Of a stretch of 64,000 nucleotides of DNA, positions 1 to 64,000 are shown in pieces. Each line of letters starts with the position of its first letter. Within the stretch, counting starts at the first letter, position 1. Position numbers and translations under genes: made by a program. The notes under the pieces were generated by a model that was given only the letters and a program-made list of their open reading frames with translations, was not told the DNA's origin and did not search any database. Source of the DNA: an uncultured Fibrobacterota bacterium (GTDB lineage Bacteria > Fibrobacterota > Chitinivibrionia > Chitinivibrionales > FEN-1185); the NCBI GenBank assembly GCA_963753345.1, contig CAVWBU010000024.1, positions 275,840-339,839 on the forward strand, in the 5' to 3' direction.

Positions 1-870
1 TCATCTTCGCCTGCGTCATCCCGGCAGGACGAGTTCTCCTCCGAGACAAAACAGGCATTGGCGCAATCCGAACAGCCGACTTCTTCGCAGTCCCTGGAAA
101 CCAGGGGCGCGAAAAAGGTCGAGGCCGACGCGTACGATTCTCTGTTCAAGGCCGCGATGCATAGAAACAAGCACTTCACCTCTGATTTCCTTGAGAAAGT
201 TGCATTTCTCTGGGACAAAAAAGATGAAAAAGGACTTGTATACCCCGGAAACGCCTCCCTGCAGAAAATGGCGAACCCAAAAGAATTGCTCACCAGGTAC
301 GAACGGGAGACGTATCAGCACTACGAGGAAGTTCTCATCGAGCCCATTTCAAAGACGCACTACCGCCCGGGCGACACGGTCGATATCTTTCATTCCGAGG
401 GGATCATGAAATACAGGGGAAACCCCGTGAATCTGGTCCACCGTGTTGCCAGAGGCTGCATTCAATCCGTAGGTGACAAAAAGACAAGCGCCATCCTCTT
501 CAAAATATGGGACATAGTACAAAACGGGGACAGAGTCGATACTGTGGCCCATTTCGCCAACCTCGAGCTGGACACGCTTGTGGACCCGAACACTTCCATT
601 AAGGGAACCGTTTTTCTGCGTGTTGAAAACACCGACCTTCCGTACCTATTTCAAACCTTTATTCTCGACAAAGGCTCAAAGGACGGCGTGATGATCGGCG
701 ATGTGTTTGCGGTCCATGCAAAGAACGATCCCATTTTCGACAGACCTTCTGCCGTTGCCTGCGCGGTGCGCGTCGACGAGACCTCAAGCACGCTGGCCCT
801 GGAGAAACTCGTAAGTTCGATCGGCGCCGGCGACACGGTTTCCCTCGTGAAGCGGATCCGGTTCAAATAG
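1..870 (+). CDS. C-terminal part of an exported protein, possibly LysM/FlgT-C-like (5' end outside window)
   Basis: Frame 1 is open from base 1 to TAG at 868-870; C-terminal motif ILDKGSKDGVMIGDVFAV resembles FlgT_C-like/TsaP-like beta domains. Confidence 0.5.
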   Translation, partial: SSSPASSRQDEFSSETKQALAQSEQPTSSQSLETRGAKKVEADAYDSLFKAAMHRNKHFTSDFLEKVAFLWDKKDEKGLVYPGNASLQKMANPKELLTRYERETYQHYEEVLIEPISKTHYRPGDTVDIFHSEGIMKYRGNPVNLVHRVARGCIQSVGDKKTSAILFKIWDIVQNGDRVDTVAHFANLELDTLVDPNTSIKGTVFLRVENTDLPYLFQTFILDKGSKDGVMIGDVFAVHAKNDPIFDRPSAVACAVRVDETSSTLALEKLVSSIGAGDTVSLVKRIRFK

Positions 871-877
871 AAAACAG

Positions 878-1102
878 GTGGGAATAGTGGCCAGATTCTT
901 TCTCCGTCTCGGCGGAGTGCTGTTTTTCAACAAACACCGCAAGAGTGTCCGCAGCAGCGTTATTCTTCTGCTCACGAACCTTCTTCTTTTGGCCGGCATC
1001 ATCTTTACCGTTGAAATAGTCCTCATTTTTCTGGGCATCGGGAATGTGTTCGTGCCCATGACCAGCGCCGCGTGGGATTTTCTCACCAAGCTTGTATATT
1101 GA
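878..1102 (+). CDS. small membrane protein
   Basis: 74 aa ORF 7 nt after the upstream stop; long hydrophobic stretch VILLLTNLLLLAGIIFTVEIVLIFLGI. Confidence 0.55.
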   Translation: MGIVARFFLRLGGVLFFNKHRKSVRSSVILLLTNLLLLAGIIFTVEIVLIFLGIGNVFVPMTSAAWDFLTKLVY

Positions 1103-1333
1103 CGTCCGCGCATCTGCGCTCATCCGATTTTTTTCCGCTTCGACATCCTCGCACTTCGGCAGCCCCGCTCGACATGAATCCAAGGCAGCCTTCGTGGCTG
1201 ACTGATTGCACTTTTTACGGATAGAAACTATTTTGGAAACAGGTTCAAGAGCCCGGCGTCCTGGGCAGTGGGCTTTGCACGTGAGCGTCGAAAACCAAAC
1301 AATCCCGTCACCCGCACTGCGAGGGAAATATCC

Positions 1334-2599
1334 ATGACTTCATACCGTTCATCCGTAGGCTATCCCAATGTTCTCGGAATGATCATGGCCGGAGGCGAAG
1401 GGTCCAGGCTCCACCCGCTCACCAACGAACGTGCGAAACCGGCCGTATATTTCGGCGGCAAGTACAGGATTGTCGACTTTGTCCTCAACAACTTCATCAA
1501 TTCCGGGATTTTCAAGATAAAAGTCCTTACCCAGTTCAAGTCGGATTCACTCATCAAGCACCTTACGACCGGATGGAACCTCAACCGAATGCTTGGCCAG
1601 TACATCGACCCGGTTCCCGCGCAAATGCGAACCGGCAAGAATTGGTATATGGGCACCGCGGACGCAATATTCCAGAACTTCAACCTCATCGAGGATGAAA
1701 ATCCGGACTACATCGCGGTGTTCGGCGCCGATCACATTTACAAAATGGATATTTCCCAGATGCTCGATTTTCACCGGCGCGCAGGCGCCGTGGCAACCGT
1801 GGTTGCAATTCCGAAACCCGTTGAGGAAGCTTCGGCCTTCGGCATCATAGAAATCGATACCGACGGCCGGATGATCGGGTTCGAGGAGAAACCCAAGAAT
1901 CCCAGAACCATTCCCGGCAACTCCGGGATGGTCCTGGTGTCCATGGGAAACTACATTTTCAACAGGAAGTTTCTCGTTCGCGAACTGTTCAACGATGCCT
2001 CGCTTAGCGGCTCCTCTCACGACTTCGGCAAAGACGTAATTCCAAAAATCTTCCACAACTATCCGATCTATGTGTGGGACTTCTCCAACAACCGGATTCC
2101 CGGAGAGACGCCGCAGCAGAACATTTACTGGAAGGACGTGGGCAGCATAGACGCCTATTATGAGGCAAATATGACCCTTCGGGATGTGGTTCCTGAGATA
2201 AATCTCTACAACGAGGCATGGCCCATCCGCACCGCTCCAGGCCAATCGCCGCCCGCAAAATTCGTCTTTTCCGGGGAGCCACCCGAAAAACGAAAAGGCG
2301 AAGCACTCGACTCTATTCTGAGCGGAGGCTGCATCGTAAGCGGCGGCAGGGTCATCCGCTCTGTCCTGTCGCGCGGTGTGCGGGTTCACAGCCTGGCCGT
2401 CGTCGAGGACTCAATTATCTTCCCGGACGTGCAGGTCAGCGAAAAAGCCCATATCCGGCGTACCATCATCGACCGCGGCGTCCAGATTATGCCGGGTGAG
2501 AGGATAGGGTTCAATATCGAGGAAGACCGCAAGCGTTTCACGGTGAGCGAATCAGGCATTGTGGTCATAAGTCAACCGTCAAAAAACATCCTTCCGTAG
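1334..2599 (+). CDS. glgC: glucose-1-phosphate adenylyltransferase
   Basis: Motifs MAGGEGSRLHPLTNERAKPAVYFGGKYRIVDF, GTADAIFQN, GADHIYKMD, HDFGKD; start set at ATG 1334 after GAGGG. Confidence 0.97.
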   Translation: MTSYRSSVGYPNVLGMIMAGGEGSRLHPLTNERAKPAVYFGGKYRIVDFVLNNFINSGIFKIKVLTQFKSDSLIKHLTTGWNLNRMLGQYIDPVPAQMRTGKNWYMGTADAIFQNFNLIEDENPDYIAVFGADHIYKMDISQMLDFHRRAGAVATVVAIPKPVEEASAFGIIEIDTDGRMIGFEEKPKNPRTIPGNSGMVLVSMGNYIFNRKFLVRELFNDASLSGSSHDFGKDVIPKIFHNYPIYVWDFSNNRIPGETPQQNIYWKDVGSIDAYYEANMTLRDVVPEINLYNEAWPIRTAPGQSPPAKFVFSGEPPEKRKGEALDSILSGGCIVSGGRVIRSVLSRGVRVHSLAVVEDSIIFPDVQVSEKAHIRRTIIDRGVQIMPGERIGFNIEEDRKRFTVSESGIVVISQPSKNILP

Positions 2600-2732
2600 G
2601 CATGCATTGATGTAATTTTGGCAAGGCAAAATTCCTCGCGCACTTAATCGTATTGTGGACGGAAAGGATTATGATGAGTGTTTGGAAATCAAGAGGTTAA
2701 TCGTTTAAACGCGTGCCTCTTGCACGTGTTTA

Positions 2733-2741
2733 TGGTATAAT
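2733..2741 (+). promoter_or_regulatory. extended -10 promoter element (TGnTATAAT)
   Basis: TGGTATAAT about 40 nt upstream of the sigma-factor ATG; no good -35 seen. Confidence 0.45.
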
Positions 2742-2780
2742 TTGTGGGGTGCAGCTAACTTATAACAGCAATTCTTTATT

Positions 2781-3620
2781 ATGCCGACAAGAACTGAATC
2801 GCTTTATTTCCGGGACATCAACCGCTTCCGCATCCTTTCGGAAGAGGAAGAGCGGGAAGTCATTAGTGCTGTTCAGAAAAACAAGAACGGCGCCATTTCG
2901 ACCCTCATAACCAGCAACCTCAGGTTTGTCGTAAGCGTGGCCCGGCGCTACCGGGGGAGAGGGCTGAGTTTTCTCGAACTTATCAACGAAGGCAACATCG
3001 GCCTTCTCAAGGCCGCCAAGCGCTTTGACCTTGAAAATAAGGTGAAGTTCATCTCCTATGCCGTCTGGTGGATCCGCCAGTCCATCCAGAAAGCCCTGTT
3101 CGAACAGACCGGAACGGTCCGGATCCCGCCCAACAAGATTGCTCTCCTTTCGAAATTCAAGAAGGCGCTTGACAGAAATTCCGGCGACTACCTGCGCACC
3201 ATCGACATGACGGATTTCAAGGACCACGAGCAGGACATCATCGATGTCATGGACAAGCTCAGGGGGATCTCGCTTGACGCGCCGGTAGGCAGCGGCAACC
3301 AGTCCGCGGAAGGCGACTCCACCAAGACGCTGCAAGATATTCTGGGTGAAGATCCGAGCCAGGACAGCGAAAGCGAACGCCGAGAACTCGGCAAGGTGCT
3401 CGACAACGTGCTCCAGAATATCACCAGCAGGGAGGAGCGGATCCTCCGGATGTACTACGGACTCAATTTCTCAAAGCAATTCACGCTCGAGGAGATCGGC
3501 AAGGAACTCAAGCTCACCCGCGAGCGTGTTCGGCTCATCCGCGACCGATCACTCAGGAAACTTTTCAGAAATCCCGCGTCCCGCGCAAAGCTTTCCTTGT
3601 TTATTCAGGCCCGCAAGTAG
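2781..3620 (+). CDS. RpoD/RpoS-family sigma-70 factor lacking region 1.1
   Basis: Region 2 NLRFVVSVARRYRGRGLSFLELINEGNIGL...KFISYAVWWIRQSI; region 4 HTH TLEEIGKELKLTRERVRLI; 279 aa. Confidence 0.93.
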   Translation: MPTRTESLYFRDINRFRILSEEEEREVISAVQKNKNGAISTLITSNLRFVVSVARRYRGRGLSFLELINEGNIGLLKAAKRFDLENKVKFISYAVWWIRQSIQKALFEQTGTVRIPPNKIALLSKFKKALDRNSGDYLRTIDMTDFKDHEQDIIDVMDKLRGISLDAPVGSGNQSAEGDSTKTLQDILGEDPSQDSESERRELGKVLDNVLQNITSREERILRMYYGLNFSKQFTLEEIGKELKLTRERVRLIRDRSLRKLFRNPASRAKLSLFIQARK

Positions 3621-3832
3621 CCCTTGGCCGCAGCTTCGCTTTTTCGGCGTCCCTCAATTTTTTCTTGGAGAACGCACGTCGGGAATGCATATTGTATGAC
3701 ATGCGGGAATTCCTTCCCTGTCCGGGGAAAGCGCCGACCCCGTCTGCTCCGAGCGCTGCTTCCGCCGACCCGGACATTGCAAACGCCGTTTTATAGAATC
3801 AGCGGTTTCATGTCAACCAACCGGATGCGGCC

Positions 3833-4267
3833 ATGTTCTTCTGGAAACACAAGATAATTTCACTTCTTGTTATTGCGGGGATAGCTTATTTCTTTGTCAA
3901 TCCCCCCCACAAGTTCGGTCTTGCAACCGGCAACTTCGTTGTGTTCAACCGCATTCCGATAACCGGGCTCGACCTCTTCATCGATTTCGATGGCGTAGTG
4001 AGGCCCATGATGAACCTCGGCGGAACCGACAATCGCAGAGAGTGGACGAAGTCCATTCTCGAAACACCGCCCGAAGAGGACATGCTTCTCATTGTCGGAA
4101 CGGGGTTCGGTGCGGCATCATTTCAGTTGAGCGATTCTCTCGTTATGCTGCTCAACACCAGAAACATTCGCAGTAGCCAGGTCCCGTCCGCCCAGGCGGT
4201 ACAGCAGTATAACGCCGCCCTCGACCAGAAAAAGAAGGTCGCCCTTCTTCTAACGATAAAGAAATAA
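3833..4267 (+). CDS. membrane-anchored Mth938-like domain protein
   Basis: N-terminal hydrophobic anchor; LLIVGTG ... SAQAVQQYN ... KKVALLL pattern of the Mth938/AAMDC fold. Confidence 0.6.
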   Translation: MFFWKHKIISLLVIAGIAYFFVNPPHKFGLATGNFVVFNRIPITGLDLFIDFDGVVRPMMNLGGTDNRREWTKSILETPPEEDMLLIVGTGFGAASFQLSDSLVMLLNTRNIRSSQVPSAQAVQQYNAALDQKKKVALLLTIKK

Positions 4268-4273
4268 ACGTGA

Positions 4274-4289
4274 TGTGACGGCGGTCACA
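4274..4289. promoter_or_regulatory. CRP/FNR-family binding site upstream of tssA
   Basis: TGTGACGGCGGTCACA matches TGTGA-N6-TCACA exactly; intergenic. Confidence 0.6.
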
Positions 4290-4439
4290 GCCGGGCGAAA
4301 GCTGCGCGTTTTATCTTCTTTTGTACTGTGTTCGCGGCAAGCCCTTTGCCATCCAAAAAATGTGCCGCGCAAGGGCGATTACTATATTCTTGTTTTCCGT
4401 TCGGCCACCCGACCATGCCATTGCACAAGGAGACGTCCT

Positions 4440-5954
4440 ATTTCCGAGCTTCTTGACATTATCGTAAAACCCGTTCCGGGCGACGCCCCCATGGGCGCCA
4501 ATATCAACTACGATGCCGATTTCGACGCCTGCAAGGGTGAAATCGGCAAGATCGGCAACATAGATTACGGGGTTGTCGAGACATCGTGCAGGAAACTCCT
4601 TGCCAAAAAATCCAAGGACATGCGGCTTCTTTGCTTTCTAGGCTTCACGTATCTTCGAAGCGCAAAATGGGAATTCCTCGCTGATGTGTTTGAAGGGTTT
4701 GTCAAGCTTTGCACGCAAAACTTCGACGCGATGTTTCCCGACCGGGAACGCGCAAAATTTAATGCGATAAAATGGCTTTCCGAGCCGCGCTTCAACGAAA
4801 CCGCGGCCGCCCAGAAACCGGACGAGGCGGATTATCCGCATGTTGCCCGGCTGCTTGAAAACCTGACATCCCTCAAAGGCTTTCTCCAGGAGAAATTTCC
4901 CGAAGGCTCGCCGTTCCCTTCCGGCTTCCATACTGCGGTTCAGAATTGGGAAAAGGCATGCAAGCCCAAGCCGAAGCCCGATGCCGCAGCCGCTGCTGCG
5001 GGCGGAACCGCCGCGGCAGAGGCGATGGATACGCCGAAGCAGGCCCAGCTTTCGGCCAGGAAAGCCGCGTACTTTCTTATCGAGAAGGAGCCCCAACGGC
5101 CCATGGGTTTCAGGCTCATGCGTTCCATCCGCTGGGATATTTTTGATAAGGTCCCGCCGAACGAAAATGGAAAGACCCAGCTGGCGCCGCCGGCGGCGGA
5201 GCTCATTGCGGCGCTTGGGGCAATGATTGCGAACAAGGAATTCAAACCAGCGCTTGATAAAACGGAAGTCGCCTTCACAACCGGCGCCAACCATCTGTGG
5301 CTGGGGCTCCAGCGGATCGGCGTGGAGGCGTGCCGGGGCCTCGGCGAATCCTACAGGGCCGTGGAACAGGCCATTGTGTACGAAACGGGTTTTTTCGTCA
5401 AACGGCTGCCCGACATCGCCAAACTTTCCTTTTCCGACGGCTCGCCCTTCTGCGACGACGCGACCAGGGAATGGCTTTCAAAACAGGTGCTGCCACTTCT
5501 CTCATCCGGAGGCACCCCGGGAGCGACAAAGGATACGGAGGCCTCCGCCGGCGATAGAGTTGAAGCCGAAAAGAAACAGGTGTCAACGCTCAGCGCATCG
5601 GGAAAGACGGAAGCGGCGCTGGATCTTCTGCAGAATGCCATCCGCAACTCGTCGAATGAACGGGACAATTTCAGACGGTCCATCATCATGTGCAACATGC
5701 TGGCGACCGCGAAGCAGCCGGACATCGCCCTTTCGATCCTCGAATCCCTCGACGGAAAGATCCAGCTGTATCATCTTGATAAATGGGACCCTGACCTCGC
5801 CGTTGACGCATGGAGCATCATGGTCAAGGTTCTCAAAGTCGCGCGGGCGAACAAGCCCGCTCCGCTTCAGGCAGGCATGACCGAGAAACAAAACACTATA
5901 TTAAGTAAGATCAGTCAAATCGATCCCAAGAAAGCGTTTTCACTCACCTCATAA
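4440..5954 (+). CDS. tssA: type VI secretion protein TssA (ImpA_N + VasJ-type domain), probable ATT start
   Basis: ImpA_N-like IVKPVPGDAPMGANINYDADF, KSKDMRL; VasJ-like RSIRWD, WLGLQR, LSFSDGSPFCDDATREW; directly upstream of tssB; AAGGAG at 4427-4432 is 7 nt before ATT 4440. Confidence 0.85.
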   Translation: MSELLDIIVKPVPGDAPMGANINYDADFDACKGEIGKIGNIDYGVVETSCRKLLAKKSKDMRLLCFLGFTYLRSAKWEFLADVFEGFVKLCTQNFDAMFPDRERAKFNAIKWLSEPRFNETAAAQKPDEADYPHVARLLENLTSLKGFLQEKFPEGSPFPSGFHTAVQNWEKACKPKPKPDAAAAAAGGTAAAEAMDTPKQAQLSARKAAYFLIEKEPQRPMGFRLMRSIRWDIFDKVPPNENGKTQLAPPAAELIAALGAMIANKEFKPALDKTEVAFTTGANHLWLGLQRIGVEACRGLGESYRAVEQAIVYETGFFVKRLPDIAKLSFSDGSPFCDDATREWLSKQVLPLLSSGGTPGATKDTEASAGDRVEAEKKQVSTLSASGKTEAALDLLQNAIRNSSNERDNFRRSIIMCNMLATAKQPDIALSILESLDGKIQLYHLDKWDPDLAVDAWSIMVKVLKVARANKPAPLQAGMTEKQNTILSKISQIDPKKAFSLTS

Positions 5955-5979
5955 TCACCTTCAGGAAAGGTAGGTTTGT

Positions 5980-6492
5980 ATGGCTGGCAGTTTCCAAAAC
6001 GAAATACCCCCTGCCCGTATCAACCTCAAGCTCGACGTGGGCAAGGGCGGAGCCAAGAAGAAGATCGAATTGCCTCTCAAGACGCTCGTGGTAGGAGACT
6101 TCTCCTTCAAGAAACGCGGCGAACGCGTTTCCGACCGGGAAAAGATCAGCATCAACAAGGAGAACTTCACGCAGGTGATGGGAAGCATGGACCTGCAATT
6201 GAACTACAACGTCGAGAACAAACTCACCGGCGCCGGCGACCTCAAGGTTGACCTGAAAGTCAAGAACATGGACTCGTTCAAGCCCGAAAACGTCGCCAAG
6301 AGCATCCCCGCGCTGTCCAAAATGCTTGCAGCCCGAAACCTTCTGAAGGACCTGAAATCGAACCTGCTTGACAACAGGGAATTCCGCAAGCGCCTCGAGG
6401 AAATCATCAAGGACCCTGGCGCCATGAAGTCCCTGCAGGACGAACTCAAAAAAATCGTGGCCGAGGAACAGAAAGCGGAAGAAAAGAAATAG
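5980..6492 (+). CDS. tssB: T6SS contractile sheath small subunit
   Basis: SFQNEIPPARINLKLD, KKIELPLKTLVVGDFS, DSFKPENVA, LAARNLLKDLKS. Confidence 0.96.
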   Translation: MAGSFQNEIPPARINLKLDVGKGGAKKKIELPLKTLVVGDFSFKKRGERVSDREKISINKENFTQVMGSMDLQLNYNVENKLTGAGDLKVDLKVKNMDSFKPENVAKSIPALSKMLAARNLLKDLKSNLLDNREFRKRLEEIIKDPGAMKSLQDELKKIVAEEQKAEEKK

Positions 6493-6543
6493 GGCGCGAC
6501 CTTTCATTACCACCGATCACCACCAAAACGAGGAGCTTTCATT

Positions 6544-8064
6544 ATGGCAGAACAGGAAAAACAGGCGGCCGGGAAGCAGGCGCAGGACGCCCACGGCCTC
6601 GAATACATCTATCAGACCATGAACCTCTCCATTCCAAAAAAACAGATTGACATATCGGAATATAAAAACACCGAAGTGCTCGCCGACAGCGACGCCAACG
6701 AGCGCATCAGCGCCGCGCTTTCGGTTTTTGTCGAAAGCGTAGCCGCCTCAAGCCAGAGCATCGACAGGATCGACAAGGCGATGCTCGACCATCACATCAG
6801 CGAAATAGACAGGAAGCTGTCGCTCCAAATTGACGAGATCATGCACCATGCCAACTTCCAGAAGATGGAAGCGGCATGGCGGAGCCTCAAGTTCCTTGTC
6901 GACCGTATCGATTTCAAGAAAAATGCCAAACTCGACATTCTTGACGCATCGAAAGAAGACCTCGCCGAGGACTTCGAAGACGCGCCGGAAACAATCCAGT
7001 CGGGCCTTTACAAACACGTATACGTGAGCGAATACGACACCCCCGGCGGCGAACCGTACGGGTCACTCGTTTCGAATTTCGAGTTCGACAGCGGCCCCTC
7101 CGACATCACCCTTCTGCAGAACGTGTCGAAGGTGTCGGCCGCCTGCCATTGCCCGTTTTTGGGATTGGCGAGCCCCAAGTTCTTCGGTAAGGAGACAATC
7201 CAGGACCTTACCAAGATCGAGGACCTTCACAATTACATGGAACGGTCCGAGTTCCTCAAGTGGAATTCGTTCCGCCAGACCGAGGACGCTCGGTACGTGG
7301 GACTCATGCTTCCCCGCTTCATGCTCAGGCTCCCCTACGGCCCGGACACGCAGCCCGTCAAGGAATTCAATTACACCGAGAACGTAAAAGGAACCGATCA
7401 CGACAAGTACCTGTGGGGCAATTCGACGTTCGCGTTCGCTGCGAACATGGTCCGCTCCTACATCGAAAACGGATGGTGCGTCCAGATCCGCGGGCCCGAG
7501 GCCGGCGGAAAAGTGGAAGACCTGCCGGTGCACATGTACGATGTCGGAAAAGGCAAGCAGATGAAGATTCCCACGGAAATCCTCATTCCGGAAACCCGCG
7601 AATTCGAATTCGCGCAGGAAGGGTTCATTCCGCTGTCGTTCTACAAGAACCGCAACTACGCGTGCTTCTTCTCCGCCAATTCGGCGCAGAAGCCCGCGGA
7701 ATACGACAATCCGGTCATCACCGCAAACATGCGCATCAATTCCCGGCTGCCGTACATTTTCCTGGTGTCGAGAATCGCGCACTATCTCAAGGTGATCCAG
7801 AGAGAGAATATCGGGTCCACCAAGAACAAGGTGGTGCTCCAGAACGAGCTCAACGGTTGGATTAAGAATCTTGTCACCGAAATGAACGATCCGGGCCCGG
7901 ATCTCATATCGACCCATCCCCTCAAGGCGGCGGAAGTGACCGTGAACGAAATCGAGGACAACCCCGGGTTCTTCAGGGTGACGCTTTCGGTCATGCCTCA
8001 TTTCCAGATCGAGGGAATCGATATCAACCTGTCCCTCGTGTCCCAGATGCCGAAAGGAAAATAG
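6544..8064 (+). CDS. tssC: T6SS contractile sheath large subunit
   Basis: FQKMEAAWRSL, EYDTPGGEPYG, PRFMLRLPYG, IRGPEAGGKVEDLP, SRIAHYLKVIQRENIGS, PHFQ. Confidence 0.97.
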   Translation: MAEQEKQAAGKQAQDAHGLEYIYQTMNLSIPKKQIDISEYKNTEVLADSDANERISAALSVFVESVAASSQSIDRIDKAMLDHHISEIDRKLSLQIDEIMHHANFQKMEAAWRSLKFLVDRIDFKKNAKLDILDASKEDLAEDFEDAPETIQSGLYKHVYVSEYDTPGGEPYGSLVSNFEFDSGPSDITLLQNVSKVSAACHCPFLGLASPKFFGKETIQDLTKIEDLHNYMERSEFLKWNSFRQTEDARYVGLMLPRFMLRLPYGPDTQPVKEFNYTENVKGTDHDKYLWGNSTFAFAANMVRSYIENGWCVQIRGPEAGGKVEDLPVHMYDVGKGKQMKIPTEILIPETREFEFAQEGFIPLSFYKNRNYACFFSANSAQKPAEYDNPVITANMRINSRLPYIFLVSRIAHYLKVIQRENIGSTKNKVVLQNELNGWIKNLVTEMNDPGPDLISTHPLKAAEVTVNEIEDNPGFFRVTLSVMPHFQIEGIDINLSLVSQMPKGK

Positions 8065-8071
8065 CGGAAAA

Positions 8072-8103
8072 CGCCGATCTGTGACGCTCGTCACAGATCG
8101 GCG
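8072..8103. promoter_or_regulatory. perfect inverted repeat containing a CRP-type box between tssC and hcp
   Basis: CGCCGATCTGTGAC-GCTC-GTCACAGATCGGCG; core TGTGA-N6-TCACA at 8080-8095. Confidence 0.6.
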
Positions 8104-8179
8104 CCGCGCTCAAGTTTATTTTTTTTGGTAATCGGGAACAACCCGCCCCGCAAACTTTACACTGTGAAAGGAGTTTTGT

Positions 8180-8680
8180 ATGCCAATTCCCGCGTATTTG
8201 TGGCTCAAGAACGAGACCGGTGCCGACGTCAAAGGCTCCGTGGACGTGGCGAACCGCGAAGGAAGCATTGAGGTGCTCGAATTCCATCACGAAGTCCGCA
8301 TCCCCACGGACCCGGACACCGGGCGCCTCACCGGCACCCGCAAGCACGAGTCGCTCACGTTCGTCAAGGCCTTCGACGCCTCGTCGCCGTACCTGTACAA
8401 GGCCGTGTGCGAAGGCGAGACGTACAAGACCGCCGAGTTCAAATTCTACAACATTGACGACACCGGCAGCGAAAAGGAATACTTCAACTTCAAACTCGAA
8501 GGCGTCAAGGTCTGCTCGGTGAAACCGACAATGCCCAATGTAAAGGACCCGACCAAGGAGCGCTACACCCACCTCGAGGAAGTCTCCCTGCGCTACCGCA
8601 AGATCACCTGGACATTCCTCGACGGAAACCTTCAGGCCTCGGATTCATGGGCGGAGGGAAGGGAAGGCGGGAGCAAGTAG
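8180..8680 (+). CDS. hcp: T6SS tube protein Hcp (TssD)
   Basis: MPIPAYLWL...GSVDVANREGSIEV, PTDPDTGRLTGTRKH, HLEEVSLRYRKITW; AAGGAG RBS. Confidence 0.97.
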   Translation: MPIPAYLWLKNETGADVKGSVDVANREGSIEVLEFHHEVRIPTDPDTGRLTGTRKHESLTFVKAFDASSPYLYKAVCEGETYKTAEFKFYNIDDTGSEKEYFNFKLEGVKVCSVKPTMPNVKDPTKERYTHLEEVSLRYRKITWTFLDGNLQASDSWAEGREGGSK

Positions 8681-8718
8681 ATTTCCCTGCCCGTTCGCTG
8701 TTGGAAGAATCACCGTAT

Positions 8719-8748
8719 GGGGCGCCGGCTGCAGCGCCCCTTCTTATT
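8719..8748 (+). terminator. probable intrinsic terminator after hcp
   Basis: GGGGCGC...GCGCCCC stem followed by TTCTTATT. Confidence 0.55.
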
Positions 8749-8960
8749 ATGGTTACTCCGGTATCGACATTTCAGCGGACTCCGGTACAATCGCTCAGCC
8801 TGAGCACGGCTGTTGATTTTGTATGTTCAACAATGTATGTTTTCAGACTCGATAATTGCGATTATTAAACGAATTTTTCACTTCACAGGACGGCCTCCGA
8901 CTTGCCGGATATCGGGCAACATAATTCTCGGCCGTCAATCACCCAACTTTCGGAGCAATC

Positions 8961-10205
8961 ATGAGTAAGAATCCCGTTCTCTGCATCGTCGGACTCGGCT
9001 ACGTGGGCCTGCCGCTTGCCGTTGAATTCGCCAAGCATTTCACGGTCCACGGCTTTGACATAAGCGAAAAGCGCGTTGCGATCCTCAGAAAAGGCAGGGA
9101 CCCCAACCGCGAGGTGGACTCTCAGGTATTGTCGAGCGTCAAGATCGAGTATTCAAGCAACCCATCGGTCATCAGGAAAGCCGATTTCGTTGTGGTTGCC
9201 GTGCCCACGCCCATCGACGACCACAAGATCCCCGACCTTACGCCTGTTGTCAAGGCCTCGGAAACCGTGGGAAGGAACCTGAAGAGGGGCGCGATCGTGG
9301 TGTATGAATCCACCGTGTACCCCGGCGTCACCGAAGACGAATGCGTGCCGATCCTTGAGCGCGAAAGCGGGTTCACGTGGAAAAAGGACTTTTTCGTGGG
9401 ATATTCGCCGGAGCGCATCAATCCCGGCGACCGGGAGCACACGGTGTCGAAGATAACCAAGGTCGTGTCGGGAGACACCCCGCAAACGCTTGAGACCGTC
9501 GCCGCGGTTTATGGCGCCGCGGTGAAGGCGGGCGTGTACCGGGCGCCTTCGATAAAAGTCGCTGAGGCGGCGAAGGTGATCGAAAACACCCAGCGAGACA
9601 TCAACATCGCGCTCATGAACGAGCTGCGCATCATATTTGACAAACTGGGAATATCCACCACCGAGGTGCTCGCCGCCTCAAAGACAAAGTGGAACTTTCT
9701 TCCCTTTGAGCCCGGGCTTGTCGGCGGGCACTGCATCGGCGTCGACCCCTACTACCTGGCCTACAAGGCCGAGGAAATAGGCCATCACCCGCAGATCATC
9801 ATGGCAGGCAGGCGCATCAACGACGCCATGGGCAGGTATTTCGGCAGGGAAATCGTCAAGGAGATGACCAACAAGGGAATCTGCGTCAAGGACACGAGGG
9901 CGCTTGTGCTCGGCATCACGTTCAAGGAGAACGTGCCCGACATCCGCAATTCCAAGGTGATCGACATCATGAAGGAACTCGCCGAGTTCGGCGTCAAGGT
10001 TGACGTGTGGGAGCCCGTGGCCGACGCCGAGGAGGTGCGGCTGGAATACGGGATCACCCCGATTGCCAGGCCAAAACGGCACTCTTACGACGCAGTCGTG
10101 CTTGCCGTGAAGCACCGGGAGTTTCTTGAGCTGGGCAGGGCCGGGCTGTCGGCCTTCCTCAAGCCCAACGGTGTTTTCTTTGATGTCAAGGAAGCATTGG
10201 CATAG
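8961..10205 (+). CDS. UDP-N-acetylhexosamine dehydrogenase (WbpO/TviB family)
   Basis: Rossmann GLGYVGLPLA, YESTVYPG, YSPERINPGD, AKVIENTQRD, GGHCIGVDPYY, TFKENVPDIRNS. Confidence 0.93.
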   Translation: MSKNPVLCIVGLGYVGLPLAVEFAKHFTVHGFDISEKRVAILRKGRDPNREVDSQVLSSVKIEYSSNPSVIRKADFVVVAVPTPIDDHKIPDLTPVVKASETVGRNLKRGAIVVYESTVYPGVTEDECVPILERESGFTWKKDFFVGYSPERINPGDREHTVSKITKVVSGDTPQTLETVAAVYGAAVKAGVYRAPSIKVAEAAKVIENTQRDINIALMNELRIIFDKLGISTTEVLAASKTKWNFLPFEPGLVGGHCIGVDPYYLAYKAEEIGHHPQIIMAGRRINDAMGRYFGREIVKEMTNKGICVKDTRALVLGITFKENVPDIRNSKVIDIMKELAEFGVKVDVWEPVADAEEVRLEYGITPIARPKRHSYDAVVLAVKHREFLELGRAGLSAFLKPNGVFFDVKEALA

Positions 10206-10240
10206 ACCATAAATGCGGTTCTTTGGATAAAAATAACAAA

Positions 10241-10394
10241 TTGGGCGCCCCGCCGCTTTGTGGCGGCGGTCCTCCTTCCAGGCTCGGCCTTCGGCCTCGT
10301 TACCGCCTGCCACGAGGGTCCTTCGGGCCGTGGTCAGTCGGCAATCCCGCTTTGGCGGGACCATTTTTCCAGTCCGACCTGGCGCGCGGGCAGA
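10241..10394. repeat. structured intergenic repeat, module A copy 1
   Basis: Collinear with 20883-21062 and 54072-54250 (TGGGCG..., CTCGGCCTTCGGCCTCG, nested hairpins, CCAGTCC..CCT..CGCGCGG). Confidence 0.8.
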
Positions 10395-10531
10395 TGGACA
10401 CCGAATCTCTTCAACCCTAATTGACAAGAGGAAGTGAACCTAAGTGACGGGAAGCGAGAGAGCTTGCTCCGGTAGCTGCAATGCAGAACTTGCGTGGACA
10501 AGATCTGCAACTATCAATTTTGATTCAGCAA

Positions 10532-11176
10532 TCAATTGAACCGCTTCTCATCCCCCATATTCGGCCTAATAATCAATTCCTCATACTGTTTCCTCAGCGA
10601 CTCCCCGACCGCGGCATTTTCCCCCAGGCAATCCAGCGCCATGGCGATCGCCTCGACGGTTGCGAGGCCGTGCCTTTTTGTCTGGCCCCGCAACGACGGA
10701 TGGTCGGGATTGAGCGTGATCCGGTTGAGCTTGAGCAGCCACGGATTCCGCCACCACATAGCCTTTGCCTGCTTCCACGACCCGTCAATGACGATGATGC
10801 CTTTGAAACGTGTCGAAATGGCAAGGAGAAGGTTCTTCGGGCTGAACATCTCCAGTTTCCTCGACGGCTCCTTGATGCCTTTGAGCAACAGCACCGCCCA
10901 TGCATCCGCGTCTGCCTCTTCGCCGAGTGCGTGGGAAAGATTACGCCACGAAAGCCCGACGCGCAGCACGCTGTTGGCAAGCGCGCGGTGGGCAAGCATT
11001 GCCGAATTGAGAAGCTTGTGCTGTTCCTGGGGGTGTTGGAGGATAAGAACCTTTGCACCCGTGCCGAAAGGAACCGTTTTTCCGCACATGCACTGCGGAG
11101 TGAGGCGAAGGCATACAGGGCAAGCGTTCTTTTTGTCAATCTTCTTGGGGGTGGCTGCGGGCCTTGATGTTTTCAT
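10532..11176 (-). CDS. DTW-domain tRNA-uridine aminocarboxypropyltransferase family protein
   Basis: CPVC...CMC zinc ribbon, ILQHPQE, IDGSWKQAKAMWWRNPWL, LATVEAIA. Confidence 0.88.
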   Translation of the reverse strand: MKTSRPAATPKKIDKKNACPVCLRLTPQCMCGKTVPFGTGAKVLILQHPQEQHKLLNSAMLAHRALANSVLRVGLSWRNLSHALGEEADADAWAVLLLKGIKEPSRKLEMFSPKNLLLAISTRFKGIIVIDGSWKQAKAMWWRNPWLLKLNRITLNPDHPSLRGQTKRHGLATVEAIAMALDCLGENAAVGESLRKQYEELIIRPNMGDEKRFN

Positions 11177-11197
11177 TTTGTGAAACGGCCCGTACCG

Positions 11198-12007
11198 TTA
11201 GTCAACCTGCGGGGCGTCCTGCCCTGCCTGCAGGGGCGCTTCTGCGGCCTGGTCCGGCTCTTTTTCCACGCGCCGCTTCACCAGAATGCGGCCGAACCGT
11301 GTTTCCTGCCGGAAGATTATCTCCTGCATTTTGGTGAGCTCAAGGATTGCCATAAACGTCACCACGAGCACGATCCTGCGCTTGTCGTCGGCAAACAGGT
11401 CTTCAAATGGAATTTCCCGGTCGGCGGCGATCATGCCGAGAACGTGCTCGATGCGGTCGTCGAGACGCACCATATCGTGGCCGATGACCTGCCGGCTGTC
11501 GCCCTCGGCCGCCACGCGGTCAAGCACGCGCTTGAAGGCGGTGATCAGGTCGAACACCGTGACCGCGCCCGCGACAAGGCCGTCGTCGGCCGCGGAAAGC
11601 GGCGTTACGGGCTCGGCGCTGCCCCGTGTGAAGCAGCCGATCTGCTCGGACTCGAAATGCCGCAGCGAGTGGGCCGCCTCCTTGTACTTTTTGTATTCGA
11701 GGAGCTGCGCGATAAGCTGTTCCCTGTTGTAAATTCCCTCCTCGCCTTCGATCGGCTCCTGCTCCGACGGCGGCAGGAGCTCGCGCGCCTTGAGGCGGAT
11801 GAGCGTGCTGGCCATGTACAGGTATTCCGCGGCGATGTCGATGTTGAGCTCGCGCATGAGGTCGAGATACTCGAGGTACTGCTGGGCGACCTGCGCCACC
11901 TGGATCTGCCTGATGTCCACTTCGGCCCGGTTGACAAGGTAGAGCAGCAGGTCGAGCGGCCCCTCGAACAGCGAAAGCTTGACCTGATATTCCTGTTTCA
12001 CCTGCAT
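11198..12007 (-). CDS. scpA: segregation and condensation protein A
   Basis: FEGPLDLLLYLV, AAEYLYMASTLIRLKARELLP, LLEYKKYKEAA, VVTFMAILEL; start ATG 12007. Confidence 0.93.
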   Translation of the reverse strand: MQVKQEYQVKLSLFEGPLDLLLYLVNRAEVDIRQIQVAQVAQQYLEYLDLMRELNIDIAAEYLYMASTLIRLKARELLPPSEQEPIEGEEGIYNREQLIAQLLEYKKYKEAAHSLRHFESEQIGCFTRGSAEPVTPLSAADDGLVAGAVTVFDLITAFKRVLDRVAAEGDSRQVIGHDMVRLDDRIEHVLGMIAADREIPFEDLFADDKRRIVLVVTFMAILELTKMQEIIFRQETRFGRILVKRRVEKEPDQAAEAPLQAGQDAPQVD

Positions 12008-12378
12008 GCGATCGCCTCGATTTCCACCAGGACGTTTTTCGGCAGCGCGGCAACCTCCACCACCGACCGCGCGGGCCTCGCGCCGCAAAGTTCTTCCTCG
12101 TAGACCGCGTTGAACGCGGCAAAGTCGGCCATGGAGCGGAGGAACACGGTGGTCTTGACAAGCGCGTCTGTTCCCATCGACTGCGACGAAAGCACGGCCT
12201 TGAGGTTTGCAAGCGCCTGCCGCGCCTGGTCGGCGATCGTTGCGCCCGTAACCGCGCCGCTCGCCGGATCGAGCGGGATCTGGCCCGAAATAAAAACAAA
12301 GTCTCCCGACGATACTCCTTGAGAGTACGGGCCCACCGGCTTCGGGGCGTTGGGCGTGTAAATCGGCGCTGCCTGCAT
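11998..12378 (-). CDS. ridA: RidA family reactive-intermediate deaminase
   Basis: APKPVGPYSQG, FISGQIPLDP, PARSVVEVAALP..VEIEAIA; start ATG 12378. Confidence 0.92.
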   Translation of the reverse strand: MQAAPIYTPNAPKPVGPYSQGVSSGDFVFISGQIPLDPASGAVTGATIADQARQALANLKAVLSSQSMGTDALVKTTVFLRSMADFAAFNAVYEEELCGARPARSVVEVAALPKNVLVEIEAIACR

Positions 12379-12389
12379 TCTGTCTCCGG

Positions 12390-14219
12390 TTATTCTACGG
12401 TCACGCTTTTTGCAAGGTTTCTGGGCTGATCGATTTCGCATTTCCGGATGGCGGCGATGTGATACGCAAGCAGCTGCAGCGGGATAACGGACAACAGCGG
12501 GCTCAGCATGGGAATCGTGCACGGCACGTGGATCACATGCGCCGCATGCTTTCTGATGCGGGTGTCGCCCTCGGTGGCAATGGCGATCACCTTGCCGCCG
12601 CGCGCGTTCACTTCCTGAATATTCGAAATCACCTTTTCGTAAACGCTGTCTTTAAGCGCGATGACCACGGTCGGCATGTCTTTGTCGATGAGCGCGATGG
12701 GGCCGTGCTTCATTTCGGCTGCCGGATATCCTTCCGCGTGAATGTAGGAAATCTCCTTGAGCTTGAGCGCGCCTTCGAGCGCGACCGGAAAGTTGTAGGA
12801 GCGGCCGAGGTAGATAAAGTTGTTGTGCTTCGAGTACTTCTTCGCGATGTCCCGTATCGCTGCGTTCTGCTTGAGGATTTTCTTCACCTGCTCCGGGATT
12901 TTCGCAAGCGCCTGCGCGATGTCAACACCTTGGTCGTGTGAAATCCTGCGCATGCGGCCGAGAAGCAGCGTGAGCAGGGCCAGCACGGTGAGCTGCGAGG
13001 TGAAGGCCTTGGTCGAGGCCACGCCGATTTCCGGCCCGGCGTGGAGGTACACGCCGCCGTGGGTCTCGCGCGCGATGGACGACCCCACCGCGTTGCAGAT
13101 GCCGAGCACGGTGGCGCCCTTGTTCGCGGCCTCGCGCAGGGCCGCGAGCGTGTCGGCGGTCTCGCCGGATTGACTTATGACAAACACGAGGGTGTGCGGG
13201 TCTATGATGGGATTGCGGTACCGGAATTCCGAGGCGTACTCCACCTCGGCGGACACGCCCGCGATTTCCTCAATCATGTGCTCGCCCACGAGCGCGGCGT
13301 GCCACGACGTGCCGCACGCCACGAAGATGATGCGATTGATCTGGCGGAGCTGCTGCAACACAAGGTTGAGACCGTCGAGCCTGGCGCTGCCGTCGTCAAC
13401 GAGCAGGCGGCCCCGCATGGCGTTGCGGATGCTGTCGGGCTGTTCGAAAATTTCCTTGAGCATGAAGTGCGCGAACCCGCCCTTGGCAAGCGCCTCGGCG
13501 CTGTAATCGACGTGCTGAATCTCGTGCACCATAACCTTCTGATCGAGGTCCATCACGGTGTGGTCGGTGCGGTTGAGCACCACCAGGCTTGAGTCCTTGA
13601 GATAGATGACGCGCTTGGTGTAGCGGACAATGGCGCTGGCGTCGGATGCGAGGAAATACTCGCCGTCGCCCACGCCCACCACGAGGGGCGAGCCGCGGCG
13701 CGCGCCCACGAGCACGTTCGGGTTGTCCGCGGCAATCACGGCGATGCCGAACGTGCCGTCGACCTCGGCAAGCGCCTTTGAAACGGCGCCCAACAGGTCT
13801 CCTTTGTAGTATTTGCCCACGAGCTGGGCAAGCACCTCGGTGTCGGTTTCGGACCTGAAAACAACGCCCTCCTTCTTGAGTTTCTCCTTGAGCGTCCCAT
13901 AATTCTCGATGATGCCGTTGTGGACAAGGGCGATCCTGTTGTGCATGTCGGTGTGCGGGTGGGCATTCGCCTGCGAGGGCACGCCGTGCGTTGCCCAGCG
14001 CGTGTGGGCGATGCCGATGGTGGCCCCTTTTTTCACTTTTTTTTCGGCAAACTCCCTGAGTTGCGCGACCTTCCCCTTGTTCTTCAGGACGGTGATGTTC
14101 CCTTTGTCAATAAGCGCCACGCCGGCGCTGTCGTATCCGCGGTATTCAAGCGCGGAAAGGCCTTCCATGAGAACAGGAAACGCTTCCCGTTTGCCGACGT
14201 ATCCGACTATTCCGCACAT
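12390..14219 (-). CDS. glmS: glutamine--fructose-6-phosphate transaminase
   Basis: N-terminal MCGIVG at ATG 14219, EYRGYDSAG, HTRWATHG, SQSGETADT, C-terminal DQPRNLAKSVTVE. Confidence 0.98.
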   Translation of the reverse strand: MCGIVGYVGKREAFPVLMEGLSALEYRGYDSAGVALIDKGNITVLKNKGKVAQLREFAEKKVKKGATIGIAHTRWATHGVPSQANAHPHTDMHNRIALVHNGIIENYGTLKEKLKKEGVVFRSETDTEVLAQLVGKYYKGDLLGAVSKALAEVDGTFGIAVIAADNPNVLVGARRGSPLVVGVGDGEYFLASDASAIVRYTKRVIYLKDSSLVVLNRTDHTVMDLDQKVMVHEIQHVDYSAEALAKGGFAHFMLKEIFEQPDSIRNAMRGRLLVDDGSARLDGLNLVLQQLRQINRIIFVACGTSWHAALVGEHMIEEIAGVSAEVEYASEFRYRNPIIDPHTLVFVISQSGETADTLAALREAANKGATVLGICNAVGSSIARETHGGVYLHAGPEIGVASTKAFTSQLTVLALLTLLLGRMRRISHDQGVDIAQALAKIPEQVKKILKQNAAIRDIAKKYSKHNNFIYLGRSYNFPVALEGALKLKEISYIHAEGYPAAEMKHGPIALIDKDMPTVVIALKDSVYEKVISNIQEVNARGGKVIAIATEGDTRIRKHAAHVIHVPCTIPMLSPLLSVIPLQLLAYHIAAIRKCEIDQPRNLAKSVTVE

Positions 14220-14379
14220 GATTCCGCTCCGAGTGTAATTGAGGGGGAAGGATCCAGCATGATGATCGTTGGTGAATAGAAATATAAATGTTTTGAAAAA
14301 TCCGGGGACAATGATAATGAGAATTGTTATTCTTTCATCACACTGTCGCACAGGAGCCTGCCCGCACCGTGACCGCGCT

Positions 14380-17300
14380 TTACGCAATCCCCGCTTTTGT
14401 TAATTCCGCAAGTTTCTCATCAAGCCGCTTCTGCGAAACCGGGAAAAGCGTCTTGACCTCCTGCTGGGCGAACAGGGAGATCTTGAATTCCTCCACCATC
14501 ATACAAAAGTCCAGCGCAAGACTATGGTCATCTTGATGACATTTCTTGAGCTTGGTAAGTATTGCAGCGGATTTTTCACGATAGGGCACCACGGTCTGCA
14601 GCTTGAGTAGGTACTTCCCAGGATCGGAAAATGCCCTCTGAATCCTGAATCCGAAAGCCTTGAAATACCGAGGATACTGCATAAGCATCCCGTAACTCAA
14701 TGCCCCGCCCAGGAAGTGTTCCATGTATGATACAAGCTCGCTTTTCAAATCGGAAGCTGCGAGTGCATATCCTTTGGAACTGCTTGCCCGCGACCCGGCC
14801 TTTAGTTCACCCAGCAGTTCCGGGTATCCTGAAGCAATCTTTGAAATCAAGGTTCCCGCCTGCGGGCCAACGTCTGCCAGGCGAGACCGCACACGTTTGA
14901 GGAGAGCATCGAATTCCCGGAGTTTCAGTATCGACAGGTTCTCATCCGCAAAGCAATGGTCCCTGATGAGCGAAAACATCGTATCCTTGAGGCCGTCGGC
15001 CCTGTCGCCTTTGACAAACGAGGAGAACCGCCGGGCATGCGTCTCGATGTCCCGCTCCAGCCACGCCAACTCCTTTTCGAGACAGATTTCCACAAGCCTT
15101 TTCACACCCCGGGGGTGATTGTCGGCCTGATCGTCCGTGGAGGTGAAAACTGCGATGTCAACCGAGCCGTCTCGTTCGACAAGCGATGGATACCCGAACA
15201 CGGAGAATCCGTTCTTGGCAGGGACGACCTCTAACTGTTGGGGCAAATCTCCGAAATTCCAGGCCCGGACATCTTTTCTGATCCACTGCCGCGCGGCCTC
15301 GCGCCAGGCAGCAACATTGCTGTTGGGTCCGACCGCCTTGCCGCTCTTGTCAACAATCACCTTGACCATGAGGTGCGGGGGCAGTTCGTGAAAAGGCAGC
15401 GCCGCCGGATCAAGCGGCACGTCGATCAACACGGCGGCGCTTTCGCAGACGCTGTCGAGAAAATCGCCGCCGTCATAGCTAAGGGATGCCGCAATTCGGC
15501 GTGCAGCCTCCGCAGTATCCCCCGCTTTCTGCCTGAGTGATTTCGGAAGGCTTTCGAGCAGAAAGCGGATGCGCGGCTCGTACAGACCAGGTACAATCCA
15601 GTCGAACACCGTATTGTTGACAACCGCAAGCTCCTGTGAGGAGATACGAATGCTGGGCCCGTCGAGCTCCGACGAGGGGTCGAATTCGTAGACAACAGGG
15701 AATTCCCCTGCTCCGATGACGACAGAATCCGGAAACCGGGCCACCTCACGACCCGGCCCCTCGCTCATGAGGTCGGATTCCTTCATGTAAAGAGCGTCCG
15801 CAGCGCCGGGTTTTCGCAGAAACGCGTTGAGTTCGTGGACCGACGTGACGCCCGGAATCCTGGACTTGTAGAACGACGCCATGGCCTCTTCGCCCGCGAA
15901 AACGCCGCTTGTGCGAAGTTTCTTTTCAAACCCCTCCACTCGCTTCCGCATCTCGAGGTTGTGTTGGTAAAACCGGTGCGACGACGTGAGCCTGCCCGCG
16001 CAGAGGCCTTCGCGGATGAATACCTCGTTTGCCTCTGCGGGATTTATCCTTCCGTACCCGACCATCCGTCCCGCCACGATGACGAGGCCGAAAAAGGAAA
16101 CCGTCTCCTTTGCCTTGACGCCGCCGGTTTCCGCATCGAAAAACGGCTCGCTGTACCGCCGTTTGCAAAGGTGCGGGGCGATTGTTTCAAGCCAGAGCGG
16201 GTCTATTGATGCGCAGGTGCGGCTGTACAAACGCGAGGTTTCGACCAGCTCGCACGAGACGATCCAGTCCGGCTTTTTCTTAAAGAGCGACGATCCGGGA
16301 AACACGGCAGAGGTGCGGTCCTTGGCGATCCGGTAGGTGCCGTCGTCGTTTTTCGTTCCCACGTGGGAAATAAACCCGGCAACGATGCAGCGGTGGATCT
16401 GCTCGTAGGTGGCAACGCCCGCCCTGTTCATAGATGTTTCTTTTGCGCCGACAATCGACGCAAGCTGGTCGTGAACGTCTTTCCATTCACGAATGCGGAC
16501 AAAGGAGAGAAAGTTGTCCATGCAGAAACTTTTGAGCTTCGAGAGCGATTGCTTCCCGGGCCTCACCCATTCACACGCGTCCCACACCTTCAGATAGAAA
16601 AGAAAATCGGAAAGCGGGTCGCAGAACCGGGCGTGGGCCGCATCGGCAAGGTCCTTCTTGTCGGCGGGACGAACGCGCACGTCCTGTACGCTCAGCGCCG
16701 ATGCGATCACCAGCATCTCCGGCACGCACGATTGCCGATGGGCCTCAAGCAGCATGCGCGACACCGCAGGGTCCACGGGAAACCGCGCCATGTTCCGGCC
16801 AGTGTCCGTCAGGTTTTTCGATTCGTCAAGCGCGCCGAGCTCCGCAAGCGAGCGGTATCCCTGCGATATCGCCTGGCGCGGCGGCGCCTGCAGAAACGGG
16901 AAGTCCTCGACGCGCCCGAGCCCGAGCGACGCCATCGACAGAATAACCTGCCCGAGGTTTGAGCGCAGAATCTCCGGCGGCGTGTATTCCGGCCGCGACA
17001 GCAGGTCTTTTTCGGAATACAGCCGGACGCACATGCCGTCGCGCACGCGGCCGCACCTGCCCGCGCGCTGGCGTGCGCTTGCCTGCGACACGGCGCCCAC
17101 CGGGAGGCGCGTGATGCCCATGGACGGATCGTACTGCTTGATGCGCGCGAGCCCCGTGTCGACCACGAAGCGGACATTGGGCACGGTCACCGACGTCTCG
17201 GCGATGTTGGTCGCCACGATGATTTTTCTTTTGTCAAATATGCGGAACACCGCGGCCTGCTCGGAAAGCGGCATCCTGCCGAACAGCGGCGCAACAATGC

Positions 17301-18051
17301 ACGACCGGCCGAGCCTGCCTTCCAGAAGCTGCCGGGTCTCATGGATGTCGCGCTCCGTGGGCATGAAGACCAGGATGTCGCCGGAATCCGACGATTCCAG
17401 AAGTCCCTGCGCCGCATCAGCAGCGGCATTCACAAAGGAGATTTCCCCGTTCTCGCCGACTGCGGGCTCCTGATGAAGAATGTCCACGGGAAACATCCTG
17501 CCCGAAACCGTGACCACAGGAGCTTTTCCAAAGGCGGCCGCGAAAAGCGCGGTGTCGATGGTGGCCGACGACAGCACGAGCCGCAGATCCGGCCGCCTGG
17601 GGAGAAGCCACCGCATGTAGCCAAGAAGGAAATCTATGTTGAGGCTCCGTTCGTGGACTTCGTCGATGATCACCACCGCATACCTGCGAAGGTTTCTGTC
17701 GGTCTGCAGCTCGCGGAGCAGAATGCCGTCGGTCATGAACTTGATTTTTGTCTGCGCCGATTCCCTGTCGGTGAAGCGGACTTTGTACCCGACCAGCGAT
17801 CCGAGCTGGCATGACATCTGCGACGCCACAAAGGAGGCGACCGACGTTGCCGCAATCCGCCGCGGCTGCGTGATGCCGATTGTTCCCCGTTGCCCGAAAC
17901 CAGCCTCAAGGCAGATTAGGGGCAGCTGCGTTGTCTTGCCCGACCCTGTTTCTCCTGCGACAACAACGACCTGGGAGGAGCGGATTGCCCGGAGGATCTC
18001 GTCCTTCTTGCCGTTGATGGGCAGGCCAGCGGGGACTTCGGGACCGGTCAT
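14380..18051 (-). CDS. hrpA: ATP-dependent RNA helicase HrpA
   Basis: GETGSGKTTQLP, TQPRRIAA, IIDEVHERS, ATNIAETSVT, QRAGRCGR, C-terminal MVEEFKISLFAQ...VSQKRL; 1223 aa. Confidence 0.95.
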   Translation of the reverse strand: MTGPEVPAGLPINGKKDEILRAIRSSQVVVVAGETGSGKTTQLPLICLEAGFGQRGTIGITQPRRIAATSVASFVASQMSCQLGSLVGYKVRFTDRESAQTKIKFMTDGILLRELQTDRNLRRYAVVIIDEVHERSLNIDFLLGYMRWLLPRRPDLRLVLSSATIDTALFAAAFGKAPVVTVSGRMFPVDILHQEPAVGENGEISFVNAAADAAQGLLESSDSGDILVFMPTERDIHETRQLLEGRLGRSCIVAPLFGRMPLSEQAAVFRIFDKRKIIVATNIAETSVTVPNVRFVVDTGLARIKQYDPSMGITRLPVGAVSQASARQRAGRCGRVRDGMCVRLYSEKDLLSRPEYTPPEILRSNLGQVILSMASLGLGRVEDFPFLQAPPRQAISQGYRSLAELGALDESKNLTDTGRNMARFPVDPAVSRMLLEAHRQSCVPEMLVIASALSVQDVRVRPADKKDLADAAHARFCDPLSDFLFYLKVWDACEWVRPGKQSLSKLKSFCMDNFLSFVRIREWKDVHDQLASIVGAKETSMNRAGVATYEQIHRCIVAGFISHVGTKNDDGTYRIAKDRTSAVFPGSSLFKKKPDWIVSCELVETSRLYSRTCASIDPLWLETIAPHLCKRRYSEPFFDAETGGVKAKETVSFFGLVIVAGRMVGYGRINPAEANEVFIREGLCAGRLTSSHRFYQHNLEMRKRVEGFEKKLRTSGVFAGEEAMASFYKSRIPGVTSVHELNAFLRKPGAADALYMKESDLMSEGPGREVARFPDSVVIGAGEFPVVYEFDPSSELDGPSIRISSQELAVVNNTVFDWIVPGLYEPRIRFLLESLPKSLRQKAGDTAEAARRIAASLSYDGGDFLDSVCESAAVLIDVPLDPAALPFHELPPHLMVKVIVDKSGKAVGPNSNVAAWREAARQWIRKDVRAWNFGDLPQQLEVVPAKNGFSVFGYPSLVERDGSVDIAVFTSTDDQADNHPRGVKRLVEICLEKELAWLERDIETHARRFSSFVKGDRADGLKDTMFSLIRDHCFADENLSILKLREFDALLKRVRSRLADVGPQAGTLISKIASGYPELLGELKAGSRASSSKGYALAASDLKSELVSYMEHFLGGALSYGMLMQYPRYFKAFGFRIQRAFSDPGKYLLKLQTVVPYREKSAAILTKLKKCHQDDHSLALDFCMMVEEFKISLFAQQEVKTLFPVSQKRLDEKLAELTKAGIA

Positions 18052-18245
18052 GGCTGGCGTCCCGACGCGCGGCCGGGAGATAACCGTCCCGTCTCAGACC
18101 GGCAGCGTCGCAATGTATTGAATGTCATAAAGACACGGGCCTCTCCGTATTCTTTTATGAGGGAGCTGAGAAAACCGTTGCATCGCGGGTGCATGAGTGA
18201 TACAATATGCAATCATAGGGAAATCTTCACAAAGAGGACAGCGGG

Positions 18246-18617
18246 ATGAACCGCAAGCTCGAAGTCGTCGTGGTTGACGACGAAGAACAGATCACCGAAC
18301 TCCTGAGGACGTTTATCCTCTGCATTGCTCAGGAAATCCGGATCCATACGTTCACCGACTCCGTGGACGCCAAGGACTTTATTGCGCGCAACCCGGTGGA
18401 CGTGCTCATCACCGACTACAAGATGCCGCGGCTCGACGGCCTGCAGCTCATGGAATCGGCCCCTGCCCGCGTAAAAAAAGTGATGATTTCCGGTTTCGTT
18501 TCGGAAATCGCGGAGGAAAAACTCCAGAAGCTCAATGCCACGTTTTTCGAGAAACCGGTCCCCCTGCGCGCCCTGGCAAAAATAATTTCGGAACAGCAGG
18601 AAAAACTCAGGCAGTAG
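18246..18617 (+). CDS. single-domain response regulator (CheY-like receiver)
   Basis: VVVDDE, LITDYKMPRLDG, ISG, EKP. Confidence 0.9.
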   Translation: MNRKLEVVVVDDEEQITELLRTFILCIAQEIRIHTFTDSVDAKDFIARNPVDVLITDYKMPRLDGLQLMESAPARVKKVMISGFVSEIAEEKLQKLNATFFEKPVPLRALAKIISEQQEKLRQ

Positions 18618-18727
18618 AACGGTGCGGGCGAATTTTTCCTGCCCGCTTTCCACCGCACGGCCGTCATGCACGCAATTTCCTCCGGCATCCCTTCCCGCGA
18701 TTTAGTTTTTCGATGGAGTCATCCGCC

Positions 18728-19042
18728 ATGAAAACGGCAATACTGTACATAACCGCCAAAGATGCGAAAGAGGCAAGGAAGATCGCCGCGGCGCTCGTGA
18801 AGGAGCGGCTCGCGGCATGCGCCAACATCATAGACCGGATTCATTCCGTGTACCGGTGGAAGGGTAAAATTGAAAAAAATGCGGAGGCCCTGGTATTCGC
18901 AAAGACCAAGGCATCGCTGGTGACAAAGGCGATTTCCCGCGTGCGCGAACTTCACAGCTACGAATGCCCGTGCATTGTTTCCTTCCCTATTGACAAGGGG
19001 AATCCGGACTTTTTAACATGGATCTCCAATGAAACGATGTAA
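18728..19042 (+). CDS. cutA: divalent-cation tolerance protein CutA
   Basis: LVKERLAACANI, SVYRWKGKIE, LHSYECPCI. Confidence 0.93.
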   Translation: MKTAILYITAKDAKEARKIAAALVKERLAACANIIDRIHSVYRWKGKIEKNAEALVFAKTKASLVTKAISRVRELHSYECPCIVSFPIDKGNPDFLTWISNETM

Positions 19043-19574
19043 CCTGTTCCCTCTCGCGCTGCTTGCATGCGCCGCCGCGTCCGCGCTTTCCCTTTTCTGT
19101 GCGGGCGGGTATAAACTGATCAGCCTCGACGATCTCGAATACAAGAGATGCTGGCTTTCCAGGCCCGATGCGGGCATTGCCGTGTTTGCGTCCAAGCAGC
19201 CGCTGTACGAAACCGGAAACGTGCAGGCCTACGACGCGTCGGTGAAGCAGAATGCGGGCGTCTTTGCGGTGAAAATCGAAAACAAAGGCGCGCTTCCCCT
19301 GTGCATCGACAGTGGCCATATTTTCGTCCTCGACGGTTCCGGAAACCCGGCCGCAATTGTCAAGAACGCCCGCGACGCCTCGAAACTGCTCGGCGCCGGG
19401 CAATCGTTGGGAGATGATGTTGCCGCGAACGCCCTCTGGGGCAAAACGCTCGAGCCGGGAAAATCCTACTGCGCCTTCATCTGCGTCACCGCGCCGAAGG
19501 ACCCGTACTTCGCCACGTATTTCCTGCGGTTTGTCGGCAACAACGGCGAGACGTTGACAGAGGCGAGGTTTTAA
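19029..19574 (+). CDS. exported hypothetical protein
   Basis: Signal-peptide-like N-terminus, overlaps cutA end, normal codon usage. Confidence 0.65.
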   Translation: MKRCNLFPLALLACAAASALSLFCAGGYKLISLDDLEYKRCWLSRPDAGIAVFASKQPLYETGNVQAYDASVKQNAGVFAVKIENKGALPLCIDSGHIFVLDGSGNPAAIVKNARDASKLLGAGQSLGDDVAANALWGKTLEPGKSYCAFICVTAPKDPYFATYFLRFVGNNGETLTEARF

Positions 19575-19660
19575 AAGCGTAGATGCGTAGATGCGTAAAA
19601 GCGTGTTTGCGTATATGAAGGATCCGCATTTTCGCATTCTCGCATATGCGCTTTCACGCA
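19573..19660. repeat. inverted array of degenerate 8-nt tandem repeats
   Basis: Five units ending GCGT (19573-19612), one spacer unit, then five units ending CGCA/CGCT (19621-19660); fills the gap between two convergent stop codons. Confidence 0.75.
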
Positions 19661-20827
19661 TTATCCCTTCACCACCCCTAACGGTCGCAGCTTCACCACC
19701 ACCTCAACTAAATCCCTCTGCGCGTCGATCACCTCATCGATATTCTTGTACGCCTGCGGCGCTTCGCTCAAGTCAATCTTGCCTTTCCTTCCGCGCGGCC
19801 AGGTGTCAAACACAATTCCCTTCATCGCCTGCCGTACCTGCTCATAGGTGAGCGTCCGGTTCGCTTCATTTCTGCCCATTACCCTTCCCGCGCCGTGTGA
19901 ACAGGACTGGAAACTGTCGGCATTGCCGAGCCCGCGCACGATGTACGACGACGTCCCCATGCTCCCGGGAATGATCCCCTCCAGGCCTTTACTGGCGCGA
20001 GTTGCGCCCTTGCGATGCACCACGAGCGTCCGGCCGTAATGTGTCTCTTCCGCCGCGAAATTGTGGTGGATGTTGATTTCCCGCACAAAACCGCATCGCG
20101 TTTCGAATTGCAGCTGTTCGCAGCACACGTCTTTCATCCCGGCCCTGTTTTCGGCCGCGAATAGAAGCGCGTAATTCATCGCCGCCATGTATTCCTGGGC
20201 CATCGGATTGTCCATGGGCAGATAGGCAAGGTCATTGTCGGGAAGTTCCAGACCGCGCTTGGTGCAGAACGCAAGCGCCTTGTCGTGATACTCCTTAGCA
20301 ATTTTGTATCCGAAATTCCTGCTGCCGCTGTGGACCATGAGCCACACGAACCCGTCGCTGCCCGCCTGGATTTCAATGAAGTGGTTGCCGCCGCCGAGCG
20401 TTCCGAGCTGCTTGTGCGCAGAGTCAAGCTCGCGTTGGACAACCGCGACATCCGGAGCGTTGTCGAACCCGTCCCAATCCTGTGTTTGTTTGTGATGACT
20501 GAACCCCATGGGCACCAGCCCGCGGATGCGGTTGAGCACAATGCGCACGGTGTCCGCGTCTATTGACGACACAGGAAGATCGGTCTGCACCGCGCACATG
20601 CCGCAGCCGATGTCCACGCCCACCGCGTTGGGCACGATGGTGTCGTTGCAGGCAATAACGCCGCCGATGGGCATGCCGAAGCCTTCGTGGCAGTCGGCCA
20701 TGAGGGCCACGTGGCCGTAGACAAAAGGGAGTTTCGTGAGGTTGACCGCCTGCGCAAGCGCGCCCGGCTCAATGGTTTTGCACCAGGACTTGATGGGAAT
20801 TCGGTGGCCGGAGATGATGGATAGCAT
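19661..20827 (-). CDS. rtcB: RtcB family RNA 3'-phosphate/5'-OH ligase
   Basis: MADCHEGFGMPIGGV, VGVDIGCGM, LGTLGGGNHFIE, HSGSR, HHN, HRKGAT, IPGSMG, SCSHGAGR, EAPQAYK; start ATG 20827. Confidence 0.95.
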   Translation of the reverse strand: MLSIISGHRIPIKSWCKTIEPGALAQAVNLTKLPFVYGHVALMADCHEGFGMPIGGVIACNDTIVPNAVGVDIGCGMCAVQTDLPVSSIDADTVRIVLNRIRGLVPMGFSHHKQTQDWDGFDNAPDVAVVQRELDSAHKQLGTLGGGNHFIEIQAGSDGFVWLMVHSGSRNFGYKIAKEYHDKALAFCTKRGLELPDNDLAYLPMDNPMAQEYMAAMNYALLFAAENRAGMKDVCCEQLQFETRCGFVREINIHHNFAAEETHYGRTLVVHRKGATRASKGLEGIIPGSMGTSSYIVRGLGNADSFQSCSHGAGRVMGRNEANRTLTYEQVRQAMKGIVFDTWPRGRKGKIDLSEAPQAYKNIDEVIDAQRDLVEVVVKLRPLGVVKG

Positions 20828-20882
20828 GATTGGAAAATAGTTTGAATCAGGTATGATGATACCTTGCCATCTTGAAAAGAAA

Positions 20883-21062
20883 TTGGGCGTTCCCCTCGCC
20901 TTCGTCAAGACGCAGGCTCGGGTCGGCCCTCCTTCCGGTCTCGACCTTCGGCCTCGGGCCGCCTGCCACAATGGCCCTGCGGGCCGTGGTCAGGCGGCAC
21001 CGCGCTCCAGCGCGGCCTCCAGTCCTGCCTAACGCGCGGCAAAAGAACTCCGTTCGGTCAAT
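20883..21062. repeat. structured intergenic repeat, module A copy 2
   Basis: TTGGGCGTTCCCC...GGGTCGG...CTCGACCTTCGGCCTCG...CCTAACGCGCGGCAA...TTCGGTCAAT, shared with 54072-54250. Confidence 0.85.
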
Positions 21063-21123
21063 ATGTGTCTTCACGCCAGCCGGAACACATGGTGAAAAAA
21101 TGCCTTTTGCAACGACTCTCCAT

Positions 21124-21240
21124 GGGTGCCCCCCGCAGCAGGGCTTGGTCTTGCAACTACTTTGTCAAGGGGGCTACCCTGGAGAGGGGAGTGTCGAGGA
21201 CCGTAGGGCCGAGACCAGGGGAGATACCTCTCCCCCGACG
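21124..21240 (+). repeat. structured intergenic repeat, module B copy 1
   Basis: Near-identical to the reverse complement of 60279-60395 (7 differences in the last ~72 nt by hand alignment). Confidence 0.9.
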
Positions 21241-21253
21241 GCTTTATCAATTG

Positions 21254-23836
21254 TTATTTAACTGCAAATTCTAATTTGTCATCCCCCGCCGTAACTTTCA
21301 AAGCCTGCCCTTCCTTTAGATCTCCCGCCACCATAAGCCTTGACACCGGGGTCTCGAGTTCCTTTTGGATGGCCCTCTTGAGCGGCCGCGCACCATATAC
21401 TGGGTCGTAGCCTGTGCTGGCAAGCAGGGCCTTTGCCTTCTTGTCGGCGGAGAACGTGATGTTTCTCGCCTTGAGCAACTCCGAAAAACGCACGAGCTGA
21501 ATATCCACGATGCTCACCAGGTCGTCCTGCGAAAGCCCGTGGAACACCACGATCTCGTCGACGCGGTTCAAAAATTCCGGCCGGAAATAATTCTTCATTT
21601 CGGCCATCACCGTTTTCTTGATCGTCTCGTAATCGCCGCCCGCGTTCTCCACGATGTGCTGGGAGCCGATGTTCGACGTCATGATGATGATGGTGTTCTT
21701 GAAGTTCACCGTGTGGCCGTGCGAATCCGTCACGCGGCCGTCGTCGAGGATCTGGAGGAGCACGTTGAACACGTCCGGGTGGGCCTTTTCTATTTCGTCG
21801 AACAATATCACGCTGTACGGCCGTCTGCGCACGGCCTCGGTGAGCTGGCCGCCCTCCTCGTAGCCCACGTAGCCGGGCGGCGCGCCGATGAGCCGCGACA
21901 CGGTGTGCTTTTCCATGTATTCCGACATGTCAATTCTGATCATGGCGTGCTCGTCGTCGAACAGGTTGAACGCGAGGCTGCGCGCGAGCTCGGTCTTGCC
22001 CACGCCCGTGGGCCCCAGGAAAATAAAGCTGCCGATAGGGCGAGAAGGGTCCTTGAGCCCGGCGCGGCCGCGCAGCACCGCGTCGGCAACGGCGTCCACC
22101 GCCTCGTTCTGGCCTATCACGCGCTCGTGCAGGTGCTTGGCGAGCGAAAGGACCTTTTCCTTTTCGCCTTCAACGAGCCTGCTCACGGGGATGTGGGTCC
22201 ACCGCGCGACGATGGCCGCGATGTCCTCTTCGTCAACTTCCTCTTTAAGGAGGCGGTTGCCGTTGCCGGCCTTGAGCGCTTTTTCCGCTTCGGCAAGCTG
22301 GCGTTCGAGCTGGGGAATGGTGCCGTGCCGGACTTGCGCGGCCGTGTTGAGGTCGTAGGCGCGCTGCGCCTTGTCAAGTTCGTATTTCGCGGTCTCGAGC
22401 TTCTGCCGCAGCTGCTGGAGCGCGGCGATTTTCTGTTTTTCACCGTCCCAGCGGAGCCTGAGCTTGGAGGTCTTTTCCTTGACCTCGGCGAGCTCCTTGT
22501 TTAATTTGTCAAGACGTTCCTTCGACGAAGGGTCTTTTTCCTTTTTAAGGCCCGTGATTTCTATCTCGAGCTGCATCTGGCGCCGGCTCGCCTCGTCGAG
22601 CTCGCGCGGGCTGCTGTCCATCTCGGTGCGGAGGCAGGCCGCCGCCTCGTCGACAAGGTCGATGGCCTTGTCGGGCAGGAACCGGTCCGAGATGTACCGG
22701 TCCGACAGCACGGCCGCGGCCACGAGTGCGGCGTCGCGTATCTTGACGCCGTGGTGCACCTCGTAGCGCTCGCGCAGTCCGCGCAGGATGGAAATGGTGT
22801 CTTCCACGCTCGGCTGGTCCACGAGCACGGTCTGGAACCTGCGCTCGAGCGCCTTGTCCTTTTCGATGTGCTTTCTATATTCGTCAAGCGTGGTGGCGCC
22901 GATGCAGTGCAGTTCGCCGCGGGCGAGCATGGGCTTGAGCAGGTTGCCGGCGTCCATGGCGCCTTCAGCGGCGCCAGCGCCCACAACCGTATGCAGTTCG
23001 TCAATAAAAAGGATGATGCTGCCCTTCGCCTCGGTCACTTCCTTGAGCACGGCCTTGAGCCGTTCTTCGAATTCGCCCCGGAACTTCGCTCCCGCGATGA
23101 GCGCGCCCATGTCAAGCGACACCAGCGATCGGTTCTTGAGGCCTTCGGGCACGTCCCCTCGCACGATGCGGAGCGCAAGCCCCTCCACGATTGCGGTCTT
23201 GCCCACGCCCGGGTCGCCGATGAGCACGGGGTTGTTTTTCGTGCGGCGCGAAAGGATCTGGATCACGCGGCGGATCTCCTCATCACGGCCGATCACAGGA
23301 TCGAGCTTCCCCTTGTGCGCCATGTCGGTGAGGTTGCGCGAATATTTCTCCAGGGCGTTGAACGTCGCCTCGGGTTCGGGCGAGGTCACGCGCTGGTTGC
23401 CGCGCACCGCCTTGAGCGTTTCCAAAACTTTGGCGTGGCTCATTCTGAACCGCTCGCCTGCTTCGCGGCAGTCAGCGTCCTTTTCCAGCAGGGCGAGCAA
23501 CAGGTGTTCCACGCTCACGAATTCATCCTTCATGCGCGAGGCTGTTTTCTCCGCCTCCGAAATAACCTGCGTGAGGCCGCGCGACAGGTAGGTCTGGGTC
23601 GCGCCGCTTCCCGTGACGGCCGGGATTTTGCGCAGCTTGTCGATAACAGTCTCGGCAATGTCCTTTATGTCAACACCGAGCTTCTGCAGAATGGATTGCA
23701 CAAGGCCGCCCTGCTGCATCACGAGCGCGAGCATCAGATGCAGGGGAACCAGTTCCTGATGGTTCATCTCGACCGCGATCTTGTTCGCGCCTTCCAGGGC
23801 TTCCTGGGACTTGCTGGTTAGTTTTTCCGCGTTCAC
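21254..23836 (-). CDS. clpB: ATP-dependent chaperone ClpB
   Basis: Two AAA+ modules ([16 protein letters not shown]), long coiled-coil M domain, [18 protein letters not shown] start after AAGGAG; 860 aa. Confidence 0.98.
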
Positions 23837-23872
23837 AATAATCTCCTTTAAGTAGTGATGCCCTTTGATAAA

Positions 23873-23889
23873 CGCAAGGTGAATGCCAT
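23873..23889 (-). promoter_or_regulatory. sigma-54 (-24/-12) promoter upstream of clpB
   Basis: Minus strand reads TGGCATTCACCTTGC (GG-N10-GC), about 37 nt before the start codon. Confidence 0.65.
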
Positions 23890-24080
23890 AAGTAAATATA
23901 TTGGATGATGTAGTGACTTAGGATGATTAAAATCAAAAGGTTGAAACCAGATTATTGGTTGAAGTCCAGGATTCACTGAGCAATGCCGGCGTTTCGAAAT
24001 GAAACAATTTCCATCACATATTGGATCATGTAAAATGCCGCAAATTTTCCCGGTCCCTCAATCATTTATATTACCACTGT

Positions 24081-24701
24081 ATGCCAATCATCCGCATCAA
24101 GATCTGCGGCATTACGCAATACGACGACGCCAAGACAGCGGTGAGTCTCGGGGTTGACGCGCTCGGTTTTGTTTTCCACCCCGCAAGCCCGCGTTATATC
24201 CACCCGGAAGCGGCGCGCGACATTATTGCCAGGCTCCCGCCATTCGTCTCCAAGGTCGGCGTATTTGTCAACGAAACCGCCGAAACGATTTTCTCGGTCA
24301 TGTCGCAGGCCGGCATCGACACGGTCCAGCTCCACGGCGACGAGACGCCGGATTTCGCCAACGCTCTCTCGTGCCCGGTTGTCAAGGCGTTCGGCGTCAA
24401 GCCGGGCTTCGACATCGCCACGCTCGCCCCCTACAAGGTAAGCGGCTACCTTCTCGACACCTGGAGCGAAGCGCGCGGCGGGAGCGGCGCGACCTTCGAC
24501 TGGTCGCTGGCGCAGCAGGCCACGAAGCGCTACGCCAATGTGATTCTTGCGGGCGGGCTCAATCCCGCAAACGTTCGCGAAGCCCTTGAAAGCGTCATCC
24601 CGTATGCCGTTGAATTCAACAGCGGCGTGGAGATCAAGCCGGGCGTCAAAAACCATTACAAAATGCGCGAGGCGGTTGAGATTGTGCGGTCCTGGAAGTA
24701 G
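24081..24701 (+). CDS. trpF: phosphoribosylanthranilate isomerase
   Basis: IKICGIT, GFVFHPASPRYI, VQLHGDET, GGSGATFDW, ILAGGLNPANV. Confidence 0.95.
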   Translation: MPIIRIKICGITQYDDAKTAVSLGVDALGFVFHPASPRYIHPEAARDIIARLPPFVSKVGVFVNETAETIFSVMSQAGIDTVQLHGDETPDFANALSCPVVKAFGVKPGFDIATLAPYKVSGYLLDTWSEARGGSGATFDWSLAQQATKRYANVILAGGLNPANVREALESVIPYAVEFNSGVEIKPGVKNHYKMREAVEIVRSWK

Positions 24702-24920
24702 TTGGGTTTGCTCGCTTGCAGTCCTCGCATATGCGCAGGTCGCGTTCTCTTTTCTTTGAACCCATATTCGTTCATCATATATATTTTCCACTCCGTAATT
24801 TGGTTTGCCCCCCATCAAACAGGATTGTCGGGCGAAGGTCCAAGCGGAAGCAGCGCGGTTAAGCGCTATTTCTCCTTCCGCCCGACACCGGCAATACCCG
24901 TTAGTCAACCGTGGCAGGCC

Positions 24921-27900
24921 ATGCCGGATTTCCCAATGGCACAACGACAACTCCTTTTTCTGCTGTGCGCCGGCGTGCTGTTCGCCGCATCTTCCGCCTC
25001 GCCCCCGCCCCGCCAGCTCTTCTTCCAATACAACAATATTGTGTGGTGGGGAACCGAGTTCGGCCTCAACCGGTTTCAAACCACCAACGAACTGTGGGGA
25101 AACATCCGCTCCGAATCGGTGAACGACCTCTGCCTTGACGATCCGGAATTGTGGGTGGCCACCGATCACGGCGCCCTGTACGCCGATCTGCGCTACCTCG
25201 ACTGGAAGTCGTACACCGCCAAGCATGGCTTGCCGTCCGACACGGTTGTCCGGCTCGTGGCGGACCCGGATTACGTGTACGCCGCGGGCCCGCACGGGCT
25301 TGCGCGGTTCAACAAGGTGGTGATGCAGTGGGAACCCATGGGCGCCTTTGCCGACAAGCGCATCTACGACCTGTATTCCAACCAGGCGCAACTGTGGGTC
25401 GCCACCGACCAGGGCGTATTCTATTTTGACAAGAAGTTCGAAAAATGGGAAAATTACACCACGAGCACCGGCCTTATTTCCAACACCGCGTTCAGGCTTT
25501 TTTACTTCAGCGACCACATCTGGGTCGAGACCGACAAAGGTTTTTCCCGGTATTCGATCAGCATGAAGGCGTGGAACTCCTACCCGCTTAACAACGGCAT
25601 CGTGGGCTCGGCCGTCAGCTACATGCTGGTTGACGCATCGTACATCTGGGTGGTGTCGCCCGAGGGCGTGGCCCGGTTCAACGGCAGCAGCCAGACCTGG
25701 GAAAACTTCTCCCGCAACACGCATGATCGACAAGAAGACCGTTTATTCCCTTTCCACGTCCGGAACTACCGAATGGTTTACCACCTCCGACGGCGTGTAT
25801 ACGTTCGACGAATCCCAGCGCCGGTGGAAGACTTACACGGCGGTGGACGGCCTCAGCGACGACGCGCAGGACGAAGTGTACACCTCGGGCCAGACCACGC
25901 TGTGCAGAAAAGGCGCTTCGTTTTCCTATTTGAAAACCGACCAGGACCTTTGGTATGCCACCCAGATGAAGGTGACCGGCATGGGCGGGCAAAGACCGAA
26001 ATGGAAGGCGCACATGGACGAAACAGGGCTTGGCGTCACGGCGCCGGCAGGCCAGAGTTTGAGCCTTCAGGGGACCGCCGAATACAAAGTGGAAAACAAG
26101 GCGACGTTTCCCTCGCCGCTCACCACCAGCATCCCCAATTACCTATTGAACAAGAACCTCGATTCCGTGGTCTACACCTACGACACACTGGCCAACGGCG
26201 CAATAACGCGCACGGTCGAAGATACCGTCGCAACATACAAGGACTTTCTTTACGGATGGCCAAAGGCCCAGCTTAATCTGAACGGCGACCTCAATAACGG
26301 ACGCACGTTCCGGGCCACCTACGACAACACCGATCCTCTCGGCGATCTGCGCTACAGCGCGGAATACCGCGGCTTCGGCGAAGACAATCTGCGAAGGCTT
26401 GGCTGGCGCACCGACCAGAAGACCGATTACTTCTTCAGTTCGCTCATCAGCCCCACCTATCTTAACGGCGCAGGGCGTCCGCACCGAGTTCGGCGACCGG
26501 GTCGGCGACAAGAAGCTCCGCCGGGTGAATACCGGCGTGTGGGCGGGCTTCGGGAAAACCAAGTTTTTCAGGAAACTCATTCCGTTCCGTGAAGACAACT
26601 TTTACGAACTCGACATACAGAATATCGTCACCGAAACCGTGCAAATCCTCGTGGACGGCCAGGTGGTTGACCCGAGCGACTACAGCATCGAGCGGACCAT
26701 GGGCCTGCTTTCATTCAAGAACGAAGGCCTTGCAAACCCGGATTCCCGCATCGAGGTTTCCTGCCAATACCAGCCGGTCATCGGCGAGTACACGAACCAG
26801 ATGGCTTCGGTTGAGAACGTGGTTGAGGTGAACGATAAGCTTGCCCTCGGCGTCAACGGCGCTTATCGCGGATTCAAAGAGCCGGACCGCACCGGGCTGG
26901 ATTCTTCGTACAACCGAGACTTTGCCGGCAGCGCCAACACCAAGATCGAGATGAAATCGGCCGACAACAAGATGTACCTTCGCGCCGTGCCCGAAGTGTC
27001 GGGCAGCTACAACGATTCGATTGTCGCGATAAAACAGGGTTCCGCGGCAAAACTCGATCTCTATTCGGTGATGCATAATCTCAAACTCACGGTGAACGGA
27101 ATTTTCCAGACGCCCGATTACGTTACTCTCGCCGACCAGAATTCCGTTTACGGAAGGATAAACTACCAGGGGCAGGGCGAATTGGTGTGGGACCTGTGGA
27201 AGCAGTACATGCCGATCACTGCCGGCGCCGGCGTGATAAACGCTTTGTCCGGCAGCGAAGTGCGGGAGTACGCGCAGTACCTTATCTCGCTGCCCGAACT
27301 TCCGTCCCTTCGGCTGTTCGGCATGCATCAGGACATGAAGAACTACACGCAACTGCCGCGCGACTCCCTGCCCGGCGACCGCGACTCGCTCAAGTCGGAC
27401 CGGTGGAACGGCGTTGTGGAAACGGAATGGGGCCATTCGTTCAAGCGCATGGACAGGATATGGTTCGACCTTTCCTATTCCGTCAATTTCCTCACCGATT
27501 CCGTCGACACGAACGTTTCCGGCGGATCGACCCCGGGCACCTACGACCTTGTGCCCCAGTTCGACCAGAAACTCAATCACAATATTTTTGCATGGATCAG
27601 GTTCTCACCCTTAAAAAAACTGCAGCTCGAAACCAAGAGCGTTTTCAGGATTTACCAGGGCCGCAGCAGCCTGGACAGTGTCATGGCATTCCGGGGGGAC
27701 CTGATTCGGCCCGAATTCAAGATCTTTTCCCAGGAGCTTGTCCCGGGCGTCACGCTGTACGGCGATGATCAGCTGCAAACCGCGCAATATGTCGTCAGCT
27801 CGTCCGAATGGTTAAACTCAACATCGAACATGGTGAACGCCAGCCTGCTTCTTGTTCCCGGCGTTTACCTCAAGTTTCTCAACCCGTTTCAGCTCAACCT

Positions 27901-28658
27901 CGGCTACGGATTGTCAACTGCCGATTCGTCGTCCCTTATTTCCACCGGCAACGGCGACAGCACCTACACGTTTTCGAATGCCTCGACCCAGACCTACACG
28001 ATCAAGCCGATATTCGACTTCACCCAGGACCTTCATTACGACAGCAGGGTGGAAAAAACGAATTCCACAAACCTGACCTACGCGACCGACGACGGCCTCA
28101 AGTGGTACAACGAGGCGCGTCTTGCTTTTAGAGACCGGAAGACCAGGTTCGACATCGATCTCAACATGTTCTTCGACGACATGAGCATGCCGAATTACGG
28201 CAACCAAGGCCTCGACACCTTTGCCGTCAAGAGCACGTTCGAAGAATTAATAGTCAAGTGGACGGAACGCTGGTCGCCGAATCTCAGGACAGAATCAACA
28301 GTCGACGTTTCCCGGCAGAACCTTGACTCAACCTTCAACGATGCAGCCAACAACATCTTCAGGGACACCGTGACCGGGTATCTTAACTCGCTCACGCCCG
28401 GAATATTGTTCGACTGGCGCATTCCCGGCAAGATAATAAGGGAATGGCGGACCCAGTACTATATCGGCGCAATGCTTTCCGGCGGAAGGGGTTACGATTT
28501 TAACACCTATACGCAGACATGGCAGAACAAGTTCGACATCCAGGTGAAGGCCGGGGCCAATTTCTTCCTGCGCCTGCTGATGGAAGTGGACTATGTGTTC
28601 AATACCAAGGTGCTGATTTACAATATGGCCGCAATTGAAGGCGACGGCATTGTTCTAA
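24921..28658 (+). CDS. large outer-membrane protein: N-terminal beta-propeller repeats and C-terminal beta-barrel; three apparent frameshifts (~25720, ~26473, ~28630)
   Basis: Signal peptide MAQRQLLFLLCAGVLFAASSA; repeats LWVATDHG/LWVATDQG/IWVETDKG/IWVVSPEG/WFTTSDG run from ORF 24702 into ORF 25630; ORF 26399 has alternating beta-strand character; shifted frame ends QLKATALF-TAA (terminal Phe). Confidence 0.7.
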
Positions 28659-28818
28659 GGTTGGCGAATTATCGATAAATCGGCTAAATTACGAAGGAGA
28701 GCTGCGCGTACTTCACGTGGAATAGAAGAGTTATGATGTTGGGCAGGGCAAGCAGGTGTCGTGTTTGGTGTTGAGGCTACGCTCTTTCGCGGGTTCTCCT
28801 AGAAATGGCAGGGTGGCT

Positions 28819-30309
28819 ATGAATCAGAAGAAAATCAATCGAAGAAAATTCCTGGTGGAGTCGCTTGAGACCGCGGCGGGGCTTGGTTTCATTGCAGGCT
28901 GCGACAAAAGAACAATCGTTGAGCCGGATGTCCGGCTGCCGGCAGCGCCGACCGGCCTGGCTTACAACCTTGCCTCAAGCGGCACCGGAACCGTCGATTC
29001 GGTCATAGTCACCTGGAACCAGCCTGTTACCGATGTTACGGGAGCAAAGTTGTGGACGGGAATCCGTGCCTATGATGTTTACCGCAACGACACCCTGCTT
29101 GCGCAGGTGACCGATCCGAGTTTCGCGGATGCCGGCGGGTTTACCGTGGGAAGTACCTGCGCCTACACGGTACGGGCCGTCGACTCCAGCACGGTTATCG
29201 GGCCCAATGGCCAGCCGGGAAACCAGAGCCCGCCGTCCGATCGTCTGCTTGTTCCCATTCAGAAGGCGTCGTATGTATATCCCGTCGCCAATGCCGCCGC
29301 CAACACCGGCACCATAGGAAGACCGAATATCCAGGCGGCTCCGCTCAAGTCGATGATCGACGCGGCGGTCGCGCAGATGCAGATTGACAAAGGTGCAATT
29401 CCCCCGGGAAGCACCCAGGACCCGGCGATCGTGACGGCCGCGTGGGAATCGCTGTTCCCGGGCTTGACTGTATCTTCACTTATAGGAATCAAGGTCAACA
29501 CGCTCGGCGGTTCAAACGTAAGTACGAGGCCGGAGGTTGTGACCGCCATGGTGAGCAGTTTGACGGCAATGCTCGGCGGAACGTTTCCCGCCTATAATAT
29601 TATTGTTTTCGACGACAGGTCTCCGGGCGCCCAGATGGCGGCGGCCGGGTTTCCCTTGCGAAACGTGAACGGCACCTACCGGATCGCGTCGGCCAGCTTC
29701 AACACCACGCTCAATAATGGGGTTCCCGTAAGCCAGCAGGAGCCGGGGGCTTCTCTGTGGGGATCCACCGTCAACATCGCCGGCGCGGACAGAAGGCTCA
29801 CCGCAATATTCGACGCCGTTGACTTTCTGATCAACGTTCCAGTCCTCAAGGATCATGATCAGTCCGGAATATCATTCTCCATGAAGAACCTTTACGGCAT
29901 TACCGACATCTGGAACGGTCCAGGGGCCATGCACGACACGATGTGCAGTCCGTCGATTCCGGCTCTGTATCAAGCCGCCCAAGCAATACCGAACGCAGGA
30001 ACCGGCTCATCCAAATTTGTTCTCATTGTCGGGGACGCGCTCCAGGGATGCTATAATCTAGGGCCAGAGGGACCGCCCAACTGCCAGCCGAATTCCATTG
30101 TCGTGGGCACCGATCCGGTTGCTATGGACACCTGGGCCTTAAAAACAATCAACGCCTTGCGGGCAAAATACGCGCCCACGCTTCCGGAAATTTCCTGGAC
30201 GCACAGCACCAACCCGGATCAGTCCGATGCCCGGCACATCCTGGATGCGGCCATTCAATACAATCTCGGATCAACCAATTTCGTTGCAGGGAAGGTTTCG
30301 CTCGCATGA
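28819..30309 (+). CDS. Tat lipoprotein with fibronectin type III domain and DUF362-type domain
   Basis: NRRKFL twin-arginine motif, lipobox IAGC; FN3 PAAPTGL..VTW..YDVYRN..YTVRAVD; DUF362 motifs IKVN, LINVPVLKDH, SMKNLYG, DPVAMD. Confidence 0.8.
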   Translation: MNQKKINRRKFLVESLETAAGLGFIAGCDKRTIVEPDVRLPAAPTGLAYNLASSGTGTVDSVIVTWNQPVTDVTGAKLWTGIRAYDVYRNDTLLAQVTDPSFADAGGFTVGSTCAYTVRAVDSSTVIGPNGQPGNQSPPSDRLLVPIQKASYVYPVANAAANTGTIGRPNIQAAPLKSMIDAAVAQMQIDKGAIPPGSTQDPAIVTAAWESLFPGLTVSSLIGIKVNTLGGSNVSTRPEVVTAMVSSLTAMLGGTFPAYNIIVFDDRSPGAQMAAAGFPLRNVNGTYRIASASFNTTLNNGVPVSQQEPGASLWGSTVNIAGADRRLTAIFDAVDFLINVPVLKDHDQSGISFSMKNLYGITDIWNGPGAMHDTMCSPSIPALYQAAQAIPNAGTGSSKFVLIVGDALQGCYNLGPEGPPNCQPNSIVVGTDPVAMDTWALKTINALRAKYAPTLPEISWTHSTNPDQSDARHILDAAIQYNLGSTNFVAGKVSLA

Positions 30310-30863
30310 ATTCGTCCGGCTTGAGACATTTCGTATCTCCCCTTTACCGTATTGCAATCATTGCGCTGCCGCTGATATTTCTTACCCAGTGCCGCATCAG
30401 CAAGGATCCCGGCGCCGGGGCGGACCCGCAGGACTATTTGCCCCTGGACAACGACATAAGCGGCTATGTCAAGAAGGGCAGCGTCTCGCTCATGACCGAC
30501 CAGCAGTCGATCTTCAACGCCATCGACGGCGCAGCGCAAAGCTACATCACCTACGGGTTCGAGGAAGGCGTGGTGCAATTGTACAGCAACGGCAGCGTGG
30601 ACATCAACGTTGAGATTTTCAACCAGGGGACCCAATCATACGCCCAGTCCCTTTATAATTATTTCATGCCCACCTCTCCTCAAATCCTGAGTCAGAACAA
30701 TCCGGCCGTGGTTGTGGACCTTTCTCAGGCAACGTCGTACACCATCCAGTACACCAAGCAGAGCATATTCATGCGCATAACCACCACCGAGAAATCCGAT
30801 TTTGCGCTCGATATGGCAAAACAGTTTTATTACAACATCGACAACAAAATCGGCGCGCAATAG
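30306..30863 (+). CDS. DUF6599-like lipoprotein
   Basis: Hydrophobic leader ending FLTQC; motif IFNAIDGAAQSYITYGF; ATGA overlap with the upstream gene. Confidence 0.65.
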   Translation: MNSSGLRHFVSPLYRIAIIALPLIFLTQCRISKDPGAGADPQDYLPLDNDISGYVKKGSVSLMTDQQSIFNAIDGAAQSYITYGFEEGVVQLYSNGSVDINVEIFNQGTQSYAQSLYNYFMPTSPQILSQNNPAVVVDLSQATSYTIQYTKQSIFMRITTTEKSDFALDMAKQFYYNIDNKIGAQ

Positions 30864-30924
30864 ATGATGTATATTTTTGATCCGAAATCGTGATGATTTT
30901 GTCCCATAAAAAAGGAGCCGGATT

Positions 30925-31830
30925 GTGATAACGCGAAGAGAATTCATCAAGACCGGAAGCGCGGCCGCCGCGGGCGCCGCAATGTCGTCCGTCAATGTCC
31001 TGGCCGAAGACAAGAAGAAGCCGCTTGTCGCGGTTGCAAAGGGAAAGCCCGAGGAGATCGTCAAGAAGGCGGTTGACGCGCTCGGCGGCATGCAGAAATT
31101 CGTGAAACAGGGCGACCGCGTGGTGCTCAAGGCCAACATGGGATTTCCCAACCCGCCGGAATGGGGCACCACCACGCACCCGCAAATCGTCAAGGCGGTC
31201 GCGCAATTGTGCCTCGACGCGGGCGCGCAGCGCGTCATCGTGCTGGACCATCCCCTGCGCGACGGCGCGGTCTGCAAGGAAAAAAGCGGCATCGGCGCCG
31301 CGATTGAAGGCATGAAGGGCGCCGTGGTCGCCCTGCTCGAAGATCCCAAGTTCTACCAGGAAACGCCCATTCCGAACGCGAAGCAGCTCAAGAGCACGTC
31401 CATCGCCAAGGAAGTGCTGCGGGCAAACTGCCTCATCAACGTACCGACGGCAAAATCGCATGACGCAACAGGTGTGAGCCTCGGCATCAAGAACCTTATG
31501 GGGCTGGTGTGGGACCGCCAGTTCATGCACGAACAGGTGGAGCTCAATCAGGCAATCGCGGACCTTCTCCTGGTTATCAAGCCGCATCTCACCATTGTCA
31601 ATGCGGTCTACGCGCTCCTCACCAACGGCCCGAGCGGACCCGGAAAGACCGAGGAGCTCAACACGGTTGTGGCAAGCGCGGACCCCGTGGCCGCGGATTC
31701 GTACATGGTGGGCATCGCCCGCTGGTACAACAAGGAATTCAAAGGCAGCCAGGTCAAACACATCAAGAACGCCTACGACATGGGGCTCGGCGAGATTGAC
31801 GTTGAGAAGATGGACGTGAAGATAGTATAA
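30925..31830 (+). CDS. Tat-exported DUF362-domain protein
   Basis: TRREFIK plus VLA cleavage site; GDRVVLKAN, TTHPQIV, LINVPTAKSH, LGIKNLMG, DPVAADS; GTG start after AAGGAG. Confidence 0.88.
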   Translation: MITRREFIKTGSAAAAGAAMSSVNVLAEDKKKPLVAVAKGKPEEIVKKAVDALGGMQKFVKQGDRVVLKANMGFPNPPEWGTTTHPQIVKAVAQLCLDAGAQRVIVLDHPLRDGAVCKEKSGIGAAIEGMKGAVVALLEDPKFYQETPIPNAKQLKSTSIAKEVLRANCLINVPTAKSHDATGVSLGIKNLMGLVWDRQFMHEQVELNQAIADLLLVIKPHLTIVNAVYALLTNGPSGPGKTEELNTVVASADPVAADSYMVGIARWYNKEFKGSQVKHIKNAYDMGLGEIDVEKMDVKIV

Positions 31831-31901
31831 CGTTTCGCTCCATGGTGATGGTTGCATGGCGCCCTGATTTTTGTTGCCCTGCTTTGCCGAGATCGACGAG
31901 T

Positions 31902-32243
31902 ATGACAGTGAACACCCAAATCCTTGCCCCTGACGAAAAAGCGGCACTTGAGGAGATCAAATACCGCGTGTCCATGCTGTGTCCGGTGCGGCAATACATC
32001 CTGTTCGGCTCCAAAGCAAGGGGCGAAGCCCAGCCTGATTCGGACATAGATCTGCTTATCATAACCAAACGGCCATTGACAACGGGAGAACGAAACGGAA
32101 TTTCACATGAGATTTTCGAAGTGAACATTGCCCGCGACACGAATTTCTCCCGCATCATAGTTGACACAGAAGAATGGGAAAACGGCATGACTTCCGCCCT
32201 TCCCTTCCACGACAACGTTCTTAGGGACGGTATTCCAGTATGA
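31902..32243 (+). CDS. minimal nucleotidyltransferase (MNT) antitoxin
   Basis: LFGSKARGEAQPDSDIDL (GS-X10-DxD); 113 aa; ATGA overlap with the HEPN gene. Confidence 0.88.
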   Translation: MTVNTQILAPDEKAALEEIKYRVSMLCPVRQYILFGSKARGEAQPDSDIDLLIITKRPLTTGERNGISHEIFEVNIARDTNFSRIIVDTEEWENGMTSALPFHDNVLRDGIPV

Positions 32244-32632
32244 TAAGTGAGGAAAACAGGCGTCGGATCCCCGCTTTCTGGCTTACCCGCGCGGAAGAAT
32301 CTCTGGCTGCGGCATCGCTCGCTTTTGAAAACAGCCTTCTCACTTCGGCGGTAAATCGGACATACTATGCCGCTTTTTACGCCGCGTGCGCACTTCTTGC
32401 CAAAGACGGGAGTGATTACGGAAAACATTCAGCCGTTAGGGCCGCCGTCCACCGGGACCTGGTCAAGACAGGCAGAATAGGCGTAGAATTCGGTGAACTC
32501 TTTTCCATCCTTTTTGAAGAACGCAATGAAGGCGATTACCTTTCCTTTAAAAACTTCTCCGAGACAGATGTCGCGTCTTGGCTGAGCAGGACCCGTGAGT
32601 TCCTGGCCGTTACAAGGAAATTGATATCATGA
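32240..32632 (+). CDS. HEPN-domain protein (UPF0332 type)
   Basis: AVNRTYYAAFYA, KHSAV, ERNEGDY; paired with MNT. Confidence 0.88.
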   Translation: MISEENRRRIPAFWLTRAEESLAAASLAFENSLLTSAVNRTYYAAFYAACALLAKDGSDYGKHSAVRAAVHRDLVKTGRIGVEFGELFSILFEERNEGDYLSFKNFSETDVASWLSRTREFLAVTRKLIS

Positions 32633-34331
32633 AACTATCAACCTTTCGCCGCATTACGCAGGCCGTCACGTTTTCTCTCTTCACAATACTTTTCATTTTC
32701 ACTATGTACCCGTTTGCCGCGAAGTTCCCGGTCGACGCGTTCCTCAGGCTCGACCCGCTTGTGGCCACCGTGGCAATGATCGGCTCGCGCGCATTAATCG
32801 CCACCATGGTCTGGGCGGCCGTGCTTCTCGCGCTTTCGCTTGTTGTCGGCAGGTTTTTCTGCGGGTATGTCTGCCCGCTCGGCACGCTTATCGACCTTTC
32901 GGATTTCCTTGTCCACGGCAAAAAGCACAAAAAGGAAACCGTTGAGCCAAAGCCCAACCGGAGGATCAAGTACTACGTGCTTATCGGCGTTGTCGCGGCC
33001 TCGCTGATCGGCGCAAACCTCCTCGCCTTCGTTAGCCCGATGTCCATTGCGCCGCGCATGTTCTCGCTGGTTTTGTTCCCGCCGGTCGTATGGCTTATAA
33101 ACGCCGCCGTGGACCTGCTTCGTCCCGTGTTTCTCGCCGCGGGCATGGACACCTTTACACAGGTGAATTTCATGCGGTATTTCTTTTCGTCCGGCGTCAC
33201 GGCGTTTGTTTTTCTCGCCATCATCGTGGCGGCGAGCTTCTGGCGCAAACGTTTCTGGTGCAGGTACGTGTGCCCCACGGGCGCTTTTATTTCGCTGTTT
33301 TCCAGATTCGGCATTGTCAAGCGCACCGTGAACGACGCGCTCTGCACCGACTGCAAGCTCTGCGCGGCCAAGTGCGACATGCGGGCCGTTGCCCTCAATC
33401 CGCGCAACACCATCTTGTCCGAATGCGTGCTGTGCGGGGACTGCGTTGACGGATGCAAGAAACACGCGATCACCATCGGAATCGCCGGGTTCGGCTTCGG
33501 CAAGGCCGATCCGGCCCTCAACATCGAGCGCCGCGGATTCATCCAGTCCGCAACAGCCGGCCTTCTCCTTGCCGCGACCGCAAAGGCCGGGCTCAACAGC
33601 CCGAAGAACCTCAACGGCCGGTTTATACGCCCCCCGGGTCCCTGCCGGAATCCGAGTTCCTCGCGCGCTGCATCCGCTGCGGCGAATGCATGAAGACGTG
33701 CAAAACGAACGGGCTCCAGCCCGCCGATCTCGAGGCGGGATTCGACGGCCTGTGGACCCCGCACCTGGTGCCCAGGCACGGGCCGTGCGAAGACAAGTGC
33801 AACATGTGCGGCCACGTGTGCCCCACCCAGGCCATACGCGGCCTCCCGCTTGAGGAAAAACAGTTTGTCAAGATGGGCACGGCCGTTATCGACCGCCACC
33901 GGTGCATTGCCTGGGAGCAGGAAAAGCTCTGCCTCATCTGCGCAGAAATATGCCCCATCCACGCCATAGATTCCATGGTGGTGGACAATTTCAAGGGGCC
34001 TTTTAAGCGGCCGTTCGTGATGGACGACAAGTGCATCGGCTGCGGGTACTGCGAAAAAGCATGCCCGGTGCAGGGAAGGGCGGCCATCGAGGTGTATTCT
34101 ATCGGTGAGAACAGAATAAACAAAGGCTCGTATATCACCGAAAAGAAGAAAGCCCTTCGCGCCATAAAGGAATCCGACGCGGAAAACAGCGTCAGCGCCG
34201 ATGCCATGGGGTCGGGCGGCGAGATAAAAGGCGCGGAAAAGCCGGGTGGCCCAGCACAACAGGCAGCGCCAAAACCGCAAAATGCTGTCCCTCCTTCAGG
34301 GGAAGAATTGCCCAAGGGGTTCACGGAGTAG
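32629..34331 (+). CDS. membrane polyferredoxin (NapH/MauN-like membrane part fused to NapG/MauM-like 4Fe-4S domain); one apparent frameshift at ~33635
   Basis: RFFCGYVCPLG and RFWCRYVCPTG; CTDCKLC..C and CVLCGDC..C; RPPG then, in the shifted frame, CIRCGECMKTC, CNMCGHVCP, CLICAEICP, CIGCGYCEKACP. Confidence 0.88.
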
Positions 34332-34451
34332 AGAATTCGTTCCGGCCCGGCTTGTCTGCAAGAAATGGCTGAATCGGAATATTTCAGACAAACCGGCTTT
34401 TGCCTAAAATTTCGATATCAAGGCATTCGTAGTCGAACAAGGTGGGAGTGT

Positions 34452-35048
34452 GTGATTTTGAATCCTAAGCGCCATATCATGCTGGCGGGAGCGATGGGAG
34501 TGTTGGGTATGATATCATGCGCAAATGGCCCGACCAGCCGTCAAGCCACGTTGGCTGATTTTTATGTCACCACCCAGGTGGACGGCTGGGTTCCGGCTTC
34601 AAACAGCCCTTTTGCCGTCATGCCTATTGAAAGTCTGTATCGCGCAGTCGACGGCGATGCTGCTCTCTACCAGAATGTCGGACTCGAAAACTGGTTTATC
34701 GAGCACATGTACGGCGGGCCCACGCACACAGACACCAACGGCAATTATCATTTCGAGGGCTATGTTGAAGAATACGGCTCTGCGGCAAGTTCAAAAGCTA
34801 TCTTTGACAAGATCACCGCGCTGCACGTGATCCAAAATCCGCTCGATACCACCTTTTCCGACACGGTGCAGCTTGCCGGTTTTTCACTTGACGAGGCGCA
34901 GGCGGTCCGGGTCCAGGGGGGAATCGATGTCTATGCCACGTTTGATAGATATTTTTTCAGTCTTGAGTTTACCGGATACGCAGACCCGACAACCGCAGCG
35001 CCGGATGCGGTGAATTTTTTGAGCGATTATAAGGCATTGGCAAAATAG
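34452..35048 (+). CDS. DUF6599-like lipoprotein
   Basis: GTG start after GGGAG; leader ending MISC; motif LYRAVDGDAALY; similar to 30306 and 35184. Confidence 0.6.
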   Translation: MILNPKRHIMLAGAMGVLGMISCANGPTSRQATLADFYVTTQVDGWVPASNSPFAVMPIESLYRAVDGDAALYQNVGLENWFIEHMYGGPTHTDTNGNYHFEGYVEEYGSAASSKAIFDKITALHVIQNPLDTTFSDTVQLAGFSLDEAQAVRVQGGIDVYATFDRYFFSLEFTGYADPTTAAPDAVNFLSDYKALAK

Positions 35049-35183
35049 AAGCAGTGGATGTTCAGGCGTAGAGCGTAGTATATTTATTTATATAATGGCA
35101 AATAAATCAGGCGTAATCGGTTAAATCTAATATATTTATTGATAAAGGCTGGATTGACATCTTGAACGGAGGGGGTTAATGTC

Positions 35184-35795
35184 ATGAAATCGGGTTGGAC
35201 AAAAGCGTTTTCAAAAGTGCTTGCCGGAGCGATTTGCGGTGTGGGAGTAATGGCGCTTACGTGCGCAGGGCCCACGACGCCGAAAGCCGTAACGACTCCG
35301 GTGGACAGTTTGATTATTACCAATCAGATTACCGGCTGGGTGCTTGACTCGTCTGTGTCGGTCTCCGGCGCCGCGACGATGCCCTTCACCAATTCCACGG
35401 CAAATAGTAATTGGGTCGATGGCGGATGCCCCAGTTATTGCGGTAAGTGCGATGGGACCGATGCTCTCAAGGACGGTTTCGGTACTTACCTCAAGGAACC
35501 GCTTGCCGGCGCCACCCGCAAGCTGGAAGTATTCGTGCTCGACTATGGATCAGCAGCGGCTGCAGATTCGGAATTCAATATCTGGCCCATTAAATACGCG
35601 GCGTCGACAAAGGAAACTATTTCACCGTTCCCGAATACCACCGCAATCGGATTCGATGTCGGCGGCGGATTGTACGTTTTTGCACATATGAGCAATATAT
35701 TTATTGAAATGCAGTTTAGTGACTACGACTCGTCAAGCCAGGCGGTGCCGGATGCGAGTGCGTTCTCGACATATTACAATTCAAAAATAAAATAA
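35184..35795 (+). CDS. DUF6599-like lipoprotein with a three-cysteine insert
   Basis: Leader ending ALTC; ITGW, WVDGGCPSYCGKC, DYGSAAAA, GGLYVFA, AVPDA align with the preceding gene (VDGW, EYGSAASS, GGIDVYA, AAPDA). Confidence 0.62.
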   Translation: MKSGWTKAFSKVLAGAICGVGVMALTCAGPTTPKAVTTPVDSLIITNQITGWVLDSSVSVSGAATMPFTNSTANSNWVDGGCPSYCGKCDGTDALKDGFGTYLKEPLAGATRKLEVFVLDYGSAAAADSEFNIWPIKYAASTKETISPFPNTTAIGFDVGGGLYVFAHMSNIFIEMQFSDYDSSSQAVPDASAFSTYYNSKIK

Positions 35796-35853
35796 TGAAT
35801 AAAGATTGTTAATTTTGTTTTCTTAACCATCTCTTTCACGAGGGGGAAATATC

Positions 35854-37360
35854 ATGAGTGAAAAGACATTGAAGACGAGGCGGAATTTCTTGAAAGCCTC
35901 CGCGGCAAGCGCGGCCGGATTGGCGCTTGTTGGGTCCATTGGCGAATAAGGCAAAGGCAGCGAACATAACCACCACGTTGGTCAACCTCAGCACAACGCC
36001 GATCAACACGGACGTGGATAACCTGCGCGTTGCCTTTATTCAGGACGCGCCCTCCGGGACTGTTACCTCGACGTCAATGGTTCGGAGTACCACATATCCA
36101 GGCTGGACCGACTTCAATAGTCCCACCTACGCGACGGGCGTAAATTTTGCTGCCGTGAAGGCCAACATGGACAAACTGGCATGCGCGCTCGCCAACAAAA
36201 CGGATGTAACCGCCGCATGGGCCACTCTTTTGAAAATCCCGTCAACAAAGACATGGCAAACGGCCAAAGCAGTGATAAAGCCCAACGCCTTTGCCAGCGA
36301 CCATCCTTCCGTCCCCATTGTGTCAAGAATATGCGAAGTGCTTATCGGCTTTGGAATGCCGGCTGCCAATATTACAATCGCTGACCAGGGAGGGAATTGT
36401 GGCATATATCTTGGCACGGGCTTGTGTCCTGCCGGTGTGGTGGCCACCAGTGAAGGAGGAGTGAATAAAACGGGCACCACAGTTCAATTTCCAGCTTCCG
36501 CGGGTGGTGAGACGTTTAGTGCACTCACGTGCGTGGGGGACGCGGATATTCTGGTAAGCATAGGGTGCAATAAAGGCCATGATCAATTTGGTGAGTATAG
36601 CGGTGTTACCATGAGTCAGAAAAACACAAAGGGTGCAATATGGTTCGGCTGCAATGACAATAATGCGGCCGGCACAAGGGGCACGCTGCGTTTGGTAAAC
36701 AACAATTCGTGCGTCTATATGGTCGGCAATATCCCGACTACCTATCCTGCAAAGATGCAGCTCTATATTGTAGACTCGCTGTGGATGGGCAATGCCGCCG
36801 ATTGGAGCGGTGGAATTACCGATGGGAACAACGGCAATGCGATTGTGATGGGTACGTTTGGAGGAGCTGTTGACTACGCGACAACCATGAAAATAAGAGT
36901 GACAAAATTTGCGGCAAGTACGTGGAACCAGCCCATTGTGAACGCATTTATTACAGGCTACGGATACCCTGCTTCAGCTATTACCACAGTCATGAACCCC
37001 GTAGCTGCGAACGTGGCAGGGCCGGGCCTTGTTGATGCATCAGGGGTATTGACTTCGACTCTTCCTCAAGAGAATTCGCATCTTCTTCGCGAGGGAAATG
37101 TGCAGATCTCGGTATCGGGCAATGGCATAAGGCCGGTCAACACCACGGTTAGCTTTGCCAAAGGCGAAACGGCTCAATCTGCCGAGATTTACAATATGCA
37201 GGGCAAGAAGGTTCGGACGCTTGCTCTTAACTCCGGAAGCAATCATGTTATTTGGGATGGCAGGACCGATTCCGGCAGCCTTGCAAGGGCGGGGAATTAC
37301 ATTGTGAGAATCAGAGGCCAGAAGTCCGTGATCTCGGGGGATGTGGCGCTCAGCAGGTAA
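35854..37360 (+). CDS. Tat-signal divergent DUF362-like protein with C-terminal FlgD-Ig/T9SS-type sorting domain; one apparent frameshift at ~35927
   Basis: ATG 35854 after GAGGGGG gives MSEKTLKTRRNFLKASAASAAGLAL, joining ORF 35927 (LGPLANKAKA); VIKPN, NKGH, GVTMSQKN; tail IYNMQGKKVRTL..IWDGRTDSG..GNYIVRI. Confidence 0.72.
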
Positions 37361-37390
37361 CTTTCCGAATTTCGCTTTGGTTGGTTGTCA

Positions 37391-37426
37391 AAAGACCCTT
37401 TCCGTATGGAAAGGGTCTTTCTTTTT
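37391..37426. terminator. bidirectional intrinsic terminator
   Basis: Perfect hairpin AAAGACCCTTTCC-GTAT-GGAAAGGGTCTTT followed by CTTTTT, between convergent genes. Confidence 0.85.
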
Positions 37427-37485
37427 CCGAAACGAATGATATAAGAGGCAGGTTGAAGATTCCGTCGTAGCAGAAAGCAATGCTC

Positions 37486-38388
37486 CTATTCTTCACGATC
37501 TTTGTAACGCCTAAATCGGTCTTTGATAAGGACCCTGTCGACTTCAAGAACAAACTCATCCCTCGAAAAGTGCCGTCCCACGAACTTGAAGTTGTGAACT
37601 CCCAATTTCTGCAGCGCCGTTATCTTCTTGTCCGAAAGAACCAACGTCTCAATTTGGGTTTTCTGCTTCATGGCACGATACAAAGGGCAGTGGGAAACAT
37701 AACTGTCTCCCTCGAACTTCGGGTCCCAGAAAATCTGCGATTTCGAAATCGCCACATAATGGGCCCGCCTGTTGGGACAAAAAGGCACGCACCGCTCATT
37801 GATGAGGATTTCAAGTTTGTCAACGCCAAGCCGTTTTATCAGTTCATAATTATCGTTGTACTCAGGCGGCAGCACAAGCAGATCGATCTCGTCGATTCGC
37901 TTTTTCAAAAAGGGCACAGAAAGATTCTTTTGGGAGGTTGCAGAACTGATGATTTTGAACTTCGGATAATGCTTCCTGACGTATTCTTCAATCAATGGAT
38001 TCCCTGTGATAACCGCGTTCATTGAATTGTGTGCAACCTCCAGTGTCAGGTTTGCCCGTTCGTCGCTCAGATCCTTTTTCCCGATCAACGAGTTGGAATA
38101 GGTGTATCTGATGCCTATTCCCTTATCGTTATAAGAGCGGATGAGGGATTCCATGCCCAAGGGATGGTACCACAGATAGTTTGCTTTCTTAAACCATTCT
38201 TTCTCATCGGCAATATTCGAGGAGAATTGGACGAAGTTCCTTCCCCCGTTCCAGGCTACATTGGGAAAAGTACCGTACAGCGATGAGATCACAAAACGGT
38301 GTTTGAGGATTCCCTTGCCGGACAGCAGATCATCTACAACGCCAAGACGATTTGCAAAGGCGCCTATGGAAAGGTTTTGTTTTTTCAT
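37486..38388 (-). CDS. hypothetical protein, distantly peptidase-U32-like
   Basis: WNGGR, ISSAT, LEILINERCVPFCPNRRAHY, NFKFVGR; AT-richer codon usage. Confidence 0.55.
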   Translation of the reverse strand: MKKQNLSIGAFANRLGVVDDLLSGKGILKHRFVISSLYGTFPNVAWNGGRNFVQFSSNIADEKEWFKKANYLWYHPLGMESLIRSYNDKGIGIRYTYSNSLIGKKDLSDERANLTLEVAHNSMNAVITGNPLIEEYVRKHYPKFKIISSATSQKNLSVPFLKKRIDEIDLLVLPPEYNDNYELIKRLGVDKLEILINERCVPFCPNRRAHYVAISKSQIFWDPKFEGDSYVSHCPLYRAMKQKTQIETLVLSDKKITALQKLGVHNFKFVGRHFSRDEFVLEVDRVLIKDRFRRYKDREE

Positions 38389-38474
38389 GTTTTTTCAAAC
38401 CCAACCAACCCACTTTTCCATACCATACCTGAAGGACTTTTCTTCGATATGCTGCTCTTGGGAATAGTGTACAC

Positions 38475-39014
38475 TTATAGGCTGCCGTTTGGCGATTGCG
38501 TGCTTATCTGCTGCATCTCTTCGACAAACTCAGCGGGCCCATAGTGGCTCCAACCCCTGTCGATTTGAACGGTAATGGGTACCTTGGTCTGAACGTCATA
38601 CATATAGATTAGGTTCAATACCGCCGAATCAATTTTTGTGCCTCGCTCTGTCACCTTGAGGTAGGTAAGATCTTTATTGGGTCCCCATGAGGCACACGTG
38701 ACTATCACATTCGATTTGTCGGGTCGAAACCAGGCGGGAAGAAAATCTTCCGACAACCAGAGGCACTTGAATCTCTTGCACGGTTCCGCCGGCCGGTCCG
38801 GATAAATTGAACATCCACCGGGTTTCATGAAATGGCACGGCCTTCCTAGATAGAAATGATGCCCGTACACCTGGCCTTCCAGATGCCCTTCGCAACAGGC
38901 AGTGCACTCACCGCAAGTCCGCAAGACTTTGGGGAAACCGCTTTTGGCAATTTCGGCAGACTGCTTTGAGGATATCACGTTTCGCTTCATGGAATTTTTC
39001 TTCTCTCCTTTCAT
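38475..39014 (-). CDS. cysteine-cluster protein (CxxCxxCC / YkgJ-like)
   Basis: RTCGECTACC ... CHF...CSIYPDRP..CKRFKCLW. Confidence 0.75.
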   Translation of the reverse strand: MKGEKKNSMKRNVISSKQSAEIAKSGFPKVLRTCGECTACCEGHLEGQVYGHHFYLGRPCHFMKPGGCSIYPDRPAEPCKRFKCLWLSEDFLPAWFRPDKSNVIVTCASWGPNKDLTYLKVTERGTKIDSAVLNLIYMYDVQTKVPITVQIDRGWSHYGPAEFVEEMQQISTQSPNGSL

Positions 39015-39549
39015 TACGATAGAAAAACACTGAAATGCACCAAAAAAACAATATCGGTCAAGGTGCAGTATGACCTAAAGTTCAACGGAACCTTACGCTT
39101 GAGGGAATTGTCCTGTTTTCTCTGTCCAGATTTGGGACTATGTTGAACTGATTAACGAAAGCGGCGATGGAAAGGTTCTGTTTCTGCATACCTACCTTGT
39201 TCAGACCTCACCCACCCGGCTCTAATGACCAGGATTGATTTCGAAGAGGTTAAGAACTCCCTTGCAAGAATGAAATTACTGCTTTACATATCTATACAGG
39301 CTTACCACACGAGCATCGGTGATTATTGACAAGTAACAAATATTGTTCCCTGCAGCCAAGAAGACGTGGCTGGCACCTTGTCCTGCCACGGGGTTACTGG
39401 TATTTGCCGGAACGCCGACCCCCCGTTCAGAATCTGAGGTTAAAGGATGTTGGCTGATTGGTAGTTATCCCGCTTCCAGGTTCTCCATTAATTTAATGCC
39501 ATGCTGATATCGGATTTGCTCCCAATGCATAATCTGGGATCAATCCTTC

Positions 39550-42500
39550 TTAGAATCCGGTGGAAGCGCCGGAAATCTTGACAAGATTGGGCTGGGTGGT
39601 ATACGTACCGTTTCCAAGTTGTCCGTTGCCGTTGGCTCCGCAGACCCAGACCGTCCCATCTGTTTTCACAACGAAACTCGAACCATTCCCCGCGTCTGCC
39701 GCAATATACTGAACTCCGGACATTACGTTTTCTGGAGCCCGTCGCGTGGCTGTTTGTCCGTCACAAAGCTGGCCGTTCAGGTCGAACCCTGTTGCCCAAA
39801 GCACTCCTCCGGTCGTGAGCATCAACGTTTGCGTTTGACCTGCCGAAACGCTTGCCACATTGGCTACCGAGAGCATTTGGGCAGGTACGATGTTTTGAGT
39901 TGTGGAGCTGTCCGCATTTCCCAGCTGACCTGCGTAATTGAATCCCCAGCTCCAAACCGTGCCATCGCTCTTTATGGCGAAACTCTGCTGGTATGCGGCG
40001 GAAATACTCGTGAACGTGCCGGTGATAGTAACGGGATATAGGGTGGAATCGCCATTGTAAAGGGTGCCATAGCCGAGTTCACCGGAACCGTTATCTCCGC
40101 AGGCGTACAGCGTTCCATTAGTCATCAAAACCAGTGAGAACCCCTGCCCTGCAGCCACCGCTTTAACGCCCGAATAATAGACCTCCTCCGGACTGGTTCT
40201 GCTTATTGTGGTACCATCTCCAAGTTCACCAGAGGAATTTCCGCCGCAGGCCCACAGTGTTTGATCTTTCTTTAGTATCAAGATATGTGTGGAGCTTGCT
40301 GACATGCTTTGCACATTTGTCATGATCTTTGTAGTGCTGCCAGATGCGACTTGGTAAAGGTCCCCAGTGCTTGTAAGATAGAGGCTGGAGCCGCCATTGA
40401 CAGCGACGGCGCTAATAATGCCGGTCTTGACCTTTATGGGCGTGAGCTGAACAGTAGTTCCTCCGTCGCACAGTTCCCCATAGGAATCATCCCCGCATGC
40501 CCACAGTGTGCTGTCGGACTTGACAAAGAGGGTATGCATATCGCAGCAAGAGATCTGAGTCACACTGATAACGGTTACTGTGACACTTGCAGTTGAGGTG
40601 TTACCACATGGTGTGCTGCTTTCCGCACGTACATAATAAGTTGTGGTCGCTGCAGGAGTAACTGTAATGGAAGTCCCGGCACCTGCAGCGTTCGTGCATC
40701 CTGAGTTCGTGTACCATTTCCACGAAGCGCCAGTTCCAAGCGATCCTCCCGAAACGCTCACCGTCGTCGAATTGCCCGCATTGATTTTTGCAGATCCGGC
40801 AGTTGCCCCGGTCGGTGCAATTGAAGGCACACTAACGGTTATGGTGGTGGTCGCCGTTGCAGTATTGCCGCATGTGCCCTCGGCTCGCACATAATAGATG
40901 GTTGTTGACGTAGGAGAAACTGTTATGGACGCTCCCGTGTTGGTGCCCGTAACCGGGATGGTGCAGCCGGCGTCCGTGTACCAGTGGTACGAAGCGGCGG
41001 TACCGAGCGTTCCGCCAGACTCGGTGAGCGTTGAGGTGCTGCCGGAGCAGATGGTTGTCACGGTGGCGCCTATGCTTGTGGGAGCTACCGAGTTCGTGTT
41101 GACAGTAACGACTGCCGAGGAACCTGTTGTGTTACCGCAGGCGCCTTCGGCGCGGACATAATACGTTGTTGTGGTGCTTGGCGTCACCGTGATCGGAGTT
41201 CCCGTGTTGATGCCGGTAACGGGAGTGGTGAAGCCGGCATCGGTGTACCATTTCCAACTAGCGCCGGTGCCCAACGTGCCTCCCGAAACGCTGAGCGAGG
41301 AAGAAGTTCCCGAACAAACGGTTGAAGGCGTCGCAACCGCGCCATTGGCCGCTGTTGAGGGTGTATTCACCGTCACCATCACGCCAGCGGTCGCGGTGTT
41401 GTTGCCCGCGCCCTCCGCACGCACGTAATACGTGGTCGTTGACGTTGGAGAAACAGTTATCGGAGTTCCCGTGTTGTTGCCGAGCACGGGCGTCGTGCAT
41501 GCGGCATCCGTATACCATTTCCACGAGGCGTCTGTTCCAAGAGAACCGCCGGTAACGCTCAGTGAGGATGATCCGCCGGAACAGATGGCGGCCGGATCGG
41601 CCGAAGCGCCGGTGGGTGCGGTCGACGTAACGGTCAACTGCGTTGTGGAGGAATCCTTGCCCGTCGGGTTGGTCACCACCACTTTGTAAACCCCGCCGTC
41701 GGCGCCTCCCCATGTTTTCGAATAGGAAGCAGTTGTCGCGCCGGTGATTGCCGCGCCGTTGTAGTACCATTGATACGTAATGGGCGGCGTGCCGGATGCA
41801 ACGATCGTCAGCGCAGTGCTGCTGCCCTGAACAACATTGGTGGTCCCGGGGAGCGGCGTGGTAATGGAGGAATTAATCGTGACCGCAGTCTTTGAGGAAT
41901 CACTTCCTGCGCTATTTGTCACTACCACCTTGTAAACTCCGCCGTCGCCCGCTCCCCATGTCTTGGAATAGCTGCTCGAGGTTGCGCCGGAAATTGCCGC
42001 GCCGTTGAGATACCACTGGTACGTCAGCGTCGCAGTGCCGGCTGCCGTGACTGAAAGCGCCGTCGTGCTGCTTATCGCTATGCTCGTGCTTGCGCCAAGT
42101 CCCGTGGTGATGAGCGGGCTTACGGTAACCTGCGTGGTCGACGAATCCTTTCCCGCTGCGTTTGTTGCCACCACTTTATACGTTCCGCCGTCGGTTGCGG
42201 TCCAGGTCTTCGAATACGAACTCGATGTCGCGCCGCTGATTGCCGCGCCGTTAAAATACCACTGATAGGTCGGAGCGGTCCCGGATGCGGTGACCGATAG
42301 CGCGGTGCTGCCGCTTTGGATTACAGGCGTGTTTGCGGCAAGACCGCTCGTAATAACCGGGCTTACGGTCAATTGCGTCGACGAAGAATCCTTGCCCGTC
42401 GGGTTGGTCACCACCACTTTGTAAACCCCGCCGTCGGCGCCTCCCCATGTTTTCGAATAGGAAGCAGTTGTCGCACCGGTGATTGCCGTGCCGTTATAAT

Positions 42501-43797
42501 ACCATTGATACGTAATGGGCGCCGTTCCCGACGCGAGGATCGTAAGCGGCGTGGCGCTGCCCTGAACAACATTGGTGGTCCCGGGAAGCGGCGTGGTAAT
42601 GGAGGAATTAATCGTGACCGTAGTCTTTGACGAATCGCTGCCTGCGCTATTTGTCACTACCACCTTGTAAACTCCGCCATCGCCTGCTCCCCACGTCTTG
42701 GAATAGCTGCTCGTGGTTGCGCCGGTGATTGCCGCGCCGTTGTAATACCATTGATAGGTGAGCGTCGCAGTGCCGGCAGCCGTGACCGAAAGCGCCGTCG
42801 TGCTGCTTACCGCTATGCTCGTGCTCGCGCCAAGCCCCGTGGTGATGAGCGGGCTTACAGTAACCTGCGTGGTTGAGGAATCCTTTCCCGCGGTATTGGA
42901 CACCACCACTTTGTACGTTCCGCCGTCGGTTGCGGTCCAGGTCTTCGAATACGAGCTTGATGTTGCACCGGTGATTGCCGTGCCGTTGTAATACCACTGG
43001 TATGAGAGGTTGGCGCCGCCGGCAACGACCTGCAGCGCGGTTGTACCGCCTGCCGTGATGGAAGTAGTCGCAGCTAATGGGGTCGTGATCTGAACCGCGA
43101 TGACCGCGCTTACCGATATCTTCACCGTTACGGTGTCCGACATAGGTGGCGTGCCATTGTCGGTTGCCGCAAACACGGCGGAATCCGTTCCGGTGAATCC
43201 TGAAGGAGGCGTCCACGTGAATACAGTGCCGTTGAGCGTAGCGCCCTGCGGGCCCTTGACAAGAACGATAGTGCTGGTCTGGCCCGCGTCGGAATCCTGC
43301 ACCGACAGCGACAGCGAACATTCCTGCGTCGTGAGGATGTTTCGCACGCCCGACACCTCCAGCACCGGCGGCCGGTTGGGGGTGGGTTTGCCGGCAATAA
43401 TAATTGATGCCGTAACCGTCTTTTCCGTGCCGCCCGCGAAAACCACAATTGAAACGGTGCGGGTTCCGGCCGAACGGAACGTGATGGAAACATCCTGGGT
43501 CTCGGTCCAGGCTGTGCTCTTGTCAAAGACATGAACCGTGTCCGTATCGGTGACGCCGTAAACAGTCACCTTCACCGAATCGATGTAGGAAGGAAGATAG
43601 GCGGTCAGGGTGATGGTCACCTGGTTGCCGACACTGTCGGAAATGGTGGAGCCGCTTTTCTGGCCCGCGGAATTTTCAAGTACCGGCGTGACCGTTGCTT
43701 TGGAAGGATCGAACGGATTCTGCTGGCTGGTGCAGGTTAAAAGGACAAGTGAGGACACCAACAAGGCGAGCAACGAACCAGGTTTACAGGTACGCAT
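39550..43797 (-). CDS. large surface lipoprotein with tandem Ig-like domains and a C-terminal RCC1/BLIP-II propeller
   Basis: Leader ending LLTC; six YQWY.NG...DGG.YKVV repeats, four W.WYT...YYVRAE repeats; RCC1 repeats LWACG.N..GELG; 1415 aa. Confidence 0.88.
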   Translation of the reverse strand: MRTCKPGSLLALLVSSLVLLTCTSQQNPFDPSKATVTPVLENSAGQKSGSTISDSVGNQVTITLTAYLPSYIDSVKVTVYGVTDTDTVHVFDKSTAWTETQDVSITFRSAGTRTVSIVVFAGGTEKTVTASIIIAGKPTPNRPPVLEVSGVRNILTTQECSLSLSVQDSDAGQTSTIVLVKGPQGATLNGTVFTWTPPSGFTGTDSAVFAATDNGTPPMSDTVTVKISVSAVIAVQITTPLAATTSITAGGTTALQVVAGGANLSYQWYYNGTAITGATSSSYSKTWTATDGGTYKVVVSNTAGKDSSTTQVTVSPLITTGLGASTSIAVSSTTALSVTAAGTATLTYQWYYNGAAITGATTSSYSKTWGAGDGGVYKVVVTNSAGSDSSKTTVTINSSITTPLPGTTNVVQGSATPLTILASGTAPITYQWYYNGTAITGATTASYSKTWGGADGGVYKVVVTNPTGKDSSSTQLTVSPVITSGLAANTPVIQSGSTALSVTASGTAPTYQWYFNGAAISGATSSSYSKTWTATDGGTYKVVATNAAGKDSSTTQVTVSPLITTGLGASTSIAISSTTALSVTAAGTATLTYQWYLNGAAISGATSSSYSKTWGAGDGGVYKVVVTNSAGSDSSKTAVTINSSITTPLPGTTNVVQGSSTALTIVASGTPPITYQWYYNGAAITGATTASYSKTWGGADGGVYKVVVTNPTGKDSSTTQLTVTSTAPTGASADPAAICSGGSSSLSVTGGSLGTDASWKWYTDAACTTPVLGNNTGTPITVSPTSTTTYYVRAEGAGNNTATAGVMVTVNTPSTAANGAVATPSTVCSGTSSSLSVSGGTLGTGASWKWYTDAGFTTPVTGINTGTPITVTPSTTTTYYVRAEGACGNTTGSSAVVTVNTNSVAPTSIGATVTTICSGSTSTLTESGGTLGTAASYHWYTDAGCTIPVTGTNTGASITVSPTSTTIYYVRAEGTCGNTATATTTITVSVPSIAPTGATAGSAKINAGNSTTVSVSGGSLGTGASWKWYTNSGCTNAAGAGTSITVTPAATTTYYVRAESSTPCGNTSTASVTVTVISVTQISCCDMHTLFVKSDSTLWACGDDSYGELCDGGTTVQLTPIKVKTGIISAVAVNGGSSLYLTSTGDLYQVASGSTTKIMTNVQSMSASSTHILILKKDQTLWACGGNSSGELGDGTTISRTSPEEVYYSGVKAVAAGQGFSLVLMTNGTLYACGDNGSGELGYGTLYNGDSTLYPVTITGTFTSISAAYQQSFAIKSDGTVWSWGFNYAGQLGNADSSTTQNIVPAQMLSVANVASVSAGQTQTLMLTTGGVLWATGFDLNGQLCDGQTATRRAPENVMSGVQYIAADAGNGSSFVVKTDGTVWVCGANGNGQLGNGTYTTQPNLVKISGASTGF
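41627..43095 (-). repeat. intragenic tandem duplication of a three-Ig-domain block (735 bp period)
   Basis: GTAATGGAGGAATTAATCGT occurs at 41861 and 42596; domain order ABC-A'B'C'. Confidence 0.9.
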
Positions 43798-43884
43798 AAG
43801 AAAATTCCCCCTGGATTAGGCAAACGGTTAGTTCGATAACAAATACGCTCTGTCAATAAAATACTCTTTCGGTTTTCGCGGGGC

Positions 43885-43900
43885 TGTGACTGGCGTCACA
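43885..43900. promoter_or_regulatory. CRP/FNR-family binding site upstream of the Ig/RCC1 gene
   Basis: TGTGACTGGCGTCACA matches TGTGA-N6-TCACA exactly, 88 nt upstream of the ATG. Confidence 0.6.
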
Positions 43901-44010
43901 AAACGGCAATTGCCTTACGGCTACATTCGGGCCTCGGTCGCCTCGACGCTCTCACCGGACAAGTCGTTGACCGCGAATCGAAGCTGAAACATGGTTCCGA
44001 AAAGGTCGGC

Positions 44011-44980
<970 letters not shown>

Positions 44981-44988
<8 letters not shown>

Positions 44989-46024
44989 CGGCGCCCCGGT
45001 TCTCCTGTTCGATTTTCTTTTCCGCTTCGGAAAGGTCTTTGAACGTCATGTTCAGCTTGAAAAAATAATACAGTCCCAGCAGCGTGACCGTGCCATAGGG
45101 AACTGCGTGGTACAGGATGGTCACGGCCTGCGCCTTGTTACGGGCCAGCCCGCACAGAACAAGCCCTTCAAGCATAACCGCGTGGAGCGTGCCCACATAG
45201 CCGGGCGCGAGCGGAATGGCCGCGCCAAGTGCGGCAAATGCCTGGGAAAAACACCCTTGAAGCAATCCAAACCCTCCGTTGCCCACCAGGAAAACAACGC
45301 TGAGGGAATAACACAAGATAATGCCTGCCGAAAGGGCAACAACGGCAAGGACCTTGCCGATGGAGAACGTCCAGTCGAGGGTCGAGGCGACATCGATGCC
45401 GATGCGCCTGATTCGCGGACGCGCCTTGCGGGGCGCCACCGCGAGCGCTGTCCTGCATATTCTGCGGACCCCGGCGGGAAACAGCGAATACGCCGCAAGG
45501 AGCCCCACGCAGCATGCGACGCCCGCGGCGAGAATAACCGCCACGGAATGAAGGGTTACCGATTTGTAAACCGACGCGCCCGCGCCGCCGCCGATATCCG
45601 GCACAAAAAACACCGGCGCAAAGAAGCAGGCGCTCAGGGCGAGCACGTCGATGCCGCGCTCGAGGATGAGCGAGCCGATGCTCACCGCGGCGCTGTAGCC
45701 GTTCCTGCGCCACAACAGCACCGCCCGGGCGGCCTCGCCCATGCGCGCGGGAAGGATGTTGTTGATCATGAACGAGACGGTGACGATGGGAAACAGCTGT
45801 TTCTTGTGCGACAAGGGCGGCGACGGCAGCATGATGCTCCACCGAATGGCCCTGAGCCATATCGACGCCACGGCGAGCACTGCCGCGGCAACGATTGCAA
45901 GGGGGTTGGCGTGCGACAGCTGATACGCCAGCCCGCGAAGGTCGACGCTGCGGAAAAAAATAAAGAGGCCCGCGGCCGCCAGGCAGACGCCGAGCGCCCA
46001 TTGGATGATCCGTGTCGGCTTCAA
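44981..46024 (-). CDS. lysylphosphatidylglycerol synthase TM / flippase-like membrane protein
   Basis: LRAIRW, NNILPARMGEAAR, LERGID, PLAPGYVGT; many TM helices. Confidence 0.85.
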
Positions 46025-47328
46025 CCGTTCTCCAGCCTGTTAAAGACAAGGCCCGAGAAAAACTTCGGAAAAAAGTTGGTTGATTTCTGCGGCATGCGTT
46101 CTCCGCCCGACACAATGGCGTTCACCGCGGCAATGTCGAGCGGCCTGATAAAAAACGCGCCGCGGTAGGAATGCGGGGAGCGCACGGCCTCGCCGAATGC
46201 CGCGTCCGCATCGTTGACATAGTCGATAAGATCGTGGAGCACGGTGCCGTCCAGCGGCAGGCCGAGCAGCTTGTTGACAACAATGGAATTTATCTTCGAT
46301 ACGTCGAGCCGGTTCCACAGCCGCGACATGCCGCCCGGGTGCGCGGTGAGGTAGTCGTCGCCCGCCGCGTTGAGCGATAGGCCGTAGAGCCGCATATCGG
46401 CGGTGTCGAGCAGGAGCATGTCGGCCCCGTTTCCCTTGTCGAGAAAGGCGCGGACCGCCGGAAGCGAGGCTTCGCCGCGGTCCTTGACATCAAAGAACTG
46501 CGGAAGAACCGTATGCAGGGGCGCCAGGCCCGGCCCGGGCGACGTTCGAACCAGACGGTGAAACGGCCGGATCACGAGCCCGGGATCGGCCATGGACACG
46601 AGCGCCATCACCACCCACGCGTGCGCGGGGTTGCCCGTGTCGCGGTAAAAGGAAAGCGCGGTCTCGTAGCGGTGGTGGCCGTCGGCGATAAGGACCTTTT
46701 TTCCGGCAAGCGCCCGCGTGACGCTCTCGATGGCGTGCGGGTCTGCGGTGCGGTACAGGGTGTGCCGGACCGAACCCTCGGATTCGAACGCGCCCACGGC
46801 CGGACCCTGCACGCATGCGGCGATGACGTTGTAGATGGGGCCGCTGTCGGGCACGAGGCCGAAGATAAGCTCGGCATGGGTGCGCGTTGCGCTGAGCAGT
46901 TCGTAGCGGTCGATCTTGGGGCCGGAAAGCGTGTATTCGTGCGGCAGAATAATTCCCCGTTCGTATTCGGCGAGCTTGACAAGAGCAATGACCGCGGTGC
47001 GCCGGCACATCACGTCGGCGCTTCCGCGCCTTACGGGAAACTCGTGCCGGTACACGTACAGCGACGGCGCAGGGTCTTTTGCAAGCACGCCCGAGGCTAT
47101 CCACTCGTCAAGAAGTTTCGCCGCGCGGTGGTGCCGGTCCCTGTTCTCGGTGTCGAACGGTTCCTTCCGGTTCTGGATAATCCGCACGACATTGCGGGGA
47201 TCGGCGTCGTACAAGCGGGCAACGGCGGCCGTGTCGATCATGTCGTACGGCGGGGCCGTAAACCGTCCGAGGTCTTCCGGTTTGTCAAGTGCGTACCGGT
47301 AGCCGGCAAAAGGCCGAATATCTGCCAT
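46021..47328 (-). CDS. DUF1015 family protein
   Basis: IRPFAGYRY, PPYD, PHEYT, IADGHHRYETA, MPQKSTNFFPK; start ATG 47328. Confidence 0.9.
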   Translation of the reverse strand: MADIRPFAGYRYALDKPEDLGRFTAPPYDMIDTAAVARLYDADPRNVVRIIQNRKEPFDTENRDRHHRAAKLLDEWIASGVLAKDPAPSLYVYRHEFPVRRGSADVMCRRTAVIALVKLAEYERGIILPHEYTLSGPKIDRYELLSATRTHAELIFGLVPDSGPIYNVIAACVQGPAVGAFESEGSVRHTLYRTADPHAIESVTRALAGKKVLIADGHHRYETALSFYRDTGNPAHAWVVMALVSMADPGLVIRPFHRLVRTSPGPGLAPLHTVLPQFFDVKDRGEASLPAVRAFLDKGNGADMLLLDTADMRLYGLSLNAAGDDYLTAHPGGMSRLWNRLDVSKINSIVVNKLLGLPLDGTVLHDLIDYVNDADAAFGEAVRSPHSYRGAFFIRPLDIAAVNAIVSGGERMPQKSTNFFPKFFSGLVFNRLENG

Positions 47329-47338
47329 TGAAGAATCC

Positions 47339-47707
47339 CTAAGGTTGCGAATCGTTCTGTTTTTCCCGCCACTCCTGCTCGGAGTTGAAGATCTCGGCGA
47401 GGCGATCGATGCCGAGAAGGGCAAGCCACGAATACACGTCGGGGTTTGCCACAATCACGCTCACGCGGCCCGTTCCCGACAGCCGGATGGTCTGGACCAC
47501 AAGCGTGATGAGCGAGCTGTCCACGGTGGTGAGCGCCGTGAGGTCGATAAGGATGAGGGCCACCGGGTCCTCCGAAAGCGCCATTTTCACCCGGTCAATT
47601 GCGCTGTCGAGCTGGGGAAAAAACGTGGACGGCGTCCAGTGTTCGTTCCCGAGGTCGAGCACGGCAAAGCGATACCATTTGCCCTCCCGGGTCGCTTTGA
47701 GGTTCAT
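47339..47707 (-). CDS. STAS-domain protein (anti-anti-sigma-like)
   Basis: ILIDLTALTTVDSS, LLGIDRLAEIF; ATGA overlap with rnhB. Confidence 0.7.
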   Translation of the reverse strand: MNLKATREGKWYRFAVLDLGNEHWTPSTFFPQLDSAIDRVKMALSEDPVALILIDLTALTTVDSSLITLVVQTIRLSGTGRVSVIVANPDVYSWLALLGIDRLAEIFNSEQEWREKQNDSQP

Positions 47708-48399
47708 GCGTTTTCCCTTCCTGGCTGTAAAGGGCCGGTTGCGTTTGCAAATGCCATAGACGGCTGCTCCAGAAGGCGCAGGCAGAAGCTCCTGCGATGG
47801 ATTGGACACAGTCCGAGTTTTCTTATCCTGTCGATGTGAACCGCGGTCCCGTATCCCTTGTGCTGCGCAAACCCGTAGTCCGGAAACTCCGCCTGATACC
47901 CGACCATGAGCCTGTCGCGAAAGACCTTGGCGATAATTGACGCGGCGGCAATCGAGGCGCTTGCGGCGTCGCCCTTTACAATTGCGCATTGGACGTCCTG
48001 GCCGATCCCCGGGATGGTCTGGTTGCCGTCGATGAGCGCGATCGACCAGGCTGCCTCTATTTTGTCAAGCGCCCGCCGCATGGCGCAAAGGCTTGCCTGC
48101 AGAATGTTGCGCTCCTCGATCTCCTCCACCGACGCCTGGCCCACGCCCCACGCCACGGCCTCGGCAACAATGCGGCCGTACAGCGATTCCCGTTTCCGCG
48201 CCGGGACCTGCTTGGAATCGAAAACTCCCTCAATGGGCCTGGAAAGGTCGAGCATGACCGCTGCCGCCACCACCGGACCCGCCAGCGGTCCGCGGCCCGC
48301 CTCGTCGAGCCCCACCACGCGGCTGGCGCCGCGGCAGACGCGCTCGCGCTCGATGCCGGCGTCGAAATCGTAGAGCGCCTGCGTGTCAGACCGTGCCAT
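47704..48399 (-). CDS. rnhB: ribonuclease HII
   Basis: GLDEAGRGPLAGPVVAAAV, DSK, IDGN, KGDA..SIAAASIIAKV.RD, HKGYGT, HRRSF. Confidence 0.96.
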   Translation of the reverse strand: MARSDTQALYDFDAGIERERVCRGASRVVGLDEAGRGPLAGPVVAAAVMLDLSRPIEGVFDSKQVPARKRESLYGRIVAEAVAWGVGQASVEEIEERNILQASLCAMRRALDKIEAAWSIALIDGNQTIPGIGQDVQCAIVKGDAASASIAAASIIAKVFRDRLMVGYQAEFPDYGFAQHKGYGTAVHIDRIRKLGLCPIHRRSFCLRLLEQPSMAFANATGPLQPGRENA

Positions 48400-49003
48400 A
48401 CACCTTCCGGTTCTTCACCGTGATTCTTCCCTGCGCGATCGCATCGAGCACGCGCCAATAACTCGCGTGCTCGAGCGCGAGCACGCGCGCCGCAAGCGTG
48501 TGCGCGTCGTCGGTGTCGAGCACCGGCACCGTGCCCTGGAAAATGATGGGCCCGTGGTCGTACTCCTCGTCGACGAAATGTATGGTGATGCCCGAGACCT
48601 TTGCCCCGTAGTCAATCACCGCCTGATGGACCTTCTCGCCGTACAGGCCCTTGCCGCCGAACGCGGGAAGAAGGCCGGGGTGGATATTGACGATCCGGTC
48701 CGGGAACGCGGCAATGACCGGCCGCGGGATTTTCTTCATGTATCCGGCCAGCGCGATAAGGTCGATGTTGTATTCGCGAAGCACCGCGAGCAGGGACGCA
48801 CTATATGCCTGCTCGTCGGGAAAATGCGACGGCGCGATGTGCCGCCAGGGAATGCCGTGTTTTTTCGCGCGCTCAAGCGCGAATGCGCCGGCGTTGTTCG
48901 CCACGCACAGGGCGAGCGAGCAGTGGAGCTCGCCCGACGCCGCCCTGTCGATGAGCGCCTGGAAATTGCTGCCGCTCCCCGATGCAAACACCGCAACGTT
49001 CAT
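48386..49003 (-). CDS. purN: phosphoribosylglycinamide formyltransferase
   Basis: FASGSGSNFQAL, LAGYM, NIHPGLLPAFGG, HFVDEEYDHGPII. Confidence 0.96.
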   Translation of the reverse strand: MNVAVFASGSGSNFQALIDRAASGELHCSLALCVANNAGAFALERAKKHGIPWRHIAPSHFPDEQAYSASLLAVLREYNIDLIALAGYMKKIPRPVIAAFPDRIVNIHPGLLPAFGGKGLYGEKVHQAVIDYGAKVSGITIHFVDEEYDHGPIIFQGTVPVLDTDDAHTLAARVLALEHASYWRVLDAIAQGRITVKNRKVYGTV

Positions 49004-49004
49004 G

Positions 49005-50219
49005 CTACGTCCGTTCCAAAGAGGTTACTCTGCCGGAAAACGACAAATGGTATTTGATGCCGCTCCAGATAATCGTGTTTGTAAAGGCAGTGCGCATGCA
49101 GCTTACCAGGAACACGAACAGCGATGCCGGCTGAAAAACCATGAACCACCCGAGCCGCGGCATGGCGCCGAGCGCGGGATACATCAGGTCTACCAGGAAC
49201 TTTCCGGCCACAAGCACGACCGAAGGCCCGCCCCCGAGCGCGAAAAAGGACCGCGCGGTAATCAGGCTCACCACGGCCGCAACCGGCAGCCACACGAGCG
49301 TGAGCAGGCATATGAAAATAACCGGCATTGCCGTGAGCCACAGGCCCCTCTGGTACAGCTTGAGAAACATCATCTGGCGCTCGAACCACCGCGTGGCGTC
49401 GGCCACGCTGTCGATGAGGTCGTCGGTATGGGTGATGCACGTGGGCACCAGGATCGACTTCTTCCTCCGCTTCTTGATAATCTGCGAAAGGCTGCTGTCG
49501 TCCACCACGGTCTCGCTCCAGCGCGCCGCGACGCCCAGGACTTCAAAATCCTTCTTGCGGATGGCCATGGAGCCGCCCCACAGCCCCACGCTTCCCAGGA
49601 ACGAGGCGGTGCTGTATAAAGTGTACAAAAAGGAATTCATGAAGAAATGCGCCTGCTGGCCGAGCGTGCCGCGCTCTGCGTGAAGCCAGCGGAAGCCCGT
49701 GGTGACGCTAATGCCGGGATCGGACAGCGGAAGGATGATTTCGGAAAGCCATTCGGGCCGGGGCGAGATGTCGACGTCGGCGAAGACGAACACGTCCGGA
49801 GCGCGGGCCTTCTTGACGCCCGCGAGAAGGTTATGGTTCTTTTGACCGCAGGCGGTGGAAAGACCGGCAACAACCAAAGACGCTTTGTCGCTGCCCGCGA
49901 CGACGTCCCTGATCGCGGGCACCGCGCCGTCCGACTCGCTCTCAACGGTGTAAAGGACTTCGTAGTTGTCGTAGGGAAACTCCAGAAACGATCTCAGATT
50001 GTCTTTGTAATTTTTTGTGCCGCCGCCCTTGCAGGGAACGATGACCGCGCATTTCGGGTGGAACGCGGGATCATACTTTGGCCGATAGAGCTTTCGGTAG
50101 ATAAACCTCTGGTACAGCAGGGTGAAAAACGAGCTGAGAAACATTCCGGCCACCACGAGGCAGCAGAACACGCACAGCGCCCGAGTCCACAAAAACGGTC
50201 CGGCCAGAGCTTGAAACAT
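49005..50219 (-). CDS. GT-A membrane glycosyltransferase (GT2/GT21, HpnI/ceramide glucosyltransferase-like)
   Basis: N-terminal TM, VIVPCKG, KNHNL, FADVD, WGGSMAI, VDD, WFERQ, C-terminal TMs and IWSGIKY. Confidence 0.8.
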   Translation of the reverse strand: MFQALAGPFLWTRALCVFCCLVVAGMFLSSFFTLLYQRFIYRKLYRPKYDPAFHPKCAVIVPCKGGGTKNYKDNLRSFLEFPYDNYEVLYTVESESDGAVPAIRDVVAGSDKASLVVAGLSTACGQKNHNLLAGVKKARAPDVFVFADVDISPRPEWLSEIILPLSDPGISVTTGFRWLHAERGTLGQQAHFFMNSFLYTLYSTASFLGSVGLWGGSMAIRKKDFEVLGVAARWSETVVDDSSLSQIIKKRRKKSILVPTCITHTDDLIDSVADATRWFERQMMFLKLYQRGLWLTAMPVIFICLLTLVWLPVAAVVSLITARSFFALGGGPSVVLVAGKFLVDLMYPALGAMPRLGWFMVFQPASLFVFLVSCMRTAFTNTIIWSGIKYHLSFSGRVTSLERT

Positions 50220-50334
50220 CGGCGGGTCTCCAAAAAAATATCCCTTAAAATACGTTCCTGCGGGAGGCGGTCAAAGCGGGAATCGCGGCCAATTTCCGGA
50301 GCCGCGGAAGCGGGCCGGCCGGTCGGGAAGACCG

Positions 50335-51603
<1,269 letters not shown>

Positions 51604-51682
51604 GATACGGCGTTGTCCGTAAAAGCGTCAGATTGTTCTTCTGTCAAGCATATCATCGCGCGGCCGCGTCCGGGCCGTTTCG

Positions 51683-51741
51683 TTACTAAGCAGTTTACCG
51701 TGACAGATTTAATGAAGCATTACTTATAAACTGCTTAGTAA
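51683..51741. repeat. AT-rich 15-bp perfect inverted repeat with 29-nt spacer
   Basis: TTACTAAGCAGTTTA (51683-51697) and TAAACTGCTTAGTAA (51727-51741). Confidence 0.85.
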
Positions 51742-51775
51742 TGATACCTCGCCGCGCCGGGGATTTCCACAGGTA

Positions 51776-52852
51776 TCACGCAACAGCGGCGCCGCTTTGG
51801 GCCCTCGAAAAAAGCCCGGCGCTCACAGATCCGTTTCTCGCCGCCGCGATCACCAGCGCGGAGGCGACGGGCCCGGTCATTCCGCTTTCAAACGATCCGG
51901 CGCAAGACGGGTGCGCGGGAAACGCGGGGTACACGGCGCCGTTGGCCACGATATCGCATGCGACAAGCGCCGACAGCATGGCGCCGAGGCCGAACGTCTC
52001 GCCGAACAGGGGCCTGGTGAACAGCAGAGCAGGCTTTGGGCCGCCCGCTTTTGCGATTGCGGCAAGGGCCGAAAGCTCGTGCCCGTCCTGCGGCCCTGCC
52101 CCCGCGCCCGAAATCACCACGCCGGCGCCGCCGCGCCAGTCGGCGGGATCGACGGGCGTAAACAGGCACAGCGGTTTCTTATCCGTAAAGTGCGACAGGG
52201 GCTCGAGAACCGCAAACGCGCTGCCTTCGCTTATGCCGAGTCCCGCCGCGCCTTCCCCGCGCGGAAACGGCAGGTGCGGCGGCGCCGAAGCGCCGAGCCA
52301 GCCGCACGTTCTGTATGCGTCGTGCACCACCGGAGAGTATTCTTCCGACGATCCCGCAAGGCAGGCCTCGTAGTGCGAATCCACGATCGCGCGCGCGCAA
52401 TAGCAAAGCACCTCGCACCCGTTGTTCTCGTACCCGAGCATGGTGGTTCCGCCGCAGGTCATTTTGAGGACCGCGGAAACCGACGACAGCGGCGCATTGG
52501 TCACGCCGTTTGAGAAGCTGTTCGGCGACGCCATGTCGGGACCGTAGTCAAAGAGAAGATCGTGGAATTCGACCATGTGCGAGGTTGACCCGTGCGAAAG
52601 GCCCATAAAAAGCCCTGTCCGTTCGGCGGCGCGGCCCGCCGCGGCCATGGCGCATGACGCGGCGAACAGCGAGAAGCGCGCGAGCTTCGACATGCGCCGC
52701 ATGTCGTTTTTGGAAACGCCGCCGATTGCCGGAACGGATTCCACGAGGCGCACATTGCCCGGGCCGGCGCTTCGGGCCGCTCTCAGCGACGCGAGGTCGG
52801 TTCCCCAAGGACCGATAAGGCCGATGCCCGAAATGCCGACTGTTGCGTTCAC
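51776..52852 (-). CDS. beta-ketoacyl synthase chain-length-factor-like protein (non-catalytic)
   Basis: RRMSKLARF, SPNSFSNGVTNAP, SEGSAFAVLE; Glu at the catalytic Cys position (LGYENNG); start overlaps the KS stop. Confidence 0.78.
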   Translation of the reverse strand: MNATVGISGIGLIGPWGTDLASLRAARSAGPGNVRLVESVPAIGGVSKNDMRRMSKLARFSLFAASCAMAAAGRAAERTGLFMGLSHGSTSHMVEFHDLLFDYGPDMASPNSFSNGVTNAPLSSVSAVLKMTCGGTTMLGYENNGCEVLCYCARAIVDSHYEACLAGSSEEYSPVVHDAYRTCGWLGASAPPHLPFPRGEGAAGLGISEGSAFAVLEPLSHFTDKKPLCLFTPVDPADWRGGAGVVISGAGAGPQDGHELSALAAIAKAGGPKPALLFTRPLFGETFGLGAMLSALVACDIVANGAVYPAFPAHPSCAGSFESGMTGPVASALVIAAARNGSVSAGLFSRAQSGAAVA

Positions 52853-54045
52853 TGCGCGGCCCTCTCAAGAAGCAAGCATGCCGCTTCGCCGCCAAACCCG
52901 AGCGACGTGACGGCCGCGCGGGTCAGCGGCATTCTGCGCGGAACTGCGGCAACCCAAAGTCCATTAAACTGTGGATCTATTGTCTCATGAAATACCGTGG
53001 CGGGAACGAGACCCGCTTCGAGCGACAGCACGGTGAGGACCGCGCTTACCCCGCCGGCAGCGCCCAGCGTGTGGCCGGTCATTGACTTTGTGGAACACAC
53101 CGGAACCTCAGCGAGCCTGTCGCCGAAAACGGTTTTGAGGGCATTGTATTCGGAAAGGTCGTTTATCACGGTCGCGGTGCCGTGAAGGTGCACGTGGTTT
53201 ATTGTTTCGGCGGCCCATAACGCCCGGGCCGTGGACGTGTTCAGCGCCTCAGCGATGCCGCTGCCGTCCGGGTTGGAGCGCGTGTGGTGAAACGCCTCGA
53301 GCGCCTCCCCGAACCCCTTGACATACGCAAGCGGCCGCGCCCCGCGCGCCTGCGCGGCGGCAACGCTTTCCAGCACAAGCGCGGCCGCTCCCTCGCCCGG
53401 ATTGAGTCCGTCGCGGCCGGCGTCGAACGGTTTGCAGGCTTTTTTCGAGAGCAGGCGCAGGGAGTTGAAACCCGCCACGATAAACGGGCACAGCGCTTCG
53501 CTGCCGCCCGCGCACACCTTGGATGCCCGGCCGCTCTGTATCATCCTGAAGGCGTGGCCGATGGCCGTGGCGGCCGACGCACATGCGGAGGACAGCGTGT
53601 AACGGCGGCCGGTAATGTGGTTTTTTTCCGCCGCAAAGTCCGTCACCGCGCTCGGCAGGAATCCCGAAACGAGCCTGATGTCCGGCGCAAGCCCTTGCTT
53701 CTTCTGCCCGTAGTATAATGTTCCGCCGTGGAAATTGCTCGCCGTGGTGCCGACAATGATGTCGGCCTCGCACGGGCCCTGCACGCCTGCCCCGGCAAGC
53801 GCCTCCCTGCACGCCATATCGAATAGAAGGCTGGCCCGGTCGGCCGCGGTCTCTTCAATGGAATGCGGAAACGCCTCGTGCGGCACCATGCCGCAGACGA
53901 CTTCCGTCCGGTATTTTCCCTCAAAGAAAGGATGCGCCGCAAGGCCGGACCGGCCATTGACAAGCGCGTCGCGATGGACCGGCACGCCCGCTCCCAGCGC
54001 GGAGACGATGCCCATGCCGGTTATGCAAACGTCATTTTTGTTCAT
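52849..54045 (-). CDS. beta-ketoacyl-ACP synthase (FabF-like, catalytic)
   Basis: SSACASA, PFDAGRDGLNPGEGAA, HLHGTAT..ND, KSMTGHTLGAAG, SLGFGG. Confidence 0.93.
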   Translation of the reverse strand: MNKNDVCITGMGIVSALGAGVPVHRDALVNGRSGLAAHPFFEGKYRTEVVCGMVPHEAFPHSIEETAADRASLLFDMACREALAGAGVQGPCEADIIVGTTASNFHGGTLYYGQKKQGLAPDIRLVSGFLPSAVTDFAAEKNHITGRRYTLSSACASAATAIGHAFRMIQSGRASKVCAGGSEALCPFIVAGFNSLRLLSKKACKPFDAGRDGLNPGEGAAALVLESVAAAQARGARPLAYVKGFGEALEAFHHTRSNPDGSGIAEALNTSTARALWAAETINHVHLHGTATVINDLSEYNALKTVFGDRLAEVPVCSTKSMTGHTLGAAGGVSAVLTVLSLEAGLVPATVFHETIDPQFNGLWVAAVPRRMPLTRAAVTSLGFGGEAACLLLERAAQ

Positions 54046-54071
54046 GTGATTTTTTTAATTCAAGAAGAGGA

Positions 54072-54250
54072 TGGGCGTTCCCCCTGCGCCTTCGCCTCCG
54101 CTCGGGGTCGGGTCGGTTCTCCTCCGGGCTCGGCTATTCGCCTCGTTGCCGGACCGCCCCTATGCCCGTCGGCGGGGTCGGCCGGCAATGCTGCTCTGGC
54201 GCACCCTCCGTCGCCCCTAACGCGCGGCAACAGATTTCTATTCGGTCAAT
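54072..54250. repeat. structured intergenic repeat, module A copy 3
   Basis: TGGGCGTTCCCC...GGGTCGG...CTCGGCTATTCGCCTCG...CCTAACGCGCGGCAACAGA...TTCGGTCAAT. Confidence 0.85.
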
Positions 54251-54334
54251 TACTTCTTCTCGCGCCAATCGGCATTCGCAATAAATCAGTCAAGGAATCC
54301 TCTTTGAATTCCAACCTCTTCAACTCTCTTTCTT

Positions 54335-54465
54335 GGTGCCCCCGCAACCAAAGTTTCATTCTTGCAAATCAACTCTCTAGGGGGCTACCCACGAGGGGGT
54401 ATGGGTGCAGACCCCGCAGTCCCGCGGGACGAGGAGGCTGCACCCTAGGGGGACACCTCCCCCTC
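54335..54465 (+). repeat. structured intergenic repeat, module B copy 2 (variant inner hairpin; overlaps radical SAM stop)
   Basis: GGTGCCCCCGCA...TCTTGCAAATCAACT..CT.GGGGGCTACCCACGAG...GGGGGACACCTCCCCCT; first half matches 60279-60395 reversed. Confidence 0.82.
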
Positions 54466-55674
54466 CAAGACTCTTTTATCTTCTTTCTTTTCCAATCTTT
54501 TTTTAAACAGTTTATACATTTTATAGGTTTGCGGCTCGCTCTTGTAAAACGTGTTCCACGCATAATCGTACAGCTCCTGCAGCTTCTCGGGCGTCATGTG
54601 CTTCGGCTTGAACACCACCTCGCCCGCCGTGTAGCGCGCCGGATCGTTGGTGAGGATGCGGCCCTCGCGCTCGAGCTGCTCGCGTATGGGCGTGTGCGCG
54701 AAAGGCGTGAGCACGGTGAATTCCGCAAGGTCAAGGTCTATTGCCATGAGAAAATCCACGAGCCGCTTTACAAAGTCCTCGGTGTGGTCGTCGGTGCCCA
54801 GGATGATGGTCCCCTCCACGCCGATGCCGAAGCTCTTGTACCGCTCTATTCGTTTCCGGATGAAATCGGAAGTGTCGAACACCGCCTGGTACACGTACCA
54901 GGCGCCGGCCTGCGCTGCCTTTTCGAGCACGTCAGGGTCGTCTTCAATGGGATGGCAGCACCAGTGCTTTTTAAACGGAATCATTGCCGTAAATAAATCA
55001 AGCTCCCACTTCTTGTCCTGCGCGAGCGAATTGTCCACCACAAAAAGCCCGTCGTTGTCGATGGTGGCGAGCTCCTCGACCACTTTGTCAATGGGCCGGG
55101 GCCTAAAGCTCCTGCCGCCCAGAAACGGCGTGCAGCAGGGGAAGCAGTTGAACCTGCACCCGCGCGACGCGTGGAACAGATCGACCATGCGCGTGCCCTT
55201 GTAGGCGTATTTTTCGTGATTGAGGATTCCGCGCCGGGCAGGCCCCACCAGCGCAATGTCGGGAAAATTCTGGAGATAATTGTATTCCCGCTTGAAGCCC
55301 CCGGCCCTGAGGTCGAGAAACACCTGTTCGAGCCTTCCCTCGGCCTCGCCCAGAAACACGCTGTCCGCGTGACGCTTCACCTCATCGGCATGCAGCATGG
55401 CGGCGATGCCGCCGAAAATCACCGGGACCTTTCGGGCGCGGAATTCCCGCGCGATGGCAAACGCGCGCGGCAGTTGACAGGTGAGCATTGCGGAAATGCC
55501 CACCGCGTCCCACGATCCGCCGAAGGGGACCGCGTCGACGTTCTCGTCGGCGAACGTCACCGACACCCACGACGGCAGCGCGGCCGCCATCACCACCGGC
55601 CCGTGCGGGGGCAGGTGAAACTCGGTCTGGAACTTCAGCTTGGGCCAGGAGGGATAGACAAGAAGGAATTTCAA
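54445..55674 (-). CDS. B12-binding-domain radical SAM protein
   Basis: N-terminal cobalamin-binding-like region (VIFGGIAA, GEAEG); SRGCRFNCFPC (CxxxCxxC); TTG start after AAGG. Confidence 0.88.
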   Translation of the reverse strand: MKFLLVYPSWPKLKFQTEFHLPPHGPVVMAAALPSWVSVTFADENVDAVPFGGSWDAVGISAMLTCQLPRAFAIAREFRARKVPVIFGGIAAMLHADEVKRHADSVFLGEAEGRLEQVFLDLRAGGFKREYNYLQNFPDIALVGPARRGILNHEKYAYKGTRMVDLFHASRGCRFNCFPCCTPFLGGRSFRPRPIDKVVEELATIDNDGLFVVDNSLAQDKKWELDLFTAMIPFKKHWCCHPIEDDPDVLEKAAQAGAWYVYQAVFDTSDFIRKRIERYKSFGIGVEGTIILGTDDHTEDFVKRLVDFLMAIDLDLAEFTVLTPFAHTPIREQLEREGRILTNDPARYTAGEVVFKPKHMTPEKLQELYDYAWNTFYKSEPQTYKMYKLFKKRLEKKEDKRVLEGEVSP

Positions 55675-55693
55675 CGGCGAGCCTTTCGTGCTG

Positions 55694-58600
55694 TCAAAAG
55701 CCCACGGAAAAATTCAATCCGAGCTTGTTTCTAAAGGGATCCCACGAGACTTTTGCGTAGAGCTGCCGGGAAAATTCGTACGACTTGTAGAACCCGAGCC
55801 GCGCACCCGCCGAGATAACATGCGACACATACACATGGTTCTGCACCGCCGTGTCGCCGACGTTGGGATTGGAGAGCGCCGTAACGTAGTTGTCATTCGA
55901 GAAGCCGCTCGTCTTGTTGGTGTAGAAGGAGAGGTCGTACCCTATTTCGCCGTACAGCGCGTCGGCATACGCCGGGCCGCCGTTGATCTGCCGCCACAGG
56001 GGGAACACAAAGGAACCCCCGGCGCTCAGATTGAGAAACTCCGAAGACCCGCCCTTGAGAAGGTTGCGCGGGTCCGCAAAGCTGCCTCCCGAGAGCCCCA
56101 TGTAGTAATCGTCGGTGGTCAGGATAAAGGAGGAGTGTGCCGTAAGCGGGAAACCGTGGTAGAACTGAAACTCGGTCGTCACGCCGGTGGCGGTCGGGTA
56201 CTTTATGTTCGAGGTGTCGGTCGAATCCACGGTCCAGAAAATGTCCGGCGTAAACGAAAGTTCGGCTTCCGAAACGCCCGAAAGGTTGTAGTTGATGTCC
56301 ACATTCTGGTATCCGTAGTTGAACCAGATTCCGTACAACGGAACCGCCACCTGGGAAAGCGGCAGAGACAGGGGATAGACGTCGACGGCGGGCGCGATCC
56401 CGAAATACCAGTCCCTGGCCGCCTGCCACTGGACTTCTCCCGAGGCAAGAATCTCCGAGGGCATCATAAGGGCGATCGCCACTTCGACGTTCGCGGTGAA
56501 CGTGACCGCACTCATGCTGTTTTGAAGGGCGAATGACGGGAACAGCGCGGGGATCCAGGCGGTTGACAGTCCGGAATCCCCCGAATTGCTCGTCGAATCC
56601 CCCTGCGCGGCAACGGCGGCGGCGAGGTTCCGTTTCCTAATGAAGCTGAGGGTGTGAGCGCCCAGGCCCGCGTCATGCACGGCCGGCGCACCCGAGATCT
56701 CCCGCAGTTTCTTGTCGGTAAAGTCCTCGAACCTGTCGTGTTCCAGCGTTCCGGGCCAGGTGAGGGCCCGGCGCAGGGGAAACGTCGCTTCCTGCTCGCT
56801 GTCGGGGAGTTCGATCCCCTGGTGCATAACAGCCGCCAGCACGCCCATGGCAAACTCTTTCTTGTCAAGAGCATCGGTCCGGCTCATCATAATGCCCGTG
56901 CCGAACGCGATCGCTGCGGTGTCGCTCCACCTCGCGAACCCGTGATTGCGCACCGCGTCGATAATCGAGCCCCGCGGGTCCGCCGCCGTCAGGAAACTCT
57001 GAAGCTCCCATACCGGCCGAAGAAGCTGCGCCTTGTACGGCCTGTTCTTTATGATGACCTCGCCTTTGGGTCTGGCCACACCGGAAAACGAACAGGCGTA
57101 CGACTGCGGCAGGGTGTAGGGCGCTCCAGCGCCACCGCCGCAGGTCACCACCGAGAACGCCTGCCGGGAGAACCGCACGCACAGGAGTTCTCCGTTTTTG
57201 TCAAGGAACGGCTGGAACATTCCGCCGGCCGCGCTCGTGTGGCGCCGCAGGTCGCTTCCGTCGGGAAGCATGGAATAGATGTTGAAGGTGCCGTCGAAAT
57301 CCGCGCTGAAATAAATGCGGCCGTCCCTCCCCCAGTGCGGAAACTCCTGCTGCCCGAAATCCGGCCCGACAATGCGGAGCGATGCGCTTGACAAACCAAT
57401 AATGCAGATGCGCGCCCTGCCGTCGATCACCCTGCTTGTCGCAATCTTGTACTCGGGGGTTTCGAGGGGCATAGCGGCTGCCGCGGCTTGCGTCGCTTGC
57501 GCAAGGCTGTCCTTTTTCGCGGAGTCGGCCCTGGCGGTATCCGACGACGCCCTTTTCTGCACGGTGTCGCGCGCGACACCGTGCGCGGAATCGGCAGGCG
57601 CGGGCCGGGGCAGCGACACCTTGACTGGAGAGAACGACAGCCCCATAAACGGCTCGCCCAGGCTGCCCGGCGCGATGTCGGTCCAGTCCCGGCAGTCGGG
57701 CCCCGCGGTTCTTACGGCATACACGCCGTTCGCGAACTGCACGCACGCAATCTGCCGTCCGTCGGGCGAAACCGCGACGTCGTAGAAGCGGCCGTTCCTC
57801 GTGAGGCGCTGCTGGCTGCGGGTCGCCAGGTCGAGCACATACAGGTCGTTGAACGACGACCCGTGGTCGGACAGTTCCCTTGCTTTAAGGAAATACACGC
57901 GCTTCGAATCCGGCGAAAAGTCCCATGAGTTCAGCGCCCATTTGGCAAGAATGACGCCTTCGGTCTTTCCGTACGGCGCCACCACAAGATCGGTGCGGCC
58001 GAAATCGTCCTTGTCGCTCGTGAGCCATCCCCACCACGTTCCGTCGGCCGAGACTTTGGGAAGGTAATTGTACATTCCCTTGGTCCAGACCGGCGCGGCC
58101 TGCGTGGGGTTCGCGGGCAGCCGCTGGCGGGCGGCGGTTTTCACGCTGTCGAGCCACACCCGGTACAGGTCTTCGAGCCGCTGGCCGGTCTGGTCTGCAA
58201 AGTACGAGCGGAAATCGCTCAAGAAAAGCGAGGAATGCCTTCCCTCGTTCCATAGCCGGACCATTGCCGGCGTGCCGATCCTCGACTCGATGAACTTGAG
58301 AAACGAGAACCCCTGGTTGTACACGAGCTCGTCGCCGATGCTGTTGTGGTTGAAATAACCCATCGCGTCCAGGCTGAGTTCTTTCCCGTTAAGCACCGCG
58401 TCGGAAAGGAGCATCTCACGCCGCGAGTCCCAGCAATCGTTGCCCCGCCGGGCCGATTCGAGCTGGGCTGCGCCTTCGGCCAGCCAGTTGGGCCAGAGCC
58501 GCGTTGTGGCGAACGGCTCTTCAAGCGACACGCTCGCCCTGGGGGACTCGTAGTCCAAGGCAAAGGTCCAGTCGAGCAGCTGCATCTTGGACCTTTTTTC

Positions 58601-58981
58601 GAGCGTCACGATGTGGGCAAGCTCGTGCGTGATCACGTTGCGCAGCCAGGTGTTGTTGCCGCGAAGGTCGAACCGGGCGTCGGTGACCCAGATGATGATG
58701 CTCCCGTTTGTCCAGTCGGTCAGACCATTGGCGTAATCGTCGTAGTCGGCGAGCGCGATGTTGATCTTGTCCCGCTCATTGTAGTCGTACAGTTCCGAGA
58801 GCGCAGCGTAGGATTCCTCCGCGATCTTCCACGTGGCGTACACGGCGGGCTCGGTGCGGTCGTAGTAGTGGATGATGAAATGGGAGGTGGTGACGCTCTG
58901 CCACTTGATTTCCGGATGGTTGAACGCGAACAGGAGGGTCGACAGCAGGAGCACCAACGCCGCTGTGATTCTTGCCTTCAT
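55694..58981 (-). CDS. exported protein: HEXXH metallopeptidase-like domain, TolB-like propeller, probable C-terminal beta-barrel
   Basis: Signal peptide MKARITAALVLLLSTLLFA; ITHELAH and WLAEG; SADG/SPDS/SPDG repeats; ends GLNFSVGF. Confidence 0.78.
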   Translation of the reverse strand: MKARITAALVLLLSTLLFAFNHPEIKWQSVTTSHFIIHYYDRTEPAVYATWKIAEESYAALSELYDYNERDKINIALADYDDYANGLTDWTNGSIIIWVTDARFDLRGNNTWLRNVITHELAHIVTLEKRSKMQLLDWTFALDYESPRASVSLEEPFATTRLWPNWLAEGAAQLESARRGNDCWDSRREMLLSDAVLNGKELSLDAMGYFNHNSIGDELVYNQGFSFLKFIESRIGTPAMVRLWNEGRHSSLFLSDFRSYFADQTGQRLEDLYRVWLDSVKTAARQRLPANPTQAAPVWTKGMYNYLPKVSADGTWWGWLTSDKDDFGRTDLVVAPYGKTEGVILAKWALNSWDFSPDSKRVYFLKARELSDHGSSFNDLYVLDLATRSQQRLTRNGRFYDVAVSPDGRQIACVQFANGVYAVRTAGPDCRDWTDIAPGSLGEPFMGLSFSPVKVSLPRPAPADSAHGVARDTVQKRASSDTARADSAKKDSLAQATQAAAAAMPLETPEYKIATSRVIDGRARICIIGLSSASLRIVGPDFGQQEFPHWGRDGRIYFSADFDGTFNIYSMLPDGSDLRRHTSAAGGMFQPFLDKNGELLCVRFSRQAFSVVTCGGGAGAPYTLPQSYACSFSGVARPKGEVIIKNRPYKAQLLRPVWELQSFLTAADPRGSIIDAVRNHGFARWSDTAAIAFGTGIMMSRTDALDKKEFAMGVLAAVMHQGIELPDSEQEATFPLRRALTWPGTLEHDRFEDFTDKKLREISGAPAVHDAGLGAHTLSFIRKRNLAAAVAAQGDSTSNSGDSGLSTAWIPALFPSFALQNSMSAVTFTANVEVAIALMMPSEILASGEVQWQAARDWYFGIAPAVDVYPLSLPLSQVAVPLYGIWFNYGYQNVDINYNLSGVSEAELSFTPDIFWTVDSTDTSNIKYPTATGVTTEFQFYHGFPLTAHSSFILTTDDYYMGLSGGSFADPRNLLKGGSSEFLNLSAGGSFVFPLWRQINGGPAYADALYGEIGYDLSFYTNKTSGFSNDNYVTALSNPNVGDTAVQNHVYVSHVISAGARLGFYKSYEFSRQLYAKVSWDPFRNKLGLNFSVGF

Positions 58982-59188
58982 GGGTTCTCGCTTTCGGATT
59001 GACGGCAGCCTCGGTTCCGCATGAAACGAACGATATTTTTTCATGAGGGCTGCACGATAACAAGTGATCATTGAAGATACAAGAGGGGTCGCCGGAAAGG
59101 CAAAATCATGAAAGAAAACCTTTATGCCTTTCCGCGCGGAAAAGGGGTATAATTAGTCCGAGGATTGGTTCTCCGGAATAGTGCCCTC

Positions 59189-60175
59189 ATGAGTCTGCAT
59201 TCCATTCCCGTGTTTGTGATGGCCGGCATCACCCTGTATGTCGGTCTCTACAACCTTTTCTTCTGGTTCAGGCTGCGGGAAAAACCCGAGCGGTTCTTCT
59301 TCTTCGGGGTTTGCGCTTCGGTGGCTCTGTATGATGTTTTCAGCGCGCTCCTGTACAATTCAGAACGCTTCGAGACAAGCATCTGGTTCCAGCGCGGCCA
59401 GTTCTGCTCCATAGCCTGCATAGCATGCTGGACGCTCCTTTTTGTGACCAGACTGTTCCACCAGAAATTCACGGCGGTTTTGTGGACCCTCTTAGCCTCC
59501 TACGCGCTCTTCATTTTCGCATCGTGGATCAACTCGCCGCTTTTCCTCCACCTGAGTGCGCGCGCACCAAAAAGTTTCTCCCTGGGGCCCTTGCTTGTCA
59601 ACTACGTCGAGCTTCAACCCGGCCCGATGTTCATGGCGTTTTACGCGGTTCTTGTGGCCGGAATCGTCGTCTCGTATGCCTATTTCTGGCGGGGCTTCAG
59701 GAAGTACAAGGACTGGACGTTTCCCTTTGTCCAGGCAAGCCTGACCGTCTTTTTTCTCGCCAACGTCAACGACATCCTCGTGGGCGCGGGACTCATCAAG
59801 TCGATTTACCTTCTGGAATACTCGTTTCTCGCGGTGATCCTCACTATGGATTATGTGATCCAGCACGATTTCACTGTTCTATACAAGAAGGAAAAGACCT
59901 ACGCGCAGGAGCTCGAGCGGAGAGTGAAGGAGCGCACGGCGGAGCTCGAAACATCGCTCGCCAGCGTCAAGACGCTGTCCGGGCTTATTCCCATATGCGC
60001 GTCCTGCAAAAAGATCCGGAACGACCAGGGATACTGGCAGCGGGTCGAGGAATATGTCTCGGCGCACAGCACGGCCGATTTTTCGCACGGGATCTGCCCG
60101 GAGTGCATGAAGAAAATGTATCCGGAACAATATGAGCAATACCTCCTGTTGCGAAAGGAAAGCAAAAAGCCCTAG
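59189..60175 (+). CDS. 7TM membrane sensor with coiled coil and C-terminal Cys4 domain
   Basis: About 7 TM helices, LERRVKERTAEL, then GLIPICASCKKIR...FSHGICPEC; no kinase domain. Confidence 0.8.
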   Translation: MSLHSIPVFVMAGITLYVGLYNLFFWFRLREKPERFFFFGVCASVALYDVFSALLYNSERFETSIWFQRGQFCSIACIACWTLLFVTRLFHQKFTAVLWTLLASYALFIFASWINSPLFLHLSARAPKSFSLGPLLVNYVELQPGPMFMAFYAVLVAGIVVSYAYFWRGFRKYKDWTFPFVQASLTVFFLANVNDILVGAGLIKSIYLLEYSFLAVILTMDYVIQHDFTVLYKKEKTYAQELERRVKERTAELETSLASVKTLSGLIPICASCKKIRNDQGYWQRVEEYVSAHSTADFSHGICPECMKKMYPEQYEQYLLLRKESKKP

Positions 60176-60278
60176 ATATTGTCCGTTTGTGAAGGGTTTG
60201 ATGCCGGATGCGCGAGGTGCTGCGGATTACAGGGATTCTAATTCTGGCTTCAATTTCAATTATGATCTAATCAAGGAA

Positions 60279-60395
60279 CGTCGGGGGAGAGGTCTCTCCC
60301 CCGGCCTCGGCCCTACGGTCCTCGGCACTCCCCTCTCGTGGGTGGCCCCCAAGAAAGTTGATTTGCAAGAAAGAAGCTTCCGCTGCGGGGGCACC
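60279..60395 (-). repeat. structured intergenic repeat, module B copy 3 (inverted)
   Basis: Reverse complement aligns with 21124-21240. Confidence 0.9.
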
Positions 60396-60422
60396 TAGAA
60401 AGAATTGTTGGTAGGGTCCAAG

Positions 60423-60451
60423 CTCCGGTCCACCTAACGCGGGGCAACAGA
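60423..60451. repeat. truncated end of module A (copy 4)
   Basis: CTCCGGTCCACCTAACGCGGGGCAACAGA versus CTCCAGTCCTGCCTAACGCGCGGCAAAAGA near 21017-21046. Confidence 0.7.
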
Positions 60452-60467
60452 CACCGCCCACAACTTT

Positions 60468-62126
60468 TTATTTGTCAAGCGATATCCTCGTCGACACCGT
60501 TGCACCGGTGAATTCCGCTCTGAGGACATATACCCCCGGCCGCATTTCATCATGCTTTATCAAGAATCCTGAAGACTTTGGTTCGCTAAGGACGGCCGGG
60601 AAAAGGTTCTTCACCATTCTCCCTCGGCCGTCAAACAACGCAGCATTCCTGAGTCCCGAAAGGACAATACTTTTGTCAAGAACAATCCGCAGCCCTTCCG
60701 CCGTGTGCTCAATGGCGCAAAGAGCGGCGCCGCGCTTTACGCACGGGACTTGGTTTGCCGAGGCAATGCCGGATTCAAGCACCAGCACAAAATCCCCGTC
60801 GCCCCCGCTGTTCTTTGCGGGAGGCGTGAAGTCGTGCGTGCCGGTGTTTGCAAACGGCGAGCCCGCAATTGCGGCATAGGTATTGTTCGACGGGTCGAAC
60901 CACTGCGCGGTGATTTGCGGCCTCAGCCTGCTCACGTCGACCGTGACCGTTCTGGTTGACGGAAGGTAGGCCGCAAAAAGCGAGCTGTCTGCGCTTACGG
61001 ACGCCGTGGCATAGTCGTTTGACGCCAGGTCGTAGCCGGTCGAAGCGAACGTGCCGTAGCCCTTTGTCAAGACCGTGTGCGCCTGGTCCGGCACGAGGGT
61101 CCACCACGGCCGCGCATCGAAAAACGTCTTGGCGTAGCCGACCTGGGTCGCGCCCGGCGTGTCGTAATGCGTTTTCCAGCCGGACTTGAACGGCCAGGTG
61201 TAGCCGTTGCCGTACAGGTGGCCGGTTGCGCCCGAAAGCATGGTCCAGTACACCTGCTCGCGCAGCACCTTGATTGTCGTCATGATGCCGTTGTTGCCCT
61301 CAAACTCGTAATTCGCCTCCACCAGGAAAACCGGCATCTTCCCGAGCGCTCGGTTGTAGTCGAGCAGCACCTGGGCATAGGTCGGATAATACGTGTACGA
61401 GGCGTCGAGCCCCACAATGGCGGCCCAGTTCGGGTCGTCGAGCGAGCCGCTCACCACATAATCCAGCTCCACGGTGTGCAGATGCCGCGTGTCGTTGTCC
61501 TTGATCCCCAACGCCACTGCCGTCGCCACCGAGTCCGAATAGGCGTCGCTCCAGTCCTGGAAATCGTTTCCGCTCATCCAGACGATGTTGTCGAAGGTCT
61601 TGTACCGGTTGCCAAGGTAACGGCCGTACGCCCGGCACTTGGCCACGCCGTTCTGTTTCATGACCGAAAGGAAACTGCCGGTCTCGCACGGGTCAAGCAC
61701 TACCGTAATCCCGTGCGACGCGGCGGACTGGATCATGTGGTCGCACCGCGTAAAGTAGGCTTCGTTGGGCGCGGACAGGTCCATTGCCGTGGTGAACGGC
61801 ACGATGCCGTCGTAGGTGCTGCCGTCCGCCCGTCCGCCCGTGTAGGTGGCGCACAGGAGGTTCACCCATGCGGCATTGAACCCGTACTGCTGGCGGTCCG
61901 CAAAAAATGTGTCCGCATCGGCCTCCGAGATGTTCACCATGAGCGCCTGCGGCGAATCGCCGTTGATAAGGAAGGGAACATTGTTCTGGTCGACAAGGTA
62001 CCGCTTGTTGGCGCTCATCGTTACTGGATACGCAGGCGCGGCAATGAGCGCGGCCGCCAGAACCAAAACAAGAATTGATGCTGGTGGCAGATAGCACGGT
62101 GAGCCGGCGGATCGTAATGATTTCAT
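60468..62126 (-). CDS. secreted glycoside hydrolase, DUF4038/apiosidase-like (GH140), with putative collagen-binding domain and C-terminal sorting-like tail
   Basis: Signal peptide; RYLVDQNNVPF, NIVWMSGND, EANYE, GHLYG, AQWFDP, GDFVLVL; tail LFDGRGRMV..GVYVLR. Confidence 0.78.
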   Translation of the reverse strand: MKSLRSAGSPCYLPPASILVLVLAAALIAAPAYPVTMSANKRYLVDQNNVPFLINGDSPQALMVNISEADADTFFADRQQYGFNAAWVNLLCATYTGGRADGSTYDGIVPFTTAMDLSAPNEAYFTRCDHMIQSAASHGITVVLDPCETGSFLSVMKQNGVAKCRAYGRYLGNRYKTFDNIVWMSGNDFQDWSDAYSDSVATAVALGIKDNDTRHLHTVELDYVVSGSLDDPNWAAIVGLDASYTYYPTYAQVLLDYNRALGKMPVFLVEANYEFEGNNGIMTTIKVLREQVYWTMLSGATGHLYGNGYTWPFKSGWKTHYDTPGATQVGYAKTFFDARPWWTLVPDQAHTVLTKGYGTFASTGYDLASNDYATASVSADSSLFAAYLPSTRTVTVDVSRLRPQITAQWFDPSNNTYAAIAGSPFANTGTHDFTPPAKNSGGDGDFVLVLESGIASANQVPCVKRGAALCAIEHTAEGLRIVLDKSIVLSGLRNAALFDGRGRMVKNLFPAVLSEPKSSGFLIKHDEMRPGVYVLRAEFTGATVSTRISLDK

Positions 62127-62380
62127 AGAAATCCCCCTCTATCAGTGATACCCCATGGAGCCGACGGTTCCGCAACTCAAGTCCTTTTTGTAAGATACGC
62201 TGCGGAACGCGGCTGTGTCCATAAGTTTCCAGCCTGCATGGTTTTGGTCCCCCAACCGCGGGACTTTTCTCCCGTCGTAAACAATTCCGGTGTCATTACC
62301 TTTCGTGAGGGTCTACAGGCTAAGTGAAATGCAGGTGTGCGCCGACAGGAAATCCGTTATGTGGCTGCCCGCAAATCCTC

Positions 62381-62448
62381 TTGCCTTTGTCTCTCACTGC
62401 AATGTATTATTAGAGCTAAATATTAGGATATGCATAACCTTTAGCTCT
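62381..62448 (+). promoter_or_regulatory. sigma-70 promoter and inverted-repeat operator of the AbiE pair
   Basis: TTGCCT-18nt-TATTAT (62381-62410) followed by AGAGCTAAA (62412-62420) and TTTAGCTCT (62440-62448). Confidence 0.6.
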
Positions 62449-62462
62449 CAAATGACACAATC

Positions 62463-63047
62463 ATGAAAAAGGGCTTCTTAAACGAACTTCTGCGGTCAAG
62501 GCAGACCGTTTTTTCTTTCAGGGAATTGATGTTGCTGTGGGGCGGCATAGACGGCAAAACCGCCAGGGCAAGGGTACACTACTACATTAAACACGACGCC
62601 CTGTACCATCTTCGCCGCGGTCTTTACGCCAAAGACGCACACTACGAAAAATTCGAACTTGCAACAAAAATTTTTACTCCCGCCTATGTAAGCTTTGAAA
62701 CGGTCCTCGGCGCTGCAGGAATGACCTTTCAGCATTATGACCGGATTTTCGTCGCCACCTATCAATCGAAGGAGATTGTTTGCGATAATCAAACATTCGC
62801 CTTTAAAACCATCAAGCGCCCGATTTTAACCAGTCCTGCCGGCATCGAAGACCGTGAATGCTACTCCATTGCTTCTCCGGAAAGGGCGTTTCTGGATATC
62901 GTCTATCTGCATAAGGATTATCATTTCGACAATCTTTCCCCTTTGGACTGGGACAAGGTTTACGGAATACTACCGGCCTACGGGGGGAACAAGCGGATGG
63001 AGAGGCGCGTTAAAGAATACCGGGAGTCGTTCGGAAAAGAACAATAG
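62463..63047 (+). CDS. AbiEi-like type IV toxin-antitoxin antitoxin
   Basis: N-terminal wHTH with LRRGLY, AYVSFETVL, IASPERAFLD. Confidence 0.85.
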   Translation: MKKGFLNELLRSRQTVFSFRELMLLWGGIDGKTARARVHYYIKHDALYHLRRGLYAKDAHYEKFELATKIFTPAYVSFETVLGAAGMTFQHYDRIFVATYQSKEIVCDNQTFAFKTIKRPILTSPAGIEDRECYSIASPERAFLDIVYLHKDYHFDNLSPLDWDKVYGILPAYGGNKRMERRVKEYRESFGKEQ

Positions 63048-63057
63048 GGACCTTTTT

Positions 63058-63786
63058 GTGTCGCTTACTATCGTTACGCATAAAAATATTCTCATCAGAA
63101 TCCTCAAGGATATATTTACCGATCCGACAGTCGGTCCGGTCCTGGGGTTCAAGGGTGGGACTGCGGCGTATCTTTTTTATGGTCTGAGCCGTTTTTCCGT
63201 TGATCTCGATTTTGACCTGCTGGATCAAAGCAGGGGGGACAGTACGTTCAGGCACATAAGAAAAATCCTTGAAAACCACGGCTCAATCAAAGACTGTCGG
63301 AAAAAAAGATACAGCCTTTTTTATCTGCTTTCCTACCATGATAAAGAACATGATGCGCAGAACATAAAAATCGAGATAAACCTGCGTAATTTCGGATCAC
63401 GATATGAGCTGAAATCATATCTTGGCATTGCCATGAAAGTAATGGCCAGGGAGGACATGGCCGCTCACAAGCTTGTCGCCATGTATGAAAGGGGCGGCAA
63501 AACGAACCGCGATATATTTGATGTTCACTTTTTTTTGCACAACAATTGGCCGATACACAGGGAAATAATTGAAATGCGCACGCGGTTGCCGTTTGGGGAA
63601 TTTCTGGGGAAGTGCATCACTATCGTGGAAAAAAAGCCCAGCAGGGGCATCCTATCCGGCATTGGCGAACTTCTGGATGATCGGCAGAAGCAATGGGTGC
63701 GCGCGAAATTGAAATCCGAGACTCTCTTTTCGCTCAGATTGCTGCGCGATAATGAAAACAGCAGGCGCGCAGTACGGCATTTCTGA
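63058..63786 (+). CDS. AbiEii-family nucleotidyltransferase toxin
   Basis: FKGGTAA, RFSVDLDF, IKIEI, AHKL, RDIFD; GTG start 10 nt after the antitoxin stop. Confidence 0.9.
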   Translation: MSLTIVTHKNILIRILKDIFTDPTVGPVLGFKGGTAAYLFYGLSRFSVDLDFDLLDQSRGDSTFRHIRKILENHGSIKDCRKKRYSLFYLLSYHDKEHDAQNIKIEINLRNFGSRYELKSYLGIAMKVMAREDMAAHKLVAMYERGGKTNRDIFDVHFFLHNNWPIHREIIEMRTRLPFGEFLGKCITIVEKKPSRGILSGIGELLDDRQKQWVRAKLKSETLFSLRLLRDNENSRRAVRHF

Positions 63787-64000
63787 CAGCCTGGCATTTT
63801 GCGGCAGGACGGCGGGGTGCAAAGGATTGTGGTGGTGCGGTAGTCTGAGAATCCCGAAGCAGGGAATCTGCCGGTAAGGTTCTGCAAAGGTTTGCTGTAG
63901 TTGTTTCTTGGTTTTTAATAACACACTTTTCAAAAAGGATGGTTCTCTTATGGCAATCAATACCTATTCAAAACTGCTTCTGACATATTTGATTTGTGCT

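Follow-up and report, generated by a model that had tools for sequence, protein, structure and literature searches.

Module A, a repeat unit of about 160 nt present in about 400 copies in the genome of an uncultured Fibrobacterota bacterium, is probably a non-autonomous mobile repeat, similar in kind to REP/BIME elements or to bcr1, whose fold would be selected during its spread. The selection of the fold itself is strongly supported, as the helices covary through many independent compensatory changes. The wobble pairs show no strand signal, and the sites occupied by the repeat differ between closely related species.

An initial annotation of the window (the whole 64-kb stretch of DNA that was analysed) had described three full copies and one fragment of module A. 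This count stands, as the covariance model R1 places three copies and the right-end motif recurs at 60427-60446. At E<=1, the only matches of R1 in the window are exactly copies 1, 2 and 3; R1 was built from 67 copies including these three, so that their recovery is partly by construction, and BLAST and nhmmer searches seeded with copy 2 alone recover the module A family independently of R1. The fragment gives no R1 match, being too short for model scoring, and carries the right-end motif with two mismatches. This 20-nt motif, GTCCNNCCTRRCGCGNGGCA, occurs four times in the window when up to two mismatches are allowed, versus 0.12 expected, and none of 100 shuffles reaches four. The features of the window are as follows (neighbouring genes were identified with Pfam).

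8961-10205, + strand: UDP-glucose dehydrogenase gene, neighbour of copy 1
10241..10394, + strand: module A copy 1, full length (R1 110 bits, E 2.4e-19), GCGCC/GGCGC subfamily
10532-11176, - strand: DTW-domain gene, neighbour of copy 1
19661-20827, - strand: RtcB gene, neighbour of copy 2
20883..21043, + strand: module A copy 2 (R1 161.4 bits, E 4.3e-29)
20887-20891/21031-21035: helix P1 of copy 2
~20892-20922: variable hairpin P2 of copy 2
20958-20998: long hairpin P7 of copy 2
21000-21015: helix P8 of copy 2
21044..21200, + strand: right-hand part after copy 2, a ATTCGGTCAAT box followed by the module B hairpin (GGGTGCCCCC ... GGGGCTACCC)
21254-23836, - strand: ClpB gene, neighbour of copy 2
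52849-54045, - strand: ketoacyl-synthase gene, neighbour of copy 3
54071..54231, + strand: module A copy 3 (R1 101 bits, E 1.2e-17)
54232..54400, + strand: right-hand part and module B after copy 3 (repeat families D14 and D15)
54445-55674, - strand: neighbour of copy 3, a gene with a weak match, below the Pfam cut-off, to a B12-binding domain
60331..60396 (ends approximate), - strand: inverted module B beside the module A fragment, reverse complement of the GGTGCCCCCGCAGC...GGGGGCCACCC module
60423..60455, + strand: right-end fragment of module A (TCCGGTCC-ACCTAACGCGGGGCAACAGA), which aligns with the 3' end of the full copies

The genes that flank the window copies (UDP-glucose dehydrogenase, DTW, RtcB, ClpB, ketoacyl synthase and the weak B12-binding match) are mutually unrelated housekeeping genes.

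Family, fold and covariation of module A

The source assembly (G000; 4.52 Mb in 55 contigs, 55.9% G+C, 94% complete) contains 411 merged places related to module A according to a BLAST search with the three window copies, 429 hits after two nhmmer rounds (206 on the + strand and 223 on the - strand, 340 of them near full length) and at least 150 full-length copies according to R1; near-identical small contigs in the assembly slightly inflate the copy count. Ten of the 340 near-full copies were lost at contig ends, which left 330 with enough flank, 318 of them distinct. The copies, whose median pairwise difference is 31% (10% to the nearest copy), are both old and diverse. The junctions and loops of the unit are near-invariant (TGGGCG, GGTCGG, CCTCCTTCCGG, CTCGG, GCCTCG, GGCA, CCTCC.GTCC and CCTRRCGC), and the left flank is A-rich, with 50-83% A across 13 positions. 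A coding role for module A was rejected on account of the hairpin-sized indels and of the base-pair covariation found between copies.

Module A belongs to a larger repeat. The 210-215 nt located to the right of copies 2 and 3 form a repeat in their own right (317-366 nhmmer hits, mostly full length), whose components are a ATTCAGTCAA box, the CTTGCG..CGCAAG hairpin, repeated CTTTTCAA units in a tract and module B. This right part lies at a fixed offset from module A for 236 of the 429 hits, and 163 of the 429 have no same-strand right part within 400 nt. The arms of the module B hairpin (GGGTGCCCCC / GGGGGCCACCC) are similar to the left end of module A; module B can be described as an inverted pair of a motif similar to this left end (TGGGTGCCCCC versus TGGGCGYYCCC).

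One fold is common to all copies of module A, with eight helices, three junctions and 43-48 pairs. RNAalifold, applied to HMM-anchored columns, gave the same structure for three random subsets of 50 copies and for both strands. The closing helix P1 (HMM columns 18-22/156-160) is GCGYY/RRCGC, and the hairpin P2 has a base of 4 bp below a tip that varies freely. P3 (50-52/152-154), P4 (57-58/146-147) and P5 (62-63/141-142) are long-range helices separated by conserved pyrimidine-rich internal loops, P6 is GGCC-UUC-GGCC, P7 is a two-part long hairpin and P8 is a 6-bp hairpin. The base-pair swaps that had been read from the window copies alone are all present in the sequence and have a counterpart in the family-wide fold: the swap of the closing helix, GCGCC/GGCGC in copy 1 versus GCGTT/AACGC in copies 2 and 3, corresponds to P1, that of the small hairpin (TCCCGC/GCGGGA versus CCGCGCT/AGCGCGG) to P8 and that of the long arm (GCCGCCTG/CAGGCGGC versus TTGCCGG/CCGGCAA) to P7.

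The 48 pairs of the 318 distinct copies comprise 12453 Watson-Crick cells, 1054 G-U cells, 339 A-C cells, 1095 other combinations and 323 gaps. Two or three pair types are frequent at many pairs (58:146, TA 168/CG 127; 93:112, CG 184/AT 74/GC 6; 126:139, CG 180/TA 124). Events were counted on a FastTree tree by Fitch reconstruction, the tree being derived from the same 160 columns as the pairs. Double changes on the same branch occur 307 times at the proposed pairs versus 33 expected by chance, and 220 of these 307 lead from one canonical pair to another. Such canonical doubles drop to 3-13 when the 3' partner is slid by 1-3 columns; over 200 permutations of the partners, their mean is 8.8 and their maximum 44. 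Gene conversion between copies can carry both halves of a local hairpin, but the slid-partner control, which shares the effects of the tree and of conversion, stays low. Independent changes reach 24 at pair 58:146, 19 at 85:121, 18 at 127:138, 17 at 125:140 and 16 at 93:112. The swap of the closing helix (TA in 221-224 versus CG in 78-80 of the 318 copies) involves only two independent events per pair and mainly marks a subfamily.

A separate MAFFT alignment, A2, comprises 67 of 70 chosen copies, the three others being excluded because of insertions of about 40 nt. In A2, 90.6% of the cells are paired versus 30.0-47.8% with slid partners, 29 of 43 pairs show changes on both sides versus 12-17, and cells changed on both sides number 258 versus 29-61; none of 500 shuffles reaches any of the five measures used. 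The tips of P2 and P7 are swapped in A2 for unrelated hairpins of 6 to about 25 bp. The statement of the initial annotation that the structure is under selection is strongly supported by the excess of canonical doubles over the slid control and by the pairing found in A2. The outcome of RNAalifold itself varied with the alignment supplied: a raw MAFFT alignment of 330 copies gave almost no structure on account of its 577 columns, and only 20 of the pairs were recovered from A2.

Strand, gene context and distribution

The reference strand, on which module A was annotated, is rich in pyrimidines (39.5% C and 19.7% T, with 31.9% G and 8.9% A). With RNA parameters, the opposite, purine-rich strand has a mean folding energy of -80.8 versus -78.5 kcal/mol for the reference strand and is the more stable of the two in 249 of 338 copies, a number that rises to 287 of 338 with DNA parameters. 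The conserved internal loops read on the purine-rich strand as GGA/GGA-type purine loops, a type that is probably stable. Wobble pairs are distributed about evenly: once five doubtful pairs are excluded, 278 G-U cells on the reference strand stand against 334 A-C cells (G-U when read on the opposite strand), and single steps away from Watson-Crick pairing number 109 towards G-U and 120 towards A-C. Wobble use does not depend on the strand of the neighbouring gene (59/69 on the same strand versus 88/106 on the opposite one, Fisher p=0.91). This parity of G-U and A-C, together with the independence from the direction of neighbouring genes, leaves an RNA-level role unsupported. Selection on the fold stands, yet none of these data point to the local transcript as the molecule on which it acts. 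The annotation of module A as a structured RNA or a multicopy ncRNA is therefore not borne out by the strand data, the orientation relative to genes being only weakly biased (see below).

The resemblance to the Flavo-1 RNA motif that had been suggested was not recovered with Rfam 15: no model reaches its gathering score in the whole window, and Flavo-1 is absent among the weak matches. Only purD (14.5 bits) and BSR0441 (11.7 bits) match positions 20700-21300 at E<=10, and 20 diverse copies searched at E<=1 give only three chance matches to microRNA hairpins. As far as these comparisons of sequence and structure go, module A matches no catalogued RNA. A consensus scan of positions 20700-21350 found no terminator-like site on either strand and one promoter-like site, which is on the + strand and outside of the element, with none on the purine-rich strand. 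An intrinsic terminator was rejected on the grounds that no terminator-like site was found and that the T-rich flank begins about 12 nt past the last helix. A cis-regulatory leader or riboswitch was also rejected, the orientation being mixed (161 gene starts versus 168 gene ends) and the neighbours unrelated.

Gene context was obtained with a crude gene caller that overextends gene starts, for the 329 copies flanked on both sides by called genes; six other near-full copies lie inside gene calls. The 329 copies are found between codirectional (169), convergent (102) or divergent (58) genes. The codirectional genes are more often opposite to the reference strand, i.e. oriented as the purine-rich strand (103 of 169), than on the same strand (66; binomial p~0.005), and the orientation of module A relative to genes is thus weakly biased. 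Its left end faces a gene end in 168 cases and a gene start in 161. When a same-strand gene ends there (155 copies), the distance from the stop codon to the left end is 0-142 nt, mostly 13-28. In spacers shorter than 600 nt, inverted pairs of module A have their left ends outward in 32 cases versus 0 in the other arrangement. The orientation shows a weak association with local GC skew (167 concordant copies versus 116 not, Fisher p=0.003), and that of genes is similar (1530 versus 1153). Crude gene calls cover about 77% of the genome, and where modules A and B occur, they occupy most of the spacer together with the parts that join them. In these uncultured bacteria from peat and soil, the repeats probably influence where operons end and where synteny breaks.

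Among the five congeners, R1 gives at least 71 matches in each of four (G001, G002, G004 and G005) and none in the fifth, G003, which is 99% complete. No match was found in two other genera of the same family, and weak matches, 1-12 per genome, occur in seven genomes from other families of the order (best E 3e-9). Distant copies keep the junction sequences and form P1, P6 and P7 with other base pairs. An even sampling of the phylum (151 genomes) gave matches to R1 at E<=1e-4 in 15, counting G000; 14 of these genomes belong to the same order, and the remaining one is a weak match outside of it. An exact 24-nt junction motif has no match in a viral collection and occurs in 63 stretches among 185,579 species genomes, of which 58 are in three assemblies of Fibrobacterota/Fibrobacteres/Chitinivibrionales; the five single matches outside Fibrobacterota were dismissed as chance, each scoring at most 10 bits with R1. 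Based on these searches, the family appears to be confined to Fibrobacterota of one order, Chitinivibrionales, and amplified to hundreds of copies in one genus. A full-text search of the literature found no account of such repeats for Chitinivibrionales or Fibrobacterota.

Turnover of sites, propagation and rival explanations

Genes flanking the sites are about 91% identical to those of G000 in G001 and 70-84% identical in G002, G004 and G005. The spacer occupied by copy 1 is 363 nt long in G000. It measures 11 nt (G001), 94 nt (G004) or 61 nt (G002) in three congeners, all of them without the element there. At the site of copy 2, the genes are about 15 nt apart in G002, and G005 has another gene there and no element. 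At the site of copy 3, G004 carries both A and B, G001 carries B and a gene-end hairpin without A, and G002, G005 and G003 carry neither module, which indicates that A and B vary separately. Twenty loci of G001 were compared with G000. One of them (L096) measures 415 nt and is filled in G001, and in G000 it measures 65 nt and is empty; at another (L094), G000 has an unrelated GC-rich stretch of 197 nt exactly in the place of A; at a third (L107), the element lies at a synteny break. In two adjacent spacers of L099, the composite of A and right part is in opposite orientation in G001 and G000. The G001 copy of the first of these spacers has its best G000 matches at other loci (92-93% identity), the same-site copy ranking 29th with 80%; for the second spacer, no same-site match is found among the matches listed. 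An in-place inversion of the first spacer was rejected, as the best match of its copy is elsewhere in G000, and we read this spacer as a likely re-insertion or replacement. The proposal of the initial annotation that module A is a non-autonomous mobile element gains support from sites whose occupancy differs between species, being filled in one and empty or differently filled in its congeners.

Insertion is not clean, as the comparison of filled and empty alleles reveals replacement of the whole spacer, sometimes including the last codons of the adjacent gene. Homologous recombination between strains could therefore account for part of the polymorphism. Sixteen of 23 candidate same-site pairs were compared, after four pairs in opposite orientation and three short pieces had been dropped. 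These 16 pairs are 67-88% identical; their paired columns differ by 21.6% and their unpaired columns by 24.1%, against a background of 79.3% identity at codon position 3 of the flanking genes and 84.5% in other aligned intergenic DNA. The 16 pairs give no sign of conservation for the sake of the site, the copies being no better conserved than silent sites. They differ by 77 double changes that keep pairing versus 60 single ones, a pattern which fits exchange of copies rather than point mutation in place.

Searches with PF01797 and the comparison of genes bracketed by copies brought out no partner of module A. The ends of module A share only the 5-bp complement of P1 (GCGTT), without long terminal inverted repeats, and direct repeats of 4-9 nt are no commoner than in shuffled flanks, whether sought at the boundary of A (342 copies) or at that of the composite (73). 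G000 has no match at E<=0.001 to PF01797, the family of Y1 transposases to which RAYT belongs, and control genomes do match. In congeners, PF01797 matches number 0 in G001, 8 in G002 (six of them identical and IS-like), 0 in G003, 2 in G004 and 2 weak ones in G005, and its presence does not track that of module A. The 30 single genes located between inverted A copies share no similarity, except two identical pairs on duplicated contigs. Two candidates were rejected: in a low-copy genome of another family (G033), three copies surround a gene encoding a ThiI-like PP-loop protein with an NFACT-R_2 domain, which is not a transposase, and a 930-nt IS-like repeat present in four copies has ends unrelated to those of module A. 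The 267-aa ORF of this repeat has no Pfam match at E<=0.01.

Taken as a whole, the propagation of module A as a mobile repeat might proceed as follows. New copies would arise by insertion into A-rich DNA at gene boundaries or by replacement of one copy by another. The propagation step would require the fold, whose invariant loops may be bound by a trans-acting protein reading a folded single strand, either DNA or RNA of either strand. The partner enzyme would be other than a Y1/RAYT transposase detectable in the source genome. If the fold is needed for propagation, selection would act on spreading lineages and not on the benefit that each copy brings to a neighbouring gene. Against this reading, we know of no REP or IS200-type DNA signal as elaborate as an eight-helix fold. 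Compensatory doubles number 136 on terminal branches and 75 on internal ones, with similar ratios of paired to unpaired rates (0.61 and 0.65), and compensation on terminal branches could equally reflect a fold that is maintained in place for a host-level function.

Such a function could be that of a cis-acting RNA serving the host as a 3'-end stabiliser, decay barrier or insulator in neighbouring mRNAs, a role that is established for some REP elements and that module A could fill in either orientation, as both strands fold. The position of the copies at gene boundaries, with the left end mostly 13-28 nt past a stop codon, and the larger number of convergent than divergent spaces are what such a role would predict, as are the purine-rich strand, co-oriented with the genes in 103 of 169 cases and folding slightly better, and the structure-preserving changes that continue on terminal branches. 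We nevertheless consider this role unlikely, since G-U/A-C use is independent of the transcribed strand, same-site copies of sister species are conserved no better than silent sites, the nearly complete congener G003 lives without any copy and many orthologous gene pairs manage without the element.

Genes for a multicopy trans-acting ncRNA, with a promoter in the conserved right part (TTGACTGAATAGAT, on the other strand) and an end in the T-rich left flank, are a good deal less probable. On the purine-rich strand, the structure is immediately preceded by a conserved box and followed by a T-rich run, and the loops do not vary between families of the order; however, the scan of 20700-21350 found neither a promoter-like site on that strand nor a terminator-like site, the 163 hits mentioned above lack the right part that would hold the promoter, wobble pairs carry no strand signal and one such RNA would not be expected in hundreds of diverged copies. 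The least probable of these explanations, by our estimate very improbable, is a catalytic or retro-mobile RNA whose junctions would form a self-cleaving or catalytic core and which would spread via an RNA intermediate: neither a ribozyme nor a group II intron model of Rfam gives a match and strand asymmetry is absent, even if the complexity of the fold, with the three branch points of R1, and the near-invariance of unpaired nucleotides across the order would suit a catalyst. The mobile repeat whose fold is selected during spread remains the reading that we favour.

Comparison with known systems

To our knowledge, the bacterial interspersed repeats studied to date are simple hairpins (REP), hairpin doublets (REPIN) or MITEs bounded by terminal inverted repeats. 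The fold of module A is as elaborate as that of a mid-sized ribozyme or riboswitch and is kept over hundreds of copies that are 30% diverged. Its many compensatory changes come with neither a strand signal nor a link to neighbouring genes. An elaborate covarying fold that nevertheless lacks these two features calls for caution in the discovery of RNA motifs, as strong covariation alone does not prove an RNA. The existence of close species with hundreds of copies and of one with none makes module A a tractable case for finding what reads such a fold. One unlikely possibility, broader than the mobile repeat favoured above, is that module A is the recognition scaffold of a bacterial mobilisation system of an undescribed kind. 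An enzyme unrelated to RAYT/IS200 transposases would recognise its 160-nt, three-junction fold with invariant loops on single-stranded, folded DNA or RNA. Module A would spread without target duplications and overwrite whole intergenic spacers, as a bacterial counterpart of non-autonomous elements that depend on structure, such as SINEs, possibly with a catalytic core.

MITEs such as Correia/nemis, RUP and ERIC are defined by terminal inverted repeats and target-site duplications. Like them, module A is non-autonomous, intergenic, able to fold and of similar length, but target-site duplications were not detected and its ends share only GCGTT. It resembles REP, BIME and REPIN elements in being extragenic, GC-rich, folded, abundant, bound to a lineage and absent from relatives, and in occurring singly or as inverted pairs. 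It differs from REP and REPIN elements by its length of about 160 nt and its long-range helices P1 and P3-P5, instead of a palindrome of about 20-40 nt, and by the lack of a PF01797 match in the genome; module B alone would fit an inverted doublet of the REPIN type. REPs are described as single hairpins of about 25-35 nt (PMC3184786) and REPINs as doublets served by a single-copy RAYT (PMC3337134, PMC3116915).

Of the elements described, bcr1 comes nearest to module A. This element of the Bacillus cereus group (group A) is about 155 bp long, multicopy and intergenic, occupies sites that vary between close strains and keeps its fold by compensatory changes; it forms a cruciform of two stem-loops, is flanked by direct repeats of 5 bp and is transcribed (PMC3184786). 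Module A is similar to bcr1 in its size, its intergenic location, the variability of its sites among relatives and the maintenance of its fold by compensatory changes, and differs in having eight helices, three junctions, about 400 copies and no flanking direct repeats.

Module B and the hairpins at gene ends

Three occurrences of module B, the hairpin module that lies in the right-hand part adjoining module A (the intergenic repeat of about 160 nt with eight helices), and two short GC hairpins with the pattern GGGGGA-NNNN-TCCCCC are found in the window.

21120-21190, module B hairpin, by module A copy 2
about 21215-21240, short GC hairpin, between module B and the gene end
54330-54400, module B hairpin, by module A copy 3
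54410-54436, short GC hairpin, between module B and the gene end
60331-60396, module B, inverted

The arms of the module B hairpin, GGGTGCCCCC and GGGGGCCACCC, are both similar to the left end of module A (TGGGCGYYCCC). Judging from this resemblance in sequence, a single end motif may be used three times in each composite of module A and its right-hand part. At the site of copy 3, the sister species G001 carries module B without module A. The GC hairpin of this site is retained in G001 and in two further congeners, G004 and G005, the latter having neither module A nor module B there; it is probably a terminator-like hairpin that belongs to the gene itself.

GGAGG boxes and adjoining gene starts

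Two GGAGG boxes are conserved in the internal loops of module A, on its purine-rich strand. The gene starts that adjoin the elements (20827 and 54045 in the window, and that of the extracted locus L096) have A/T-rich leaders, and no GGAGG-like ribosome-binding site was seen when the sequence of these three leaders was read.

Other repeats of the window and its genome

Repeats of families D1-D4 (40694-43024) lie within the following gene call, whose product is a repetitive protein without relation to module A.

39550-43797, minus strand, gene call of 1416 codons, composed of 246-nt and 267-nt units in tandem

A small palindrome, GTAGAG(A/C)CGC...GCG(T/G)CTCTAC, is nested in hairpin tips of module A, at P7 in some copies (rows L057, L058 and L053 of the 67-copy alignment A2) and at P2 in others (L037, L066, L018, L020 and L013). 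This distribution in the alignment is suggestive of a second hairpin repeat, of smaller size, which would land in hairpin loops.

Outside the window, an unrelated GC-rich stretch of 197 nt (G000:C19:74688-74884) fills the exact slot that module A occupies in G001, and may represent a further repeat family.

Many small contigs of the window's own genome, G000, match parts of larger contigs at 95-99.6% identity (for example C3/C37/C17, C4/C16, C7/C24 and C13/C19): the assembly is redundant at the strain level, and copy counts of any kind come out slightly too high. Another repeat, 930 nt long and with TTATTTATGGATAAGCTCT as its inverted ends, is present in four copies (L112:401-1330, that is G000:C18:84600-85529, and three more). 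One copy adjoins a copy of module A on contig C49. The 267-aa ORF of the repeat has no Pfam match at E<=0.01, and the whole resembles an insertion sequence whose family is unrecognised.
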